Virus record (IMG/VR): IMGVR_UViG_3300044632_001003
Location: 141,010-205,009 of that record
Strand: one strand, 5' to 3'
Length of the DNA: 64,000 bases
A model generated the notes under the pieces. The model was not told the origin of the DNA. It ran no database searches and saw only the letters and a program-made list of their open reading frames with translations. The position numbers and the translations under genes are program-made. Positions 1-64,000 of the stretch are shown here, one piece after another. Position 1 is the first letter of the stretch. Each line of letters starts with the position of its first letter.

Positions 1-1745
1 TATTGAAGATTTGTGTTTGACCATGGAAAATCACCAGTATTTTGGTTTTCTGCCAGGAGTTGATCAAGTGAAGTAAATCTATGGTAAGATTGCACACCAA
101 CACCATAAATCATTCCCGTACTTCTCTGTTTAATAAACAATCTTGGATTATTCTGGTCATTACTTAGCCAAAAATCTTCAACATCATTGTATAAGTCTGT
201 AATATTCCATAAGCTCCTAAGACCAGATCCTGACACCTCAAGAGATCTAGCTCTATCCCACCAAACTTTTTGCATTGGAGAAAATCCTGTTCCACCATTT
301 GGCTCATCCCCATCGTATGAACCAGAACTATAAAGGTTGGAACCAATCCAATTAAGAAGTCCAGCCATGTGCAAAACACCATCATTTGTAAGGACAACTG
401 TAGTATAGTAAGTATTATATCCAGCAGTTGCTATTTTTTTAATTCCGCCATGCTTTTCCCAATTATATAAAACTTTTCTTGGAGCACCAGTGTATTGGTC
501 ATTACCAACACCAAGTTGGTCATTACCATTCCATCCCCAACCCCATAGATTGCCATCTTCATCTTGAGCAAACCCATACTGATAGTTACCACCAGCTAAC
601 CAAAAATCTAAAAGTTTTCGGTTATCAAAATATTGCTGAGGAATTCTAGCTGGAACATAGCTATTAAACCAGTTATTATTATACCTAAAGTTTCTACCTA
701 GTCCAGAGTATCCGTTATATCCCCAAGTCCATAGCCGACCATCAATATCCAGAGCACCATTAACACTACTTGAGTTGTTAGCATTAGACGAAGAACTTGT
801 TCCAATCTTAATTGCCTGAATATCCCTTAAAAATCCCTGACCTCTACTCCCTTGAGAAGCCTGATACTGTTGAATTTGTTGGTTATAATCGAAACCACCA
901 CCAGTATTGTTTGTTCGACCAACTCTTCTCGAATAATATCTGTTAGTTGTTCCACCATCACCATGCTCCCCTGAACCCATCCAACCAGCCCAGAAAACTT
1001 CTCCATTATCAAATAAGAATCCATACATGTGTTGGTCATCACCAACGATTTGAATACATCTTGGTCTTGACCAAGTTGTACCCTGAGTTACACTAGAGTT
1101 TCTATAATTATCATAGTGGTCCCACCACTGGAATGTTGATTCAGCTGGATTATGTTGAGACGCACCAACTCCATATTCAGACCCACCATATCCATAGCTA
1201 CTATGGCGACCTATATGAACTGCTTCAAACTCACCATTAATAAACGAATATCCCTGGTTAGATAAAGCACCATTATCTATTCTTCCAGGAATATGCCCCA
1301 TATTTCTATCATTCCAACCCATAGGGTTGCGATTATTAAATTGTAGGATTCTATTTTCTTTATTCTGATTTGAACTAGCACTAATTCTTTGCCAATATGT
1401 TGTTGCTGATGTTCTTTCGTAGATAGGATGAATCATCCTACCATGCTTCATACAAACATAACGATCGCCATTATAATTTACTACATCTCCTGGATAGTAA
1501 GTTCCATTCTCCATCCACTGACCAGTCCACATATAACCAGAGGAATATCTATCCCATCCCTGCGTATCATTTTCTGGTTTATATTTTTCACCATATAAAT
1601 TATTTTCAGCATACTTATCGGTTTTACAAATATAAGCGGCACCATTAACTCTTATAACATCATTTTTAGTATAAGAAACTCCTTCTCTCCACTCTCCACG
1701 GTAATTTAGAGTTAAATTATTAGCAAGACTAGTTAGCTTTTCCAT
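1..1745 (-). CDS. RCC1-repeat putative tail/receptor-binding protein, partial (runs off the left edge)
   Basis: Not in the ORF track (no stop in window). Manual translation from ATG 1745 gives MEKLTSLANNLTLNYRGEWREGVSYTKNDVIRVNGAAYICK, with later WTWGYNGYSGLG and WGWGWNGNDQLG RCC1-type repeats. Paralogous to the genes at 2496 and 5014. Confidence 0.8.
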   Translation of the reverse strand, partial: MEKLTSLANNLTLNYRGEWREGVSYTKNDVIRVNGAAYICKTDKYAENNLYGEKYKPENDTQGWDRYSSGYMWTGQWMENGTYYPGDVVNYNGDRYVCMKHGRMIHPIYERTSATTYWQRISASSNQNKENRILQFNNRNPMGWNDRNMGHIPGRIDNGALSNQGYSFINGEFEAVHIGRHSSYGYGGSEYGVGASQHNPAESTFQWWDHYDNYRNSSVTQGTTWSRPRCIQIVGDDQHMYGFLFDNGEVFWAGWMGSGEHGDGGTTNRYYSRRVGRTNNTGGGFDYNQQIQQYQASQGSRGQGFLRDIQAIKIGTSSSSNANNSSSVNGALDIDGRLWTWGYNGYSGLGRNFRYNNNWFNSYVPARIPQQYFDNRKLLDFWLAGGNYQYGFAQDEDGNLWGWGWNGNDQLGVGNDQYTGAPRKVLYNWEKHGGIKKIATAGYNTYYTTVVLTNDGVLHMAGLLNWIGSNLYSSGSYDGDEPNGGTGFSPMQKVWWDRARSLEVSGSGLRSLWNITDLYNDVEDFWLSNDQNNPRLFIKQRSTGMIYGVGVQSYHRFTSLDQLLAENQNTGDFPWSNTNLQ

Positions 1746-1754
1746 AGATTATTG

Positions 1755-2483
1755 TTATTCTGGAGATGAAGTTGGAGACCATCTAGTAAAGTTAATCATA
1801 TCATTAGGATCAGATGGTGGTGGTATATCTTCTACTTTTGTTATTTGTAAAATAGTTTGCTCTTCACTGGAAGGAGTTGTTGATATACCCAAGTAGTTTA
1901 GATATTCTGGGTCTTCAAAGTATTTATCCCTAATATTAGGATTACGCTGTAGTATTCTACGACAATAATCATCACCTAAAGATTCAGATAGTGACTCTGA
2001 AGTTTCAAATCTTATATCAAATAATTCTTCTTCAGTTGTATTAGAAAGTATTTCCAAATCACCACTATATCTTTCTTGTTCTGGATTATCTGGATCCATA
2101 ATCGCATCCACATCTGGAATATAAAATGCGGTTTTCAAAATATCCATTGTATAGTTTGGATGAATCGAATAATAACTCCTTTGTTCTGTATTTGGAGATG
2201 TTTGTGCAACGATTGTTGTATTAGCAACTCCAATCATGTTGCCAGATCTAAGTAATAAAATAACCTCAGGCTCAATCTGAAAATCTGGGTCTCTGACTTC
2301 AATTTCAGTTTTTTGCATTTCTTCTCCAATCTTTTCACCACCCTCATCAAAAATATAACAACATACATAATCGGTTCTGATACCAATAATAGGAGGTTCC
2401 TTTGGAAGACCAATATCGGGCCAGTTCATTGCATCATATGCTGAATTAATGGATATAATTTTTCTTTCAGTATTGATAGCCAT
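1755..2483 (-). CDS. Hypothetical acidic protein in the fibre cluster
   Basis: 242-aa ORF with GGAGG RBS, packed between RCC1-repeat genes. Confidence 0.7.
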   Translation of the reverse strand: MAINTERKIISINSAYDAMNWPDIGLPKEPPIIGIRTDYVCCYIFDEGGEKIGEEMQKTEIEVRDPDFQIEPEVILLLRSGNMIGVANTTIVAQTSPNTEQRSYYSIHPNYTMDILKTAFYIPDVDAIMDPDNPEQERYSGDLEILSNTTEEELFDIRFETSESLSESLGDDYCRRILQRNPNIRDKYFEDPEYLNYLGISTTPSSEEQTILQITKVEDIPPPSDPNDMINFTRWSPTSSPE

Positions 2484-2495
2484 TTTGTTTCCTCC

Positions 2496-5000
2496 TTAAC
2501 CTGCCCAATTCAATGATGGAACTGTCCCATAAACGGTTCCACGATAAGAAGCGAATCCCCAGTCATAGTTACGTCCTGTTTGCATTACTTCTCCATTATC
2601 AAATAAGGTTTGACTTCTAACATTATGATTCACTCCAAGAGTTCCCTCATAATCTCCTGTGCTACTTATATCTATACAAGCGGACCCACCCCAAGGATGA
2701 GAATCATATGCTGTCATTGGATTTGCCATATAATATGGAGCATGGATTTTTCTTGCAACAGCGTATTGTGATTGTCCATTTTGTTGGTGCCTTGCATTAT
2801 TGTTTGCGATTGTAGAATCTCTACCAATTCCACCAACACCATATCCATTCCAACCTGTTGCATAGACATAACCCTTTTGATCAAGGAAGTGTTGTGTCGT
2901 GCCACCCGATCTACCAGCAGAAGACATACAAACAATATTTGTAAGTGCTTGTGTTGAAGTATTTCCTGGACCAAGAATAATGTTTGGAGATGTTCTAGAA
3001 GATGGTGCAGAACCTGTAGTTAAATTGTAATGACCATCATAACCAACACCATAAGTATTTCCATTCTGAGTTCTATACCAAATATGCCCATATCCACCAT
3101 CATCAATATCTACCCATACATTTACAATTTGTGCAGCACCAGTCCATGATGTTCTTCTTGTAATTGTTGAAGAGTTACTGTTATTCGTTGTAGTGCCATC
3201 ACCCAATTGACCATATCCATTGTATCCACATGTCCAAACGTATCCTTGACCATCAAGAAGTGCGATGGTATAAAGATTTTCTGAAGAAGCAACAACAAGT
3301 TTTTGAATACCACCATAAGTGTTCCAATTGACGGGAACTTTGAGAGGAGTATATGAGCGGTCAGAATCCCTGAATCCACTGTTTGTTGGATACATCAATT
3401 GACCTTGATGATTGTATCCCCAAGACCAAAGGTTTCCTGCTTCATCAAGTGCGTATGAAGTTCTATGTCCAGCCCAAATATCTACGATTCTATTTCCACC
3501 GAAGAAGAAATCTTTATTCATTGTATGAATCAACCAGGCACGGTTGTTCACACCCATACCATTATCTTCAAAATAATAAATGTCTGGAGAATTACCACTA
3601 CCAGAAGTGGTTCCAGAGTCAGAAGAAATACCACACTGACCTGTATCGTTTCTACCCCAGCAGTGAATCTCACCATATTCATCAAGAGCAATACAATGGG
3701 CATCACCGTCTCTAGATTGATGTCCACCAGTTACAAGTTTTACGATTGAACGATTCTTGAATGCTTTTCTAGGAATTGTAAATGCAGCTTGAGTTGCCTG
3801 ACCATCATCGTTGGAGTAACCGTCACGACCATGGTTTGACTGACCTGAAACATGAACTCCGCCATCAGAAGTTAGGTGCCACCTATTATCATTCCAAGCT
3901 TGCATAGATTGGATAATTCTAGGTGTTCTTCTCGTCATATGGAATGGGTTATTTCCAAAGTTTGCCCATTCACCACTGTTAAAATCAATGTGATATGGTA
4001 CATCATTTTCTTGAGCCTCGATGTGAGCACCACCATCACTATGCATATAAGCATTACTAGTTCCACTCTCAGCCATAATGACGCCCTCGCCATTAATAAA
4101 CTGCTCAGAGTTTCTATATGACATATGACCTTTATTCCATCCTGGATTCCATCTCCAGGCATGGACTGAAGTTGATCCGATTCCTAAAGATGTATTCCAA
4201 GGAATATTTCCATTCCATCTATTAACCGTTCCCCATTGTGGTCCAAGAATATATGGATGACCTTTCCATCCAAAAGGTTGGTTATTGACAAATCCAAGGC
4301 AACGGTCTGATGGCATTAAGTCATCACCTCTTGAAAATACTTCCCATGCGCCAAGATGATCAAATAAGGGATCAACGTTTGAATGTCCTACACCACAAAT
4401 GTAAGATGAATTCCTTCTCTTAACAATATCTCCAGGATAATATGTGGTTCTTTGTGACCATGTTCCAACATGAGCTGTTCCATCAGAATATAAGTCCCAA
4501 TCAACTTCATTGGTTGCAATCTCATATTGACCCATCATTCTTCTTGGTCCAAGAACAATTGGGTCATTAGTTACAACTGCAGTATTGAGCCCAACACTCG
4601 TTAGATATAGGACAGCAGTTGTTGAGGTAACTGTACCAATTGAGGTAATCCCAGCATAAGTATCAAAGTGTTTTGAGTAAAGTCTTAAACCTGTTCTAGG
4701 AGACTGATTCCATGGACCTTTTGGTGCCTCGGGATAATATGATGTTACAATTCCTGCTGTTTGAGTTTGAGGATTAAATCCTGTAAAAGTAACAGTAACA
4801 ATGCTTGTTTGAATCCCCAAACTAGCAATTGATCCATTTAAAGTTGGAAGTACAATTGGAGCATGTGCTTTGGGGACATCATTTTTGTAGATATAAAGTC
4901 TATCTTCAAAGGTTACAATGTCACCTTTGCTATAAGTTGTAGCAGGAACGTATGCTCCTCTATGAACAAATTTAACTTTTCCTAGTGTTACGACGGCCAT
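2496..5000 (-). CDS. RCC1-repeat (beta-propeller) protein with N-terminal CBM5/12-like repeats; putative tail protein
   Basis: CWGRNDTGQCG, WSWGYNHQGQL and WTCGYNGYGQLGDG repeats; N-terminal RGAY..TTY.KGDIV motif. Confidence 0.8.
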   Translation of the reverse strand: MAVVTLGKVKFVHRGAYVPATTYSKGDIVTFEDRLYIYKNDVPKAHAPIVLPTLNGSIASLGIQTSIVTVTFTGFNPQTQTAGIVTSYYPEAPKGPWNQSPRTGLRLYSKHFDTYAGITSIGTVTSTTAVLYLTSVGLNTAVVTNDPIVLGPRRMMGQYEIATNEVDWDLYSDGTAHVGTWSQRTTYYPGDIVKRRNSSYICGVGHSNVDPLFDHLGAWEVFSRGDDLMPSDRCLGFVNNQPFGWKGHPYILGPQWGTVNRWNGNIPWNTSLGIGSTSVHAWRWNPGWNKGHMSYRNSEQFINGEGVIMAESGTSNAYMHSDGGAHIEAQENDVPYHIDFNSGEWANFGNNPFHMTRRTPRIIQSMQAWNDNRWHLTSDGGVHVSGQSNHGRDGYSNDDGQATQAAFTIPRKAFKNRSIVKLVTGGHQSRDGDAHCIALDEYGEIHCWGRNDTGQCGISSDSGTTSGSGNSPDIYYFEDNGMGVNNRAWLIHTMNKDFFFGGNRIVDIWAGHRTSYALDEAGNLWSWGYNHQGQLMYPTNSGFRDSDRSYTPLKVPVNWNTYGGIQKLVVASSENLYTIALLDGQGYVWTCGYNGYGQLGDGTTTNNSNSSTITRRTSWTGAAQIVNVWVDIDDGGYGHIWYRTQNGNTYGVGYDGHYNLTTGSAPSSRTSPNIILGPGNTSTQALTNIVCMSSAGRSGGTTQHFLDQKGYVYATGWNGYGVGGIGRDSTIANNNARHQQNGQSQYAVARKIHAPYYMANPMTAYDSHPWGGSACIDISSTGDYEGTLGVNHNVRSQTLFDNGEVMQTGRNYDWGFASYRGTVYGTVPSLNWAG

Positions 5001-5013
5001 GATTTATACCTCC

Positions 5014-7512
5014 TTACATGTGTGTATATCTAATGTGATTTATATTGCCTCTACCACCTTGTGATACAAGTCCTCCACAATATCCATTATTACCTGTATT
5101 ACCATTTTGTGTCCCAAATACTTGACCAGTTCTAAGGTCTGCATAGAATCCATTCTTTGAAGCAGATGTTCCAGATACATCATAGAACCAGTTGCCCCAT
5201 GCAGCATAAGGCTCATACATATTATTTTTTAGTCGAAAGTTGGCATCAATTCTGTTTGGATCTTGGTCACCTCTTGCATTATAAGAATCATTTTGACAGT
5301 TGCCAGATACACCATTATCAAATCCACCATGGAACCATTGACCAAGATTGTTCTTGGCTCTAGCAGCAAATGTTGAGTCATAACGATAAATTGCAACTTG
5401 AATGTGTGAACTGCTATGACCTTGATTAGAAGTCACAGACATTACATTTGTTGCGTTACTTCCATTATTAATTTGAACGTTTTGAAGTGTTGATTGATTG
5501 GTTGTACTGTTTTGAGAAATACTTAAATTATAATATCCATTATAACCACAAGAGTATAAAGTATTGTTGATAATCGAACTTCCCCTTGTGAGGTACATGA
5601 ACATGTGACTGTTTCCACCTAGTTGCCAAACATCAATACAGTCAGTAAATGCAGTTCCTTGTCCTGTACCTTTGTTTCCTGATGTGCTAACAGGGTTTGA
5701 TGCACCAGAGTACCCACTTGTTCTTACCTGAACAGGAACATATGTATTGAAGGTATGGTTGTGCCCTAGACCCCCATAACCATTATATCCCCAAGTAAAG
5801 ACTGTGCCATTACCTTTGAGTAGAGCACAAGTTCCATGAGAACCACCACCGTTTATACTGAACTTTCTAACCCTACCGTTGGTTCCAGTTAATGTTCCAA
5901 TATCATTGGCATCAACACGAACGAGAACTGATTGGTTTGTTGTGTTTCCATTTCCAATTTGTCCATATCCATTGTATCCACATGCATACAAGTGGCCCAG
6001 ATCAGTTAGAACATACAGTTGTCCATAGTTTCCACCAGTTGCCCAGATTGAAACAACTCTACCATAAACACCAGCACTAAAAGTAATCTGAGTTGGAACC
6101 TGTCTGTTAGTGGTATCATTAAGACCTAATTGACCATAACCATTGTATCCCCATGACCAGATTTCTCTACTTCCGTCAGTGGGATTTTCAATCAGTGCAT
6201 ACATTGCATGGGATTCGTTGTTATCTCCACCAGATGCAGCAGCAATACGAATTGCTCTCTTACCCCTCAAAGCAGTGGTTCCAGAAATATTAATATTGAA
6301 ATATCCACATCTTACTGGTTGTTGCGTGAAATTATTAGTATAGTTACCTCCACTATTTCCATTACCATTATATCCCATATAATGAACTTCGCCATTATTA
6401 AAAAGAACTAATGTATTATATCCACCACTTTCAACTTGAATAACTTTTGGATATTCACCATCTGGAGTTGGTAAGACACCATCAAGATAATCAAGATTCA
6501 CAAACTGAGCCATTGCCAACATATTATCGGTTGGACTCTGACCATCTGTGGAAGTGCCTCCAGATGTATAAACACTTTCTCCAATATTTACGAATTGATG
6601 TCTGCGATTTACATATCGCATATTGTATCTACACTGGTGCGTTCCATACGCCTTAGCAGGTCCAATACTATCACCCATTCCAACTAAAACTGTTCTTCCT
6701 GTTGCACCATCAGTTGAGTTAGTCGTGACGTTACAACCAAATGTTGGTAATGCACCACCACCATAAACACCAGTGTATCCTGTAACAGTTGTATCTACAC
6801 TGATGGTTGGAGTTGAAGTATAACCACTTCCAGGATCAATAATATCACATTGAAAAACAGCTAGAGTTGCAGCATTAACATGGGCAACACCAACAAACCC
6901 ACTTCCACCACCACCAGAAGCAGTCAATCTTAACATAGCAGTGCTTGGACTTCCTGTTCTACCATTAACAGTATTTGTTTCTCTAATTAAAGACCCTGCA
7001 GTGTTGTAGAAAACGGTATTGATTGTTCCAATAACTGACTGACTTCTTGCATTCCACAGTGGCTTGTAGGGTGGAGTATATCCCTCATTCATCCCCGCGA
7101 GGAATGCATTCTTTCGATACATTCCACCTTCAGATAATAATGCCCATTGAGTACCATCGTTTGTCAGTGGGTTATAGTTTGTATTTGCTTGCTTACAAAT
7201 ATAAGTATAGGTATCATAGTATTTCCATATAGAGTTGTATGCATATTCTGGATATACAGTTACAATATCATTTAATTGATATGCCGTTCCAGAATTCCAT
7301 TCGCCCCTTTCTCTTGTCAAACCAGAAAGTTTTTCCCAAATTGCTGAAGAAGCAACTCCTGGAACTTGAGAACCACTAGAGTTTGCTGTCTTACAAAGAT
7401 ATTGGGAACCAACATAAGTTACGATATCATCTACGGTATATGATGATGAGGTATTATATTCACCTCTAACATTATACCTAACTTTTCCAATAATACTTGT
7501 TGTAATTGCCAT
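5014..7512 (-). CDS. RCC1-repeat protein with N-terminal CBM5/12-like repeats; putative tail protein
   Basis: WSWGYNGYGQLG, ACGYNGYGQIG and FTWGYNGYGGLG repeats; RGEY/RGEW...Y...DIV N-terminal repeats. Confidence 0.8.
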   Translation of the reverse strand: MAITTSIIGKVRYNVRGEYNTSSSYTVDDIVTYVGSQYLCKTANSSGSQVPGVASSAIWEKLSGLTRERGEWNSGTAYQLNDIVTVYPEYAYNSIWKYYDTYTYICKQANTNYNPLTNDGTQWALLSEGGMYRKNAFLAGMNEGYTPPYKPLWNARSQSVIGTINTVFYNTAGSLIRETNTVNGRTGSPSTAMLRLTASGGGGSGFVGVAHVNAATLAVFQCDIIDPGSGYTSTPTISVDTTVTGYTGVYGGGALPTFGCNVTTNSTDGATGRTVLVGMGDSIGPAKAYGTHQCRYNMRYVNRRHQFVNIGESVYTSGGTSTDGQSPTDNMLAMAQFVNLDYLDGVLPTPDGEYPKVIQVESGGYNTLVLFNNGEVHYMGYNGNGNSGGNYTNNFTQQPVRCGYFNINISGTTALRGKRAIRIAAASGGDNNESHAMYALIENPTDGSREIWSWGYNGYGQLGLNDTTNRQVPTQITFSAGVYGRVVSIWATGGNYGQLYVLTDLGHLYACGYNGYGQIGNGNTTNQSVLVRVDANDIGTLTGTNGRVRKFSINGGGSHGTCALLKGNGTVFTWGYNGYGGLGHNHTFNTYVPVQVRTSGYSGASNPVSTSGNKGTGQGTAFTDCIDVWQLGGNSHMFMYLTRGSSIINNTLYSCGYNGYYNLSISQNSTTNQSTLQNVQINNGSNATNVMSVTSNQGHSSSHIQVAIYRYDSTFAARAKNNLGQWFHGGFDNGVSGNCQNDSYNARGDQDPNRIDANFRLKNNMYEPYAAWGNWFYDVSGTSASKNGFYADLRTGQVFGTQNGNTGNNGYCGGLVSQGGRGNINHIRYTHM

Positions 7513-7516
7513 ATTA

Positions 7517-10500
7517 TTATACCGCTGTCGTTACTTGTAAGTATCCAGTCGAACTGATGGACATTGATATGGATGCTGTAAGAGCAAAGAAATCGGCAAG
7601 GATTGGTGCTCTTGTATCACGAACAAGTGGGTTAGTGTCATTTGCTTCATAAGTATCAGAACCTGTAATTGCAGTCAATCTGAGGTTTCCATAATCAGAA
7701 ACATCATTCTTATCAGTATTTATAGCCAAATAATGATAGGCGTTTGTGCCCGTATTATTTACCCAAACGGTTCCCGTTCCCGTTGAGGATAGAAGTTGTC
7801 CTGAAGTTCCTGCACTGTTTGTTCCATCACGAAGTCTATTCTTGAGTTGGATATTTTGTTCAATAATAGTATCACCAGCATTATCCATGGTAACTGCAAG
7901 AGTTCCCCCTGGAGTTGTATTGCTTGTAATATCACTTGTGTTGTTTGTATAGAATCTAAATCTACCTCCAACTGCTGTTCTACCAGCAACAAGGTAGTTG
8001 TCACCATTATTTCCAAAAGCAATACCATTCCACCAGAAGGTTCCAGAGTAACTATTATCCGCTGAAGTATATGCGACTCTATGGAAAGATCCACCTACAG
8101 GTTGCCCAAAATTACCAGAAGAAGTTAATAAACCAAGTGTTGTGTAAGAAAGTGATCTACCAGCAGATCCTGCAGCAGCATTATAGAATGTAAATCCTTG
8201 GTTGAATAGTAAATATGAGGAGGTATCGGTTCCTGGAGCAATATAAGATCCACTAGTTGTAGTATGCCTTACGTTATAACCAATACCACCATAAGAACCA
8301 CCAGAATAACCAGCGACAAGACCACGACCTTCAGTGCCACCAGAACCTAAGTTAATATTGTAAGTTCCAGTGAAGTCATAGTGGTTTGATGCAGCAATGT
8401 TAGCAACACTCAAAACATTAGTGCTTGCATTAAACGCAAATGCAGTCGCAGTTGATCTACTCTTAGGTGTTGCATTAGACCCAAGAGTTGAGACCATGAC
8501 AGGATATAGAGTCGTGGTCGAAGTATCATCTATCGATAGAATTGCATTCGAAGGTCCAATTAGACCTTGAGTGCCCTGAGTTCCTTGAGTTCCATTATTA
8601 CCTTGAATACCCTGAGGTCCTGTGGTCCCCTGAAAACCTTGAATTCCCTGCCGACCCTGAATACCTTGAGTCCCTTGAGGACCTGTAATTCCTTGGATAC
8701 CTTGAGCACCAGTAATACCCTGAGTACCCTGAACACCTTGAATACCTTGCGAACCCATAGGTCCAAAGGCAAGATTATTGAATGCAAGGTTTGAAGTATA
8801 AATTGAGCTATCAAGGAATAAAGCACTTCCTGGAGAGCGATTAACTTGTCTCAGTAGAGTTCCATTCAGATAATAGCGAACGGTTGTTCCATCATAAAGA
8901 ACGTATGCAGTATCCGTAGCAGTGTATGTTCCTGACGAATAAACAGAAGTTCCACCCTCATAAATTGAGACTGTTCCATTATCAAAGTAGAAAGCATAAT
9001 CAATCGATGAGAAACTAGTATCAGTTGTTGGGTCTGAGTTAAGACCAAACATTGCAAAACCAGTTGTTGAAGATATTCTTGCGGTTGCATAGACACCAAG
9101 AACATATCCCTGAACAGAATAGACTGAGGAATCCCAAGAAGCGTTTGTGCCACCAGTCTTTGTGAATGTTGAAGAGTCTGTAGTAGATTGAGTTACATTA
9201 ACAAGAACAGGAGTCCAATCGGAACCACCACGAGTTCCAGTAATACCTTGTACTCCTTGAGAACCAGTGGTTCCTTGCGTTCCTTGAGAACCAGTGGTTC
9301 CTTGTGTTCCAGTTGTGCCTTGAATACCTTGCCTACCCTGAATACCTTGAGCACCCTGAGTTCCCAAAGTTCCAGAAATACCCTGAATACCCTGAGTACC
9401 TTGAGTTCCAGTCTGTCCCTGAATACCCTGAGTACCTTGAGTTCCAGTCTGTCCCTGAATACCCTGAGTTCCTTGAACTCCCTGGATTCCTTGACGACCT
9501 TGAACACCCTGAGCACCAGTTGCACCATCAATACCCTGTCTGCCTTGTAATCCTTGAGAACCTTGGGTGCCATTTGCACCAGCAGTTCCTTGAGCACCTA
9601 AGACGCCTTGAATACCCTGAACACCTTGATTTCCAAGTGTTCCCTGAACACCTTGAACACCCTGCTCACCAGTAGTTCCTTGTGTGCCTTGACGACCTTG
9701 AACACCTTGGAATCCTTGAGAACCATCAGTTCCCTGAGTACCTTGGCGACCTTGAACACCCTGAGCTCCAGTATCTCCAGTGATACCCTGAAGACCCTGG
9801 CGACCCTGAATACCTTGATCACCTTGAACACCTTGAACACCTTGAGTTCCTTGAATACCCTGACCACCAACTGTACCCTGAGTTCCAACTGTTCCTTGAG
9901 AACCTGTTACACCTTGGAATCCTTGAATACCTTGAGCTCCTGTGGTTCCTTGGGCACCTGTAATTCCCTGAACACCTTGCTCACCTTTAATACCTTGAGC
10001 ACCCTGCTGACCAGTCGTTCCTTGGATGCCCTGAATACCCTGACCACCAGTGGTTCCTTGTGTTCCCTGCTGACCTACTGTACCTTGAGTACCTAATAGA
10101 CCCTGAACACCTTGAACACCTTGAATACCTTGACGACCTTGAGTGCCTTGCTCACCTTGGATTCCTTGAGCCCCCTGTCTTCCTTGAACACCCTGGATAC
10201 CTTGCTCACCTTGTGTCCCCTGAGTTCCCTGAACACCTTGTTCTCCAAAATTACCTTGAATACCCTGAATACCTTGACGACCTTGTGTGCCTTGGACACC
10301 TTGAATTCCTTGCTGACCAAGATCACCTGTTCTACTAAATTCTACAGAAAGTAGTTCATTGTTAGAAGGTAAAGTTCCAGAAATAAAGGTAACACCAATA
10401 GTATAGTAACCAGTACTATTAGTTACTGAATCAATTTGCCATACATTAACTATTGTTCCAGTTGGAGAAGCTGATGTAATTACTAAGTATCCCTTGACAG

Positions 10501-13500
10501 TACTTGTTGAATCATCCCAGATTCCATACCAACCAGTTTGTAAGTTTGAATAATAATCTTGGTTATCAATATAAATTGCATTTACTGATCCAATTGTTCC
10601 GCTGTTATACCTGATGAATCCAGTGCCTGGGTCAGAATTTGTTGTAGTTGTACTAAATTGATAATTAACACCACCCTTGTTTCCAGAAATACCTTGGATA
10701 CCTTGATATCCTTGAATACCTTGTGTCCCCTGTACTCCCTGCTCACCCTGAATGCCTTGAGTTCCTTGGTCTCCTACTGTTCCTTGAGTACCTTGGCGAC
10801 CTTGAACACCCTGAACACCTTGACGACCCTGAACACCTTGAGCACCATCAGTTCCTTGAGTACCTACATCACCCTGAATACCTTGGCGACCCTGAATACC
10901 TTGGCGACCCTGAAGACCTTGAGTTCCTTGTTCGCCTTGAAGACCCTGCTCACCTTGAGTTCCTTGAACACCCTGGATTCCCTGACGACCCTGAGTTCCT
11001 TGAATACCTTGAGTACCCTGAATACCCTGAGTACCTTGCTCACCCTGAACGCCTTGGATGCCTTGAGTACCTTGAGTACCTTGAGTACCTTGAACACCTT
11101 GGATACCTTGACGACCTTGAGTGCCTTGAACGCCCTGAACACCTTGAGCGCCAGTAATACCCTGAGTTCCTTGCTCACCCTGAATACCTTGAACACCTTG
11201 AGTACCTTGCTCACCCTGAATACCTTGAACACCCTGAGTACCTTGGGTTCCTTGAGTGCCTTGGACACCCTGACGACCTTGAAGACCCTGCTGACCTTGA
11301 ACGCCTTGAACACCCTGAACACCTTGAGTGCCTTGGACACCTTGAACACCCTGGCGACCTTGGAGAGCAACTTCTTCAATCAGCGACCAGGTTACTCCAA
11401 CTCCTGTAGAGGTAAGAACTGAAGTCGTTGTTCCAACTTGATTAACAGTATCATAAAGTGGTCCCTTAAATGCAACTCCACTAAAGGCAGTAATTAATCC
11501 AGCAGAACTAAACTGTGAAGCATGTAATACTGTAGTTGTTGTAATTCCAAGAGTGCTGATTCCACTGACATTTACTCCAGTGAGTTTTGGAGTTTGAGCA
11601 ACAGATACAATTCCCGAAGAAACCGTTAAATTAGTTGCATCAAATGCAGCAATACCTTTTGTAGTATCAGTTGCAAATGTATGAGTATTGCTTGTAATAA
11701 CGCCAGTTACTCTTCCATAAGAATCAACATTAATTTGAGTAACAAAAGAAGTATCACCGCTTGTTAGTGAAGACTTAGAAGTTGCAACAGTTGCTAAATC
11801 AATATCGTCAGCATTAACAACAATTCTTGATGTACTTGCTGTACCGACAGCCAGTTCAGTGACAAGACTATTATAAAGACCAGCACCAGCAAGAGTTTGA
11901 GTTGGAGCTGTGAATTGTGTCCATTCTAATGCCGATGTACCAACACCGACATTACCCCTTGTGATATGAACCCAACCAGTGCCGCCATTAATTACACCAT
12001 CACCAATGAATGTAAAGTCACCAGGAGCAATTTCAGCATCTTCATCATAATTTGCATCTCTGACTAATTCCCAAGAAGTAGATCCACTACCAGCTCTTGT
12101 GATGTTGTAAATACCATTTTCAAATAAATTCGTTTGATCTTTAACAAGAATTCTTTCATCAAATATAGATGTAACACCATCAACTATAAGTGTTCCAATC
12201 CCAACACCCCACAGCTTTGCTCCAACTCCAGCAAAACCATTATCATAATATGAAGAAAGATTTGAAGTCGTTGCAACAGACACAGACTTCTGAATTGTAA
12301 TCGCAGACTGGAAGTTGTCCAGATAGTTCTTCGTTACAAGTTCATTGGTTGCACTTGGAATGGTCTCAGTTGCAAAGAAACGATAACCATAAACATTACT
12401 TGAAATTCCAGCCTCACCATTTACGGTGAGGGTTCTGTTCATCACATTGGTTCCAACACCAACACGATTTGCTGCAGAATCATAAACAAGAGTTGCAGCA
12501 CCAGCAAAAATTCCGTTATCATTATATTGGACTTGCTGGTTACTACCTGCAGCAGTGGTTGCCTGAACAGTGATTGTTGAAATATTTCCAGAAGAGCTGG
12601 CAGTAATTCCACTACCAACGAAATTGACAATCGTTACAGCTCCAAGAGTTCCTACCTGAACACCTTCATCTTGAATTGTAATACCTGTGATTGCATTTGC
12701 AGGAGCACCATCTACCCAATCAATGCCATCTGCAGTTGAGATAAGAACCTGACCACTTGTTCCAGCTTGATTATTCTTATCGTAAAGTGCTCCCTGAAGT
12801 CTGATTGCACCAGCAACATCTAAATGTCTAGATGGTAATGTTGTATTAATACCAACATAACCAGTCAAACCTTCAACGAATACATCATCATTTAAGTTGA
12901 TATCAACATCAGATCCATCTCCAAGTTTTACATAATCTTGTGCTCCTTCAAAAATATCAACTAATTGAACTCCACCAGCATTGATTCTGATTCTATCTTC
13001 CGTTAATCTAATAAAAGTATCATCAGAAATATCTTGATAGCGATAAATGTATTGACCGACATAGATGTCTGTTCCGAATGTGGCAATACCAGTTACATTA
13101 AGAGATCCTCCAAGGGCATCAGAAATACTTACTCCAGCAAAAGTTGCATTAGAAAGAACAGTAAGATCTTGAGTTCTTACTTCTCCATAAACATCAAGTT
13201 CTGTAGTTGCAAGGCTTGTGCCAATACCAACTTTTCCATCCTGAAGAATTGAAATTGCTTCTACTTGAGCCCCAGTTTGGTTATCAGATAAAATTGAAAG
13301 TGACTTATTGTTACCACTTCTTGTTCCAAAATACTTAATATTAAATCCATAGTCTGCACTATTTCCACTTATACCATTAGCAAGACCATTGACTCTGAAA
13401 ATATCAACATCCTTTGATACTACAGAAGTTCTAATGATTGACCCAGTAGGAGTTGCTACCCCATAGTCAAATCTTAGTTCGTTATCACCAATATCAAGAT

Positions 13501-14638
13501 TATCAGCAAATGTTGAAACACCAGTAATTGAAAGTTGATTGGCAAACTGAGTTCCATAAACAGTCGAACCAGTTGCAACAGTTTCTAACTTTTTGGAATT
13601 ATCGTAATAGAGTTCTACTGATCCATTCCTTATGAATGAACCCATAGTTTCACCCTCAGTGGTTGCAATAACAACTGCAGCACCATTAGTTTCCAATCTT
13701 AAATTACCAGCACCAATATCCCTAATGTAGGATTGACCAGATGAATGATAAATATCCAAAGATGGAGTGTTTCCAAAATACAATCTATCATTATCACCAA
13801 AGTATGCAGAGGCACCAAATGATACGTTGCCAGAGAATGTGCTTAGACCAGATACAAAAATATTCTGTGCATCTAGTGCCTTACTTACAGTAAGACCACC
13901 ACCTAGAGTGGATACTCCACTTACTGACAGTCTTGTCAGATCTGCAATTCCACCAATAACAGAAGTTGAAATTCCAGATAGGGGAGCATAAGTTGCAATA
14001 CCAGCAACCTCAGCGTATGTTGCAATGCCAGCAACTTCAGAATACGTTGAGAATCCTGCTTGGCCCGAATATGTAGATACACCAGCTACAAAAGCATAGG
14101 TTGCCACACCTGCATTTGTGGCATAACCAGAAAACGTAGAGATTCCAGAAATTTGTGCGTAGGTTGAAAACCCAGCTTGACCAGAATATGTAGAGAATCC
14201 AGCCTTTGGTGCATAAGTTGCTACGCCAGCAGAAGCGGCATAAGTTGCTACACCAGCAGAAGTCGCATAATCAGAAAATGTAGCGATTCCAGAAACTTCA
14301 GAATAAGTGGAGAAACCTGCTTGACCAGAATACGTTGAGAATCCTGCGGTAGGAGTATAAGTTGCAATTCCAGCAGAAGAAGCATATGTAGAGACACCTG
14401 CTGTCTTTGCATATCCAGCAGTTGTTGCTTCACCCTCAAAAGATCCAACAAAAGAACTAGCGGTAACAATACCAGTGATTTCTGCACCACCTTTAACATA
14501 CAAGTCACTAGTTGCATTGGTTGTGCCAATACCGACTCTACCAGTTATTTGTAATACTGATCTACTTTCGGTATAATCAGGAATACCAATGCGTACAAGT
14601 TCGTTTCTACCGCTGAGATATCTTATTGGACCTGCCAT
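7517..14638 (-). CDS. Giant collagen-like tail fibre protein (2373 aa)
   Basis: Hundreds of Gly-X-Gln triplets; VGIGTT fibre motifs; N-terminal AG[IVF][AS]TY repeats. Confidence 0.85.
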   Translation of the reverse strand: MAGPIRYLSGRNELVRIGIPDYTESRSVLQITGRVGIGTTNATSDLYVKGGAEITGIVTASSFVGSFEGEATTAGYAKTAGVSTYASSAGIATYTPTAGFSTYSGQAGFSTYSEVSGIATFSDYATSAGVATYAASAGVATYAPKAGFSTYSGQAGFSTYAQISGISTFSGYATNAGVATYAFVAGVSTYSGQAGFSTYSEVAGIATYAEVAGIATYAPLSGISTSVIGGIADLTRLSVSGVSTLGGGLTVSKALDAQNIFVSGLSTFSGNVSFGASAYFGDNDRLYFGNTPSLDIYHSSGQSYIRDIGAGNLRLETNGAAVVIATTEGETMGSFIRNGSVELYYDNSKKLETVATGSTVYGTQFANQLSITGVSTFADNLDIGDNELRFDYGVATPTGSIIRTSVVSKDVDIFRVNGLANGISGNSADYGFNIKYFGTRSGNNKSLSILSDNQTGAQVEAISILQDGKVGIGTSLATTELDVYGEVRTQDLTVLSNATFAGVSISDALGGSLNVTGIATFGTDIYVGQYIYRYQDISDDTFIRLTEDRIRINAGGVQLVDIFEGAQDYVKLGDGSDVDINLNDDVFVEGLTGYVGINTTLPSRHLDVAGAIRLQGALYDKNNQAGTSGQVLISTADGIDWVDGAPANAITGITIQDEGVQVGTLGAVTIVNFVGSGITASSSGNISTITVQATTAAGSNQQVQYNDNGIFAGAATLVYDSAANRVGVGTNVMNRTLTVNGEAGISSNVYGYRFFATETIPSATNELVTKNYLDNFQSAITIQKSVSVATTSNLSSYYDNGFAGVGAKLWGVGIGTLIVDGVTSIFDERILVKDQTNLFENGIYNITRAGSGSTSWELVRDANYDEDAEIAPGDFTFIGDGVINGGTGWVHITRGNVGVGTSALEWTQFTAPTQTLAGAGLYNSLVTELAVGTASTSRIVVNADDIDLATVATSKSSLTSGDTSFVTQINVDSYGRVTGVITSNTHTFATDTTKGIAAFDATNLTVSSGIVSVAQTPKLTGVNVSGISTLGITTTTVLHASQFSSAGLITAFSGVAFKGPLYDTVNQVGTTTSVLTSTGVGVTWSLIEEVALQGRQGVQGVQGTQGVQGVQGVQGQQGLQGRQGVQGTQGTQGTQGVQGIQGEQGTQGVQGIQGEQGTQGITGAQGVQGVQGTQGRQGIQGVQGTQGTQGTQGIQGVQGEQGTQGIQGTQGIQGTQGRQGIQGVQGTQGEQGLQGEQGTQGLQGRQGIQGRQGIQGDVGTQGTDGAQGVQGRQGVQGVQGRQGTQGTVGDQGTQGIQGEQGVQGTQGIQGYQGIQGISGNKGGVNYQFSTTTTNSDPGTGFIRYNSGTIGSVNAIYIDNQDYYSNLQTGWYGIWDDSTSTVKGYLVITSASPTGTIVNVWQIDSVTNSTGYYTIGVTFISGTLPSNNELLSVEFSRTGDLGQQGIQGVQGTQGRQGIQGIQGNFGEQGVQGTQGTQGEQGIQGVQGRQGAQGIQGEQGTQGRQGIQGVQGVQGLLGTQGTVGQQGTQGTTGGQGIQGIQGTTGQQGAQGIKGEQGVQGITGAQGTTGAQGIQGFQGVTGSQGTVGTQGTVGGQGIQGTQGVQGVQGDQGIQGRQGLQGITGDTGAQGVQGRQGTQGTDGSQGFQGVQGRQGTQGTTGEQGVQGVQGTLGNQGVQGIQGVLGAQGTAGANGTQGSQGLQGRQGIDGATGAQGVQGRQGIQGVQGTQGIQGQTGTQGTQGIQGQTGTQGTQGIQGISGTLGTQGAQGIQGRQGIQGTTGTQGTTGSQGTQGTTGSQGVQGITGTRGGSDWTPVLVNVTQSTTDSSTFTKTGGTNASWDSSVYSVQGYVLGVYATARISSTTGFAMFGLNSDPTTDTSFSSIDYAFYFDNGTVSIYEGGTSVYSSGTYTATDTAYVLYDGTTVRYYLNGTLLRQVNRSPGSALFLDSSIYTSNLAFNNLAFGPMGSQGIQGVQGTQGITGAQGIQGITGPQGTQGIQGRQGIQGFQGTTGPQGIQGNNGTQGTQGTQGLIGPSNAILSIDDTSTTTLYPVMVSTLGSNATPKSRSTATAFAFNASTNVLSVANIAASNHYDFTGTYNINLGSGGTEGRGLVAGYSGGSYGGIGYNVRHTTTSGSYIAPGTDTSSYLLFNQGFTFYNAAAGSAGRSLSYTTLGLLTSSGNFGQPVGGSFHRVAYTSADNSYSGTFWWNGIAFGNNGDNYLVAGRTAVGGRFRFYTNNTSDITSNTTPGGTLAVTMDNAGDTIIEQNIQLKNRLRDGTNSAGTSGQLLSSTGTGTVWVNNTGTNAYHYLAINTDKNDVSDYGNLRLTAITGSDTYEANDTNPLVRDTRAPILADFFALTASISMSISSTGYLQVTTAV
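8562..11364 (-). repeat. 9-bp-period collagen-coding repeats (G-X-Q) in three tracts, interrupted by globular domains
   Basis: ccttga/ccctga recurring every 9 nt at about 8562-8750, 9240-10320 and 10680-11364. Confidence 0.9.
13960..14416 (-). repeat. Nonapeptide AG[IVF][AS]TY[AS]xx tandem repeats
   Basis: About 16 copies visible in the N-terminus of the 2373-aa protein; boundaries approximate. Confidence 0.8.
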
Positions 14639-14651
14639 TTTATTCTACGAA

Positions 14652-14993
14652 TTAGAGGTTAGAAGTTTCTAGAATACTAGTTAAAAATTTCAAATTCGTT
14701 GCATTACTACCAGAGGTAACCAGAGAGTCTCCAGTTTCTAATACTAATTTTCCTGCAAGTAGATTAACAGTGTCATTAGGTGCAATAGGAATATCCTTAA
14801 TTAAAGGAGTGTCAGATCCATCTCTGCGGAAATTTAATGTCATTGTATAAGTCGTAGCTCCCATATTTGTGCATTGAGCCAAAAGAACTACTCCTGTGTA
14901 TCCAACAGGAGCAGTATAAACTACTGCGTTTGAAGTTCCTACGGTTTGTGTTACCGTCTGAAAAGTATTTACTGCTGCCGATGCTGCTGCCAT
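14652..14993 (-). CDS. Small virion structural protein, cyanophage type
   Basis: 113 aa with VYTAP.GYT.VVLLAQ..N and KLVLETGD motifs, in the fibre operon. Confidence 0.65.
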   Translation of the reverse strand: MAAASAAVNTFQTVTQTVGTSNAVVYTAPVGYTGVVLLAQCTNMGATTYTMTLNFRRDGSDTPLIKDIPIAPNDTVNLLAGKLVLETGDSLVTSGSNATNLKFLTSILETSNL

Positions 14994-14997
14994 TTAA

Positions 14998-17529
14998 TTA
15001 ATCTCCTCCTAGAGCTAGAATGAATGGGGTAACCTGACTGAACAAACTCTTAACATAAATTGCTCCAGAAATTGTTCCTGTAGTTTGGTCGATTATAACA
15101 CCATCACCAATTCTGAAGTTACCATCTTGGTCAGTGCTCGTATAAATGACCTCACCACCATCAATCTTTACAACTTCATTTTCTTGAACTGTCACTCCAC
15201 CCTTAGAAGGTCTTGCAGTTTCAATTGCATTTCCAGCACCAATATACTCAAAAGAATGTGAAGAAGCGATTTGCAAACTTTGTCTAGCAAAATATGCAGT
15301 TAATCCTGCTCCAACATCATTATTTAGATTCTGTACCAGAGAGACTGTTGTGATTCCAGATGATGGAAGAGTTGCAGAATCAATCAAATAATAAATTGGA
15401 GATAGCACTGGTTCTGCAGTTGCTGTTACTCCACCACCAACAGGGGCAGCAATTGTAATTACTGGAGGACTATCTAACTCATACTGGAATCCAGTTGTAA
15501 GTATGTTAATACTATCAACTCCACCAAGAGAATTAAGATTTGCAGTAAGCTGAGCAGGAATTGCGTTACCAGGACCAGTTGGTGCAGTAACAGTAACCAA
15601 AGGTGGTGTTGAATATCCTGCTCCAGGATTTGTAACTGTTGCGGACTGAACTGAGTAATACTTCTTATCAAAATAAACTGATTGTCCAGAATAAGGTCTG
15701 AATGTACCAACCCCAGAGAGAACGACAACATTATCACCCCTTGTTGTCAGGGTTGTAAGTCCTGCGGTATATCTATCAGTTGATTTTGTAGTTTCATCAC
15801 CCACACCTTCAGATACAAGACCTTCTCTACCAAATGAAGAGTTAGAGTTTGTAAGGTCTAACTGTCCGCCTTGTCCAGTATAAATTGCACGGTCAGTACA
15901 AATAGTAAAGATAGAAACCAACTGAGCATAAGCACCGTTTGTGATGGAAACACCAATTCCACCTTGATTATATTGTGTATAGGAATCAACGTGGAATGCA
16001 CCCTGAATACCAATGTCTCCTTGGTCTCCTACTTCAGAGTTGAATCCATCAATTTTAGCTCCAATACTATTAGGAATAAAGTTGGTGCAGTTTCTAACAT
16101 AAGGTCCTTTTGTAACTGGACCAGTTCCTTGCAGAGGACTTAATGAAGATGTTAGAATTCCTGAGTTAATTGCACCATTATTACCAGGATAGTTTGTATT
16201 GATTCCACTTGCAGAAAGTCCGACATCAATAATAGTAGTAACAATCCCAACGCAAGAATAAATTGCAGATACAACGTTAGCACAACTATTCACACTATTA
16301 TTAAATCCAGTTAGAGGATCAGCTTGCATTGATAGATCCTTTACCTGAGTAAATTCATTCTGATAATTTGTATATTTCTCAACTGTTCCACCAGACGTAT
16401 AGAAGTGGTCCAATGTGGATACACCAACCACAACTTCAAACGTATTAACTCCAACAACACTCTTGACTGGGAAAATATATCCGAAAGAACCATCTGGATA
16501 AATGACTGTTCCAGGTCCAGAATTACAAGTAAATCCTAGACCGATAATTTTTACAGGATCATCCTTTAAAAGTCCGTGATTTGCTACGGTAATTGTTGTA
16601 ACACCAGTTGTTCTATCATAAGTTGCATTAGTAACTGATAGACTTCCAATACCAGCAGACTTACTACCCCAAGTAGCGTTATTGATAATCGATCTAACAA
16701 TGCCTGCAGAGTATTGAATTGCATCAATCGTTTCTGTCTTTACACCAACAATATGTTGAATTGCACCACCATTGTAATATGACTTACCTGCACCTACACA
16801 CTTGGAGTTGCCACCTCTGGTAATGTCGTGGCAAACACAATTCCAAATTGAACGAATATCTTCGATACAATTATTGACTGTTCCAATTCCGATATTGAAT
16901 GCAGGATTTCTATAATCTGTGCTTGTAATATACCCTACTGTTTCTCTAGCAATAAATTCAATATTATTACGAATCATTCGAGCAGCATCAAAATATCTGT
17001 CTGCTGCAGTTCCTAATAGTGGTCTTAGTGAAACAACCGCCGCACCATTTGTCGATGGTTGCCCCATAAAACTGATGTTTGTTATATGGCAACCATTGCC
17101 CATATAAAACAAATCTTTTGATGGGTCAGATGGAGTAACTATACAGTTTCTAAGTTCTGCACCTTCGATTCCAAGGTTATCACACATGTTGATAGGATTA
17201 CTCTCAACATATGTTCCAGGGAAAATCCTTATCGTATCATATGGACCAGAAGCAGAAACTGCGGCACCAATTGTCCTTTTTGAATCAATTTGGTTCAGAC
17301 CAGTATTATCATCCGAACCATTCATTGTAACGAATAGTGTCTTACCAGCGGTTGTTGCTGCACCAGCTTCTACAATTCTGGTGCCAATCCCAACCCCGTT
17401 TCTATCCTGCTTTAAAAGAATTCTACCGTCATATGTGTTAATGGCTAGCTCACCTAGAGGAAGTTGCTCTAAAGTTGGCTTCTTACCAGGGACTGCTGAT
17501 CTTTTAAACCTAATAATTGGATCGGCCAT
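14998..17529 (-). CDS. Tail fibre/tailspike-like protein with a pectin-lyase-like region
   Basis: N-terminal IRFKRSAVPGKKP...GELAINTYDG fibre-anchor motif; FV..NGSD.N.G...TI.AA and PGTY.E beta-helix entry motif; GPYVRNCT. Confidence 0.7.
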   Translation of the reverse strand: MADPIIRFKRSAVPGKKPTLEQLPLGELAINTYDGRILLKQDRNGVGIGTRIVEAGAATTAGKTLFVTMNGSDDNTGLNQIDSKRTIGAAVSASGPYDTIRIFPGTYVESNPINMCDNLGIEGAELRNCIVTPSDPSKDLFYMGNGCHITNISFMGQPSTNGAAVVSLRPLLGTAADRYFDAARMIRNNIEFIARETVGYITSTDYRNPAFNIGIGTVNNCIEDIRSIWNCVCHDITRGGNSKCVGAGKSYYNGGAIQHIVGVKTETIDAIQYSAGIVRSIINNATWGSKSAGIGSLSVTNATYDRTTGVTTITVANHGLLKDDPVKIIGLGFTCNSGPGTVIYPDGSFGYIFPVKSVVGVNTFEVVVGVSTLDHFYTSGGTVEKYTNYQNEFTQVKDLSMQADPLTGFNNSVNSCANVVSAIYSCVGIVTTIIDVGLSASGINTNYPGNNGAINSGILTSSLSPLQGTGPVTKGPYVRNCTNFIPNSIGAKIDGFNSEVGDQGDIGIQGAFHVDSYTQYNQGGIGVSITNGAYAQLVSIFTICTDRAIYTGQGGQLDLTNSNSSFGREGLVSEGVGDETTKSTDRYTAGLTTLTTRGDNVVVLSGVGTFRPYSGQSVYFDKKYYSVQSATVTNPGAGYSTPPLVTVTAPTGPGNAIPAQLTANLNSLGGVDSINILTTGFQYELDSPPVITIAAPVGGGVTATAEPVLSPIYYLIDSATLPSSGITTVSLVQNLNNDVGAGLTAYFARQSLQIASSHSFEYIGAGNAIETARPSKGGVTVQENEVVKIDGGEVIYTSTDQDGNFRIGDGVIIDQTTGTISGAIYVKSLFSQVTPFILALGGD

Positions 17530-17578
17530 TTAACACATTCGGTATCTACCAGAAGGAACAGTATTTACTATTCTGGTT

Positions 17579-17586
17579 TATTTATA
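17579..17586 (-). promoter_or_regulatory. T4-type late promoter TATAAATA for the fibre operon
   Basis: Exact TATAAATA about 50 nt upstream of ATG 17529. Confidence 0.7.
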
Positions 17587-17591
17587 AAAAT

Positions 17592-17963
17592 CTACGAAGC
17601 ATTATTTCTTCTTGGTCTGTATTTAAACAGATTAAGAGGAGGGTCTGGTTTCATCCATTCTTCTATTTTATTAAATCTTTCTTCACTATAAAAGTCTTGC
17701 TGAACAAACCATAATTTCCAGTGCTCATGTCCCTTCGACTGGTTACAATCATGACAGCAACAGACTACGTTTTTTGTAAAGTCTGCTCCACCTTTTGATT
17801 GAGGGATAATGTGATCAATTGTGAGTCTCTCCTCCGACCCACAATAAGCACATTGATGATTCCACTGTTCTTTTATATGTTGCCTCCACATTCGTTTCGC
17901 CTCCCCAGAACTTGTTGCGTGTAACTGAAACAAGTATTCTTTTGGAGAGTGTAGAGGTCCCAT
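17592..17963 (-). CDS. HNH endonuclease
   Basis: CAYCG...LTIDHIIPQSKGG...NVVCCCHDCNQSKG. Confidence 0.9.
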   Translation of the reverse strand: MGPLHSPKEYLFQLHATSSGEAKRMWRQHIKEQWNHQCAYCGSEERLTIDHIIPQSKGGADFTKNVVCCCHDCNQSKGHEHWKLWFVQQDFYSEERFNKIEEWMKPDPPLNLFKYRPRRNNAS

Positions 17964-17985
17964 AAGCGATTGCGATTTGAATTAT

Positions 17986-18573
17986 TTATCCAACATACTC
18001 AATAATGTAAAGACCCCTTAGAGATTCGATTACGTGGGTCTTCTTAATAATGTGGCGGTTATCATAAACAAATCTTTGGGCAGCATCTCTACCACTCCTT
18101 TCACTAAAGAAGTCACTAACCAATACAACTCTTGCCTTACCTTTAGTTAATTCAAGGTCATGATATCTTCCTTCAAAAGTTGTATCGCCATCAATATGAA
18201 TCAGATAATAACTATCGTCTAAAGATTCTAGTTCTTGACTATTAATTGTTTCGACTCTTATATCAATATTTTCTGCAAGAGATTCTGTCAAATTCTCTTC
18301 AGTCCGAGTAGCAGATTCACTATCCAGTTCATATCCAACAATTTTATTTAAAGTGGTCGAACCCAAAGATAAAGAATAAAGACTGTATCCATTTCTTGTT
18401 CCGATTTCTAAAATACTATCTGGGTCATAATATTTTGAAATAGCATAGAAGAGTTCATAATGACTCCCAGAATTGATATAATCACTATGACCTTCTTCTT
18501 CTCTTTCAAAGAAGAATTCCTCATCACCAACTTCAAATATTGATGCTGGTTTTAAACTATAAATCTCTTCCAT
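17986..18573 (-). CDS. Class I SAM-dependent methyltransferase (Methyltransf_24-like)
   Basis: ILEIGTRNGYS motif I; LIHIDG. Confidence 0.7.
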   Translation of the reverse strand: MEEIYSLKPASIFEVGDEEFFFEREEEGHSDYINSGSHYELFYAISKYYDPDSILEIGTRNGYSLYSLSLGSTTLNKIVGYELDSESATRTEENLTESLAENIDIRVETINSQELESLDDSYYLIHIDGDTTFEGRYHDLELTKGKARVVLVSDFFSERSGRDAAQRFVYDNRHIIKKTHVIESLRGLYIIEYVG

Positions 18574-18594
18574 CTGAATACAGACTCTTTAAAA

Positions 18595-18717
18595 TTATTT
18601 ATTCTTTGATCCAATAACAAAAACAAGTTCCTTCAGTGTTATAAAAATATAATGGATCTCATCGTAATAAGTAATGTCTTGATCTCTTTCAAGAAAGTGT
18701 TGTATCTTTTTTAGCAT
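18595..18717 (-). CDS. Small hypothetical protein (40 aa)
   Basis: Manual translation MLKKIQHFLERDQDITYYDEIHYIFITLKELVFVIGSKNK; fills the gap exactly. Confidence 0.45.
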   Translation of the reverse strand: MLKKIQHFLERDQDITYYDEIHYIFITLKELVFVIGSKNK

Positions 18718-18718
18718 T

Positions 18719-19015
18719 TTACACAACCACTGGTTCTGCTTGACTTTCTGGAAGTTTGATTTGTGGCAGTTCTTTCACTTCCCAAGAACCGCCAACTCCA
18801 CCATCCATATTCACAACAATCTCATTAGTTGGTAATGCCTTTGGAATCTCAACATCCACAACAGGTCCCATCAGAAACTTATTACGAGTATAAGTTCTGT
18901 TATGTGGATCAAAGGAAACCATTTCAAGAGCATCAGACTCTTCGCCACAGTCCAGAATCTTTCTTCCAGTTCTTTTATCAATCACTGAAAAATACTCATC
19001 ACGATACTTGTTCAT
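18719..19015 (-). CDS. Hypothetical protein
   Basis: 98-aa ORF in tight operon context. Confidence 0.6.
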   Translation of the reverse strand: MNKYRDEYFSVIDKRTGRKILDCGEESDALEMVSFDPHNRTYTRNKFLMGPVVDVEIPKALPTNEIVVNMDGGVGGSWEVKELPQIKLPESQAEPVVV

Positions 19016-19124
19016 CTTTTATTTCCTTTTCTTCATTATAAGATGGTTCTGGTTTTCTGTAAAGACCTGGCCAAGTATCACGAATAATCTCTGCGAGTTT
19101 ATAGGGTGTTTCTGATGTTATCAT
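18999..19124 (-). CDS. Small cyanophage hypothetical protein (41 aa)
   Basis: MITSETPYKLAEIIRDTWPGLYRKP...; ATGA overlap with the upstream stop. Confidence 0.6.
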   Translation of the reverse strand: MITSETPYKLAEIIRDTWPGLYRKPEPSYNEEKEIKDEQVS

Positions 19125-19786
19125 TCTTCAAAGTACATATTACGACGATAGTTTTCTCCAGGACAGTTTTCAATATGTTCAACTTCTTCTTGTGGTAAGA
19201 AATGAACACCACCAAGAAGTTTGGCACCAACAAAAATCTCAGCAGACTTCTCACACATCAAACTTGCAGATGCACAATCTTTCTGATAAGGAGATGCTGT
19301 AATGATGCCGTGATTTTTGAGAAGAATTAGTTTAGGAAAATATCCTTCCTCATTCACAAACTTGGTTACATATTCCTCAACCAATGCAAGAATTCTTTCT
19401 CCAGGAGGAGCATAAGGAACTAAACAAGACTTAGGACCATTTCTTACAATTTGATCTGGAAACCAACGATGATTCGCAAAATCATCTGCTGCATCAGAAC
19501 AAAGAATCTGTGTGGTATATGGTGGATGACTATGAGCGATATAGTTAATCTCTGGAAAAGTTTTCATAATCCAAGCGTGAAACAGTGTCTCAATACTTGG
19601 TTTCTTATGACTTAATTCTATCTGTGCTCCATTTGTATTACATAAGGTCAAATCTTCTTCGGAGAGTGTATGAAGACTTGTACCACTTGCCTTAATTAAA
19701 AAAGTATCTTTATCAACTCTTTCAGATACATTACCTTCCCCACAAATCGTATAATCTGCAATCGTATGTGCCAGATCTAATATCAT
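19121..19786 (-). CDS. Class II aldolase/adducin family protein
   Basis: GEGNVS, IKASG, PSIE..FH, AHSHP and LKNHG metal-binding motifs. Confidence 0.85.
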   Translation of the reverse strand: MILDLAHTIADYTICGEGNVSERVDKDTFLIKASGTSLHTLSEEDLTLCNTNGAQIELSHKKPSIETLFHAWIMKTFPEINYIAHSHPPYTTQILCSDAADDFANHRWFPDQIVRNGPKSCLVPYAPPGERILALVEEYVTKFVNEEGYFPKLILLKNHGIITASPYQKDCASASLMCEKSAEIFVGAKLLGGVHFLPQEEVEHIENCPGENYRRNMYFEE

Positions 19787-19875
19787 AGTTTATAGAACAA
19801 AACCTTGAAATTTTATTTATTAAAACATAACTTAATGGTTGTCTGGAAATCAATACAAAATACTTAAAAGGACAT

Positions 19876-19902
19876 AAAAAAGGAGGAGTCAAGCCCCTCC
19901 TT
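19876..19902 (-). terminator. Intrinsic terminator downstream of psbD
   Basis: AAGGAGGGG-CTTGA-CTCCTCCTT followed by a T-run. Confidence 0.8.
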
Positions 19903-20023
19903 GTGAATATGCAGGTTGCAGGATTCCTCCATCTTGGTCATCATCGTCATCGTGGTCTTCAGTAAAAATAACGATAAGTGCGAATGCGAAGATGACCAAG
20001 TATAGAAGATACTGTGCGGTCAC
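19889..20023 (-). CDS. Small membrane protein with acidic tail (44 aa)
   Basis: GTG start overlapping the psbD stop; one TM helix followed by [18 protein letters not shown]. Confidence 0.55.
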
Positions 20024-21081
20024 AGTGCGTTGCCTCTTGGTAGAACTTCCTCTGGGAACACAAAGTTCTCATGAGGTTGATCTACTGGTGCCATCCACGC
20101 TCTAAGTCCCTCATTAAGGAGGATATTCTTCGTATAGAACGTCTCAAACTCTGGATCCTCTGCCGCTCTAATCTCCTGAGATACAAAGTCGTAAGCACGG
20201 AGGTTAAGAGCAAGACCGATGATGCCGATAGAAGAAGTCCAGAGACCCATAACTGGAACGAAAAGCATAAAGAAGTGCAACCAACGCTTATTACTAAAAG
20301 CAATACCGAAGATCTGAGACCAGAATCGGTTCGCAGTAACCATAGAATACGTCTCTTCCTCTTGAGTTGGTTCAAATGCTTTGAAAGTGTTTGCTTGATC
20401 ACTATCTTCAAATAACGTGTTTTCTACTGTTGCTCCATGAATCGCACAGAGTAGTGCTCCACCCAGAATACCAGCAACTCCCATCATATGGAAGGGGTTG
20501 AGAGTCCAGTTGTGGAAACCCTGAAGAAACAGAAGGAACCTGAAGATAGCAGCAACTCCAAAAGAAGGTGCGAAGAACCAACTGGATTGACCAAGAGGAT
20601 ACATCAAGAATACAGAAACGAATACTGCGATGGGACCAGAGAATGCGATTGCGTTATAAGGACGGATACCTACAAGACGGGCAATCTCAAACTGACGAAG
20701 CATAAACCCTATAAGAGCGAAGGCTCCGTGGAGTGCCACAAAAGGCCAGAGTCCCCCAAGTTGGCACCACCTGACGAAATCCCCTTGAGCCTCAGGACCC
20801 CAGAGCAGAAGAAGAGAATGACCCATAGCGTCTGCTGGAGTACTAACTGCCGCAGTAAGAAAGTTTGCACCCTCAAGATAGGAACTTGCCAACCCGTGAG
20901 TATACCAACTCGTAACGAAAGTTGTCCCAGTAAGCCAACCACCAAGAGCAAGGTAAGCAGTGGGAAAAAGAAGAAGTCCAGACCAGCCAACAAAAACGAA
21001 ACGGTCTCTCTTAAGCCAGTCGTCGAGTACATCGAACCATCCCCTTTGTTGAATTGGTTTTGAAAGTGTAGAAGAAGTCAT
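20020..21081 (-). CDS. psbD: Photosystem II D2 protein
   Basis: Canonical sequence from [22 protein letters not shown] to [10 protein letters not shown]. Confidence 0.99.
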
Positions 21082-21103
21082 AGCCTCCTTTTGTTATTTC
21101 TCA

Positions 21104-21137
21104 TATTTATCTTAACATTTTTTAACAAAGAGGTCAA
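21104..21137 (-). promoter_or_regulatory. psbD promoter: sigma70-like, late ATAAATA and HLR1-like repeat
   Basis: TTGACC-17-TAAGAT; ATAAATA at 21104-21110; TTAACATT-TT-TTAACAAA on the plus strand at 21112-21129. Confidence 0.6.
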
Positions 21138-21143
21138 TGAGTA

Positions 21144-21581
21144 TTAGTGCTCATCCCTATGCCGTTTAACATACTCAATCATATTTCTAATTAATTCAAC
21201 ATCTTCATTTACATAACCAATAGTTCTGTTGCAGACATTGCAGAGAAGTCCACGAACCTCACCAGTTTTATGATTGTGGTCAACATAAAAAACATCTACT
21301 CCACCACCTCTACCAGATTTTCTACCTTTCGGGTCAGTGGAATTGCAAATAGCACACTTATGCCCTTGCTTTTCTAACAGAGTATTATATTCCTCAATAC
21401 CAATACCATAAACTCTTTTCAAATTTTCATCCCTCTTTTTTACTGGGTCATAATTTTCTTGTTGCTTTTTTACATAACATTTTTTACATTTTCCGTGATG
21501 CCCATATGGACTACCATTTCTTACAGTTTGATAAAAGTCTGTAAGTGGTTTTAACTGATTGCAGATTTTACAAGTTTTCAT
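21144..21581 (-). CDS. Free-standing endonuclease VII-family homing endonuclease (F-CphI-like)
   Basis: CAIC...VDHNHKTGEVRGLLCNVCN EndoVII motif with an N-terminal CxxC...CxxC; lies directly downstream of psbA, as F-CphI does in S-PM2. Confidence 0.85.
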   Translation of the reverse strand: MKTCKICNQLKPLTDFYQTVRNGSPYGHHGKCKKCYVKKQQENYDPVKKRDENLKRVYGIGIEEYNTLLEKQGHKCAICNSTDPKGRKSGRGGGVDVFYVDHNHKTGEVRGLLCNVCNRTIGYVNEDVELIRNMIEYVKRHRDEH

Positions 21582-21633
21582 AGTCGGTTTATTTGTTAAA
21601 GTTATTATACCATAACTTTAAGTATTTAGCAAT

Positions 21634-21656
21634 AAAAAAGACCCCTTTCGGGGTCT
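21634..21656 (-). terminator. psbA intrinsic terminator
   Basis: AGACCCC-GAAA-GGGGTCT followed by a T-run. Confidence 0.9.
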
Positions 21657-21677
21657 CCGTTAGAAAATTCTAACTTA

Positions 21678-22760
21678 TCAACCAATCGCAGGAGCAGTCA
21701 AGGCAACAGGAGTTGCTTCGGCAGCAGCGAGGTCCAGAGGAAAGTTATGGGCGTTTCTCTCATGCATCACTTCCATTCCGAGTCCAGCACGGTTCAGGAC
21801 ATCTGCCCAAGTGTTGAGCACACGACCCTGACTATCCAGGATACTCTGATTGAAATTCAGTCCGTTGAGATTAAAAGCCATCGTGGAAACACCAAGAGCG
21901 GTGAACCAGATGCCTACAACAGGCCAGGCAGCAAGGAAGAAGTGCAGCGAACGTGAGTTATTGAACGAAGCATATTGGAAAATAAGGCGTCCAAAGTAAC
22001 CGTGAGCAGCAACGATGTTATAGGTCTCTTCTTCTTGACCAAACTTGTAACCATAGTTCTGGGACTCGTTCTCAGTGGTTTCACGAACCAGCGAGGAAGT
22101 AACCAGAGAACCGTGCATTGCACTGAACAGAGAACCACCGAAGACACCAGCAACTCCAAGCATATGGAAGGGGTGCATCAGGATGTTGTGCTCTGCCTGG
22201 AACACAAGCATGTAGTTGAAAGTACCAGAGATACCCAGAGGCATCGCATCAGAGAACGAACCTTGACCGAAAGGATAGACCAGGAACACTGCACTCGCAG
22301 CAGCAACAGGTGCGCTATAAGCAACACAGATCCATGGACGCATACCAAGACGGTAGGAAAGTTCCCACTCACGACCCATATAAGCATAGATACCGATCAG
22401 GAAGTGGAACACAACCAGTTGGAAAGGACCACCGTTGTAAAGCCACTCATCTAGGGAAGCAGCTTCCCAGATGGGGTAAAAGTGCAGTCCAATAGCATTG
22501 GACGAAGGAATCACAGCACCAGAGATGATGTTGTTTCCGTACATGAGTGAACCAGCAACGGGTTCACGGATACCATCGATATCCACAGGGGGAGCACCGA
22601 TGAATGCGATGATGAAGCAAGTCGTAGCAGCAAGCAGACAGGGAATCATCAGAACGCCAAACCAACCCACATAGAGGCGGTTATCGGTTGAAGTAACCCA
22701 GTTGCAGAACTGTTCCCAAATATTCGATTGTGATTTTTGACGTGAAAGAGTAGCAGTCAT
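21678..22760 (-). CDS. psbA: Photosystem II D1 protein (intronless)
   Basis: Canonical 360-aa D1 ending [14 protein letters not shown]...APAIG. Confidence 0.99.
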
Positions 22761-22770
22761 TTGTAATAAA

Positions 22771-22880
22771 CAGGTAGTAAGACCATCAGGGAAATGGTGG
22801 AGATACTATGCTCCCCGCACCCTTAGCGGGGATATGAGAGACGTAATTTATACACCCATAGGTCTCGGTTAGCGGGTGTT
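22771..22880 (-). ncRNA. PhotoRC-II-like structured psbA leader
   Basis: ACCGAGACCTATGGGTG...CGTCTC, CCCCGC-TAAGGGT-GCGGGG and ACCAT-TTCCCTG-ATGGT elements upstream of a phage psbA; family name recalled, not searched. Confidence 0.7.
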
Positions 22881-22921
22881 GCAAACATTAAGGATTTGTT
22901 ACATTCTTTAACGTGTTGATG

Positions 22922-22962
22922 TATTTATATTAACACAAAAAAACACCCCCGTCAAGGGGGTG
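22922..22962 (-). promoter_or_regulatory. Composite terminator, sigma70 promoter and late promoter for psbA
   Basis: Hairpin ACACCCCC-TTGAC-GGGGGTGT plus T-run; TTGACG-17-TAATAT; TATAAATA at 22922-22929. Confidence 0.75.
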
Positions 22963-22981
22963 TGCCAGTTTTGGAATTGTC

Positions 22982-23194
22982 CTACTTGCTATAGACTCCT
23001 CTTGGGAACACTTGTCCTGTTTGAGGTCTTCTTCCTGTTAAGAATCCAGGTCTTGTTTCATTAAAACTAATATCTCTATTTTCCTGAACTGGAATACTAT
23101 TATTTACGGTAAAAGTTGTCTGAACTCCAACTGGAGAAGTTGAAGCAAATCCAACAACAGCAGTTCCTAGATTAGGAATTGAAAAATCTGCCAT
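22982..23194 (-). CDS. Small hypothetical (probably virion) protein
   Basis: 70 aa; C-terminal GFLTGRRP.TGQVFPRG; start overlaps the upstream stop. Confidence 0.65.
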   Translation of the reverse strand: MADFSIPNLGTAVVGFASTSPVGVQTTFTVNNSIPVQENRDISFNETRPGFLTGRRPQTGQVFPRGVYSK

Positions 23195-24741
23195 CAGACC
23201 TTCCTCGCACAGAAGAGAATTCCAGCGGTCTCATTGGACTTGTTATAAGAACCAGTAATCACAGTATAAACTTCAGAACCACTGATTGTGATTGTATCTC
23301 CCTGTTTGATATCTTGTCCCGATGCAGTTAGTTTGAAATCAATCAATACAAAATCATCAGGCATATAATAAGGACAAGGAATTAGATTTCCATTAATAGG
23401 AATACCTTTAATTACAGATGCATATGTTGTAATTGGATATCTATTTCCATAAGTTCTTGTGGAACTCTCAATGGTTAAAGTTCCTGTATTTTTAAAACTA
23501 CTATTCCTTGAAAAGATTGTTGCTTCATTAGAACTAGGATCTTCATAGTCATTACCAGCAGTTCCACCTCCAGTCGAATTTGTATATGACGTTTGAGATG
23601 ATGCTATTGAATAATTTTGAGCAGCCAGTCCATAGCGACTATTTTCACTATAAATCTGAGACCATCCTGCTTCTGCTGATCTTAAGCTTATATTCTGTTC
23701 AGTAAGATACTTCATTCCAGTTAGATAAGTTCTAAATCCAAGATGAGCAGAATCTCCACCATTTGTATTAATAGAAGGTCTAGGCATAACAACAGTAAGT
23801 CCAGCAGAAAATACTTCATCAAAATTATATAAACTTGAAGTGAAATTATGGACAATAAATGTTGAAAACGTACTATCGTTCAGTGTTCCAGAGACTGTTG
23901 GTTGTGAATAGGAAAGAACGGCAAAATTAGGATCAATACCAGAACGATAAATGTTTAGATTAAGGTCATGAGTTGTTGGTGAGTTTAATGTTGCAAATCT
24001 AAAAACATCTTCATATTGTGCAGAAATTTGTGCATAAGCATCATTGGATCGATCCAATGATGTCTGAGTACCTAGCGATTCTCTAGAGATATCTAAAAAT
24101 TCTGTTCCCCTAAAAGAATCTCTATAGTATCCACCTCTATTGTTAACGTTATCTACATTGTATGGGAAAAATGATGATCCAGCAACTAATGTCATTTGAT
24201 AGTTACTATAAACCTTAAATCCCCTATAGGTTACTCCAAATCTTTTGTTTGTATCAAAGTCCTGTTTTAATACTCCCCAAGGACGAGTGCTATCATTAGA
24301 AGGTGTGAAGTTTTTATCAAAAAATTGATTGGTTGATCCATATCCAACTGGAGATGCACCACCATCAACATTTACAGTAATTCCTATCGCAACCGCAGAT
24401 CCGCCACCAATATCAGCAGCAGATAGAGTTACATATTCTCCTTGAACATAATTTTCTCCTGGACGATTGACATAAACAGCAGATATTGAACCACTAGTTC
24501 TACTAATATCAAATGTTGCTCCTGTCCCAATACCAGTTGTAGTTGCGACAGGAACATCATAATAATATGTACCAGAAGATCCAACCGTTCCACCACCACT
24601 ATAAGAACTAATACTGGTCACAAGTCCTGATATCTGAGTTCCGTGCAATTCTAACCAAGTGAATGCTTGCTCCAACTGATCAATCACATCAGTTCTTGCC
24701 CATCCTACTGATTTTGTAAATGTTGTAGTCGTAATAGCCAT
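23194..24741 (-). CDS. Putative virion structural/fibre protein
   Basis: 515 aa, S/T/G-rich; GTGATF...V..PG..Y repeat type; C-terminal PCPYYMPDDFV. Confidence 0.65.
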   Translation of the reverse strand: MAITTTTFTKSVGWARTDVIDQLEQAFTWLELHGTQISGLVTSISSYSGGGTVGSSGTYYYDVPVATTTGIGTGATFDISRTSGSISAVYVNRPGENYVQGEYVTLSAADIGGGSAVAIGITVNVDGGASPVGYGSTNQFFDKNFTPSNDSTRPWGVLKQDFDTNKRFGVTYRGFKVYSNYQMTLVAGSSFFPYNVDNVNNRGGYYRDSFRGTEFLDISRESLGTQTSLDRSNDAYAQISAQYEDVFRFATLNSPTTHDLNLNIYRSGIDPNFAVLSYSQPTVSGTLNDSTFSTFIVHNFTSSLYNFDEVFSAGLTVVMPRPSINTNGGDSAHLGFRTYLTGMKYLTEQNISLRSAEAGWSQIYSENSRYGLAAQNYSIASSQTSYTNSTGGGTAGNDYEDPSSNEATIFSRNSSFKNTGTLTIESSTRTYGNRYPITTYASVIKGIPINGNLIPCPYYMPDDFVLIDFKLTASGQDIKQGDTITISGSEVYTVITGSYNKSNETAGILFCARKV

Positions 24742-24748
24742 TTGTTAC

Positions 24749-25906
24749 TTATGCCTCCAGTTGAAGAAGTGTTAGATTTACAGAAATACTTGAAGTGACT
24801 CCAGAAAGATTCGTGATTGCTGCATAAACTGTAGTATCAGCAGGGTTATTCAAATTACCACCCATTACAAAAGGAGATATGATTTGCGTTGTTGAAATGC
24901 CTGTGGTGATAACCTCAGCAATCACTCCACTTCCAGGTGATGGATCAATACCAATCGAACGAGAGGCATCAGCAGAGCGAGATGCACTATCAGTATATAG
25001 TCTCAACCAACCTGCAGTAGAAAGACCAACCTTCATTAATGAGTAAGACTTAAATCCAGTAATATTAGTATTGCCAATTCCATTATTTGGAATTGATGTT
25101 GTAACTCCAGATACTATTGTCCTTGATTTAAGAGTATTAGATCCAGAGAATGATGTTGCTGTGACTACACCAGTAAAGGATGCTTGAGTTCCAAATAAAG
25201 ACGCAGAATGAGTGGCAATTCCAACAAATGTAGAAACACCAGAAACACTTAATTGGTTGGTAAAGGTAGTTCCATTGATTGTTACACCAGCACCGAGAGT
25301 TTCAAACTTTTTAACATCATCATAATAAAGTTCGTTGGCACCATTCGCAACAAATCTTGCAATACCACCACCAGTTGAAGCATTACTAATATAAAATTCT
25401 GCATTATCAAGTAATTGATATATAACTCGACTTCCTCCAGTTCCACCAGTCTGTTGAAAATTGAAAGTTACATCATCATTAGCAGCACTATATGAGAGTG
25501 AAAAAACATTTTCATCAGTAGGTGTTTTTAATGATAAAATTCCATTGTAAATATCGACATTAGTTCTAAATGTAGAAACACCAACAACATCCAGTTGCTT
25601 AGAAAATAAAGTAGATCCAGTAACTGTAGTGATTCCAGCAAATGTAGAAACACCAGAAACATTTAGATTACTTAAATTTGTCTGTCCTCTAACATCCAAG
25701 TCCCCTGTTGGAACTGTCGTGCCTATACCAATTGATTTTCCAGTTCCAACAATAATATTGGAGGTTACCTGACCACCAATGGTTACATCTGTGCTGATTG
25801 CGACAGTGACAGCATTAAGATTTAAATTATTAGGACTAGTTAAGTTTGGAGTGCCAGAAGCACCAATCAGATCTATCTGTTTTACTCCAAATTTCTTATC
25901 TGCCAT
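24749..25906 (-). CDS. Tail fibre-like protein
   Basis: IGIGTT, VSGVSTF and ELYYD..KKFET motifs shared with the 2373-aa fibre. Confidence 0.7.
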   Translation of the reverse strand: MADKKFGVKQIDLIGASGTPNLTSPNNLNLNAVTVAISTDVTIGGQVTSNIIVGTGKSIGIGTTVPTGDLDVRGQTNLSNLNVSGVSTFAGITTVTGSTLFSKQLDVVGVSTFRTNVDIYNGILSLKTPTDENVFSLSYSAANDDVTFNFQQTGGTGGSRVIYQLLDNAEFYISNASTGGGIARFVANGANELYYDDVKKFETLGAGVTINGTTFTNQLSVSGVSTFVGIATHSASLFGTQASFTGVVTATSFSGSNTLKSRTIVSGVTTSIPNNGIGNTNITGFKSYSLMKVGLSTAGWLRLYTDSASRSADASRSIGIDPSPGSGVIAEVITTGISTTQIISPFVMGGNLNNPADTTVYAAITNLSGVTSSISVNLTLLQLEA

Positions 25907-25923
25907 TTCTCTTTTTTAAGTAT

Positions 25924-27981
25924 TTAGGATTGGGTGAATAAAATGCCAGACATCTGGACACCAGAAATTGAACTCTGCTGATTAGTTGCAAAAGGGTTTC
26001 GAAGGACTTTCTTAGGAGCACCTCTCAAACTACCATTACCACGAACATTATAAGAATCATTAGTACTAGATGCAGAATCAAAAGTAGCATTATAAGTCTG
26101 TGACCAATATCCCGTAGAATTTGGGTCTGGATATGGATCTGACAAATTGATTTCTACACTTCCATGTCTATCTAACCACTCATGTACATCTGCTTGCGTT
26201 GCTTTTCGATTTGATTCAAGATACAAAGCAATTGCTGAACAAGTATTTGGTCCTGCAGAGCTGGTGCCATTAAACCAAGTATCATAAAAAGTTATATTAT
26301 CCTGTCTCGCAAAATCTTCATATGTGGATGTATATCCTGCAGCCATGGTCATTTCTGCAGGTGCCCAAACATTAATCATTGGACCAGAGTTAGAATAACA
26401 AACTCTCCTGATTGCATATGGAGTAGATCCTTGCTTTGAATCTGCTGGCTCTACAGAACAATCTAAAGCACCCACTCGTATAGTTCCTTTTTTCCTCTCA
26501 TGAATGCCAGTGAATCCTCTACTAACCCCCCCACAACGATTAACATAATTCGTTGTGGAACTATACCAATTATTAAAATCTACATCAGTTTCATCAGAAA
26601 ACTTTTGATTTTGATTTCCTGCAGATGTTACAACGATACATCCAGCAGCAATGGCATTTTCTGCTGAAGCACTTGTTGTTGCAGAATGTGGAGTATATTC
26701 ACCGCTGCCAGAATAAGCAGATAAAGCGGTTCCCCCACCAGTATTATAAGTAAAAGATTTTGTATTTCTGCAAGCACCAGCATTTGCCTGAACAGTGAAA
26801 CTACTTCCATTGCCAGTATAACTTAATGTTGCACCTCGATATCCATGACTATATGGAGTACCATTTGTATTACCAGTTGTTGAAGTCTGACCCCAACTAT
26901 TATTAATAATCGTAGGATCTGGATTTCCATTCTGAGCAATTCTTTTTGCCTGGTGCCAAATAGTACAAATATCCAGTGCTGATGACCCAGCAATATATCC
27001 ACCTACTCCACTAAGAGAAATTCTAATATTCCATAAGTTGCACTCAAATGCTAATCCAAAAGATTTACCACCGATTTGAGAAGCACAAGCAGTCCCATGA
27101 CCATCAACCAATTGATTACTACTCGCATTAGAAGTTTTAGTTGCTACATGAGGAACAGTATATAAAGCAGTTACCGAAACTGTTCCTAAACTTTGAAACG
27201 CAGCAGAGCGACTAGCTGCAGTGCTCCACCATGCAGCAGCTGCAGTTGTCACAATACCAACTCCAAGATTCACGCCATCCACAATCTTAGTATAAGTTAA
27301 ACCCCTACTTGTAAAGTAATCAGGATCAACTTTATATGGACCATCAAGAATTACATCTTTAACTCTATAAGTTCCATCTGGACTTTGAAATTCTGGATGC
27401 AAATGAGCAACTCCAGAATCAATAATGACTGCATCAACTCCTCTACCCGTCAAAGAATATTCAACATCACTCTCAGCATACGTTGTGCTAGTAACACCAA
27501 CTCCTTTAAATGGCAAACTCGTGGGATTAGTAACAAATAAGTGAGACCAATTAGAACGAGTCTCATTTAGAAAATAAGTTGTCTCAGTATCAAAAGCAGC
27601 GACTAATTCAGGTTTATTAAATGCAATTGGTTTTTTATATCTTAGAGTATCGGTCGATTGTGGTTGCGGATACTTTTCTGGATTCAATTCCACACTTTCA
27701 ATTTTAGGATGAGACTTGAGAACTTCTGCCTCTTCCTGACTCATCAAATAAATCGAAGTTCTAAGAGAATGTTCTTGAGTGTTTATGCAGGGTATTGCCC
27801 TATTTGGAATTCCATCAATCTCATTTTCATTGATGATGTAACCATGAATCTCTTCCCAATCTCCAGCATCCTCAACAACAACAATATATTCATCAATAGG
27901 GTCTGGAGAATACTCTATGACAGGAGTTTCTGGAGATAGAACAATCTCAACATCTTCTGATATGGGAAGTAATCGTGTCAT
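25924..27981 (-). CDS. S8 (subtilisin-like) serine protease with N-terminal prodomain
   Basis: Catalytic motifs VIIDSG, GHGTACAS, SAGN and NGTSSAGP. Confidence 0.85.
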   Translation of the reverse strand: MTRLLPISEDVEIVLSPETPVIEYSPDPIDEYIVVVEDAGDWEEIHGYIINENEIDGIPNRAIPCINTQEHSLRTSIYLMSQEEAEVLKSHPKIESVELNPEKYPQPQSTDTLRYKKPIAFNKPELVAAFDTETTYFLNETRSNWSHLFVTNPTSLPFKGVGVTSTTYAESDVEYSLTGRGVDAVIIDSGVAHLHPEFQSPDGTYRVKDVILDGPYKVDPDYFTSRGLTYTKIVDGVNLGVGIVTTAAAAWWSTAASRSAAFQSLGTVSVTALYTVPHVATKTSNASSNQLVDGHGTACASQIGGKSFGLAFECNLWNIRISLSGVGGYIAGSSALDICTIWHQAKRIAQNGNPDPTIINNSWGQTSTTGNTNGTPYSHGYRGATLSYTGNGSSFTVQANAGACRNTKSFTYNTGGGTALSAYSGSGEYTPHSATTSASAENAIAAGCIVVTSAGNQNQKFSDETDVDFNNWYSSTTNYVNRCGGVSRGFTGIHERKKGTIRVGALDCSVEPADSKQGSTPYAIRRVCYSNSGPMINVWAPAEMTMAAGYTSTYEDFARQDNITFYDTWFNGTSSAGPNTCSAIALYLESNRKATQADVHEWLDRHGSVEINLSDPYPDPNSTGYWSQTYNATFDSASSTNDSYNVRGNGSLRGAPKKVLRNPFATNQQSSISGVQMSGILFTQS

Positions 27982-27982
27982 A

Positions 27983-30820
27983 TTAGAGTAGTGTAGTTCT
28001 TACAAATCTATAGGTTGTTAATCCTGTAACACCTGCCTCTGGAGTTGCTTGTAATTTACACACTCCAGCAGAGACTGTAGCTCCAACAGAAACAACAATC
28101 GATGGGTCATACATGATTGCATATTCTTGTGAATATGCGGTGGTTCCGTTTTGCATGACAAGAACTTTCTGAGATTGAATATAAGTTCCATATCCAACAT
28201 GGAGTGTATATTCTGCTGTCTTAAAGTCAGTTGTTGCGATTGTAAAGCTATCAATATCAGTTGCAACTCCAACAGTAGAATTGAAGGTTCCAAATCCTGT
28301 TGATACTCCGTATCTCTCAACTTGTAGTTTTGATACTGGATTTGTTGTAGCAATGCCAACATTGGAAAGTGTATGAATGCCAACGCCAGTTGCTACCCAG
28401 TAAGATTCTCCACCCCCACCACCAGCTCCTGCAGGTCCTTGAACACCCTGAATTCCTTGGGCGGCGGCAGAACCTGCTATACCCTGTGTTCCCTGGGATC
28501 CAGTAATACCTTGAATTCCTTGTGTTGCTGTTCCAGTAGTTCCCTGAACACCTTGAGTTCCTTGAGTTCCTGCTCCAGTAATACCTTGGATACCTTGAGT
28601 TCCCTGAGTTCCTTGAATACCTTGAATACCTTGAATACCTTGAGAACCTTGTGTCCCTGCACCAGCGATGCCCTGAATACCCTGAGTTCCTTGAGTTCCT
28701 GTTCCAGAAATACCCTGGATTCCCTGAGTTCCTTGAACACCCTGAATACCTTGAGTTCCTGCTCCAGTAATACCTTGGATTCCTTGAATACCTTGGATAC
28801 CTTGAGTTCCCTGTGAAGCTTGTGTTCCTTGGACACCCTGAACACCTTGGGTTCCCTGAATACCTTGAGAAGCAAAGGCACCATCATTTCCCTGAATACC
28901 CTGAGCACCAGGTCCTCCAGTTGCCCCACCAGTTCCCTGAGAACCTTGAATCCCTTGACTTCCAGTTCCAGTTGTACCCTGAGTTCCATTAGAACCCTGA
29001 GTACCTTGAATACCTTGAACCGTCGCATCAGAACCCTGAACACCTTGAGTCCCTTGAACACCTTGCCCACCAACAACACCTTGAATACCTTGATATCCTT
29101 GGGCAGCTGCTTCACCTGATATTCCCTGATTTCCCTGAGTTCCATTAGACCCAGCGACACCTTGAATACCTTGATATCCCTGGAAAGTTGCAGATCCATC
29201 ATTTCCCTGGACACCTTGACCACCTTGAAGACCCTGGTTACCCTGAACACCTTGAGAACCAGTTGCACCATTGGCACCTTGGATTCCCCCAGAACCTTGA
29301 GTTCCACCCTCACCCTGAACACCCTGAGTTCCTTGAGTTCCTGCCCCTATAGTGCCCTGAATACCCTGAACACCTTGACGACCTTGTGTTCCTTGAGTTC
29401 CACCGTATCCCTGAACACCCTGAATACCCTGGCGTCCTTGTGACCCCTGAGTACCTTGAGTTCCTCCAGAACCTTGAGTTCCTGCTGTACCTTGAGCTCC
29501 AGACCCAGTAACACCTTGAATACCTTGAGTTCCTTGAGTACCGCTATCCCCCTTATCACCAGTTCTAGCAAAAGTAATAATTACATCTTCATCGTTAGAA
29601 AATGAAGAAGCACTTGCGGTGCTTATACCACAAGGAATTTTAAAATATCCTGTTCCTTCTACACTTGACCCAGTAATAACAAATAAAGCAAAATCAGAAG
29701 CGTTTGATTTATTTGTTATTCTAAAATGACCCTTTATTGATGAAGTAGAATCATCAATCGTTCTTAGATAATCCTGAATATCAGTAGCATTATCATCCTG
29801 GTCATCAATATAAAGTTCGGTTGCTATACCGACAGAAGCATTGTTTAACTTTAATCTACCAGATCCAGGGTCTGTATCTGAAGTATTAGAGTCAAAAGTA
29901 AAGTCAAATGTTACGCCACCAAAATTACCAGTAGTTCCCTGAATACCCTGAACACCTTGAGTTCCTTGAATTCCTTGAACTGTTGATGCACTACCTTGGA
30001 TACCCTGAACACCTTGAGATCCATTTGTTCCACCTACACCTTGGATACCCTGAACACCTTGAGTTCCATTTGTTCCATTTGCGCCATCTACACCTTGGAT
30101 ACCTTGAATACCTTGAGTCCCTGGACCACCGCCACCTACTACTGTCTCAAATACAAATTTTCCTAAAGTATGATCATACTTTAAATACTTACCATCATAA
30201 GCAGAAGCATTTGTTGCAATACCAACAACGTCATCAAGATACTTTAGTTTAGTTTCACCACCGCCACCAACTGTAGCAATTTGCTCCTGAATACGATTGA
30301 TGAATAAATTATAGTGCTTATTCAGGTCTTCAATCGTTACAAAATTTTGATCTAATGGTGTCAGTGGATCTGTAGTAACTGTTTCTGGTGGTTGATTTAA
30401 CAAACCCTCTTGAAGGTCATTATAAATTCTTAAGACCTTATCTACTTTCTTTTCAATACTTGGAATATTAAAAAGAAAATTTTCAGATATCTCATCAAAA
30501 ATTTGCTTTCTCAATAAAGAAAGTTCTTCTTCTACAGAATTAATATGCCCCTTTACCTTCTTAATTGAATTATTATTTACCTTTGATTCTCTTACAACAG
30601 AAATTTCTTCCGTTAGAATATCATTTTTTGCAGGAACAGCATCCTCTCTCCAACTATATTTTACAACTTCATTCTCCTTATTTTTTTGCTCATACAAAAA
30701 ATTCTTGTCACTGTCATTAACGGCAACATCGGTCTTTTTTAATTCAGATTCCAACATCTTAAGTTTTTCATCCAAGTTGGAACCCTTGGAATGTCTTATA
30801 CTCTTCTTAAAAATACCCAT
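27983..30820 (-). CDS. Collagen-like fibre protein (945 aa) with coiled-coil N-terminus
   Basis: Long G-X-Q tracts; GGGGETKL.YLDDV motif; VGIATT C-terminal domain. Confidence 0.8.
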   Translation of the reverse strand: MGIFKKSIRHSKGSNLDEKLKMLESELKKTDVAVNDSDKNFLYEQKNKENEVVKYSWREDAVPAKNDILTEEISVVRESKVNNNSIKKVKGHINSVEEELSLLRKQIFDEISENFLFNIPSIEKKVDKVLRIYNDLQEGLLNQPPETVTTDPLTPLDQNFVTIEDLNKHYNLFINRIQEQIATVGGGGETKLKYLDDVVGIATNASAYDGKYLKYDHTLGKFVFETVVGGGGPGTQGIQGIQGVDGANGTNGTQGVQGIQGVGGTNGSQGVQGIQGSASTVQGIQGTQGVQGIQGTTGNFGGVTFDFTFDSNTSDTDPGSGRLKLNNASVGIATELYIDDQDDNATDIQDYLRTIDDSTSSIKGHFRITNKSNASDFALFVITGSSVEGTGYFKIPCGISTASASSFSNDEDVIITFARTGDKGDSGTQGTQGIQGVTGSGAQGTAGTQGSGGTQGTQGSQGRQGIQGVQGYGGTQGTQGRQGVQGIQGTIGAGTQGTQGVQGEGGTQGSGGIQGANGATGSQGVQGNQGLQGGQGVQGNDGSATFQGYQGIQGVAGSNGTQGNQGISGEAAAQGYQGIQGVVGGQGVQGTQGVQGSDATVQGIQGTQGSNGTQGTTGTGSQGIQGSQGTGGATGGPGAQGIQGNDGAFASQGIQGTQGVQGVQGTQASQGTQGIQGIQGIQGITGAGTQGIQGVQGTQGIQGISGTGTQGTQGIQGIAGAGTQGSQGIQGIQGIQGTQGTQGIQGITGAGTQGTQGVQGTTGTATQGIQGITGSQGTQGIAGSAAAQGIQGVQGPAGAGGGGGESYWVATGVGIHTLSNVGIATTNPVSKLQVERYGVSTGFGTFNSTVGVATDIDSFTIATTDFKTAEYTLHVGYGTYIQSQKVLVMQNGTTAYSQEYAIMYDPSIVVSVGATVSAGVCKLQATPEAGVTGLTTYRFVRTTLL

Positions 30821-30855
30821 TAATATAAAGGTTTTCTTTTTAATAATAGTATTTA

Positions 30856-31020
30856 TTATACCCTGTATTCCTCTATTTTATCAAGAACTTTGTTGAGATA
30901 ATGATGGGCTAACCACTTAGGATCATATCCAGACTTATTCATCCACTCTTTATCCAAGTCTGCCTTTAATTTAATAACCTCACACTTGATAATATCTTTG
31001 GTCAGGTGTCCGCGTGGCAT
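30856..31020 (-). CDS. Small cyanophage hypothetical protein (54 aa)
   Basis: MPRGHLTKDIIKCEVIKLK...YLNKVLDKIEEYRV; TAAATA upstream. Confidence 0.6.
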   Translation of the reverse strand: MPRGHLTKDIIKCEVIKLKADLDKEWMNKSGYDPKWLAHHYLNKVLDKIEEYRV

Positions 31021-31079
31021 AATACTAAAAAACTCTGCTGCTTATTTAGCAACAGAGTTAAATATTATGAAGTCTTATA

Positions 31080-31607
31080 TCAAACAGTAGTGCCAACCTT
31101 CACATTTGCTGACACATACTCTAGAACATTTTCTGGAGTAGTCTGCTCATAAGGGTCGGTGTCGGCGTTGTCCCGTTGCCCCACTTCCACGAATAGTTTC
31201 TCGATGACTCCGTTATCCACGACCGCAGCATAACGCCAAGAGCGATCACCGAAACCAAGGTTAGACTTGCTGACAAGCATTCCCATAGAACGTGTGAAGT
31301 AAGCATTGCCGTCTGGGATGAGTTTGACATTAGCAATATTCTGGTCCTTAGCCCAGGCATTCATTACAAACCCATCATTAACAGAGATGCAATAAATGTC
31401 ATCAATGCCAAGTCCAATAAAATCTTCGTACTTCTCTTCAAATCCAGGCAGCTGATAAGCAGAGCAAGTAGGAGTGAATGCACCAGGCAGACTGAAAATA
31501 ACCACACGCTTACCATCAAAAAGTTCCGAAGTTGTACGATTTACAAACTCACCAGACTCACGAAAGGTGAATTGAACTTGAGGAACTTGATATCCTTCGC
31601 TACGCAT
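31080..31607 (-). CDS. Peroxiredoxin, Prx5/type II family
   Basis: FSLPGAFTPTCS, SVNDGFVMNAW, RSWRYA; start placed at MRSEG after a GGAGG RBS. Confidence 0.92.
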   Translation of the reverse strand: MRSEGYQVPQVQFTFRESGEFVNRTTSELFDGKRVVIFSLPGAFTPTCSAYQLPGFEEKYEDFIGLGIDDIYCISVNDGFVMNAWAKDQNIANVKLIPDGNAYFTRSMGMLVSKSNLGFGDRSWRYAAVVDNGVIEKLFVEVGQRDNADTDPYEQTTPENVLEYVSANVKVGTTV

Positions 31608-31618
31608 TTTAACCTCCA

Positions 31619-31738
31619 TCACCAAACACCAGGAATTACTTGACCAGTGAAAGCATAAGAGGCAACAGCTGCAACGAAACCAAGCATTGCCAGACGAGAA
31701 TTGAGGATTTCTGCCTCAGGGGTAAAACCGAATTTCAT
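31619..31738 (-). CDS. hli: High-light-inducible protein (39 aa)
   Basis: [39 protein letters not shown], containing the ExxNxRLAM motif; absent from the ORF track. Confidence 0.92.
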   Translation of the reverse strand: MKFGFTPEAEILNSRLAMLGFVAAVASYAFTGQVIPGVW

Positions 31739-32010
31739 TTTTTTTCTCCTTGATAGGGGTGTTGTTGTTTAAGTTCTGGATTGGGTTGGGAGAAGACCAT
31801 AGGACTTCTGGTTTTATTCTTGATAACAATAAAAGCGTCGTTCTGATAGGTTACGGTTCCAAATGGCTTCGCCCACTTTGCATTTGCGTCTGGGTGAGTC
31901 GCAGTTCCAGTTACTGCTACTCCACCAATCTCAACAGAGAGTTCATCATTCATATCCCACCCAAGTTCTTGAAGGGCAAGTGCAAACTGCCCAAGCATTC
32001 CAGCGGTCAC
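31735..32010 (-). CDS. Cyanophage hypothetical protein
   Basis: 91 aa, overlapping petF and hli at both ends. Confidence 0.65.
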
Positions 32011-32297
32011 AGGTTTTCCTCTTGCTCAGTGAGAATCACACAATCGCTAGTAGGATAGGCAACACATGTGAGTACCCAACCGTCAGCAATTTGGTCATCA
32101 TCCAGGAAAGACTGTTCTTCATTATCGACGGTGCCACTAATCAGTTTTCCAGCACAGGCAGAGCAAGCACCTGCCTTACAGGAGGAAGGAAGATCGACAC
32201 CTGCGTCTTCTGCTGCTTCAAGAATGTACTGATCACCTTCACACTGGATGGTGGTCTCAGTGCCATCGGGAGAGCGGAGAGTAACATTATAAGCCAT
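32007..32297 (-). CDS. petF: Plant-type [2Fe-2S] ferredoxin
   Basis: [15 protein letters not shown]...VLTCVAYP. Confidence 0.97.
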
Positions 32298-32300
32298 AGT

Positions 32301-32387
32301 TTAATAAGTTTCTGATAGTTGATTTACGGAGTGTGCCAGTAATACGAGAAAGGCAACACTAGTAATTGTAAAGATAATTGAAGTCAT
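32301..32387 (-). CDS. 28-aa single-TM microprotein
   Basis: MTSIIFTITSVAFLVLLAHSVNQLSETY fills the gap between hli and petF. Confidence 0.5.
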   Translation of the reverse strand: MTSIIFTITSVAFLVLLAHSVNQLSETY

Positions 32388-32400
32388 TGTCAATCAATTG

Positions 32401-32595
32401 TCAGAAGATTCCGAAGAAGAACTTGTCAGTGAGAGCATAAGAAATAAACCCAGCAATAATGCCGACCATTGCCCAACGCCCATTAGTTTTCTCCTTTACT
32501 TGATTGGGCGTATCCATCCCATAATTTTCATAGTACATTACGGGCTCTTTAGCAAACATATTTTGCTGCCCATACTCATTCGTTGTTACAGTCAT
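32401..32595 (-). CDS. hli: High-light-inducible protein
   Basis: NMFAKEP...EKTNGRWAMVG...FFGIF. Confidence 0.92.
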   Translation of the reverse strand: MTVTTNEYGQQNMFAKEPVMYYENYGMDTPNQVKEKTNGRWAMVGIIAGFISYALTDKFFFGIF

Positions 32596-32596
32596 C

Positions 32597-32660
32597 GTTA
32601 CATTCGTTAAGAATTGTTACACAATTATATAGCAAAAATAAAGGGGCGTCAAGCCCCCTT
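32597..32660 (-). promoter_or_regulatory. Terminator of the glycan operon fused to the hli promoter, with HLR1-like repeats
   Basis: Hairpin AAGGGGGC-TTGAC-GCCCCTT; TTGACG-17-TATAAT; GTTACATT/GTTAAGAA/GTTACACA repeats at 32597-32623. Confidence 0.7.
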
Positions 32661-32697
32661 TGTTACGGTTTCCCGATTTATTAAGTATAAATGCTTA

Positions 32698-33489
32698 CTA
32701 TTTGCCTTCCCAACCAGGTGGAAGAGTTCCATAGTAAGGATTCAATTCGAAAAATTGATTCCAATCATCAATCTTATTGGATTCGTTTTTCCAAAAATCC
32801 CACAGACCATCATAACTTGATTTATGAAATACATCTACATGTTCTGTATGGATTGTTGATCCAAGTTCAATCTTATAAAGAAATAAAGGGATTGCATAAG
32901 TATTGCCAGAGTTATAAATCAAGTCATCTGCAACTGCCCTTGGCTTAACTCCATTATCCAGTTTATATTTGTCACCTCTAACATGCAGTTCAATTAACTT
33001 TTGTGCGTGACGACGAGTAATCAAATAACATGCCGTAGAAAAATCATTTACAAAACGACGATGAATTGGAATATTAATTTGTGCTGGATTAATAATCGCA
33101 AGTTGAACCACATCATAAGCATACGGAATTTTGGAAAAGAAATCTTTCCAAGTAAATGGCCAATATGAAACTGTGGAAATATCACAATCATCCTCCATGA
33201 TTAAAGCACATGGAGCATCAGAGGTCTCAACAAAATGCTTAAGAACTTTCAGGTGAGAAGTTACACATCCAACCTCTCCCGAATTCATCATGTCAGGATA
33301 TCGACCTTTTAGAATTGAACCTAGATCATCTTCTCTACCATCATAAGCAGAGATTCTCTCAAAGTTTTCAATTTCCCAGTACTTAAACTGACCTTCCATA
33401 TATTGTGCCCTTTCTGGTTGCCCATCAAGATTGATATAATAGATGGGAGGAAGACCTTTAAGTTTATACGCTGCTTTATTCTTGTCCAT
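32698..33489 (-). CDS. Glycosyltransferase family 25
   Basis: YYINLD...R, RISAYDG, GEVGCVTSH, LIMEDD. Confidence 0.85.
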   Translation of the reverse strand: MDKNKAAYKLKGLPPIYYINLDGQPERAQYMEGQFKYWEIENFERISAYDGREDDLGSILKGRYPDMMNSGEVGCVTSHLKVLKHFVETSDAPCALIMEDDCDISTVSYWPFTWKDFFSKIPYAYDVVQLAIINPAQINIPIHRRFVNDFSTACYLITRRHAQKLIELHVRGDKYKLDNGVKPRAVADDLIYNSGNTYAIPLFLYKIELGSTIHTEHVDVFHKSSYDGLWDFWKNESNKIDDWNQFFELNPYYGTLPPGWEGK

Positions 33490-34195
33490 GGTTCAATATG
33501 TTGTTTAAAATTTCGACCTTTTGATTGAATACATTTACCTTACCATCCCATAAAGTTCCACCTCTAAAGTGAAGAAACTTCCCATTCATAAAAGTTTCCA
33601 TATTAATAAGAGTTTGACCACGATAATCACCCTCAAATACACAGTCTATAGATTCTGGGGTAATATTATTTTCGTTTAAAAAGTTATAAGATTCTCCACC
33701 AGTATCACACAGTTGCCCACCAAACGATCCTGGAAAAAATCTTGGTCTCCCAGACATCTCTTTTAATTTAGGCATATTTAAAAGAGTAAATCCTGGCCAA
33801 AGATAATTAACATCTTCTCGACTTTGCATATATGAAGATATAACTTTATCTTCCATATAATTGACCATATCAAACTTTTCCATCAAAAAGCAATCACTAT
33901 CCACAAGGAAAACAACATCATCCATACAAGACCTATAGATGATATTATCAAGTGCATATTGAATTGCATTTGCGTGAGATGCCGAAGGTCCAGCAACATC
34001 TGAATTCATATTCTTGATGTATGTTGCATCATACATCTCACAAATTCTCATGAACTCATTGCTAATATCTGGATCCTTTGAATCATCTATTGCAAAAAGA
34101 CGATAATCACACGTCAGATTTTCTTGGAACTGAATGCATTGCAATTCCAAGAACTGAGGAAAATTAACAACTGGAGAAAAAATACTTAGTTTCAT
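33476..34195 (-). CDS. Putative GT-A fold glycosyltransferase
   Basis: IDDS, DSD (DxD) motif, DTGG, HFRGG. Confidence 0.55.
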   Translation of the reverse strand: MKLSIFSPVVNFPQFLELQCIQFQENLTCDYRLFAIDDSKDPDISNEFMRICEMYDATYIKNMNSDVAGPSASHANAIQYALDNIIYRSCMDDVVFLVDSDCFLMEKFDMVNYMEDKVISSYMQSREDVNYLWPGFTLLNMPKLKEMSGRPRFFPGSFGGQLCDTGGESYNFLNENNITPESIDCVFEGDYRGQTLINMETFMNGKFLHFRGGTLWDGKVNVFNQKVEILNNILNHGQE

Positions 34196-34911
34196 TTCTT
34201 CTGGAGAACTACCTGATATTCGTCCATTACCAATTCAAATCCATTATCAATCAGATAAGGAATTGAATATTTTGCCTTACCATAATCAGATTCATCTTCA
34301 GCAATAATCTTAGGAGTTGTATTCCTAACATCATCAATCAGAATAATTCCTTTGTCGCTGATTAAATCCCTTTCAACGATAATCTTAGATTCTCTCAAAT
34401 GAAGTTCTGCAGTTGGTTCAATGGGAGTCATATCCCCAGTGTCCATGTACAGAAAATCAATCTTACCTTCACCGAGTTCTAGAAACTCCTCAGAGGACAT
34501 AACAACATGCTCAATGTTATCAAGACCTTCAGTTACAACTTTACTTCTACGAATATGACGTGGTTCCAAATCAACAGTGATGAAATCAATATCTGTTCCC
34601 TGAATTAATTCACCAACAACACGGGTGAAGCAACCCGCTGCCCAGTCCCACACATCAGGATTTTCTGGTTGCCAAAACTTAATATCATCACTATTGCATC
34701 CAGGAAACTTACCATCAACAAAACTGCGAGTTGTTCCAAGTTCAACAATTGTAGTAAAACCATTCTCTACAACTTGGTCCCAGCAATACTTCATTGTATC
34801 GTAACGGAACTTAGGAACTCTTCCGTAATACTTTTTAAATTCTTCATCAGTAGTATATTTTGCGTGAGCATTATCCATATACTCTTTATACTTTTCTAAT
34901 GCATTAGACAT
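34192..34911 (-). CDS. Putative SAM-dependent methyltransferase
   Basis: IVELGT, IDFLYMD, ILIDD. Confidence 0.7.
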   Translation of the reverse strand: MSNALEKYKEYMDNAHAKYTTDEEFKKYYGRVPKFRYDTMKYCWDQVVENGFTTIVELGTTRSFVDGKFPGCNSDDIKFWQPENPDVWDWAAGCFTRVVGELIQGTDIDFITVDLEPRHIRRSKVVTEGLDNIEHVVMSSEEFLELGEGKIDFLYMDTGDMTPIEPTAELHLRESKIIVERDLISDKGIILIDDVRNTTPKIIAEDESDYGKAKYSIPYLIDNGFELVMDEYQVVLQKK

Positions 34912-35926
34912 TATAGATTTTCCTCCATTGTTGTAGGGTTTTTTCCTTATGGGTTTTACTGCATTCTAACATTATAGCACAAATCTCTTCTCTGTGTGAA
35001 ACAACAGTTCGAAATGCTTCTGGTATTTCAGAGAAGTCATCAATATAAACTGCAAACTTATCAAAGTATTCATTATACCATTCACATGTCTGAACAGTAT
35101 TCTGATAGAGACCGCTACCAAACCAATAATTTGGTTGTCTCGAAAGTTTAAATATCAAATCCTCAGATGGAAGAATGACAGGCAATCCAATGCCCATCAT
35201 TTCAAATGCTGCAAGTTTAGAATACTGCTCTGGTAAAATAAAATATGCTTGATATTTCTTTGCAAGTTCAACAAGTCCAGAGTACCCCCTGTACTTACAA
35301 ACATCTGCAACTAAATTATAGGAATCAAATAATTTTATACTATCTTGAAAAATTGTGTCATTATGATAGCGAGATATAAGCACATCTCCACCTTTCAATT
35401 CATCTCCGTAATCCCCACCAAATCCGATTAATTTCAAATCATCTTCATCAGAAAGCGAAGTATCAATTGAATAACCAATAGGTCTCACAACTTCTTCAGT
35501 GATATTCACTCCAAAGTGCTTTGCCCACACTCTTTCAAATTCAGTATATGGAATCACTTTTACATTATCCATTGTTGTTGCTTGAGCGAACAAGGTATGA
35601 TAATCACTATCACCTTGCATATCATAATTAAATCGATTACAGACCCAGATAATCAATTGGCCAGTAAATTCTTGAATATTCTCAAGAAAAATTCGTGAAA
35701 GTGGAGCAGTGTCTGAGGTAATTACAAAATCAAAAGAATTAAAGTATTCTTTGTTCTTTTGCCAAACAGAGTTTGCATAATCTTTACTAATCACATAATG
35801 ATCTCTCTCAAGGATTTGGTTCCAAATTGAAAGTTTATTGGTTAAATCCAAACCCAATTCATTACAAACATATTGATGGTCCTTCAGGCAACCATAATGG
35901 TGTGATAGATGTAGAACTTTTTTCAT
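34904..35926 (-). CDS. Putative GT-B-like glycosyltransferase or hypothetical protein
   Basis: FE.MG.GLPVILP resembles the GT-B signature; operon context. Confidence 0.5.
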   Translation of the reverse strand: MKKVLHLSHHYGCLKDHQYVCNELGLDLTNKLSIWNQILERDHYVISKDYANSVWQKNKEYFNSFDFVITSDTAPLSRIFLENIQEFTGQLIIWVCNRFNYDMQGDSDYHTLFAQATTMDNVKVIPYTEFERVWAKHFGVNITEEVVRPIGYSIDTSLSDEDDLKLIGFGGDYGDELKGGDVLISRYHNDTIFQDSIKLFDSYNLVADVCKYRGYSGLVELAKKYQAYFILPEQYSKLAAFEMMGIGLPVILPSEDLIFKLSRQPNYWFGSGLYQNTVQTCEWYNEYFDKFAVYIDDFSEIPEAFRTVVSHREEICAIMLECSKTHKEKTLQQWRKIYNV

Positions 35927-36822
35927 TGCTCAGAAATCCAATCCTCAAGTTTTATACTCGATTGCCACCCATAAACTCTCTTTATCTTAGATACATTTGC
36001 CAAACTCTGCCTTGCTTCCGCAGGTCTTGGTGGAATGTGTGTAATATCACTGGAAATCATCTCAGCAATTTTTTTAATCGTTGTAGCCTTACCAGTTCCA
36101 ACATTATAGACTTGTCCATAAGTCTCAACATCCTTTTCAGCAACAGTAAGGTTTGCTGAGGCAATATCAGATACATGAATAAAGTCTCTAGTTTGTCTGC
36201 CATCACCAACAACAGTCAAGGTTTTTCCATCCTTTCTCTGATCTAGAAAAATTCCCATCACAGGAGCGTATTGACCCGTCTTTGGTTGGCGTGGTCCATA
36301 GACATTAAAGTATCTAAGAGTTACTGTCTTCACATTATATAAGTCAGCATACATCTTCATCAAATATTCACCAGACAACTTAGAAACTGAATAAGGATTC
36401 AAAGGGTCTGGGGTATCAGTCTCTAAGCAAATTTTATCAGTCAGACCGTAGATTGCTGCTGTAGATGAAAATACAACTTTATCAACCTTAGCAACTCTTG
36501 CTGCTTCCAAAACGTGACAAAGACTTGATACATTATTGAGATATGCTTTGTCTGGATTCTCAATACAATAAGGAATGGAAACATCAGATGCTAGATGAAA
36601 AATGTAATCACATCCCCTACACATTTCTGTTAGAGTTCCAAGATTATCAGGAGAACTTAAATCAAACTGATAGTTTCTAGCACCAGGATTCCAATAATAC
36701 TCATCATGACTATTGGCAGATTCATTGTCTATGACCATTACGTCGTAGTCATTTGCCAATAGTAAATCTACCAGATTAGATCCAATAAATCCTGCACCAC
36801 CTGTAACTAATGCTTTTTTCAT
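35923..36822 (-). CDS. NAD-dependent epimerase/dehydratase (WcaG/GalE-like)
   Basis: VTGGAGFIGS, YSVSK, RYFNVYGP, RDFIHV. Confidence 0.92.
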   Translation of the reverse strand: MKKALVTGGAGFIGSNLVDLLLANDYDVMVIDNESANSHDEYYWNPGARNYQFDLSSPDNLGTLTEMCRGCDYIFHLASDVSIPYCIENPDKAYLNNVSSLCHVLEAARVAKVDKVVFSSTAAIYGLTDKICLETDTPDPLNPYSVSKLSGEYLMKMYADLYNVKTVTLRYFNVYGPRQPKTGQYAPVMGIFLDQRKDGKTLTVVGDGRQTRDFIHVSDIASANLTVAEKDVETYGQVYNVGTGKATTIKKIAEMISSDITHIPPRPAEARQSLANVSKIKRVYGWQSSIKLEDWISEQ

Positions 36823-37755
36823 AAGATTGCAAACATGTCCTTTAATCTACTTACATAGGTATGCCCATCTCTAATGAAGGACATCGCACTTCTCATTTTC
36901 TCTTCAGTGCAGTTTCTAGAATCTTCAACCAGTTTCTGATATAGATTTTCTAGATTGGAATCGGTTAAAGTGTTCTCCAAAAACATCGGCAATTTCTGGA
37001 TGATTTGAACCCGTCCATCTACCATAACTAATGTTCTTAAATAATCTACAAGGATAATATCTACCCTGCACCAAATGGGGAGCATCTCGTATATCAACTG
37101 AAATATAAGAGTCTCTTACCATCTGAATGTTTTGATTGATGTCTGGAGCACTGTTAGAGTAAATACCAGACCATCCACCAGGATTCCTAAAATACTTTCC
37201 GTGCCTTTCACAGATATTTTTAAACTCTAGGATATTCTGCCCGTTTGGAGTTCCGATAAAATAAATGCTATCTCTCGACTCATCAAACAATTCAGGTTCA
37301 ACTTGATCGATTTCATCGGGCAGTAAATCAGTTGCCCACATCGTTGTAATTGTCTTCGTCTTTGGATGAAAATAATGGTGCAAACTTATCTTCTGCAACT
37401 CATCATCACTTGACCAAGTAATATTATCTGCAGGATTCCAACGATCTGCAAAATAAACAAAGTTAAAATACCTTGGATGCGTTAAGCGATATGGAGTATC
37501 TCTATCAGAAAGCCCAAAAGGCAAATCTGCATTGTGATTAAAATACACACAGTCATCTAAAACTGGCATATTCTTACAAACATTATGCTCAGTAATAAAA
37601 ATAGATTCAGAAAAATCTACATTACTCACATCGTCATCATCATCAAACCATTCAACTTCATATCCAAGATAATCTGCTGCCCGCCAATATCCGAAATGTA
37701 CATAAGAGTGAGTATGAGTTCCAATCTTATGTCCCCATATTACTACCTTTTTCAT
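36819..37755 (-). pseudogene. Glycosyltransferase-like gene split by a frameshift near 36966
   Basis: The 276-aa ORF ends abruptly; another frame carries a plausible C-terminus (...IRDGHTYVSRLKDM) whose stop overlaps the next ATG. Confidence 0.6.
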
Positions 37756-38396
37756 TCTTTAACCCTCAATGGTAACCAAAAACGTTGGTCGGGAGACATA
37801 AACTCTACTGAAGGATAATCTGTCAATTTACCATCCGTTCCGTTAGAACTGGTTTGATAGAACATAGGTTCATCAAAAGCATATACATCATAATACTTTT
37901 GAACATCAGCAAATCCAATATCATGATGATCGGAAATCAAATACCCATGATAGGCAATTCGCTTGCACAAATCAACGTAGTCAGGATTGATATAGAGAAT
38001 TGCATGGGCACTAACCATATTATAAATGCGAACTAAATCATCATACCCCTCTACTTTGTCCCACTGAACACAAGGTCCAGAGTGAGAGTTCATTCTTCCC
38101 CATGAAGAAATTCCTAGATAAACAGCATCTGCCTCATCAGGAATCTCAATCTCATCTACAAAGTTAAGAGGAATGCAATCATCCTCTAAAACAATAAAGG
38201 GAGAATCTACTTCCTCCAATGCCAAAGCATGGGAATAAGCACATCCCCTTTTACCTATTGGGTCTTTGAATGCAGAAACCCTAATAACATTTTTGAATCC
38301 TAGTTTTTCTAGATTCTCTTCCATCAACTCCCGCCTACGGGATTGTTCATCTAAGTTAATATAAACAACTGGTAGTTCTGTCAGTTTTAACTTCAT
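37752..38396 (-). CDS. Glycosyltransferase family 25-like
   Basis: VYINLD...RR, GCAYSH, IVLEDD, SAHAILY. Confidence 0.8.
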   Translation of the reverse strand: MKLKLTELPVVYINLDEQSRRRELMEENLEKLGFKNVIRVSAFKDPIGKRGCAYSHALALEEVDSPFIVLEDDCIPLNFVDEIEIPDEADAVYLGISSWGRMNSHSGPCVQWDKVEGYDDLVRIYNMVSAHAILYINPDYVDLCKRIAYHGYLISDHHDIGFADVQKYYDVYAFDEPMFYQTSSNGTDGKLTDYPSVEFMSPDQRFWLPLRVKE

Positions 38397-39253
38397 ACTT
38401 CACCTCTAAGGGCTCTCAATATACCTTCTTCTAAAGAAATTTTAGGAGTGTAAAAACTTAGCATTTTTGATGGATCACAAACCCGATATTGAACTCCAAC
38501 AGGAGCAGTTGGAATATGATTCGGAGTTGGACTATATCCTTTCAATGAAGTGACTAAAGAAAACAGTTCATTGAAAGAAGTAGCAATGCCCCAACCAAGA
38601 TTTACAGGACCTTGAATATCCTCTTTGATTGCAGTATCTACTGCTTCAATTATATCATGCATATGAATAAAATCCCTAACCTGATTTCCATCTCCCCATA
38701 TATCAAATGGGTCTGCAAGATTTCTAGCTCTATTAATATAAGATGGGAAAGGATAATCTAAATCTTGGTCGGTTCCATATCCACTAAAAGGTCTAAAGAC
38801 ATTAATCTTTATACCTTCTGCTTCTAAAAACTGCATCAAAAATTCACCCGTCAATTTAGACCAACCATAAGTCATATCAGGGTTATTGATATCTGATAAA
38901 TCAATATCAGTTTCCTTTAATTGATACTTCTGTGTCTGCAGTTTGGTTGGATAGGCAGCAGAAGATGAAAAGTAAATAATGCGTGTTGGTTTAGTTCGAA
39001 GTGCCCACTGACACATTTCGGAATCAATAGAAAGGTCAGTTGCTACTGATAAAGGATTATGTTCGATTGTCTGACGACCACCAACGATTGCTGCTAGATG
39101 GACTACTAAATCAAACTTATCCTCTGAAGTCTTGAAGTAATCTCTACAATCATTGCCATCTTTAATATCGATACCAACAATATCATGATCAACATACTTC
39201 CTCATGAAGTATTTTCCGACAAATCCTTTATGTCCTGTGATTAATATTTTCAT
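38393..39253 (-). CDS. NAD-dependent epimerase/dehydratase
   Basis: ITGHKGFVG, YGWSK, RDFIH. Confidence 0.9.
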   Translation of the reverse strand: MKILITGHKGFVGKYFMRKYVDHDIVGIDIKDGNDCRDYFKTSEDKFDLVVHLAAIVGGRQTIEHNPLSVATDLSIDSEMCQWALRTKPTRIIYFSSSAAYPTKLQTQKYQLKETDIDLSDINNPDMTYGWSKLTGEFLMQFLEAEGIKINVFRPFSGYGTDQDLDYPFPSYINRARNLADPFDIWGDGNQVRDFIHMHDIIEAVDTAIKEDIQGPVNLGWGIATSFNELFSLVTSLKGYSPTPNHIPTAPVGVQYRVCDPSKMLSFYTPKISLEEGILRALRGEV

Positions 39254-39945
39254 GCTCTGAGTTCAGAATGATTTTTCTTTAGGGCAATAATTTTAGGAGC
39301 AAAGGGATAATCTGGATTTCCCATTTGTTCTTCGGCAAAACAATACGAAGGTGTCAGACTCAAAGTGGGTGGATTATCAATCAGGTAACGATTCATCTGT
39401 GACTCATCATGCCACAAAGCAATCACACCATTCTCAAGGTCTTTAGTCACACGGTCTGCAAGAACCTCTGCCATCTCAAGAAATCTTTTAGTAGATCCAC
39501 CATTGAATCCACCAGCGTAATAGTCCTCTCCTTCCTCACCCACAGGGACGTATGCCAGCGACTGTGGGTTTCTATCGTAAGACCTCTGCTCCTTAGGATA
39601 GAAGGACTGGTAGGGGTGCTGAGTGGCAACCAGGTCGCTTAGAACCTCATCACCAACCTTATCTACCAGACCCATATCCACATCAAAGTAGAAGCAATAA
39701 TCAAACTGAGAGATAAACTCTTTTTCTTTTACAAAGTAGTTGTATCTCTTCAGAGTTGGCATTGGCCAAGGTTCGTGGTCAATCTGACAAACTCGCACAT
39801 TGTCAGATGCTTCAACTTCATGGTCTGTGAAAAGCAAACACTCAATCTCATGTCCATTGAGAAAGTTCTCTTCAATATTATCAAGAAGTCTTTCAACGAA
39901 CTGAATATACTTGTTTGTTGCAATGGTCAGGATACAGATTTTCAT
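39250..39945 (-). CDS. Glycosyltransferase family 6 (ABO/alpha-1,3-Gal(NAc)T-like)
   Basis: IATNKY, FTD, DVD, YYAGGFNGG, WHDES.MNRY and IIALKK motifs; start placed at MKICIL. Confidence 0.88.
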   Translation of the reverse strand: MKICILTIATNKYIQFVERLLDNIEENFLNGHEIECLLFTDHEVEASDNVRVCQIDHEPWPMPTLKRYNYFVKEKEFISQFDYCFYFDVDMGLVDKVGDEVLSDLVATQHPYQSFYPKEQRSYDRNPQSLAYVPVGEEGEDYYAGGFNGGSTKRFLEMAEVLADRVTKDLENGVIALWHDESQMNRYLIDNPPTLSLTPSYCFAEEQMGNPDYPFAPKIIALKKNHSELRA

Positions 39946-39946
39946 C

Positions 39947-40675
39947 TTACACCTCAATATAATTTACATTATCAAAAACAAAAAATCCCTTGTCTTTATG
40001 TTCTTGAACGGTTCCATGTAAAAAGCAATTGAGATTTACTTCGGAACCATACTTATATTTAATCGCTGCTGCCATGGAGTTTCCTCCAGAGTAGAGACAG
40101 AAATAATCCTTTGCACTATGAATGATATCAGCATACTGGAAAATACTCTCAATCTCAAGAGGATTATTTTCAAATTCAAATCCACCTGAAAGTGAAAGTG
40201 AATTTACATTTTTAAAAGTTACCAATAATGCATCATCAGGAATAGAAGATTCTACCAATGAAAATAATTTATCAGCATCATAAAATTCACCGACATCATT
40301 CTTCAATAAAGTATGTGCAGACAAATCAACAATCGTCTTATCTCTATATTCCTCTAAAAGATTTGGTTGATAATAGATTTCAGGATATCTACCGTCACCT
40401 GCAAATCCATGCCGAATTTCTGCAGCAGAAACAATGTTGTCTGTTGTTCCATTTTTAAGATCGGGAGCACATGAACCAATGTTTGCATGATTGGTTGCAA
40501 CACCTTTTACATAAGGATTGTCTCTCCAACAAAATTCATAAATCTCAGGGTTTCTATATGTATTGTCAGCACTGATATAAAAATTATATCCCTTTTCTGC
40601 ATACAATTTAGGTAGGGTAGTGAATTGAAGATTGTCACCTAATCCACCCCAAGGTTGTCCAAAAAATACGTTCAT
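39947..40675 (-). CDS. Hypothetical glycan-modifying protein (GT9/GT11-like N-terminus)
   Basis: GGLGDNL motif; operon context. Confidence 0.5.
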   Translation of the reverse strand: MNVFFGQPWGGLGDNLQFTTLPKLYAEKGYNFYISADNTYRNPEIYEFCWRDNPYVKGVATNHANIGSCAPDLKNGTTDNIVSAAEIRHGFAGDGRYPEIYYQPNLLEEYRDKTIVDLSAHTLLKNDVGEFYDADKLFSLVESSIPDDALLVTFKNVNSLSLSGGFEFENNPLEIESIFQYADIIHSAKDYFCLYSGGNSMAAAIKYKYGSEVNLNCFLHGTVQEHKDKGFFVFDNVNYIEV

Positions 40676-41364
40676 TTTCCTTTATTTACAAAGATAAAAT
40701 CTGTTCCGAAATGAACTCCAGTATTTCCATAAGCCCTATAGAAATTGTGAGTTTTCAAAAAATTATTTACATCATCAAAAAGACACTGCCCATCATACAT
40801 TGGATTAATCTCCAACTCTGTATGAATCACCTGAACAGTTGAAAGAAGTTTTTCGCCCATTGATTCTAATGCAATTAACTCAGCACCCTGAAGGTCCATC
40901 CACATCAAATCAATATTCTCAATTCCATTTTCTTCACAAAAAGAATCTAGTCTCACACAATCAACTTCCAATTCTTTTTGGACGTATTTTTCAATATGGT
41001 CATATGTGCCATTTGCTTTATAAAGACTAGATGCACCTCTATTTCCATCAAACCAAGGAGTAACAGTTTTCTCAGGGTCAATAGGATAAAAAGTGCATAT
41101 TCCATTGTAACTATTCACAGCTTTATTAATGACTGTAATGTTATCAATGTCTTTGGTATTCTCTAAACAAACTTGATAAGAATCTGGGTTTGCTTCAAAT
41201 GCAAATATCCTTGCATTCTTATATCGTTTGGAGAATTCAATAGACTCCAAACAATGCAAAGAACCAACATCAAAAATTACAGAAACCTCATTTGGATCTC
41301 TGAATTTTTGGTTGGCAAAAGTATAAAATGTATCTAAAGATGAGACTTGGTACTGGGTTGTCAT
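40672..41364 (-). CDS. FkbM-family methyltransferase
   Basis: IFDVGS, AFEANP, RLD, MDLQGAEL. Confidence 0.88.
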   Translation of the reverse strand: MTTQYQVSSLDTFYTFANQKFRDPNEVSVIFDVGSLHCLESIEFSKRYKNARIFAFEANPDSYQVCLENTKDIDNITVINKAVNSYNGICTFYPIDPEKTVTPWFDGNRGASSLYKANGTYDHIEKYVQKELEVDCVRLDSFCEENGIENIDLMWMDLQGAELIALESMGEKLLSTVQVIHTELEINPMYDGQCLFDDVNNFLKTHNFYRAYGNTGVHFGTDFIFVNKGK

Positions 41365-41690
41365 TTAAAAAAGTCTTTGTCCGAAATTGCTTTATCATCA
41401 ATATAATAATCACCGAAGGGTTTCCCTAACATAAGATTAGTAAATTTACAACCCCAGGAAACTAACTGATCATATGTTTCATTATAACATGCATCATATG
41501 CTATTCTAACAGAGTTTTTACCTCTGCCCATACCTCTTGCAGTGAAGTATATAATAGTATGCCCATCATCATACAATGAATTAACTTTAGCAATCCTATC
41601 ATAGAAAGGTTCTGCTAAAGAATAATCACCATATGTTTGAGTGCATATGGTGTTATCAATATCTACAATATATGTTTTCAGTTCAGCCAT
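41361..41690 (-). CDS. HAD-superfamily phosphatase (capsule biosynthesis phosphatase type)
   Basis: DIDNTIC, FTARG, GKP..DYYIDDKA. Confidence 0.8.
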   Translation of the reverse strand: MAELKTYIVDIDNTICTQTYGDYSLAEPFYDRIAKVNSLYDDGHTIIYFTARGMGRGKNSVRIAYDACYNETYDQLVSWGCKFTNLMLGKPFGDYYIDDKAISDKDFFK

Positions 41691-42349
41691 GCAGAGAAGT
41701 CCTTATCAAAGCGTTCGATTGCTTCAGTGCTCTTAGGATGCTCAACCATCTCAAGAATAACGGGAAGACCAGTCGTTACGATATCGGCACCTTCTTTCCA
41801 AGCATCAGAAACATCAGTTTGAGTACGGATACTGCCAGCGATAATCTCACAATCTAGGGCGTTCTCATAAATGTAATTCTTGGTTCGGTCAAGAACCTTT
41901 GCAACATCTCCACCATGCTGCTTCAGGCGGCAGTAAAAGAGAGAAACGTAATGAGCACCAGCAGAAGCACACAGTTGCAGTTGCTGCTCACTGTAGCAAG
42001 CAGTGGCATTGATTTGCACACCTGCCTTGGAAACAGTTTTGATTGCACGAAGACCATCAAATCCAACTGGAATTTTCACATGAAACTTATTGCAAAGAGG
42101 ATAAAACCTTTCATACATTTCACTTGCTTGACGAACCATGCCCTCATAATCTAGGGCAAACACTTCAGCACTCAGAGAAAGATCTTCACTACCACAATAC
42201 TCAGCAAGTTTTTGAATTAGTGCATCAAAACTTCCCTTTGGTTCTTTAGCAATAATGGAAGGGTTGGTTGTTACACCTTGAATGGCACCCATTTCATTTG
42301 CTTTAATAATTTCATCAAGATTAGCTGTATCAGCAAAAAGATAGTTCAT
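41678..42349 (-). CDS. Transaldolase family protein (divergent TalC type)
   Basis: FADTA, GVTTNPS, SAEV, VKIP (Schiff-base Lys), INAT, GSIR. Confidence 0.88.
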   Translation of the reverse strand: MNYLFADTANLDEIIKANEMGAIQGVTTNPSIIAKEPKGSFDALIQKLAEYCGSEDLSLSAEVFALDYEGMVRQASEMYERFYPLCNKFHVKIPVGFDGLRAIKTVSKAGVQINATACYSEQQLQLCASAGAHYVSLFYCRLKQHGGDVAKVLDRTKNYIYENALDCEIIAGSIRTQTDVSDAWKEGADIVTTGLPVILEMVEHPKSTEAIERFDKDFSAWLN

Positions 42350-42783
42350 TCGTCCTCTTTAAATACGTAGGTTTTTCCATCTTCAACGATGTTTGAATCT
42401 TCATCATCGTCTTTATTTGACCATTCTACCACAATAGTATCCTCCAATGCAATACGCATATGCATCAAACCAGGAGGAATATGAAATACATCTCCTGCTT
42501 CTAAAATGATAGATTTATTTTTGGCACGACCAATTCTCATACCAACTTTAAGTTTTCCAGATTGAATATAATAATATTCATCTTTAGTGACGTGATACTC
42601 CATACTACTTTGAGTACCCGCTTTCATAAAGACTTCTTTTAAGGTAAAGTCATCAGTAGCAAATACGGTAGTGATGTATCCCCAATACTTCTCTCTTTTT
42701 TCTTCACACTTAAGTACAAGAGGAAGTTCTTGCCTCCCGTAACTATTGTCCGTAGTATTTGTTGATTCCATTCTTTCGTTCAA
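42346..42783 (-). CDS. Cupin-fold sugar isomerase/epimerase
   Basis: KYWG, SMEYH..KDE, FHIPPG.MH. Confidence 0.75.
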   Translation of the reverse strand: MNERMESTNTTDNSYGRQELPLVLKCEEKREKYWGYITTVFATDDFTLKEVFMKAGTQSSMEYHVTKDEYYYIQSGKLKVGMRIGRAKNKSIILEAGDVFHIPPGLMHMRIALEDTIVVEWSNKDDDEDSNIVEDGKTYVFKEDE

Positions 42784-43438
42784 AATGTTTTTTATACAAG
42801 TCTCTACTCAATCTACATGGTTGAATATGTGGATTGATTGAGGTGGTGTAGTAAGCCATTTCAGCAATTTCCTCTAACACTATAGCACATTCTAGTGTTC
42901 TTTTAGATGAATCTGAGAATACCATAACACCATGCCCAGGCAAAAGGATGGCAGGTATGTTAAGTGGATTTATTTTCTTAGATTGATAAAAATCAACTAC
43001 GCACTGTCCCAGATTCTTTTCATATTCATCAAGTTCAAACTTTTCTAGTTGTCTAGCAACTGGAATATCAGATAGAAAGTAATCGGCGTGAGTTGTCCCT
43101 AAAATAGGAATTGGTTTAAGTGCCTGTGCCCATGAAGTTGCAAACTTTGAATGACTATGAATAACTGATTTAATCTCTGGAAATGCCTTATAAATTTCCA
43201 AATGAATTGCTGTATCGACAGAGGGTTTCATACCAGAAATTAATTTTCCAGTATAAAGTTCGACAATACAAAGTTGGCTAAACGTAAGTTTATCAAACTC
43301 AATCCCAGAAGGTTTAATAACAATATGCTTACCATCTTCAGTAAGCACACTGGCATTTCCCCAAGTTAGTTTGACTAAACTGTTTTCCTTTAAACTTTTG
43401 TTCAGAGATAAACAATCTTCAATTGCCTTATTCATGTA
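42743..43438 (-). CDS. L-ribulose-5-phosphate 4-epimerase (AraD)-like class II aldolase
   Basis: LTWGNAS, IKPSG, PSVDT..H, HSHS.FATSWAQ, GTTHADYF; start placed at MNKAIE. Confidence 0.88.
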   Translation of the reverse strand, partial: YMNKAIEDCLSLNKSLKENSLVKLTWGNASVLTEDGKHIVIKPSGIEFDKLTFSQLCIVELYTGKLISGMKPSVDTAIHLEIYKAFPEIKSVIHSHSKFATSWAQALKPIPILGTTHADYFLSDIPVARQLEKFELDEYEKNLGQCVVDFYQSKKINPLNIPAILLPGHGVMVFSDSSKRTLECAIVLEEIAEMAYYTTSINPHIQPCRLSRDLYKKHFERKNGINKYYGQ

Positions 43439-44204
43439 ATGGTTTAGATACAAATTCAGCGGCGACTTGGTTAGCAAAAACTGGGTCACCAGTTGCTAGA
43501 AGAGCTGCATAAAAACAATCTCCTGCACCAATAGTATTTACCACATTTTCCACAGGCGTTGCTGGATAATTAACACCGTTCATCATGCAACCATCTGCAC
43601 CTTTTGTTACACAGATATTTGTTACCCGATCTACGTGTTTTGCTTCCTCTTGATTACAGACTAAGTAATCAACCGCCCAATACCTATCATAGTTTGATGT
43701 CTTACTCGATACCTGAGAAGAGGCATATGTAATTTTTCCAGAATCAGTTGCATGTTTGATGAATGATTCTGTAATAAATCCACAACGGTAATCAGCAAAA
43801 GCAATGATATCAAACTCATCAATATCAAAATTTTCTAAGAACGATTTTGAAAACTCATTATTGACATCATTAACTTGTAGATGATTGTATCGACTATCTC
43901 CATGATTAACCCAGTATCTTGTTTTAGTATTATTACGACCCTGGAAAAAACTTTTTACTGGGAGATCATAATGCAACTCAAAAGTATCACAGTCTTTATC
44001 AGACATTGATGTTGCAAATGTTACGTCTCTACCAAATCCACGAAGAAACTTGGCAACATTAGCAGCGCCACCAAAATCATAACTGTGCTCTTCAATTACC
44101 GTTTTGATTGTTGGAGACTCTAGTGATAGTCCGATTGCCCTAAGTTCTAGAGTTTCATCAATGATGGTATCACCAACAATTAGATACTTTAAATTTTCTC
44201 GCAT
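43428..44204 (-). CDS. PfkB-family sugar kinase (HldE/RfaE domain I-like)
   Basis: VGD.IIDE, GGAANVA, KTRY, NTIGAGD. Confidence 0.85.
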   Translation of the reverse strand: MRENLKYLIVGDTIIDETLELRAIGLSLESPTIKTVIEEHSYDFGGAANVAKFLRGFGRDVTFATSMSDKDCDTFELHYDLPVKSFFQGRNNTKTRYWVNHGDSRYNHLQVNDVNNEFSKSFLENFDIDEFDIIAFADYRCGFITESFIKHATDSGKITYASSQVSSKTSNYDRYWAVDYLVCNQEEAKHVDRVTNICVTKGADGCMMNGVNYPATPVENVVNTIGAGDCFYAALLATGDPVFANQVAAEFVSKPLHE

Positions 44205-45049
44205 GTTTCAAGTTCTCTAATTTTTTGCATGGTATTGGTTGTGGAATAGTCTCCAACCAAAGGATAAACTTTAACTTGTATAGACTCTGGAATACAGTCT
44301 CTGCTTCTTACTTCATCAGCAGTCCATTCAGAACCCTTAACAATTACATCTGGAGAGAGTGTTTGATAGAATTCTTGAAGTTCTTCAGTTGAATCAAAAA
44401 TGATGACTTCATCAACATAACGATTTGTCTCAAGAACCCTTCTACGATCTTCTTCATTATTAACAGGTCGATTGTCACCTTTGAGTTGTTTTACTCTGCG
44501 GTCAGAATCAATAGCAACAATCAGTTTTGTTCCCTGCAATCTAGCAAACTTCAAAAGTTCAATATGGCCCTTATGAAGGATATCAAAAACTCCATTTGTT
44601 AAAACAATGCCAGTATGTGAATCAATCTTTTCAACACGCTTGACATGACGACCTTCTCCCCATGCTTCATCTAACCACATTTTGCTCATCTCTCTCATTT
44701 CAATCTGAGAAGACAACCACGTACCCAAACAAAGAACATTGGAATCATTATGCTCTCTAGACTTAACCGCAGTGAGTTCATTATGAGCTAGAACAGCACG
44801 GACACCAGCAAAACGATTTGCAACGATACTCATACCAACACCAGTTCCACAGATAAGGATACCTCGGTCCGCCTCACGATTACTCACAATTGTAGATAAC
44901 TGAGCTGCATAATCAACATAATCGACACTCACATCAGAAGTATAAGGTCCAATATCAATAACCCGATATCCTTCTCCCTTAAGATACATCTTTAGTTGTT
45001 CTTTGTTCTCGACCCCATTATGGTCAGAAGAAATAATGATCGTTTTCAT
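44189..45049 (-). CDS. Fusion of RpiB/LacAB sugar-phosphate isomerase and RfaE domain II-like nucleotidyltransferase
   Basis: SDHNG, ICGTGVG, REHNDSNVLCLG, then TNGVFDILHKGH, KGDNRP, YSTT. Confidence 0.88.
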   Translation of the reverse strand: MKTIIISSDHNGVENKEQLKMYLKGEGYRVIDIGPYTSDVSVDYVDYAAQLSTIVSNREADRGILICGTGVGMSIVANRFAGVRAVLAHNELTAVKSREHNDSNVLCLGTWLSSQIEMREMSKMWLDEAWGEGRHVKRVEKIDSHTGIVLTNGVFDILHKGHIELLKFARLQGTKLIVAIDSDRRVKQLKGDNRPVNNEEDRRRVLETNRYVDEVIIFDSTEELQEFYQTLSPDVIVKGSEWTADEVRSRDCIPESIQVKVYPLVGDYSTTNTMQKIRELETCEKI

Positions 45050-45846
45050 AGAAATTCAAAGTTACCAAATGGATAATCAACTGTTGATTTATTATAGCAT
45101 TCTCCACCAAACCAATTTTTGGGGGCAATTACTTTTTTACTTTTTGCTAACCATGCACCCCACCAAGAGAATGATGAATTTGCAATGATGTGATAATCGC
45201 ATAATGACATTAAGCAAAGATCAGCATCGGTTGTGTTTTCTTCTGATATCAAAAACCTATCATCTTTAAATAAATCCTGCTCTTTACACCAAGATTCATC
45301 ATCAGAAAAAACAATAACAGGAAGTTCTGGTAGTTTAGAAAGTGCTTCCTGATAATAACTAATTGGTTGCACAGGATGATTTGGATTAGAGGTATAATCT
45401 CCTCTACGAATATGTAAAGAGATTACTTCACTATCAAAATTTTCTTTAAGAAATTCTTTACAATTAGAATACAACTCTTCATTAAATCTAAAGTCTTCTC
45501 GTATCTCATCTTCAATATGCTTGAAGTATTTTTCGGTTTGAAAGTATCCCATTAAATCTACATTATCTGGGCAATTGATGAATAATTCCTCATCAAATTC
45601 ATGCTTTCTTTCCCAAAAAGTATTGGCATCCTGTAGAGCACAATCATTATTTTTTTCTATATTTTCAAAAACATCGTATAAAATAACATCAGAATTTTTG
45701 ACATTATCATCATGCTGCCCAAAAACATATCTAGGTGGAATGATAAATCCATATCCCCTATTTCTAGCAATTCCTTTTAAAGAAGCATATTGAAACATTT
45801 GATTGGCAAGTCTTCCAAGATTGCCAATATGATTGAGTGATATCAT
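45046..45846 (-). CDS. Glycosyltransferase family 11 (alpha-1,2-fucosyltransferase-like)
   Basis: GRLANQMFQY, GYFQ, HIRRGDY, IANSSFSWWGAWL. Confidence 0.92.
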   Translation of the reverse strand: MISLNHIGNLGRLANQMFQYASLKGIARNRGYGFIIPPRYVFGQHDDNVKNSDVILYDVFENIEKNNDCALQDANTFWERKHEFDEELFINCPDNVDLMGYFQTEKYFKHIEDEIREDFRFNEELYSNCKEFLKENFDSEVISLHIRRGDYTSNPNHPVQPISYYQEALSKLPELPVIVFSDDESWCKEQDLFKDDRFLISEENTTDADLCLMSLCDYHIIANSSFSWWGAWLAKSKKVIAPKNWFGGECYNKSTVDYPFGNFEFL

Positions 45847-46430
45847 ACTTTATAATTAAATGAAATAGTAACTCTTGGATCAGTATTAAGACCAGGAGGA
45901 ACCATATGAACAGTGGATGATTGAAAAATTAACAAAGAACGTTCAACTGGTTCTATAGAATATGAATCTGAATTATACTCATTTCTGATAGAATGTGGGG
46001 TACAGTAATAAAAATTAGGATGGTGAAATACTATAGGTGCAGATCCCTCTGGTCTTTTACAGAAATATACTCCACTAATAGAAGATGGTAAATGATGATG
46101 AAACTCTTGACTGTTTTTATTAGTATAAACATTCCACCACCACTCACTTAAAAAGAATTTATGATGGTCACAATTTAAAAATTTTGCGTATTCATTAACT
46201 TTAGTATTGATTCTTTCAAATAGTAAGTCAAAAATTTTATTCTCATACCCAATATTAAATGAATTTTGTGGGCTATTTGCTCCCGAATACCAGGAGTCTA
46301 TCCCTCTACCTTTAACAACATCCTTTTCTTTTAGAATGTGTTGATATATTCTCATATTTTCTTCTTCAGAAATGAGATCGTATGACCGATAAACTGAAGT
46401 TGGAAACAATAAATGAATATTATCCTGCAC
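45843..46430 (-). CDS. Putative 2OG-Fe(II) oxygenase (TIGR02466-like)
   Basis: LFPT, WWN, HHH...ISGVY, H.V, R.TISFN; start moved to GTG 46430, downstream of the promoter. Confidence 0.75.
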   Translation of the reverse strand: MQDNIHLLFPTSVYRSYDLISEEENMRIYQHILKEKDVVKGRGIDSWYSGANSPQNSFNIGYENKIFDLLFERINTKVNEYAKFLNCDHHKFFLSEWWWNVYTNKNSQEFHHHLPSSISGVYFCKRPEGSAPIVFHHPNFYYCTPHSIRNEYNSDSYSIEPVERSLLIFQSSTVHMVPPGLNTDPRVTISFNYKV

Positions 46431-46454
46431 AAATATATCACAATATATCAAATT

Positions 46455-46490
46455 ATTATAATAAAAAAGGGAGTTGTTGTCAACTCCCTT
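46455..46490 (-). promoter_or_regulatory. Terminator hairpin overlapping a perfect sigma70 promoter for the glycan operon
   Basis: AAGGGAGTTG-ACAA-CAACTCCCTT plus T-run; TTGACA(46478-83)-17-TATAAT(46455-60). Confidence 0.85.
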
Positions 46491-46499
46491 GATTCTTTT

Positions 46500-46896
46500 C
46501 AGGCTCGCCACCAATTCTTTGACTGGAAATTGGAAACCAGGCGGGAGAGAGTCCCATCCGCACCACTTGCTTTTTTATGGGAAAGCAAGAAACCAGAAGG
46601 GGTCAAATTTGACTCCACCACTTGGTTTTAAGAAACCAAGAAAAGTTGGGTTAACTTTGATATTTCGGTGATACCAAAGAATGCTATCAGAAATAGCACA
46701 TCCCAGAGTTTGAGTTTGATAGCAAAAGGAATACCGAGTAGTCCCCCAATAAACTTTATTATCAAACCATTTTTGAAATCTCCCCACAACATGATTTGAT
46801 AACCAAGTAGGAGAAGAAAGTTCCCGATATACCTCAGGATACTTGTTTTAGACATAAGGGGTTTGCTCCCGACCAGTGCTGTTATAGACCATCCGT
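46500..46896 (-). ncRNA. manA/wcaG-like cyanophage structured RNA, interrupted by an ORF
   Basis: 5' block ACGGATGGTCTATAACAGCACTGGTCGGGA; three TTTC-hairpin-TGGYG units at 46500-46645; upstream of sugar genes; family names recalled, not searched. Confidence 0.65.
46628..46855 (-). CDS. Small multi-TM membrane protein (75 aa)
   Basis: Three hydrophobic segments; P..IK.KLWD motif. Confidence 0.65.
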   Translation of the reverse strand: MSKTSILRYIGNFLLLLGYQIMLWGDFKNGLIIKFIGGLLGIPFAIKLKLWDVLFLIAFFGITEISKLTQLFLVS

Positions 46897-47136
46897 GTCT
46901 TCTTCATCGTCTCTTACATAACAAGGAACTCTATCTGGATCTAACCATTTCGCATACTCAATATCCTCCATTGCAGTAGAACATTGTAGAACATTATCAA
47001 AAAGATAAATGTCATTCCAGCGTTTGGTATAGTAATTTTGCTTTTGCAAACGATAATCTGGTTTGCCGTTTATCTCAAGAATACCTGCTTCAATAAAGCG
47101 ATATCCTTCACGTTCCAGAAGAACTTTGGTTTTCAT
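46882..47136 (-). CDS. Cyanophage hypothetical protein
   Basis: 84 aa; ATGA coupling with the upstream gene. Confidence 0.7.
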   Translation of the reverse strand: MKTKVLLEREGYRFIEAGILEINGKPDYRLQKQNYYTKRWNDIYLFDNVLQCSTAMEDIEYAKWLDPDRVPCYVRDDEEDTDGL

Positions 47137-47348
47137 GCAACCTCAACAGATTCAAGATCGCTGGCGACATACTCCATGAGCATTTCGTAGTCGTCAAGAG
47201 GGTCACCAGAAAATACGACACCTTCATTTTCATAAAAGCGACGAACTTTTTTATAAAGTTTCGGATTCTTTACATCAAGGTAGATTTCCCCGTTAGCAGC
47301 AAGGCGAAGAGTGCTAACATCTTTCTTGAATTTTGCGGTCAGAGACAT
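47133..47348 (-). CDS. Cyanophage hypothetical protein
   Basis: 71 aa, LDVKNPKLYKKVRRFYENEGV; has its own promoter. Confidence 0.7.
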   Translation of the reverse strand: MSLTAKFKKDVSTLRLAANGEIYLDVKNPKLYKKVRRFYENEGVVFSGDPLDDYEMLMEYVASDLESVEVA

Positions 47349-47371
47349 TGTTTTGTGTTGTTTGCTCTAGT

Positions 47372-47423
47372 ATTATAAGGTGTTGAGACTTTTCTGTCAA
47401 GTGTGCCAGTCTATGAACTGGTT
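47372..47423 (-). promoter_or_regulatory. Sigma70-like early promoter with upstream ACTGGCAC motif
   Basis: TTGACA(47395-400)-17-TATAAT(47372-77), preceded by CCAGTTCATAGACTGGCAC. Confidence 0.8.
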
Positions 47424-48072
47424 ATGTTATATAGTCACTAAAATCTTTTGCACAAAGATACATATTTCCAGATATAGAAATCCTGTTACTATCAGATGTA
47501 TAAAATGGATAAACACAATGATTAACTCTAGATGGAAACACGATAATTTCCTTCTCGAAAGTAGAATCCAATTCTATTAAATGCTCTTCCATATCACCGA
47601 TTGCATTTGGATAATAAAATGCAAAAGATCCAGGACACTTATTATTTGAATTCTTACATAAGTCTTGATCAAATTCATTCCTAAAGTCATAGGGTATTTT
47701 TACCCATATAACAAAACTATAAAGACCAGTATGATGATGGACAGGATTGAACTCGTATTTCTTTTGATAATTTACCCACAATCTTTTAAGTTCAAGATTG
47801 TATCCATCAGCAATAACTGATTTTTCATATCTCATCAAATTATACTGCCTTTCATATTTGGCACATAATTTTACAAGGTATTCTTCAACAAAGATAAAAT
47901 CTTCTTGTGACAAATTAATATCATAAGATTCTTCTATATTTCCAGCTAGGGTATTAACAGCTCTATTATTATTTTCTTTTGCATCCAATGCACTATTGAC
48001 AAGACGATCAAAGATAGCGTCGGGAACTCTATCTTTAATAAATCCAATGCTATAAAATGGTATAGATTCCAT
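47422..48072 (-). CDS. Putative 2OG-Fe(II) oxygenase
   Basis: WVNYQKKYEFNPVHHHTG.YSFVIW, FPS...H.VYPF, RISISGN. Confidence 0.8.
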   Translation of the reverse strand: MESIPFYSIGFIKDRVPDAIFDRLVNSALDAKENNNRAVNTLAGNIEESYDINLSQEDFIFVEEYLVKLCAKYERQYNLMRYEKSVIADGYNLELKRLWVNYQKKYEFNPVHHHTGLYSFVIWVKIPYDFRNEFDQDLCKNSNNKCPGSFAFYYPNAIGDMEEHLIELDSTFEKEIIVFPSRVNHCVYPFYTSDSNRISISGNMYLCAKDFSDYIT

Positions 48073-48089
48073 AATTAAATATAGACTAA

Positions 48090-48165
48090 TCGGAGTATTC
48101 GGATTTGAACCGAAATTATTCCGCTTCCCAAAAGCGGTGCCATGACCAAGTTAGGCGATACTCCG
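48090..48165 (-). tRNA. tRNA-Pro(TGG), atypical D-arm
   Basis: Acceptor stem CGGAGTA/TACTCCG; anticodon arm CCGCT-TTTGGGA-AGCGG; GGTTCAAATCC. Confidence 0.8.
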
Positions 48166-48507
48166 TAGTTCCAACTCACCAGAATGAACTGCTGCGTGGC
48201 AACAAGCACATAATAGCACACATTCCTTTATTTCGTCAATAATACGTTCGTGACTCCATCCACGAATCCCATGAAATTTAGCGTCTTTTTGAGATGGATC
48301 TAAATGATGAACTTGAAGTGCTGATGAATATTTATCATAACCACAAGAAACACACTTACCTCCCATTTCTTCAAGAATAAAATTTCTTTTTTTCTGTCCC
48401 AACTCTAATGTATATTTGTTATGACAAGCACCACAAACACTTTTTTTATGCCCATAAAACTTAGATGGATCAGTTTCTCCACAATGCCCACACTTATGCG
48501 TTCTCAT
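48151..48507 (-). CDS. HNH homing endonuclease
   Basis: N-terminal CxxC...CxxC; GGKCVSCGY...LQVHHLDP...LLCACCH. Confidence 0.85.
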   Translation of the reverse strand: MRTHKCGHCGETDPSKFYGHKKSVCGACHNKYTLELGQKKRNFILEEMGGKCVSCGYDKYSSALQVHHLDPSQKDAKFHGIRGWSHERIIDEIKECVLLCACCHAAVHSGELELRSIA

Positions 48508-48533
48508 TTTCGGTAGAATAAGTTTATCTACCG

Positions 48534-48683
48534 TTATTTATGTTTTTTATCAAATGGAGCCCAGTGCTGCCATTCGTATTTGTGTATTGCCCAGATACCC
48601 ATAATAGGAAGCACAATCAAAATGTATCCAAGAAATCCAAGAGTATAGGGGTTTTCTAGAACCCATCGAGCAAAATGTCCCAT
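48534..48683 (-). CDS. Small membrane protein (49 aa)
   Basis: MGHFARWVLENPYTLGFLGYILIVLPIMGIWAIHKYEWQHWAPF... Confidence 0.6.
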   Translation of the reverse strand: MGHFARWVLENPYTLGFLGYILIVLPIMGIWAIHKYEWQHWAPFDKKHK

Positions 48684-48904
48684 CAGTATCCTCTCCAGGT
48701 CTTAAACTCATAATAAAAGTATTGATCCACTACCCTATCATCTAATGGGGCATTTTCAGTTCTATGTGCCCATACCTCACAAAATTCTACGATGCGACGA
48801 TCGTGTAATGAACTATGTCCCCACATTCTTACAAATGCTGATGCGGCAAAGTGATACCGCTGTCTAATGTGCGGTTCCGTTTCCTTTATACTTTTCGGTG
48901 TCAT
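48683..48904 (-). CDS. Cyanophage hypothetical protein
   Basis: 73-aa ORF ending DQYFYYEFKTWRGY. Confidence 0.6.
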   Translation of the reverse strand: MTPKSIKETEPHIRQRYHFAASAFVRMWGHSSLHDRRIVEFCEVWAHRTENAPLDDRVVDQYFYYEFKTWRGY

Positions 48905-48986
48905 AATATCCCCCTTTTGTTCCGAAGTAAAGAGTTGTTAATACGAAAGGAATTGAAACAAATAAAAGTGCTTTTGCTAATAACAT
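48864..48986 (-). CDS. ndhP: NDH-1L subunit NdhP homologue (40 aa)
   Basis: MLLAKALLFVSIPFVLTTLYFGTKGGYYDTEKYKGNGTAH matches the NdhP pattern FGTxxGxYDTxxYxGNGxAH; absent from the ORF track. Confidence 0.85.
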   Translation of the reverse strand: MLLAKALLFVSIPFVLTTLYFGTKGGYYDTEKYKGNGTAH

Positions 48987-49486
48987 CAGATCATCTCCAT
49001 TGCTCGTTCTAGTTCAATATAATGGTTCATTTCATCCACTGCGATCTCTGCAATCTTTGCATCATCCTGATGATCCCAGAAGTAATCTAGGTATGTTTCT
49101 GTTGCATGAAACTCAATACCTGAGTTCAGATGATAAGCGAAAACAGGAGCAAGAAAATAATAACCCACCATAATCCAATAATAGATGAGAACCAAATGAT
49201 AAGCGAAAAAGCGATCAACCCAGCGATCTGCTCCGCCACGCGACTCCATTTCTCTGAGGTGTTCGGTTTCATTAATTGTCTGTGCGAAGTGTTCTTTCAT
49301 TAAGTAGTAATGTTCTTCTGTTCGGAGACCTAGTGATTCTCTGAGATGAAGAACACTGAGAAAAGCGAAGTAAGGTGCTCTGGCGATTGTTTCCAGCACC
49401 CAGAATCTTTGGATTGGTAGATCACGGTAGAGGAAGTCAATGATGGCTACCGTAATTGATAGAACTGCATCATTGAACTTTCTCAT
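48986..49486 (-). CDS. ptox: Plastoquinol terminal oxidase (alternative oxidase family)
   Basis: RFWVLETIARAPYF, NETEH, EFHATETY and DEMNH di-iron motifs; start placed at MRKFND. Confidence 0.93.
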   Translation of the reverse strand: MRKFNDAVLSITVAIIDFLYRDLPIQRFWVLETIARAPYFAFLSVLHLRESLGLRTEEHYYLMKEHFAQTINETEHLREMESRGGADRWVDRFFAYHLVLIYYWIMVGYYFLAPVFAYHLNSGIEFHATETYLDYFWDHQDDAKIAEIAVDEMNHYIELERAMEMI

Positions 49487-49650
49487 AGGAATACTCCTGG
49501 TTGATAATTTACTAACTTTTGAATCTCGGTAAGAAGTGCTCCATACTCCCTGAACTTTCTGTCTCCAGCAATATGGTGTCTTTGTCTGACCCACACTGCG
49601 TCTGCAATCAGACGAAGTTCATATTCTGAAAAATCTTTAAATCGTTCCAT
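49483..49650 (-). CDS. Small cyanophage hypothetical protein (55 aa)
   Basis: MERFKDFSEYELRLIADAVWVRQRHHIAGDRKFREYG...; GGAGA RBS; ATGA overlap with ptox. Confidence 0.65.
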   Translation of the reverse strand: MERFKDFSEYELRLIADAVWVRQRHHIAGDRKFREYGALLTEIQKLVNYQPGVFL

Positions 49651-49661
49651 TGATAATCTCC

Positions 49662-50696
49662 TTATCTAACGTGATGACCACCAAACATAAATCTCATGCC
49701 ATTCAGGATTTTTGCTCCGAAAGATCCGAGATTGCGTGAATTAAATCGCTCAAATAGGGCAGTAGTAATAACAGGAGCGGATATCCCCAAATCCACAGCG
49801 GCAGAAACAGTCCAACGACCCTCACCGCTGTCGGATACCCCACCAGAGAACTGTTTAAGCTCACTGTTGCCGCGTAACACATCAGCAGTAAGATCAAGTA
49901 ACCAACTACCAACCACGCTACCACGACGCCATAACTCAGCCACCTCAGCAACATCAATATCATAGCAATAGGATTCGGGGTCTGCCATTGGGGCGACTTC
50001 TGCATCTCCTTCTCTAACATACTGAGCACCTGCGTTTGCGTTTTTGATGATGTTGAATCCTTCAGCGTATGCTTGCATGATGCCATATTCAATACCATTA
50101 TGCACCATCTTTACAAAGTGACCAGCACCAGGACCACCACAATGCAACCAACCGTGCTCTGCAGAAGTTACGTCTGAGTCAAATTGAGTCCTGGGGGCAG
50201 CACTGATTCCTGGGGCAAGGGCATCAAAAATGCGCGAACAAGAGGCGACCGCAATATTTCCCCCACCAACCATAAGACAGTATCCACGATCCAAACCATA
50301 AACACCGCCGCTAGTGCCACAATCAATATATTGGATACCCATCTTTGCCAAACGTTCTGCTCTTTTCCGACTGTCTTTAAAATTGCTATTGCCATGATCA
50401 ATAATAATATCTCCCTCACTACAAAATCGTAATAACTCATTGATTGTCTCCTCTACTGTTTCTGCTGGCACAACCATTTGGAAGATTCCTGGTTGTATTC
50501 CCCCGTTTTTTGTTTGTTTAACTACTTGAACAAGATTTTGAATAGTAGTTGTAACTCCATTAACAAATCCCTTTTCATAAGCTTCCTGAGCCTTTTCATA
50601 ATTTCTCCTGTAACCCCAGACTTCAATTCCTGCCTTCATCATGCGGCGAGACATTCCTTCTCCCATTCGCCCCAGTCCAATTAATCCTACTCTCAT
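49662..50696 (-). CDS. gnd: 6-phosphogluconate dehydrogenase (short form)
   Basis: GLIGLGRMG, DHGNS, GHFVKMVHNGIEYG, DSGEGRW, FGGH. Confidence 0.96.
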   Translation of the reverse strand: MRVGLIGLGRMGEGMSRRMMKAGIEVWGYRRNYEKAQEAYEKGFVNGVTTTIQNLVQVVKQTKNGGIQPGIFQMVVPAETVEETINELLRFCSEGDIIIDHGNSNFKDSRKRAERLAKMGIQYIDCGTSGGVYGLDRGYCLMVGGGNIAVASCSRIFDALAPGISAAPRTQFDSDVTSAEHGWLHCGGPGAGHFVKMVHNGIEYGIMQAYAEGFNIIKNANAGAQYVREGDAEVAPMADPESYCYDIDVAEVAELWRRGSVVGSWLLDLTADVLRGNSELKQFSGGVSDSGEGRWTVSAAVDLGISAPVITTALFERFNSRNLGSFGAKILNGMRFMFGGHHVR

Positions 50697-50705
50697 AACT
50701 CTCCC

Positions 50706-50798
50706 CTAATATTGTGGATATGCGTGTGTAAGTCCCCAATAAACAAATAACCCAATGGAACTAAAAAGTAACAATGAAGAAATAAAAAGGTTATTCAT
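50706..50798 (-). CDS. NdhQ-like single-TM microprotein (30 aa)
   Basis: MNNLFISSLLLFSSIGLFVYWGLTHAYPQY; C-terminal W.L..AY resembles NdhQ. Confidence 0.5.
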   Translation of the reverse strand: MNNLFISSLLLFSSIGLFVYWGLTHAYPQY

Positions 50799-50904
50799 CG
50801 TCTTCGTCCTCATAAGTAGATGGTTCTTCAAATAGTTCTTCTATTTTTTGTTGTGTAACTCTTCTTTGGAGTTCTTTTAAATCTTCTTCTGTAAGAGAGA
50901 TCAT
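50791..50904 (-). CDS. Small acidic hypothetical protein (37 aa)
   Basis: MISLTEEDLKELQRRVTQQKIEELFEEPSTYEDEDDE. Confidence 0.55.
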   Translation of the reverse strand: MISLTEEDLKELQRRVTQQKIEELFEEPSTYEDEDDE

Positions 50905-51080
50905 TTGTCCTTGAGTAAGTCTTCTATTCTTTTACGCATATTTGAACTTTCCTGTTTCATATAGTCTCGGAGAGAATATCCTCTTTGACCTCTCATAATA
51001 CAAGTGCCTTGATAGAACATCGTGGCGGCAAATACTAACAGGAAAACAATACCGATTAGTTCAGGGTAATGTTGAGCCAT
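50901..51080 (-). CDS. Small membrane protein (59 aa)
   Basis: TM helix followed by YQG...GQRGYS; coupled overlaps with neighbours. Confidence 0.55.
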   Translation of the reverse strand: MAQHYPELIGIVFLLVFAATMFYQGTCIMRGQRGYSLRDYMKQESSNMRKRIEDLLKDK

Positions 51081-51259
51081 GGTAATACAGGCGGAATAAC
51101 ACCTACAAGTCGGAGGAGTCCTTCAGCAAATAAAGCAAGAACCACCCAACCGACGCACATGCTAATGATAGAAGCATTACGGTTGTGTCGTCGTATAGCA
51201 GCATCAATCATCTCCTGAACTTCAGAACGGCTTACAAACTCGTCTTGAGGTTCCATCAC
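51056..51259 (-). CDS. Small membrane protein of cyanobacterial type
   Basis: EVQEMIDAAIRRHNRNASIISM..G...LALFAEGLLRL.G.IPP. Confidence 0.7.
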   Translation of the reverse strand: MMEPQDEFVSRSEVQEMIDAAIRRHNRNASIISMCVGWVVLALFAEGLLRLVGVIPPVLPWLNITLN

Positions 51260-51405
51260 TTCTCATCTCCAAGAAACTTCGCAAGTGGGTCTTTTCTGGT
51301 CTTTACGATTTCAACTGATCTTTTGTAGAACATATTGTCCGTATTACCAGACGTTTCAAACGTCTCCTTGATCTTCACCCAATTGTCGTAGGTGCGTTGA
51401 TCCAT
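51256..51405 (-). CDS. Small hypothetical protein (49 aa)
   Basis: MDQRTYDNWVKIKETFETSGNTDNMFYKRS...DPL. Confidence 0.65.
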   Translation of the reverse strand: MDQRTYDNWVKIKETFETSGNTDNMFYKRSVEIVKTRKDPLAKFLGDEK

Positions 51406-51520
51406 AGGGTTTTAGATTGAATATTATTAGTTATACTAGTGAGTACTTTTACTATGTCAACTATGTGTTGATACAAAAATATAGATTAAGAAAATCTAAA
51501 ACTTTGTAATATTTGTAACA

Positions 51521-51606
51521 AGGAAGATCAGGGATTCGAACCCTGGAACGCTATTAACGTTATTAGTTTTCAAGACTAACGCCATCAACCACTCGGCCAA
51601 TCTTCC
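51521..51606 (-). tRNA. tRNA-Ser(TGA)
   Basis: GGAAGAT/ATCTTCC; TTAGT-CTTGAAA-ACTAA; long variable arm; GGTTCGAATCC. Confidence 0.92.
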
Positions 51607-51646
51607 GATTATGTTATAATATACACTATCTATTCAATTTCGTCAA

Positions 51647-52255
51647 GTGCTTATCACCCCATCAACAAAAAGAATTGAGTTTGAAAGACTACTCAAAAAA
51701 CTTGGATATCGTGATAGGTCTCCAGTTTATCCAAAAGAAAATAAAAGATATCAACAAGTCAATTTTAAATGTGAGGATGGCGCTCTAGCAATTTATACAT
51801 TTATAATACTTTATCAAACTAAAAAAAGTTACTTATACTTAGAGTTTGAAGACCATTATAACTCACCACAGTTAGAAGAAAAAATAAAAACTTTAGCAGA
51901 AAGAATTTATTTTCATGAAAAAACCAGAGTTGCAGAGGTTGGTTATGAAGTCAAATATACTAAGCAACCAAACGAATTTTCATTAGAAGAAAGGAAAAAA
52001 ATCTTCTATAACTTTATGAAATATACTTATAAAAATTTAGAAGAGGGTATGGTCAAACTTTCTCCAAGACCTGGAGATGTTTTAGTTGCAAAACCACATG
52101 GACCAAAACTAAACGATGGTTTTACAGAGTCTTCACTGGTTATTGGAAAACACCAACGTTCTTTGGTTGCTCGCAGATTTGGTTTTGGAAAACTAAATGA
52201 TGATGGATTTCAGTATGCACGTTATGATGAAAATACTATACTAAGACCTATCTAA
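51647..52255 (+). CDS. Hypothetical protein (isolated plus-strand gene)
   Basis: 202-aa open frame in AT-rich sequence with no competing minus-strand ORF. Confidence 0.65.
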   Translation: MLITPSTKRIEFERLLKKLGYRDRSPVYPKENKRYQQVNFKCEDGALAIYTFIILYQTKKSYLYLEFEDHYNSPQLEEKIKTLAERIYFHEKTRVAEVGYEVKYTKQPNEFSLEERKKIFYNFMKYTYKNLEEGMVKLSPRPGDVLVAKPHGPKLNDGFTESSLVIGKHQRSLVARRFGFGKLNDDGFQYARYDENTILRPI

Positions 52256-52499
52256 CTTCAAAATCTAAACGTCTTACTTTTCTATTTCTACGAGCATTTT
52301 GATATTCTAGGTCTTCATTGGAAAAGACACTTGATTTTTGATTTGAAGCATTAGAAGATACCATTACAATTTTAGACAAATCTAAAGCAGTAATAGTTTC
52401 CCCTCTAACTGTGGTCATATTAGAACACCCACAGCACCTTGTTTTTGTAGGGTGGCTAGTCAATTCGACTCCACACTCTTTACATCTAATTACAATCAT
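52248..52499 (-). CDS. Small zinc-binding cyanophage protein
   Basis: CKEC...CCGC.N; C-terminal RKVRRLDFEVR. Confidence 0.7.
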   Translation of the reverse strand: MIVIRCKECGVELTSHPTKTRCCGCSNMTTVRGETITALDLSKIVMVSSNASNQKSSVFSNEDLEYQNARRNRKVRRLDFEVR

Positions 52500-52521
52500 G
52501 GTTTAAAAATAATTAACTTTA

Positions 52522-53082
52522 TTATTCTGGAATTACTTCTTCAATTGGTTCTTCGACTGACTCAGTTTGTACAGGTGCTTGTTGAGGAACTTCTACTTCT
52601 ACTTGGATATCTTCTAGTGCCGCAGATGCCGATCTGGCAGTCTCTGAGATAGACCTCAACATCCACACATATTTGCCATGAGACTCCATTAAGTCCTGAA
52701 GAATATTTGCTGTAGCAAGACTCTCAATTCTTTCAGCAGAATTGGAAGCATCAATTAGCATATCAATAAGTGTTTGATTATCACCAAGAAGTTGCTTCAC
52801 CATCATCTTAGCGTTGATTCCCTGAGCACTATTTGATGCTTGTTCAATATGAGTGACTTCAGTGATTCTAGTTAGTGTGCTCACTGGTTTCATACCAAGA
52901 AATCTCATATGTTCAGTCAGACGATCGATCTCTTCAAACATTGCAGTATATTGCTCACCGAAGAGAGTATGTAGTTGGTGAAAATCAGGTCCTACAACAT
53001 TCCAATGATAAATCCATGTCTTATGAAACAAGACAAACAAAGATGCCTGAATATCACTCAATTGTTTGAAAAGTTTTTCCAT
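52522..53082 (-). CDS. dps: Dps (DNA-binding ferritin-like) protein
   Basis: HWNVVGPDF..LH.LF.EQY...ID...E ferroxidase motif; K..WML. Confidence 0.92.
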   Translation of the reverse strand: MEKLFKQLSDIQASLFVLFHKTWIYHWNVVGPDFHQLHTLFGEQYTAMFEEIDRLTEHMRFLGMKPVSTLTRITEVTHIEQASNSAQGINAKMMVKQLLGDNQTLIDMLIDASNSAERIESLATANILQDLMESHGKYVWMLRSISETARSASAALEDIQVEVEVPQQAPVQTESVEEPIEEVIPE

Positions 53083-53100
53083 TATACTTCTTTTTTGAAG

Positions 53101-53108
53101 TATTTATA
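53101..53108 (-). promoter_or_regulatory. Late promoter TATAAATA upstream of dps
   Basis: Exact match 18 nt upstream of the ATG. Confidence 0.7.
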
Positions 53109-53111
53109 AAG

Positions 53112-53183
53112 TGGGCGATGACGGATTCGAACCGCCGACCAATTGCGTGTAAAGCAACTGCGCTACCGCTGCGCTAATCGCCC
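53112..53183 (-). tRNA. tRNA-Val(TAC)
   Basis: GGGCGAT/ATCGCCC; GTTGC-TTTACAC-GCAAT. Confidence 0.93.
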
Positions 53184-53190
53184 AATCAAT

Positions 53191-53355
53191 TCAATGTTTA
53201 TCCATAATGTATTCTACAGTATTTGCTACATCATTCATAGCATCACGTAGATGTTTTTGTTGTCCAGATTCTTGTCTGACAATTGGACGATGATCATCAG
53301 TCAAAGTCCAACGCCAGAGGTTCATATCTTTACAATACCAGAGATTAATTTTCAT
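53191..53355 (-). CDS. Small cyanophage hypothetical protein (54 aa)
   Basis: MKINLWYCKDMNLWRWTLTDD...QESG...LRDAMNDVANTVEY. Confidence 0.65.
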   Translation of the reverse strand: MKINLWYCKDMNLWRWTLTDDHRPIVRQESGQQKHLRDAMNDVANTVEYIMDKH

Positions 53356-53557
53356 TCTTGAAGTATTCCAAACGAACCCAGTTAAGAAGAGTATTTAACT
53401 CATACAGTTCTTGTTTATATGTAGTATATTCTGGATAGTTTGAATCTCCAACTAAGTCAGAATCTTCAATAAAAGAAATTTCACTTTTAAGAAAATCCGC
53501 ATAATGCTCAAAGGCAGTAATAGCAAGTTGTCTATCGAGTTGTGAAAGAAGAGACAT
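53345..53557 (-). CDS. Hypothetical protein
   Basis: 70 aa, downstream of a promoter. Confidence 0.6.
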   Translation of the reverse strand: MSLLSQLDRQLAITAFEHYADFLKSEISFIEDSDLVGDSNYPEYTTYKQELYELNTLLNWVRLEYFKNEN

Positions 53558-53578
53558 AAACCACCTGACTCGTTACTT

Positions 53579-53614
53579 ATAATACATTAAAAAGGGGGTT
53601 TTGTCAACCCCCCT
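53579..53614 (-). terminator. pstS terminator with embedded -35 box (TTGACA-17-TATTAT)
   Basis: GGGGGGTT-GACAA-AACCCCC followed by TTTTT. Confidence 0.8.
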
Positions 53615-53619
53615 ATGTA

Positions 53620-54597
53620 TCACTTCTCGCCCAGACCGACTTGTTGAACTTTCAGACGGGCACGGTTCAGGACCGAACCAGCAAGAGGAACATAACCCAG
53701 GTCATCAGCAATCGACTGTGCCTTAGAACTCAGAGCATAGTTCAGAGCATCACGAACAGCAGATGCCTTACCAGGAGCATAACCACTCTTATAGGCAAGA
53801 ATCCAAGTCAGAGTGGAGATAGGATAGGCACGGGCACCTGCAGGATTGGGATCTTCTCCAGCAAGGGTCACGGGGTCCAGTTTGATGCCATTCAGAGCGG
53901 CAGCACCAGTCACAGCAGAAGGTCCAACAAACTTACCTGCCTTGTTCTGAAGCACAGCAGCCTGGAGTTTGTTAGCACGAACGAATCCAGTGTTCAGATA
54001 ACCGATACCGCCAGGAGTGTTAGAAAGGGTTCCAGCAACGCCTTCGTTACCTTTAGCACCAACACCAGTAGGCCAGTTGATTGACTTACCAACACCCGCA
54101 GTCCAACCACCAAAAGCATCCAGAGAATTAGTGAATGCATAGGTAGTTCCAGAACCGTCTGAACGATGGACAACTCTGATAGAACCAGCAGCACAACCAA
54201 CTTCCTTCCAGTCCTTGATGTGTCCCATAAAGATATGGACAACTTGTTTCTGAGTCAGTTTCAGTTTGCATCCAGGCTTGTTATAGGCAACAGCAATAGT
54301 TCCACCGACCATAGGAATCTGAACGACACCACGCTTTACTTTTGCTGCTTCCTTTGCTTTGATAGGTTCATCAGTAGCACCAAAATCAACAGTTCCAGCA
54401 ACGAACTGGCGAACGCCAGCACCAGAACCAACGGACTGATAATTGACTTTTTCACCAGTGGTGGAAGAATAATCAACGAACCAACGCTGGTAGATAGGTG
54501 CAGGGAAGGTAGCACCAGCACCATTAATAGCAGGTCCAGCAAATGCGGTAGCGGGAGCAAGAGCGAGACCGATTGTAGCAATATGTTTGAGTTTCAT
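53620..54597 (-). CDS. pstS: Phosphate ABC transporter substrate-binding protein
   Basis: GAGATFPAP, YQSVGSGAG, RSDGSGTT, YPI...TW. Confidence 0.97.
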   Translation of the reverse strand: MKLKHIATIGLALAPATAFAGPAINGAGATFPAPIYQRWFVDYSSTTGEKVNYQSVGSGAGVRQFVAGTVDFGATDEPIKAKEAAKVKRGVVQIPMVGGTIAVAYNKPGCKLKLTQKQVVHIFMGHIKDWKEVGCAAGSIRVVHRSDGSGTTYAFTNSLDAFGGWTAGVGKSINWPTGVGAKGNEGVAGTLSNTPGGIGYLNTGFVRANKLQAAVLQNKAGKFVGPSAVTGAAALNGIKLDPVTLAGEDPNPAGARAYPISTLTWILAYKSGYAPGKASAVRDALNYALSSKAQSIADDLGYVPLAGSVLNRARLKVQQVGLGEK

Positions 54598-54619
54598 GAG
54601 AATTAAAAACTTCTTTGTA

Positions 54620-54652
54620 ATTGTACTCGATTAAGTTTAAGAGAAAGTTAAA
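54620..54652 (-). promoter_or_regulatory. Pho-box-like promoter of pstS
   Basis: TTTAACTT-TCT-CTTAAACT (11-bp period) followed by -10 TACAAT, with no -35 box. Confidence 0.65.
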
Positions 54653-54666
54653 TGTCGCCAAACACC

Positions 54667-54691
54667 AAAAAACCTCCCCGAAAGGAGGTTT
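54667..54691 (-). terminator. Porin gene terminator
   Basis: AAACCTCC-TTTCGG-GGAGGTTT followed by TTT. Confidence 0.85.
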
Positions 54692-54709
54692 AGAGGTATA
54701 AAGATACTA

Positions 54710-56212
54710 TCAGAAGCGGAAGGTCGTCTGAATCACACCACCATAATTGTCCGAAGCTTGCTTCAGACCTTGGTTGTTGGACACATAGAAGACCGCAGGA
54801 GTCACGCTAATCGCATCGCTAACCTTGTAACGATAGAAGGCTTCCCACATAATTGCCTTTTGGTCATCATTCAGAGTAGCAGCATTACCAGGAGCACCGA
54901 TGGCGAAACCAGCGGCATTACCCTTCACAAACACATCGCTCCACTGAAGACCTGCCATCCAAGTTTGTGAATCGGTAGCAGCATTAGGAGTCGTGCGGTT
55001 GTTAGACAGACTTACGGTGTTCCAACCATAAGCAGCACTCACAGAAGGAATGATGCCCGACTTCTTGGGTTGCCAGTAAGCATTAATCGCATAACCATTG
55101 GAGGTTTGGTTAGCAGCAAGGTTACCAGAACCACCACCCAGAGCGTTGAAGTTACGGACGCGAGTTCCTTCAGTGCCGTAGCGGTAACCGAAAGCAATAC
55201 CATACTGAGGAGCACGATACCCAACTTGAGCAAGAGTGTTCAGAGAACCATCTTCATCAAACTGACCTTTGGTAGAATCGTTACCGCTCTGGGCAACATA
55301 GTTCAGGTTAGCAACGAAACCACCTTTACCCTTCTTGGTGGGTTGTACCCACTCTACACCGAAACCAGAACCAGTTGCCTTGTTATAGACACCAGGAGCA
55401 CCAGCAACGGAGAAGAAGTCAAGGATGTCCGACTTATATGCGGTAGGAACCCATGCCATCTCAGTGTTACGAACCTGAGCACCAGCGGTCAGATAAACGC
55501 CCTTAGCAAGTGCAGGGAAGCGATAGTAGAGACGGTCAAGCGTCATCGTGTTCGCATAGGTTTCTGCCTTGTCCAGTTTGAACAGTGACGAGGAAGAACC
55601 GAAAGGTTGCGATGAGAAGTTACCCGAACGCAGACGGGTCTTGAGCAGATCCTTACCAGTGAAGGAAGTATCAAAACTCAGACGGAGGTCATAGTTGAAA
55701 GCAGTGTTTCCAACGTTGGTACTGTTAGCAAGACGGGCGCCTTCTACACCACCCAGAACGAAGGTTGCTTCACCCTTGAGTTTGGTAGTAGTGGAAAACT
55801 GTTGTGCCTGAAGAGCAGCAGACTGCTTCTCCAGTTTGGCAACGCGACCACGAAGAACTTGAAGTTCATTGGCGAACTCAGTAGCAAGACGCTGGAGTTC
55901 ATCGGTAACTTCAGTTACGCGATCCAGACAAGCATTCAGAAGAGCAGCGGCTTCAAAACGGGTCATGGACTTACCACCAAGGTAAGTTCCGTTTTCATAA
56001 CCAGCAACGCAACCATAACGCTCAACCAGATTGCTGAGTGCCTGATAAGCCCAATCCGTAGGACGGACATCAGACAGTTGTGTGACGCTAGAAACTTGTT
56101 CTGTGGAAGTGTATTGGTTGACTGCTGCAATATTCAGGTCTGCGGCATTCGCAGCAACAGGAGCAACCATTCCAAAAGCAACAGGTGCAAGCATCAGTTG
56201 TTTGAATTTCAT
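54710..56212 (-). CDS. Cyanobacterial-type outer-membrane porin (SLH domain plus OprB-like barrel, Som family)
   Basis: Signal peptide; SDV.PTDWAYQAL..LVERYGC; QFSTTTKL.GE; terminal TTFRF. Confidence 0.93.
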   Translation of the reverse strand: MKFKQLMLAPVAFGMVAPVAANAADLNIAAVNQYTSTEQVSSVTQLSDVRPTDWAYQALSNLVERYGCVAGYENGTYLGGKSMTRFEAAALLNACLDRVTEVTDELQRLATEFANELQVLRGRVAKLEKQSAALQAQQFSTTTKLKGEATFVLGGVEGARLANSTNVGNTAFNYDLRLSFDTSFTGKDLLKTRLRSGNFSSQPFGSSSSLFKLDKAETYANTMTLDRLYYRFPALAKGVYLTAGAQVRNTEMAWVPTAYKSDILDFFSVAGAPGVYNKATGSGFGVEWVQPTKKGKGGFVANLNYVAQSGNDSTKGQFDEDGSLNTLAQVGYRAPQYGIAFGYRYGTEGTRVRNFNALGGGSGNLAANQTSNGYAINAYWQPKKSGIIPSVSAAYGWNTVSLSNNRTTPNAATDSQTWMAGLQWSDVFVKGNAAGFAIGAPGNAATLNDDQKAIMWEAFYRYKVSDAISVTPAVFYVSNNQGLKQASDNYGGVIQTTFRF

Positions 56213-56422
56213 AAAAGTTTGTTTTTAGTACTAAACGACATTGTACCAGAGATACAGATATACCTCAAGTATTATGGGTCACATATAGACGCGAGTAGTT
56301 GGGGCGTCTGCTATGCGGGAGTATTTAGAGTGACTTAACCAAATCTTAAAAGATAATTAAGTTGGTGGTATCATAGCATAACCGTATCGGTTGTGTCAAT
56401 TAAGATACGGTTAAGATTATTG

Positions 56423-57037
56423 TTAGGGAACAAAAACATCAAAATTCAAAACAATACGTTCATTGTACTTTGGAATTCCAGCAGCATGATAATGTGCTCC
56501 ATCAAAAACCACAACTCTTCCTTGTTTTGGAGTAACTCTTTCTAAGATTTCAATGTGTGCATCATCAGTAATCAAACCCTTTGGATTATGCCAGTTTGGA
56601 TTACCTGCTGTTGAATCATCATCTTCGTCTTTACCATACTCAAATTTATTTTTCAGAATAACCGTATCTCCATCAGAATCATTCACATAATATAAGAATA
56701 CGGTATGAGGAACTTCAATATCATCAATATGAAAAAAGTCATGGTCCTTTTCATTCATTGATGGCAGTTGAAAAAATGTTCTAGCTCTTATTACATGGTC
56801 ATAATTTACACCAGATTTATTAGAAACTTCATAAATTAGAGGTGAAAAAAAATCATAGTACTTACTGTTCATCTCTGGTCTGGTTTCACACAACCAATGA
56901 GTAAATCCAGAAGCACTCCCATAATTATCAGAAGTTAATAGACGATTATAATGCCAATCAAAAACTTTACCAAAAAGAGTGGCTTTTATTTCTTCTTGAT
57001 ATCTTTTTCCAATAACATTATCAATTACTTTTATCAT
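56423..57037 (-). CDS. Putative 2OG-Fe(II) oxygenase
   Basis: HID, LYYVNDSDGDT, PKQGRVVVFDG..YH, R..LNF. Confidence 0.8.
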   Translation of the reverse strand: MIKVIDNVIGKRYQEEIKATLFGKVFDWHYNRLLTSDNYGSASGFTHWLCETRPEMNSKYYDFFSPLIYEVSNKSGVNYDHVIRARTFFQLPSMNEKDHDFFHIDDIEVPHTVFLYYVNDSDGDTVILKNKFEYGKDEDDDSTAGNPNWHNPKGLITDDAHIEILERVTPKQGRVVVFDGAHYHAAGIPKYNERIVLNFDVFVP

Positions 57038-57041
57038 ATGA

Positions 57042-57581
57042 CTACTCCCATGAAAAACTTAATGTAATTCTAGGACCAGTTACAACTGGTTCATGATATG
57101 TACCTTTTGGAATGAAAAGACTATCTCCAACATTCAATTTATAAGTAATACCTTCACAGATATATGACATTGTTCCCTTTGCTTGCAATATCAAAACATC
57201 GACCGTATCTTTATGATCACCAAAAGTTAAGTTATCACGTCCAAATGAAAAATAAACATGCATGACCTTTAATCCTTGCTTTGCAGAAACTTCTTGAAAA
57301 ATTTGATTTAAAGTTCCTGGACGATAATCACTATGCAAAACAAAAGTTGGTGGATTAGTGAATTGTCTATGAATAGTTTTACGGAGTTTTACTTTTTCAT
57401 GTGGATTTACTGAGGAATGTATCTCATAATCATTCCAGATAACAATACCAGTAAAAGGTGGTACTGATAACTCAGAAGATGCCTTATCCATAACATCATC
57501 CCAAGTCACATCCTTAACTGAAGGATAATGATTTCTGGTTAATTTTATACTATCTAAATGCTGGTCCACCATACCACCCAA
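57042..57581 (-). CDS. Cupin/JmjC-like protein
   Basis: H.D..DV..LQ..G, GD.LFIPKG.YH, R.TLSF. Confidence 0.75.
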   Translation of the reverse strand: MGGMVDQHLDSIKLTRNHYPSVKDVTWDDVMDKASSELSVPPFTGIVIWNDYEIHSSVNPHEKVKLRKTIHRQFTNPPTFVLHSDYRPGTLNQIFQEVSAKQGLKVMHVYFSFGRDNLTFGDHKDTVDVLILQAKGTMSYICEGITYKLNVGDSLFIPKGTYHEPVVTGPRITLSFSWE

Positions 57582-58119
57582 CTAAAGAAATTCTTTTACC
57601 ACTTTTTAATCGACGTACTCTATGTATTATATCTGAAGGGAATATGATTACGTCACCAACATCCATTGAAATTGTTTTCATATTTCTCGGACCAGACATG
57701 AGTTGAAATTCTCCACCTTCATAGTCATCCTTTGATGATAAGCAAAGAGATATGCTTAGTTTTCTTATTATACCAGGATTGTACTGTTCAGTAGTAAAAT
57801 CACTGTGCCAAGCATAATGAGAACCTTTTCCCTCATAGACTGTAAATTGAATTTGATCGTGCCAAGATGTTAAATCATAATTAAAAAGATTTAAGTTTGC
57901 ACAGTTAATAAAGTGTGCCATCATACCAGCAACCCAATGGTCTGTTGGTATCCAAAAATTTTTACTTTTTCTTATATCAGAGTCAATGGCAGATTGAGAA
58001 TCTTGAAGTCTAATCGTTGAGGATGTTAAAGATTCTTGTCCAAATTCTTTTTGTATTAGACTACAAAATTCTTTTTTAATGCCAGAAGGAATATAGTAAT
58101 AATTATTGTATATGCTCAT
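57550..58119 (-). CDS. PKHD-type 2OG-Fe(II) oxygenase
   Basis: Y.WHSD, RKLS, YEGGEF, FPS...HRV, R.SLVGW. Confidence 0.88.
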   Translation of the reverse strand: MSIYNNYYYIPSGIKKEFCSLIQKEFGQESLTSSTIRLQDSQSAIDSDIRKSKNFWIPTDHWVAGMMAHFINCANLNLFNYDLTSWHDQIQFTVYEGKGSHYAWHSDFTTEQYNPGIIRKLSISLCLSSKDDYEGGEFQLMSGPRNMKTISMDVGDVIIFPSDIIHRVRRLKSGKRISLVGWYGGPAFR

Positions 58120-58136
58120 TTTTACTACTTCGTAAG

Positions 58137-58208
58137 AGCGGAGTATCGGAATCGAACCGACGACATCTAACTTGGAAGGATAGCGTTCTACCGCTGAACT
58201 AACTCCGC
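58137..58208 (-). tRNA. tRNA-Gly(TCC)
   Basis: GCGGAGT/ACTCCGC; loop CTTCCAA; GGTTCGATTCC. Confidence 0.9.
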
Positions 58209-58210
58209 AA

Positions 58211-58287
58211 TGGTGGGGATTTACCCAGCCTCAGAGTTTCCTCTTCACAGGCACGGAACCCCAGCGCATCTTCGCTTCACACGGACT
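58211..58287 (-). ncRNA. Unannotated kink-turn-containing small RNA ending in CCA
   Basis: GCC-UGU-GA-AGAG-GAAA-CUCU-GA-GGC; outer GGGG/CCCC stem; starts at the predicted TSS of a perfect promoter. Confidence 0.55.
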
Positions 58288-58292
58288 AAAAT

Positions 58293-58321
58293 ATTATAAA
58301 GCATAATGAGTATTATGTCAA
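58293..58321 (-). promoter_or_regulatory. Perfect sigma70 promoter
   Basis: TTGACA(58316-21)-17-TATAAT(58293-98). Confidence 0.85.
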
Positions 58322-58767
58322 GCCCTTTTTTTATTTCCCCAAGTATCTGTCTGAGAGTGGCAATTTGGACATAAAAATCTTAAATTTTCTACTCGGTTGT
58401 CGTTATTTACACCATTAATATGGTCTATTTGTAGTGATATTGGATTTCCCATCCATTCAGATATACCACACTTTAAACATTCATACTTTAATATATCATC
58501 TTTCAATATTCTCTTTTTTAAATCTTTTCTATCATAAGTAGAAAATTCGCAAAAAATTTCAGAGTGAGTTTTCTTTTTGGTGCTTTTACCACCCTTCCTA
58601 AAAATAGGAAGTTTAATTCCTCTATTATCAAGGTCTTTTTTTACAATATCATAAGTAGTTCCGCTTTTATTAGTATATCCAAGTTTTTTACAAAACTGCC
58701 AAAAAGAAGAACTTTCTAAAAGAAAAGATTTTATTTCCTCATCAGAATATAAATTTTTAATAGACAT
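58318..58767 (-). CDS. HNH homing endonuclease in the tRNA cluster
   Basis: C..CGI.EW.G..I.LQIDHING...DNR.ENLRFLCPNCHSQT. Confidence 0.92.
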   Translation of the reverse strand: MSIKNLYSDEEIKSFLLESSSFWQFCKKLGYTNKSGTTYDIVKKDLDNRGIKLPIFRKGGKSTKKKTHSEIFCEFSTYDRKDLKKRILKDDILKYECLKCGISEWMGNPISLQIDHINGVNNDNRVENLRFLCPNCHSQTDTWGNKKRA

Positions 58768-58827
58768 ATAAAAAGTTTATCTATTAGTATTTATACACTT
58801 CCTTATTTAGGAAGTGTATATTGTAAG

Positions 58828-58900
58828 AGCCCCCGACAAGACTTGAACTTGCGACATCGGCTTTACAAAAGCCGCGCTCTACCAGCTGAGCTACAAGGGC
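58828..58900 (-). tRNA. tRNA-Thr(TGT)
   Basis: CGGCT-TTTGTAA-AGCCG; GTTCAAGT T-loop. Confidence 0.92.
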
Positions 58901-58990
58901 GAAACAGGGGAGGCCATCCCCCTGACCTAGAAATATTCTAGGTTTTAGTTGGAAGGAGTGCTCTTGAGGTTATCGCAGGATCACTTCCAA

Positions 58991-59062
58991 CTCCCCCTCC
59001 TGGATTCGAACCAGGGACCCTACGATTAACAGTCGTTTGCGCTACCGCTGCGCCAAGGGGGA
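58991..59062 (-). tRNA. tRNA-Asn(GTT)
   Basis: TCCCCCT/AGGGGGA; ACGA-CTGTTAA-TCGT. Confidence 0.92.
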
Positions 59063-59093
59063 ATACTAACGGGGGTGTTGCCACCCCACTATT

Positions 59094-59291
59094 TTATTTG
59101 GAACTTACAAAAGTATTGATTTTATCAGCAAGTGCTTCAACCTCTTCATATGTAGGAAACTCTGGATAATCCATTTTTACATTTCTATCCCTATTCCACA
59201 TTTCTGCAAGATTATAGTTTGCGTGAAACTCATCTTGCGCCTGACCGTAAGCTTGCTTAAAAATTTCAAAGCGCAGTTCGTAAGGTGTCAT
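59094..59291 (-). CDS. Cyanophage hypothetical protein
   Basis: MTPYELRFEIFKQA...YPEFPT...A.KIN.FVS; AAGGAG RBS; the ORF-track start lies inside tRNA-Leu and was moved. Confidence 0.7.
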   Translation of the reverse strand: MTPYELRFEIFKQAYGQAQDEFHANYNLAEMWNRDRNVKMDYPEFPTYEEVEALADKINTFVSSK

Positions 59292-59340
59292 TGTTTTACT
59301 CCTTGTGTGTTTGTGTGTGTATGGAGAATAAAATCTCCAA

Positions 59341-59420
59341 TGCCCGAGAGAGGACTCGAACCTCCACTCCGAAGAACATGATCCTAAGTCATGCGTGGCT
59401 ACCAATTACACCACTCGGGC
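59341..59420 (-). tRNA. tRNA-Leu(TAG)
   Basis: GCCCGAG/CTCGGGC; CATGA-CTTAGGA-TCATG; variable arm. Confidence 0.93.
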
Positions 59421-59497
<77 letters not shown>

Positions 59498-59581
59498 AAG
59501 AGACCTCCCATCTTTATCGACCCAGTGGGCAAGGAGGGGCAGGTCTTATACGGAGTTTGAACCCCCGCCGCCTATGAGACA

Positions 59582-59610
59582 ATCATACCAGATACGGTGC
59601 GAATCGTCAA
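59582..59610 (-). promoter_or_regulatory. Sigma70 promoter of the tRNA operon
   Basis: TTGACG-17-TATGAT with extended TGn. Confidence 0.8.
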
Positions 59611-60128
59611 GATCCAAAAATTTGAATCGAAATTCTTGGTTCTGGTAAATAATTTGAGACTAATGTTACGACATGACCTTCATGAATATCATTCAAAACT
59701 AAAGACCTACATTCTGGAACTAGGGCTTTCATGATAGAACTACCATCCTCTTGCTCTTCTTGCCACACAAATAATCCACCATGATTAATATGCCATTCTT
59801 TGTTTAAGTATATAGTTGCACCAAATTTATGATTAGAATCATCATGAAGTGCGATACCACCGTTAGGTAGCGTTACATGATAATTCATGGATATTTTATT
59901 ACAATAGGGTAAAATATCTTTAATTTCTTCGAGTATTTCTAATCTCAATTCTGGATTTACTTTTCTGAATAGACAGTTTCCAGAAATACCCAGTGTTGCA
60001 TACCTTGGCCAAGCAAAGGTACTAACTTTCCAACTATCGGAGAGATTGGAATTAACATCATCAAGACATTTTTTCCACAAATCTAAACTAATACTATCTT
60101 TAAATACTTTCATTTGAACAATTTTCAA
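59607..60128 (-). CDS. 2OG-Fe(II) oxygenase (prolyl-4-hydroxylase-like)
   Basis: I.LHDD, ATIYLN.EW....GGLF, H.V, R.SIQIF. Confidence 0.8.
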   Translation of the reverse strand: MKIVQMKVFKDSISLDLWKKCLDDVNSNLSDSWKVSTFAWPRYATLGISGNCLFRKVNPELRLEILEEIKDILPYCNKISMNYHVTLPNGGIALHDDSNHKFGATIYLNKEWHINHGGLFVWQEEQEDGSSIMKALVPECRSLVLNDIHEGHVVTLVSNYLPEPRISIQIFGS

Positions 60129-60522
60129 TCCAAGGAGAGCAAATCCTCATGGGAGGAGCAAGTTTTTTACATTCATCAGTATAGCACACTGAATCGTCAT
60201 TTTTTTCTTCAATATACTGAGGTTGATATCTTTTATTTGATTCAGAAATAATGCGATCATACTCAGGTGTGACTTCATCAATTGCTCGATCTATATCACG
60301 CTTGACTCTGCGTTCTACCGCGTGAGGATCTTGCAAAATAAGTTCATTCAAAATCCCGTTCGGGAAATATTTACGTTGAACTTCATCCAATAAGTCCCAA
60401 AGTGCGTGATCGGGAATTTTTGTACATTGTGAAAGTGCTGCAATAAGACTTGATAATACGACACCAACTATGAGCAGTTGTTTCTTATCAGTTTTCTTCT
60501 TACCGAAGTTAAAGTTAAACAT
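60100..60522 (-). CDS. Hypothetical membrane-anchored protein
   Basis: N-terminal TM segment; C-terminal Cys cluster. Confidence 0.65.
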   Translation of the reverse strand: MFNFNFGKKKTDKKQLLIVGVVLSSLIAALSQCTKIPDHALWDLLDEVQRKYFPNGILNELILQDPHAVERRVKRDIDRAIDEVTPEYDRIISESNKRYQPQYIEEKNDDSVCYTDECKKLAPPMRICSPWIENCSNESI

Positions 60523-60557
60523 AAGAAAGGGGAGTTCTGCAGCACTCCCCTTATATA

Positions 60558-61178
60558 TTAAACTTCTACCGTGATCAGTCGGTTGGCATAATCATGAGCA
60601 TACGAAGTGCGAGCACCATGATGCCCCCAACCAATCCAACTATACGCATAGTCCATGTAGCGGTTAATTGATTTACCAGGAGTCTTCATACGCTCCTCAA
60701 TCTCTTTCCACTGGACTTCATTTGTTAGATAACGAAGTTGCGTGTGAAGATTTGATGGCGAACCACCAAACTTCTTAGCAAAATCACCCAATCCATAATA
60801 ACGGTTGGCAGATGTCCATTGAATCAGTCCGTAACCGCGTCCGCAGTTACCCCAACTGGTTCTGCTACCTCCTTCGCAAATATTAGGCACGAATGTTGAT
60901 TCTTGTCTAATATTGCCCATGATGGTAGCAAGGGCGTTTCTGTCTTTAATACCACGATCCTGGAAATATGCCAGGGTAGCATTCTCATTTTCATTACACC
61001 CTTTACAAATTAGCCTTTTCTCTTTTGGCTTTTCAGGTTGAGCAACCTCTCTGGTCGCTGTCTCTTCAACTACAGGGGGCGGAGGACCGTCCATTTTGTA
61101 GTTTACGAATGGCAGTGTTGCCGTCGATGTTGTAACCGTTGCCAGGAGAGGCAGGGCTACTGTAAAGATATTTTGCAT
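60558..61178 (-). CDS. Phage tail-type lysozyme (Phage_lysozyme2-like) with signal peptide
   Basis: A.IMGNI.QES, GYGLIQWT...R, QL.Y. Confidence 0.78.
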   Translation of the reverse strand: MQNIFTVALPLLATVTTSTATLPFVNYKMDGPPPPVVEETATREVAQPEKPKEKRLICKGCNENENATLAYFQDRGIKDRNALATIMGNIRQESTFVPNICEGGSRTSWGNCGRGYGLIQWTSANRYYGLGDFAKKFGGSPSNLHTQLRYLTNEVQWKEIEERMKTPGKSINRYMDYAYSWIGWGHHGARTSYAHDYANRLITVEV

Positions 61179-61189
61179 TAAATTTGATT

Positions 61190-61256
61190 GAACTCTACAT
61201 CCGTATAGGGAAAGCGCACTTCCCTCTTCTCAGAGGGCAGACCCCACGGCTCTAAT
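61190..61256 (-). ncRNA. Structured leader upstream of the lysozyme-like gene
   Basis: CCGT...ACGG and GGGG/CCC stems enclosing CCCTCT-GAGA-AGAGGG. Confidence 0.45.
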
Positions 61257-61395
61257 TGTCACGTCAAGGACTAATAATAAGAAACCCGCCATTTTGTAGC
61301 GGGTTTGTACATAATAAGTTAATATTTAGGTTTTGTCAAGGTGCCAATTAAAGAAGTGTCTTACTAAATACAAATAGTTCATCACCACTAGAACA

Positions 61396-61857
61396 ATGAA
61401 AAGATTAGCACTTATCTTTTCGTTATTCCTTACTACTCCTGCTTTTGCTGGCGAAATCACATCAAAAATCACTGACTCAATTCAATTAAGCGTTCAGGGT
61501 GCGGCGGTTCAATCAGAAAGAGTAGGAGCTTCCTACGCTGTCTCTGGCACAAACATTAATGTAACAACTCTTGGAGGAGTTGGCGGCGCAGGTTCCTATG
61601 CGATCAACACAAACGGACAAGCATTTAGTTTCTCTGAAACATCAATTACTGCAGATACTGATGTTACCAGTCAGTCGGCAGCTTCTGGAACAATTGCTTC
61701 TCCCAACCTTTATAGCAACTCTACTACTCAGTTAGGTGGAGATAAAGGTTCTCTGGCAGGTACTCTGAGTGGAACTGGTGTTCCTACAGTCACTGCTGGT
61801 GGTCCTGGAAGCAGCGCAACAGCACAAAGAACCATTGAGTTAAGCGTATTCAAGTGA
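61396..61857 (+). CDS. Secreted-type hypothetical protein
   Basis: Signal peptide; S/T/G-rich; CTAAATA late promoter at 61364-61370. Confidence 0.75.
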   Translation: MKRLALIFSLFLTTPAFAGEITSKITDSIQLSVQGAAVQSERVGASYAVSGTNINVTTLGGVGGAGSYAINTNGQAFSFSETSITADTDVTSQSAASGTIASPNLYSNSTTQLGGDKGSLAGTLSGTGVPTVTAGGPGSSATAQRTIELSVFK

Positions 61858-62216
61858 GACACATAACTCCCGTTTTGCTGGCAGCAGCGGGACTTATATC
61901 TCCCTGCTATGCTGCGCCCCTCACTCCTAACTTTACGAGTGGCACAATTACTTCTGAGACTAAAACTCGTACTGAAGTGATTGAAGTTATCAAACAAATA
62001 GAATATACCACTGGGACATCTTATACAGTCACTGGTACTAATATCAACATCCCTGGAACACCTGCTCCAGGAGCGAACTACACCATCATCAATCAAGGTG
62101 CTCCGTTCCAGTTTAGTGAAACACACTTGACTCCTGGAATTGCGAAAGAAACATGGATAGATCGCAAAACTACCGAAGAATCGGTAACAAATTCTATATC
62201 TGTCTTTACACAATAA
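61854..62216 (+). CDS. Secreted-type hypothetical protein, paralogous to the upstream gene
   Basis: Shares Y.V.GTNIN and G..F.FSET with 61396..61857. Confidence 0.75.
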   Translation: MRHITPVLLAAAGLISPCYAAPLTPNFTSGTITSETKTRTEVIEVIKQIEYTTGTSYTVTGTNINIPGTPAPGANYTIINQGAPFQFSETHLTPGIAKETWIDRKTTEESVTNSISVFTQ

Positions 62217-62740
62217 TCGGTTTAGCGGCACCTGCATTTGCAGAAGCACCATCTAATACGAATATTGCAGGACCCTCAGCATCTGCGACTGGTAATGTAA
62301 CCAACCAGGCAGTACAGGTGCTTCAGGGTCCTTTTTCTGTGAATACTTATGGTTCTGGTGTTTCTTGCCAGGGACCTACACTGAACTTACAGACCTTTGG
62401 ATACAATAGTCTATCTGGTAGCACCGACCCAACAACTTATCAACAAAACTCTCTGAACACTGGTTTATCAGCAGGATTTTCCATCCCTCTTGATGGTTCA
62501 TTTCAAGAACTCTGTAAAGCAAGGGTTCGTACAGAGATTACAAGACAACAAGCAGAAGCAGATAAAGCACGTTTGGACTTTGAGTTAGTCAGATTATTAA
62601 AGTGTGGTGAAGCAATGAAGAATGGAATTTCATTTCACCCAGAAAGTCCTTATGCGAAAATTTGTGCTGATGTCGTTGTGAAGTATCCACGAGTACAGGA
62701 TGTAGCAAATGGAAATCAGACCAATCCAAATAAGAAGTAA
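62153..62740 (+). CDS. Cyanophage hypothetical protein
   Basis: A.P.A...G.VTNQAVQ, CQGPT, RLDFEL.RL..CG; start uncertain. Confidence 0.7.
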   Translation: MDRSQNYRRIGNKFYICLYTIIGLAAPAFAEAPSNTNIAGPSASATGNVTNQAVQVLQGPFSVNTYGSGVSCQGPTLNLQTFGYNSLSGSTDPTTYQQNSLNTGLSAGFSIPLDGSFQELCKARVRTEITRQQAEADKARLDFELVRLLKCGEAMKNGISFHPESPYAKICADVVVKYPRVQDVANGNQTNPNKK

Positions 62741-63383
62741 TCCTCCACCGATTATTCCAACTATAGAACCTCCTGTGACTCGCAGAACGGGTAGAACTAT
62801 TATACCCGAAATTAATATGCCCATCATTAATATGCCTGATACAACTATCAAATATCCAATAATTGATGTGCCGACTCAAGAAGAGTTTGATGCTGCAGTA
62901 AGGGCAGAGCAAAAGAAACAGCAGGAAGAGAAAGAAGAAAAGACCAGAGGACTTCCTGATGCTACCCCTACCCCTCAACTGCCTCCATCTGTTCAAACCC
63001 CCCAGGATAATCGGATTATTTCCGATGATGCACCCAAAACTAGTAACTTAGGAGTGCCCGTCATTGAAGTACCAATCGTCGGAGAAGTCCCTATCCCACC
63101 TAAAGAGCAGGTTATTCTTGCTGGCACCACTGCTACTGCTTCTGTTGCTGCGGCTCTTGTTGGGAAATCTTTGGTGGAATGGATGGTAGGTAAGATGAAA
63201 CCTATTGTTCAACAGATATTTGTAAGGGGTAAGAAACTCTTAAGCAGAGACCTTACCCCCTATGAACTTCAAGTTTATTTTGCGTTTGAAAAAAGTCAGT
63301 CTCTTAAAAAAGTAAATAAGTTACTGAAGAAAGAACAGAAGAATCAAAAGAAAGAACAATACAAAAAGTTTCACTCAAAGTGA
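62709..63383 (+). CDS. Pro-rich membrane-associated hypothetical protein
   Basis: Pro-rich N-terminus, AGTTA.ASVAA hydrophobic segment, basic C-terminus. Confidence 0.7.
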   Translation: MEIRPIQIRSNPPPIIPTIEPPVTRRTGRTIIPEINMPIINMPDTTIKYPIIDVPTQEEFDAAVRAEQKKQQEEKEEKTRGLPDATPTPQLPPSVQTPQDNRIISDDAPKTSNLGVPVIEVPIVGEVPIPPKEQVILAGTTATASVAAALVGKSLVEWMVGKMKPIVQQIFVRGKKLLSRDLTPYELQVYFAFEKSQSLKKVNKLLKKEQKNQKKEQYKKFHSK

Positions 63384-63797
63384 TTACTTCTTACGCTTCT
63401 CTAACAATACACTAAAGTTTTTATCTTTTGTTCCCCCATCATAAGCAAGAGCATAACCTTCGTCAATCATTTGATTATTCAATGAGGTCTCTTGTCCATT
63501 AATAAACAAATGCCCGATGATTCTTCCATACTTCTCTGTACTGTCTGGAAGTTCGGTCTTGATAATAATATCTTTAGCACCTTCAAGTTTTTTTTTCAAC
63601 CATTCTTTTGATTCAAGACCCATTGCCTTCTCTTTGAGATCCGTTGTTCTACTTTCGGGAGTATCAACCCCAGCAAGACGAATACGTTTAGTGAGAGATA
63701 TATCAAACCCTAAATCAATATCCGCATCAATCGTATCCCCATCGACTACTTTATGAATCTCACGAATTCTGTAAATATATGGATCTTTATTTTCCAT
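63384..63797 (-). CDS. Staphylococcal nuclease (thermonuclease) family protein
   Basis: VVDGDTID, RIRLAGVDTPE, KYGRIIG, GYA..Y.GG. Confidence 0.9.
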   Translation of the reverse strand: MENKDPYIYRIREIHKVVDGDTIDADIDLGFDISLTKRIRLAGVDTPESRTTDLKEKAMGLESKEWLKKKLEGAKDIIIKTELPDSTEKYGRIIGHLFINGQETSLNNQMIDEGYALAYDGGTKDKNFSVLLEKRKK

Positions 63798-64000
63798 CAG
63801 AAAGGTAACTTGAACTTCTCAGTATTTAGTTTGGGGATAGGAAGTTTCTCAAATGCTTTGCTGACTTGCTTCTCTACAACAGCACCGACGAACTCTTCTG
63901 GGTTGTCCAGAATCTTCTGTGCTTTCTGATAAGTCACATAAGCACCATAGCATAGTGCTCCACTCACCGCCAGACTTGCCGCTGATAAAATAAGTGCTAG
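63797..64000 (-). CDS. Partial membrane-anchored hypothetical protein (start beyond the window)
   Basis: ...LALILSAASLAVSGALCYGAYVTYQKAQK...KFKLPF*; stop overlaps the nuclease ATG. Confidence 0.6.
   Translation of the reverse strand, partial: LALILSAASLAVSGALCYGAYVTYQKAQKILDNPEEFVGAVVEKQVSKAFEKLPIPKLNTEKFKLPF

What the first reader, a model, noticed from the sequence alone, without database searches (positions are those of the whole stretch)
58758..58820. Late-promoter/hairpin translational switch on the tRNA-cluster HNH gene
Seen on the minus strand: TATAAATA-C-TAATAGATA-AACTTTTTATA-TGTCTATTA. The 9-bp stem (one G-U pair) covers most of the AUG, and the late promoter ends 1 nt before the 5' arm. 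Late transcripts would start inside the arm and could not fold it. A second perfect 12-bp inverted repeat (58792-58820) overlaps the promoter. Established: T4 uses this design for I-TevI, gene 49, e and soc. Inference: it keeps a toxic nuclease silent on early tRNA-operon read-through transcripts.
Basis: partly seen in the sequence, partly recalled or inferred. Interest (0 to 1): 0.62.

Follow-up and report, generated by a model that had tools for sequence, protein, structure and literature searches.

The report
Late-expression leader of a mobile HNH gene
A 505-bp mobile nuclease gene sits between two tRNA genes of a T4-like cyanophage and carries its own late promoter nested in two RNA hairpins, a design already known from phage T4, so this is a well-documented new example and not a new mechanism.

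Summary
On the minus strand there is TATAAATA (58795-58788), a 9-bp stem (58786-58778 / 58766-58758) that buries the U and G of the AUG, and a perfect 12-bp hairpin (58820-58792).

NATAAATA is a credible late promoter in this 205-kb cyanomyovirus. It is strand-biased (ATAAATA 2 on plus, 44 on minus). 27 of the 44 minus-strand copies lie 12-45 nt upstream of a start codon, often of a virion gene. A gp55 homologue is present.

Related phages have an empty site where tRNA-Thr abuts the sigma70 promoter of tRNA-Gly. The HNH gene and its whole 55-nt leader are therefore a 505-bp insert.

The switch reading is only partly supported:
- The AUG hairpin is weak (-4.7 kcal/mol, against -18.7 for T4 segB).
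- There is no Shine-Dalgarno sequence to hide.
- The stem is broken in the 86%-identical relative.
- No transcription start site (TSS) data exist.

In its favour, the predicted late start falls inside the 5' arm. A second HNH gene (48151-48507) and about 18 variants of its leader keep the same box-hairpin-AUG layout.

The 12-bp hairpin is the element conserved across the family. It shows covariation and has a CTAAATA late box in its loop.

This is a new member of a known kind (T4 segB, I-TevI, Aeh1 mobE, marine metagenomic endonuclease genes).

The parts
58320..58824 (-). 505-bp mobile HNH cassette (leader plus ORF). The boundaries are ambiguous by 3 nt because CTT is repeated at both ends.
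   Evidence: Empty sites in related IMG/VR contigs L030, L037, L042, L044 and L046 read GGGGGCTCTT|GACATAA. The distance from the tRNA-Thr 3' end to a downstream marker is 58-62 nt there and 567 nt here. BLAST breakpoints fall at about 58822 and 58322. Metatranscriptome contigs join 58260/58263 to 58828/58825.
58827..58900 (-). tRNA-Thr (UGU). The cassette starts 0-3 nt after its 3' end.
   Evidence: ARAGORN; Rfam tRNA, 63.8 bits.
58792..58820 (-). Hairpin 1: perfect 12-bp stem, loop AAATA, -15.3 kcal/mol at 37 C. It is conserved across the HNH-1 family.
   Evidence: Covariation on alignment A4: 4 of 11 pairs changed on both sides, 88% of cells paired, score 0.338 against 0.174 in shuffles (0 of 500), slid controls at most 0.14.
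58804..58810 (-). CTAAATA late-box variant, made of the last 2 nt of the 5' arm plus the loop of hairpin 1.
   Evidence: CTAAATA occurs 22 times on minus and 4 on plus. About 13 copies lie 13-43 nt upstream of start codons. The same box sits in the loop of the homologous hairpin in L178, L189 and L208.
58788..58795 (-). TATAAATA late-promoter box, 20 nt upstream of the ATG. Its first 4 nt belong to the 3' arm of hairpin 1.
   Evidence: Similar boxes precede scaffold, sheath, baseplate and tail-fibre genes. A gp55 homologue is present.
58781..58783 (-). Predicted late transcription start, inside the 5' arm of hairpin 2. Not mapped.
   Evidence: Inferred from the T4 geometry, in which the box lies about one helical turn upstream of +1 (PMC2988020). 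Folds of RNAs starting here lose the hairpin.
58758..58786 (-). Hairpin 2: 9 bp with one G-U, 11-nt loop. It is -4.7 kcal/mol at 37 C and -7.8 at 20 C. Its 3' arm is U and G of the AUG plus codons 2-3.
   Evidence: It is identical in the 100% and 98% relatives. The 86% relative L175 has two mismatches.
58318..58767 (-). HNH-1 ORF, 149 aa. Its TGA stop lies inside the backbone TTGACA.
   Evidence: Pfam HNH 5.5e-5; PHROG 10822 HNH endonuclease 1e-42; no cyanophage homologues among deposited phages.
58293..58321 (-). Perfect sigma70-type promoter (TTGACA-17-TATAAT) of the tRNA-Gly unit. It is backbone, not cassette.
   Evidence: 12 of 12 match. It is present directly after tRNA-Thr in the empty-site relatives.
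59582..59610 (-). Sigma70-like promoter (TTGACG-17-TATGAT with TG) upstream of tRNA-Arg. It is the likely source of read-through into the cassette.
   Evidence: 10 of 12 match. No canonical terminator lies between it and 58826, apart from a weak one at 59087-59072. Read-through itself is inferred.
48511..48542 (-). Leader of the second HNH gene: CATAAATA (48542-48535), one A, then a 7-bp hairpin (48533-48527 / 48517-48511, loop 9 nt, -8.5 kcal/mol), then AAA and ATG.
   Evidence: It is the strongest box-adjacent hairpin among 44 late-box genes. It is conserved in 18 distinct leaders.
48151..48507 (-). HNH-2 ORF, 118 aa. Its last 15 nt overlap tRNA-Pro.
   Evidence: Empty sites and alternative HNH genes occupy the same tRNA-Pro site in relatives.

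Best explanation
Window 58320-58824 (minus strand) is a free-standing HNH homing-endonuclease cassette. It is inserted exactly between tRNA-Thr and the sigma70 promoter of the tRNA-Gly unit of a T4-like cyanomyovirus. Its 55-nt leader is a self-contained late-expression module.

Shown:
- The insert boundaries.
- The two hairpins.
- Two late-box motifs: CTAAATA in the loop of hairpin 1, and TATAAATA at its 3' edge.
- The family-wide conservation of hairpin 1.
- The recurrence of the box-hairpin-AUG layout on other HNH genes.

Inferred mechanism:
- Transcripts entering from the upstream tRNA operon carry both hairpins. Hairpin 2 pairs the leader with the U and G of the AUG and with codons 2-3. 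This raises the cost of 30S binding on a message that has no Shine-Dalgarno sequence.
- Hairpin 1 descends from a hairpin that in relatives looks like a terminator, with the late box in its loop. It probably insulates or processes the read-through RNA.
- gp55-directed late transcription from TATAAATA starts at about 58782, inside the 5' arm. The late mRNA then has a roughly 15-nt unstructured leader and is translated.
- The expected effect of hairpin 2 alone is modest: about 4-5 kcal/mol, far less than in T4 segB or e.
For: - Late promoter. ATAAATA occurs 2 times on plus and 44 on minus; TATAAATA 0 and 11. 27 of 44 copies lie 12-45 nt upstream of start codons, against about 1.7 expected. The genes they precede include head scaffold, tail sheath, baseplate wedge and hub, and tail fibres. 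A gp55 homologue has E = 1.3e-21. NATAAATA is the published cyanomyovirus late promoter (PMC2984593).
- Cassette. Empty sites and a 505-bp difference. The protein has a sporadic distribution.
- Folding. Both hairpins are in the MFE. Opening energy for -12..+12 is 6.0 kcal/mol in read-through RNA and 1.3-2.5 in late RNA at 37 C, or 8.9 and 3.6 at 20 C.
- Recurrence. The HNH-2 family keeps box-hairpin-AUG in 18 distinct leaders. It shows 1 change over 12 stem columns against 16 over 9 loop columns, while 87% of third codon positions vary. Diverged HNH genes in L070, L081 and L084 have different stems in the same layout. HNH-1 relatives L178, L189, L184 and L208 put the box inside a hairpin next to the start codon.
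- Hairpin 1 covaries.
- T4 segB, in T4's own tRNA cluster, has the same layout (PMC2988022).
Against: - Hairpin 2 is weak: -4.7 kcal/mol against -18.7 for T4 segB. The difference in opening energy between read-through and late RNA is about 4 kcal/mol, against about 10 in T4.
- 4% of control genes have an equally good stem at the equivalent position.
- In the 86%-identical relative the 5' arm has two mismatches and the MFE lacks the stem. L188 has only 9 nt between the box and the ATG.
- No Shine-Dalgarno sequence exists here.
- A late start from the CTAAATA box (about 58798) would retain hairpin 2.
- No TSS, no strand-specific RNA and no evidence of early read-through. The only RNA data were metatranscriptome contigs with about zero depth over the ORF.
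- In L070 and L081 the late box doubles as the -10 of a TTGACA-17 promoter, so there early and late RNAs would start alike.
Confidence: 0.5

Rival explanations
1. Control is by transcription only. The HNH gene is late simply because it has its own late promoter or promoters. Hairpin 2 is an incidental AU-rich stem of this lineage with no regulatory effect.
For: Hairpin 2 is marginal by itself (4% of controls). It is weak and absent from the 86% and 58% relatives, which keep the box. HNH-3 (17592-17963) has a late box and no AUG hairpin.
Against: The 5' arm starts 1 nt after the box and the 3' arm covers the AUG. The same geometry is under clear purifying selection in the HNH-2 family. The two leaders share an exact 11-mer at the same offset from the box. 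On SD-less messages, local structure at the AUG is expected to matter (own knowledge).
Confidence: 0.22
2. Hairpin 1 is the working element. It stops, pauses or marks for cleavage the RNA coming from the tRNA operon. The late boxes nested in it restart transcription without the 5' arm. Hairpin 2 is secondary.
For: Hairpin 1 is the element conserved from 46% to 98% protein identity, with compensatory changes. In L178, L189 and L208 it ends in a U-run 4-6 nt from the start codon, with CTAAATA in the loop. A look-alike with a U-run sits at 31031-31059, at the junction between a peroxiredoxin-like gene and a small ORF followed by a tail-fibre gene. Hairpins that enclose a late box are enriched: 3 of 44 against 0.7% (p = 0.003).
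Against: In this window the stem is followed by AAUACUAAU, not a U-run. The terminator scan does not list it. It ends 24 nt before the AUG, so it cannot occlude initiation.
Confidence: 0.2
3. The 12-bp palindrome is a DNA operator overlapping the late promoter. It would be bound by a dimeric repressor or by the endonuclease itself, as in I-TevI autorepression.
For: It overlaps the TATAAATA box by 4 nt. [quoted passage not shown] Symmetric changes in a palindrome would also look like covariation.
Against: L175 keeps the pairing through two G-U pairs, which fits RNA and not a DNA palindrome. By eye, the best match between the leader and the empty-site sequence is 8 of 9 nt, about what chance gives. 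Monomeric HNH enzymes are not expected to need a perfect dyad.
Confidence: 0.05

Closest known systems
T4 segB (GIY-YIG homing endonuclease in the T4 tRNA gene cluster)
   Same: It is a free-standing endonuclease gene wedged between tRNA genes, starting about 40 nt after a tRNA 3' end. A late-box variant (CATAAATA) sits in the 5' arm of a hairpin whose 3' arm holds the start codon. The predicted late start lies inside the hairpin (PMC2988022).
   Different: segB belongs to another nuclease family. Its hairpin is about four times more stable (-18.7 against -4.7 kcal/mol) and sequesters a consensus Shine-Dalgarno sequence. Here there is no Shine-Dalgarno sequence, the box lies 1 nt upstream of the arm and not within it, and a second, stronger hairpin carrying another late box lies upstream.
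I-TevI / I-TevII / I-TevIII and Aeh1 mobE; T4 late genes e, soc, 49
   Same: The logic is the same. The gene is embedded in an earlier transcription unit. The hairpin forms only on long transcripts. The late promoter is placed so that late RNA lacks part of the hairpin (PMC2988022). For T4 e the computed opening energies are 16.0 (long) and 2.75-6.5 (late) kcal/mol.
   Different: Those structures are described as very stable and hide the ribosome-binding site. TSSs and effects were shown experimentally. Here everything beyond the sequence is predicted.
5'-UTR hairpins with TATAAATA on free-standing endonuclease genes in marine metagenomes (Dassa et al. 2009, PMC2677866)
   Same: 15 of 16 endonuclease 5' UTRs had hairpins upstream of the start codon and 10 included the TATAAATA element. 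The endonuclease ORFs overlap the downstream gene, as HNH-1 and HNH-2 do here.
   Different: Those are GIY-YIG or Vsr-like genes that fracture protein-coding genes. Here HNH genes sit at tRNA flanks. Exact empty sites are available here, and so is family-wide covariation of the hairpin.

Membership tests
T4-type late-promoter / start-site-hairpin translational switch | A gp55-type late promoter (TATAAATA class) lies immediately upstream of the gene. | tested here: met
   The box is 20 nt from the ATG. The motif class is strand- and position-specific genome-wide and precedes virion genes. gp55 is present.
T4-type late-promoter / start-site-hairpin translational switch | A hairpin on long transcripts sequesters the ribosome-binding site and/or the start codon. 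| tested here: inconclusive
   The U and G of the AUG, codons 2-3 and 9 nt of the leader are paired. There is no Shine-Dalgarno sequence to sequester. The stem is only -4.7 kcal/mol, against -18.7 for T4 segB.
T4-type late-promoter / start-site-hairpin translational switch | The late transcription start lies inside the hairpin, so late RNA cannot fold it. | not testable with these tools
   By T4 spacing the start is predicted at 58781-58783, leaving 4-5 of 9 arm bases. No raw-read RNA data were available.
T4-type late-promoter / start-site-hairpin translational switch | The gene is crossed by early or middle read-through transcripts. | tested here: inconclusive
   A sigma70-like promoter lies at 59610-59582 and there is no canonical terminator before the cassette. 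No RNA evidence exists.
T4-type late-promoter / start-site-hairpin translational switch | The regulatory stem is kept among relatives. | tested here: inconclusive
   Hairpin 2 is identical in the 98-100% relatives and broken in the 86% relative. Hairpin 1 covaries. The analogous HNH-2 hairpin is strongly conserved.
Free-standing homing endonuclease gene | It carries a nuclease domain of a homing-endonuclease family. | tested here: met
   Pfam HNH above the cut-off; PHROG 10822 at 1e-42.
Free-standing homing endonuclease gene | Presence or absence at one exact site among related genomes, and a sporadic distribution. | tested here: met
   Empty sites occur in at least 5 related contigs whose neighbouring DNA is 75-96% identical. 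The nearest deposited-phage homologues are in Pseudomonas, Rhodococcus and Enterococcus phages.
Free-standing homing endonuclease gene | It cleaves the empty allele and is preferentially inherited in mixed infection. | not testable with these tools
   This needs purified protein or co-infection crosses.
Intrinsic terminator (for hairpin 1) | A stable stem immediately followed by a U-run. | tested here: not met
   The stem is -15.3 kcal/mol but is followed by AAUACUAAU, and the terminator scan does not list it. The homologous stems in L178, L189 and L208 do end in U-runs.

The most novel reading that the evidence does not exclude
A short portable palindrome with the late-promoter box in its loop travels with unrelated HNH endonuclease families in freshwater cyanomyoviruses and serves two roles. 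As DNA, the loop is the late promoter. As RNA on read-through transcripts, the stem stops transcription or blocks initiation on messages that have no Shine-Dalgarno sequence. In this phage it has been doubled into a nested two-hairpin, two-box leader, and part of it (TAGATAAACTT) has been exchanged between two endonuclease genes of the same genome.
Probability: 0.3. Interest if true: 0.5.

Novelty: new member of a known kind. Interest (0 to 1): 0.33.

Why it matters
It extends the T4 rule that selfish endonuclease genes carry their own late promoter and a hairpin that forms only on read-through transcripts. The rule now reaches freshwater T4-like cyanophages, where most genes lack a Shine-Dalgarno sequence. 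It comes with exact empty sites, which define what the mobile unit carries. It gives a small testable system: a 55-nt leader with two hairpins and two late boxes. That system can address how cyanophage late promoters are positioned relative to their transcripts, and how weak a start-codon structure can be and still gate translation. It does not reveal a new mechanism.

Tried and rejected
- RNA evidence. Only two metatranscriptome runs held parts of the stretch, and only as assembled contigs. They cover the tRNAs, show about zero depth on the HNH ORF and cannot show starts or strand. Their only use was to reveal joints like the empty site.
- Covariation of hairpin 2 from close copies. Nine IMG/VR copies are 100% identical over 171 nt, so they carry no information.
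- Neighbour-gene relatives L026-L028 have no tRNA genes upstream and gave no empty site.
- Rfam finds nothing but tRNAs in 58000-59600.
- The PDB sequence search for HNH-1 was blank.
- The wide metagenome scan returned mostly unrelated phages. Only 7 of 53 assessable start codons had an NTAAATA box within 60 nt, and only L208 was informative.
- Operator idea. By eye, the best leader-to-homing-site match (AATACTAAT against AATACTCAT) is about what chance gives. I did not pursue it.
- A sigma70 reading of TATAAATA as a -10 element in this window. The hexamer 17 nt upstream (TACACT) matches TTGACA at only 3 of 6 positions, and the scan does not list it.

Full report
**Setting**

The window is the last 64 kb of a single-contig viral genome of 205,009 bp and 38% G+C. 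About 237 of 267 simple ORF calls lie on the minus strand. The tRNA genes match those of Synechococcus and other cyanophage myoviruses. The genome has psbA, 2OG-Fe(II) oxygenases, T4-type sheath, baseplate and scaffold genes, and a homologue of the T4 late sigma factor gp55 (37% identity, E = 1.3e-21). It is a T4-like cyanomyovirus. Identical pieces occur in many IMG/VR contigs.

**Observation**

- TATAAATA is at 58795-58788, followed by one C.
- The 5' arm is at 58786-78, the 11-nt loop at 58777-67 and the 3' arm at 58766-58. The stem has 9 pairs, one of them G-U. The A of the ATG is the last loop base.
- The perfect 12-bp inverted repeat runs from 58820 to 58792 with a 5-nt loop and overlaps the box by 4 nt.

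Both hairpins appear in the MFE and centroid fold (z = -5.7). Hairpin 1 is one of only two perfect stems of 12 bp or more in the genome, against 0.2 expected. Hairpin 2 alone is marginal. It scores -4.7 kcal/mol, and 4% of control genes do as well at an equivalent position.

**Is the box a late promoter?**

A plain count in the window says nothing (5 found, 4.96 expected). Genome-wide the picture is clear.
- TATAAATA occurs 0 times on plus and 11 on minus. ATAAATA occurs 2 and 44 times, CTAAATA 4 and 22.
- 27 of the 44 minus-strand ATAAATA copies lie 12-45 nt upstream of a called start codon. About 4% of positions would do so by chance.
- The genes they precede include head scaffold, tail sheath, two baseplate wedge subunits, baseplate hub, tail fibres and psbA.
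- This is the NATAAATA late promoter described for cyanomyoviruses (PMC2984593).

T4 late boxes lie about one helical turn upstream of +1 (PMC2988020). With the usual T4 spacing (my own knowledge: the box occupies -13 to -6), the start falls at about 58782, the fifth base of the 9-nt arm.

**What the locus is**

Related IMG/VR contigs show an empty site. There the tRNA-Thr 3' end runs straight into the perfect TTGACA-17-TATAAT promoter of the tRNA-Gly unit (GGGGGCTCTT|GACATAA). These are L030, L037, L042, L044 and L046, with analogous junctions behind a variant tRNA in L034 and L047. The window has 505 extra bases, 58824-58320, with boundaries ambiguous by 3 nt. Two metatranscriptome contigs show the same joint.

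The insert holds both hairpins, both boxes and the whole HNH ORF. The ORF's TGA stop lies inside the backbone -35 hexamer.

The protein is an HNH endonuclease. It has no cyanophage homologues among deposited phages, and its best hits are in Pseudomonas, Rhodococcus and Enterococcus phages. This is a free-standing homing-endonuclease cassette that brought its regulatory leader with it.

**Does the hairpin switch work on paper?**

Opening energy for -12..+12 around the AUG, in kcal/mol:

| RNA | Long (read-through) | Late |
|---|---|---|
| HNH-1, 37 C | 6.0 | 1.3-2.5 |
| HNH-1, 20 C | 8.9 | 3.6 |
| HNH-2 | 12.95 | 6.9 |
| T4 segB | 15.8 | 5.8 |
| T4 e | 16.0 | 2.75-6.5 |

The read-through RNA for HNH-1 starts at the tRNA-Thr end; the late RNA starts at 58781-58783. 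The T4 segB hairpin is -18.7 kcal/mol, against -4.7 for hairpin 2. The direction is therefore right but the size is modest.

There is no Shine-Dalgarno sequence to hide. Only 28% of genes, and 11% of late-box genes, have one. The target would be the AUG and its unstructured leader.

**Comparative evidence for hairpin 2**

The evidence within the HNH-1 family is mixed.
- Copies with 100% and 98% protein identity keep hairpin 2 unchanged.
- The 86% relative (L175-L177) keeps hairpin 1 and TATAAATA, but has two mismatches in the 5' arm of hairpin 2. Its fold lacks the stem.
- The 58% relative L188 has only 9 nt between the box and the ATG.

**Comparative evidence for the design**

This evidence is strong.
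- A second HNH gene (48151-48507) has CATAAATA, one A, a 7-bp hairpin, then AAA and ATG. It belongs to another PHROG family, and its last 15 nt overlap tRNA-Pro.
- That hairpin is the best box-adjacent hairpin among the 44 late-box genes.
- Across 39 loci and 18 distinct leaders at 74-100% protein identity, the 12 core stem columns show one change, and that change still gives a G-U pair. The 9 loop columns show 16 changes, and 87% of third codon positions vary. The outer pair switches between C-G and U-A.
- More distant HNH genes at the same tRNA-Pro site (L070, L081, L084) have other stem sequences in the same box-arm-loop-arm-ATG layout.
- The leaders of HNH-1 and HNH-2 share the exact 11-mer TAGATAAACTT at the same offset from the box. 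These are its only two exact copies in the window.
- A third HNH gene (17592-17963) lies in front of a tail-fibre gene. It has a late box and no AUG hairpin.

**Hairpin 1**

Hairpin 1 is the conserved element of the HNH-1 family. On seven leaders spanning 46-98% protein identity:
- 88% of cells are paired.
- 4 of 11 pairs changed on both sides.
- The covariation score is 0.338, against 0.174 in shuffles (0 of 500) and at most 0.14 when the partners are slid.

In L178, L189 and L208 the homologous stem has CTAAATA in its loop, ends in a U-run and sits 4-6 nt from the start codon. That is a terminator or occluder with the late promoter inside it.

The window keeps CTAAATA in the loop (58810-58804), but TATAAATA and about 24 further bases replace the U-run. 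A look-alike with a U-run sits at 31031-31059, between a peroxiredoxin-like gene and a small ORF followed by a tail-fibre gene. Hairpins that enclose a late box are mildly enriched (3 of 44 against 0.7%).

**Known relatives of the design**

[quoted passage not shown] It was also seen on endonuclease genes in marine metagenomes (PMC2677866). The same review notes that removing the I-TevI hairpin did not reduce phage viability. The 'toxic nuclease' motive is therefore unproven even in T4.

**Verdict**

This is a new member of a known kind. HNH-2 is the better test case.

Noticed in passing
window 58213-58265 (minus), within the spacer 58209-58290: A roughly 50-nt stretch between the sigma70 promoter and tRNA-Gly is 100% identical in 10 related contigs whose neighbouring genes are only 75-96% identical. 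It folds into a 16-pair hairpin (-21 kcal/mol), is followed by CCA and has no Rfam match. It is a candidate small stable RNA processed together with the tRNAs, like T4 rnaC and rnaD.
   Followed up: partly
window 48090-48542 and loci L053-L094: The site just upstream of tRNA-Pro is a hot spot. Many relatives are empty there, with a small membrane ORF carrying an embedded TTGACA-17-TATTAT promoter that abuts the tRNA. Others hold HNH-2 variants or a diverged HNH gene. All these ORFs end in ...RSIA plus a stop codon encoded by the first 15 nt of the tRNA itself.
   Followed up: partly
window 31031-31059 (minus): A 12-bp hairpin with loop AAATA has CTAAATA at its tip and is followed by a U-run, 10 nt before a 54-aa ORF. 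It lies between a peroxiredoxin-like gene and a collagen-like tail-fibre gene. It looks like a terminator and a late promoter in one palindrome.
   Followed up: partly
window 58773-58783 and 48520-48530 (minus): The exact 11-mer TAGATAAACTT occurs only twice in the window. Both copies lie 4 nt after the late box of an HNH gene, although the two proteins belong to different families.
   Followed up: partly
loci L070 and L081 (leaders of HNH genes at the tRNA-Pro site): There the late box TATAAATA lies 17 nt after a TTGACA. It could therefore also serve as the -10 of a sigma70 promoter, and early and late RNAs would start at the same place.
   Followed up: no
window 53082-53108 (minus): A Dps-like DNA-binding protein gene (52522-53082) directly follows tRNA-Val. 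It has TATAAATA 18 nt upstream of its ATG and a 7-bp hairpin running from the box into the purine-rich stretch before the ATG (-5.6 kcal/mol). This is the same layout on a gene that is not an endonuclease.
   Followed up: no
window 58282-58287; loci L178, L189, L208: The motif (G)TCCGTGTGAAG..GAAG sits at the predicted 5' end of the early tRNA-Gly transcript. It recurs just upstream of the HNH-1-family hairpin in distant relatives.
   Followed up: no
whole genome (G000): A Shine-Dalgarno-like motif occurs upstream of only 28% of minus-strand genes and 11% of late-box genes.
   Followed up: no
window 58901-58989 (minus): The 89-nt spacer between tRNA-Asn and tRNA-Thr holds three separate inverted repeats: 9 bp with a 28-nt gap (pair I3), 8 bp with a 3-nt loop (pair I6), and by eye a G+C-rich stem followed by GUUUC. 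Hairpins are common in this tRNA cluster.
   Followed up: no
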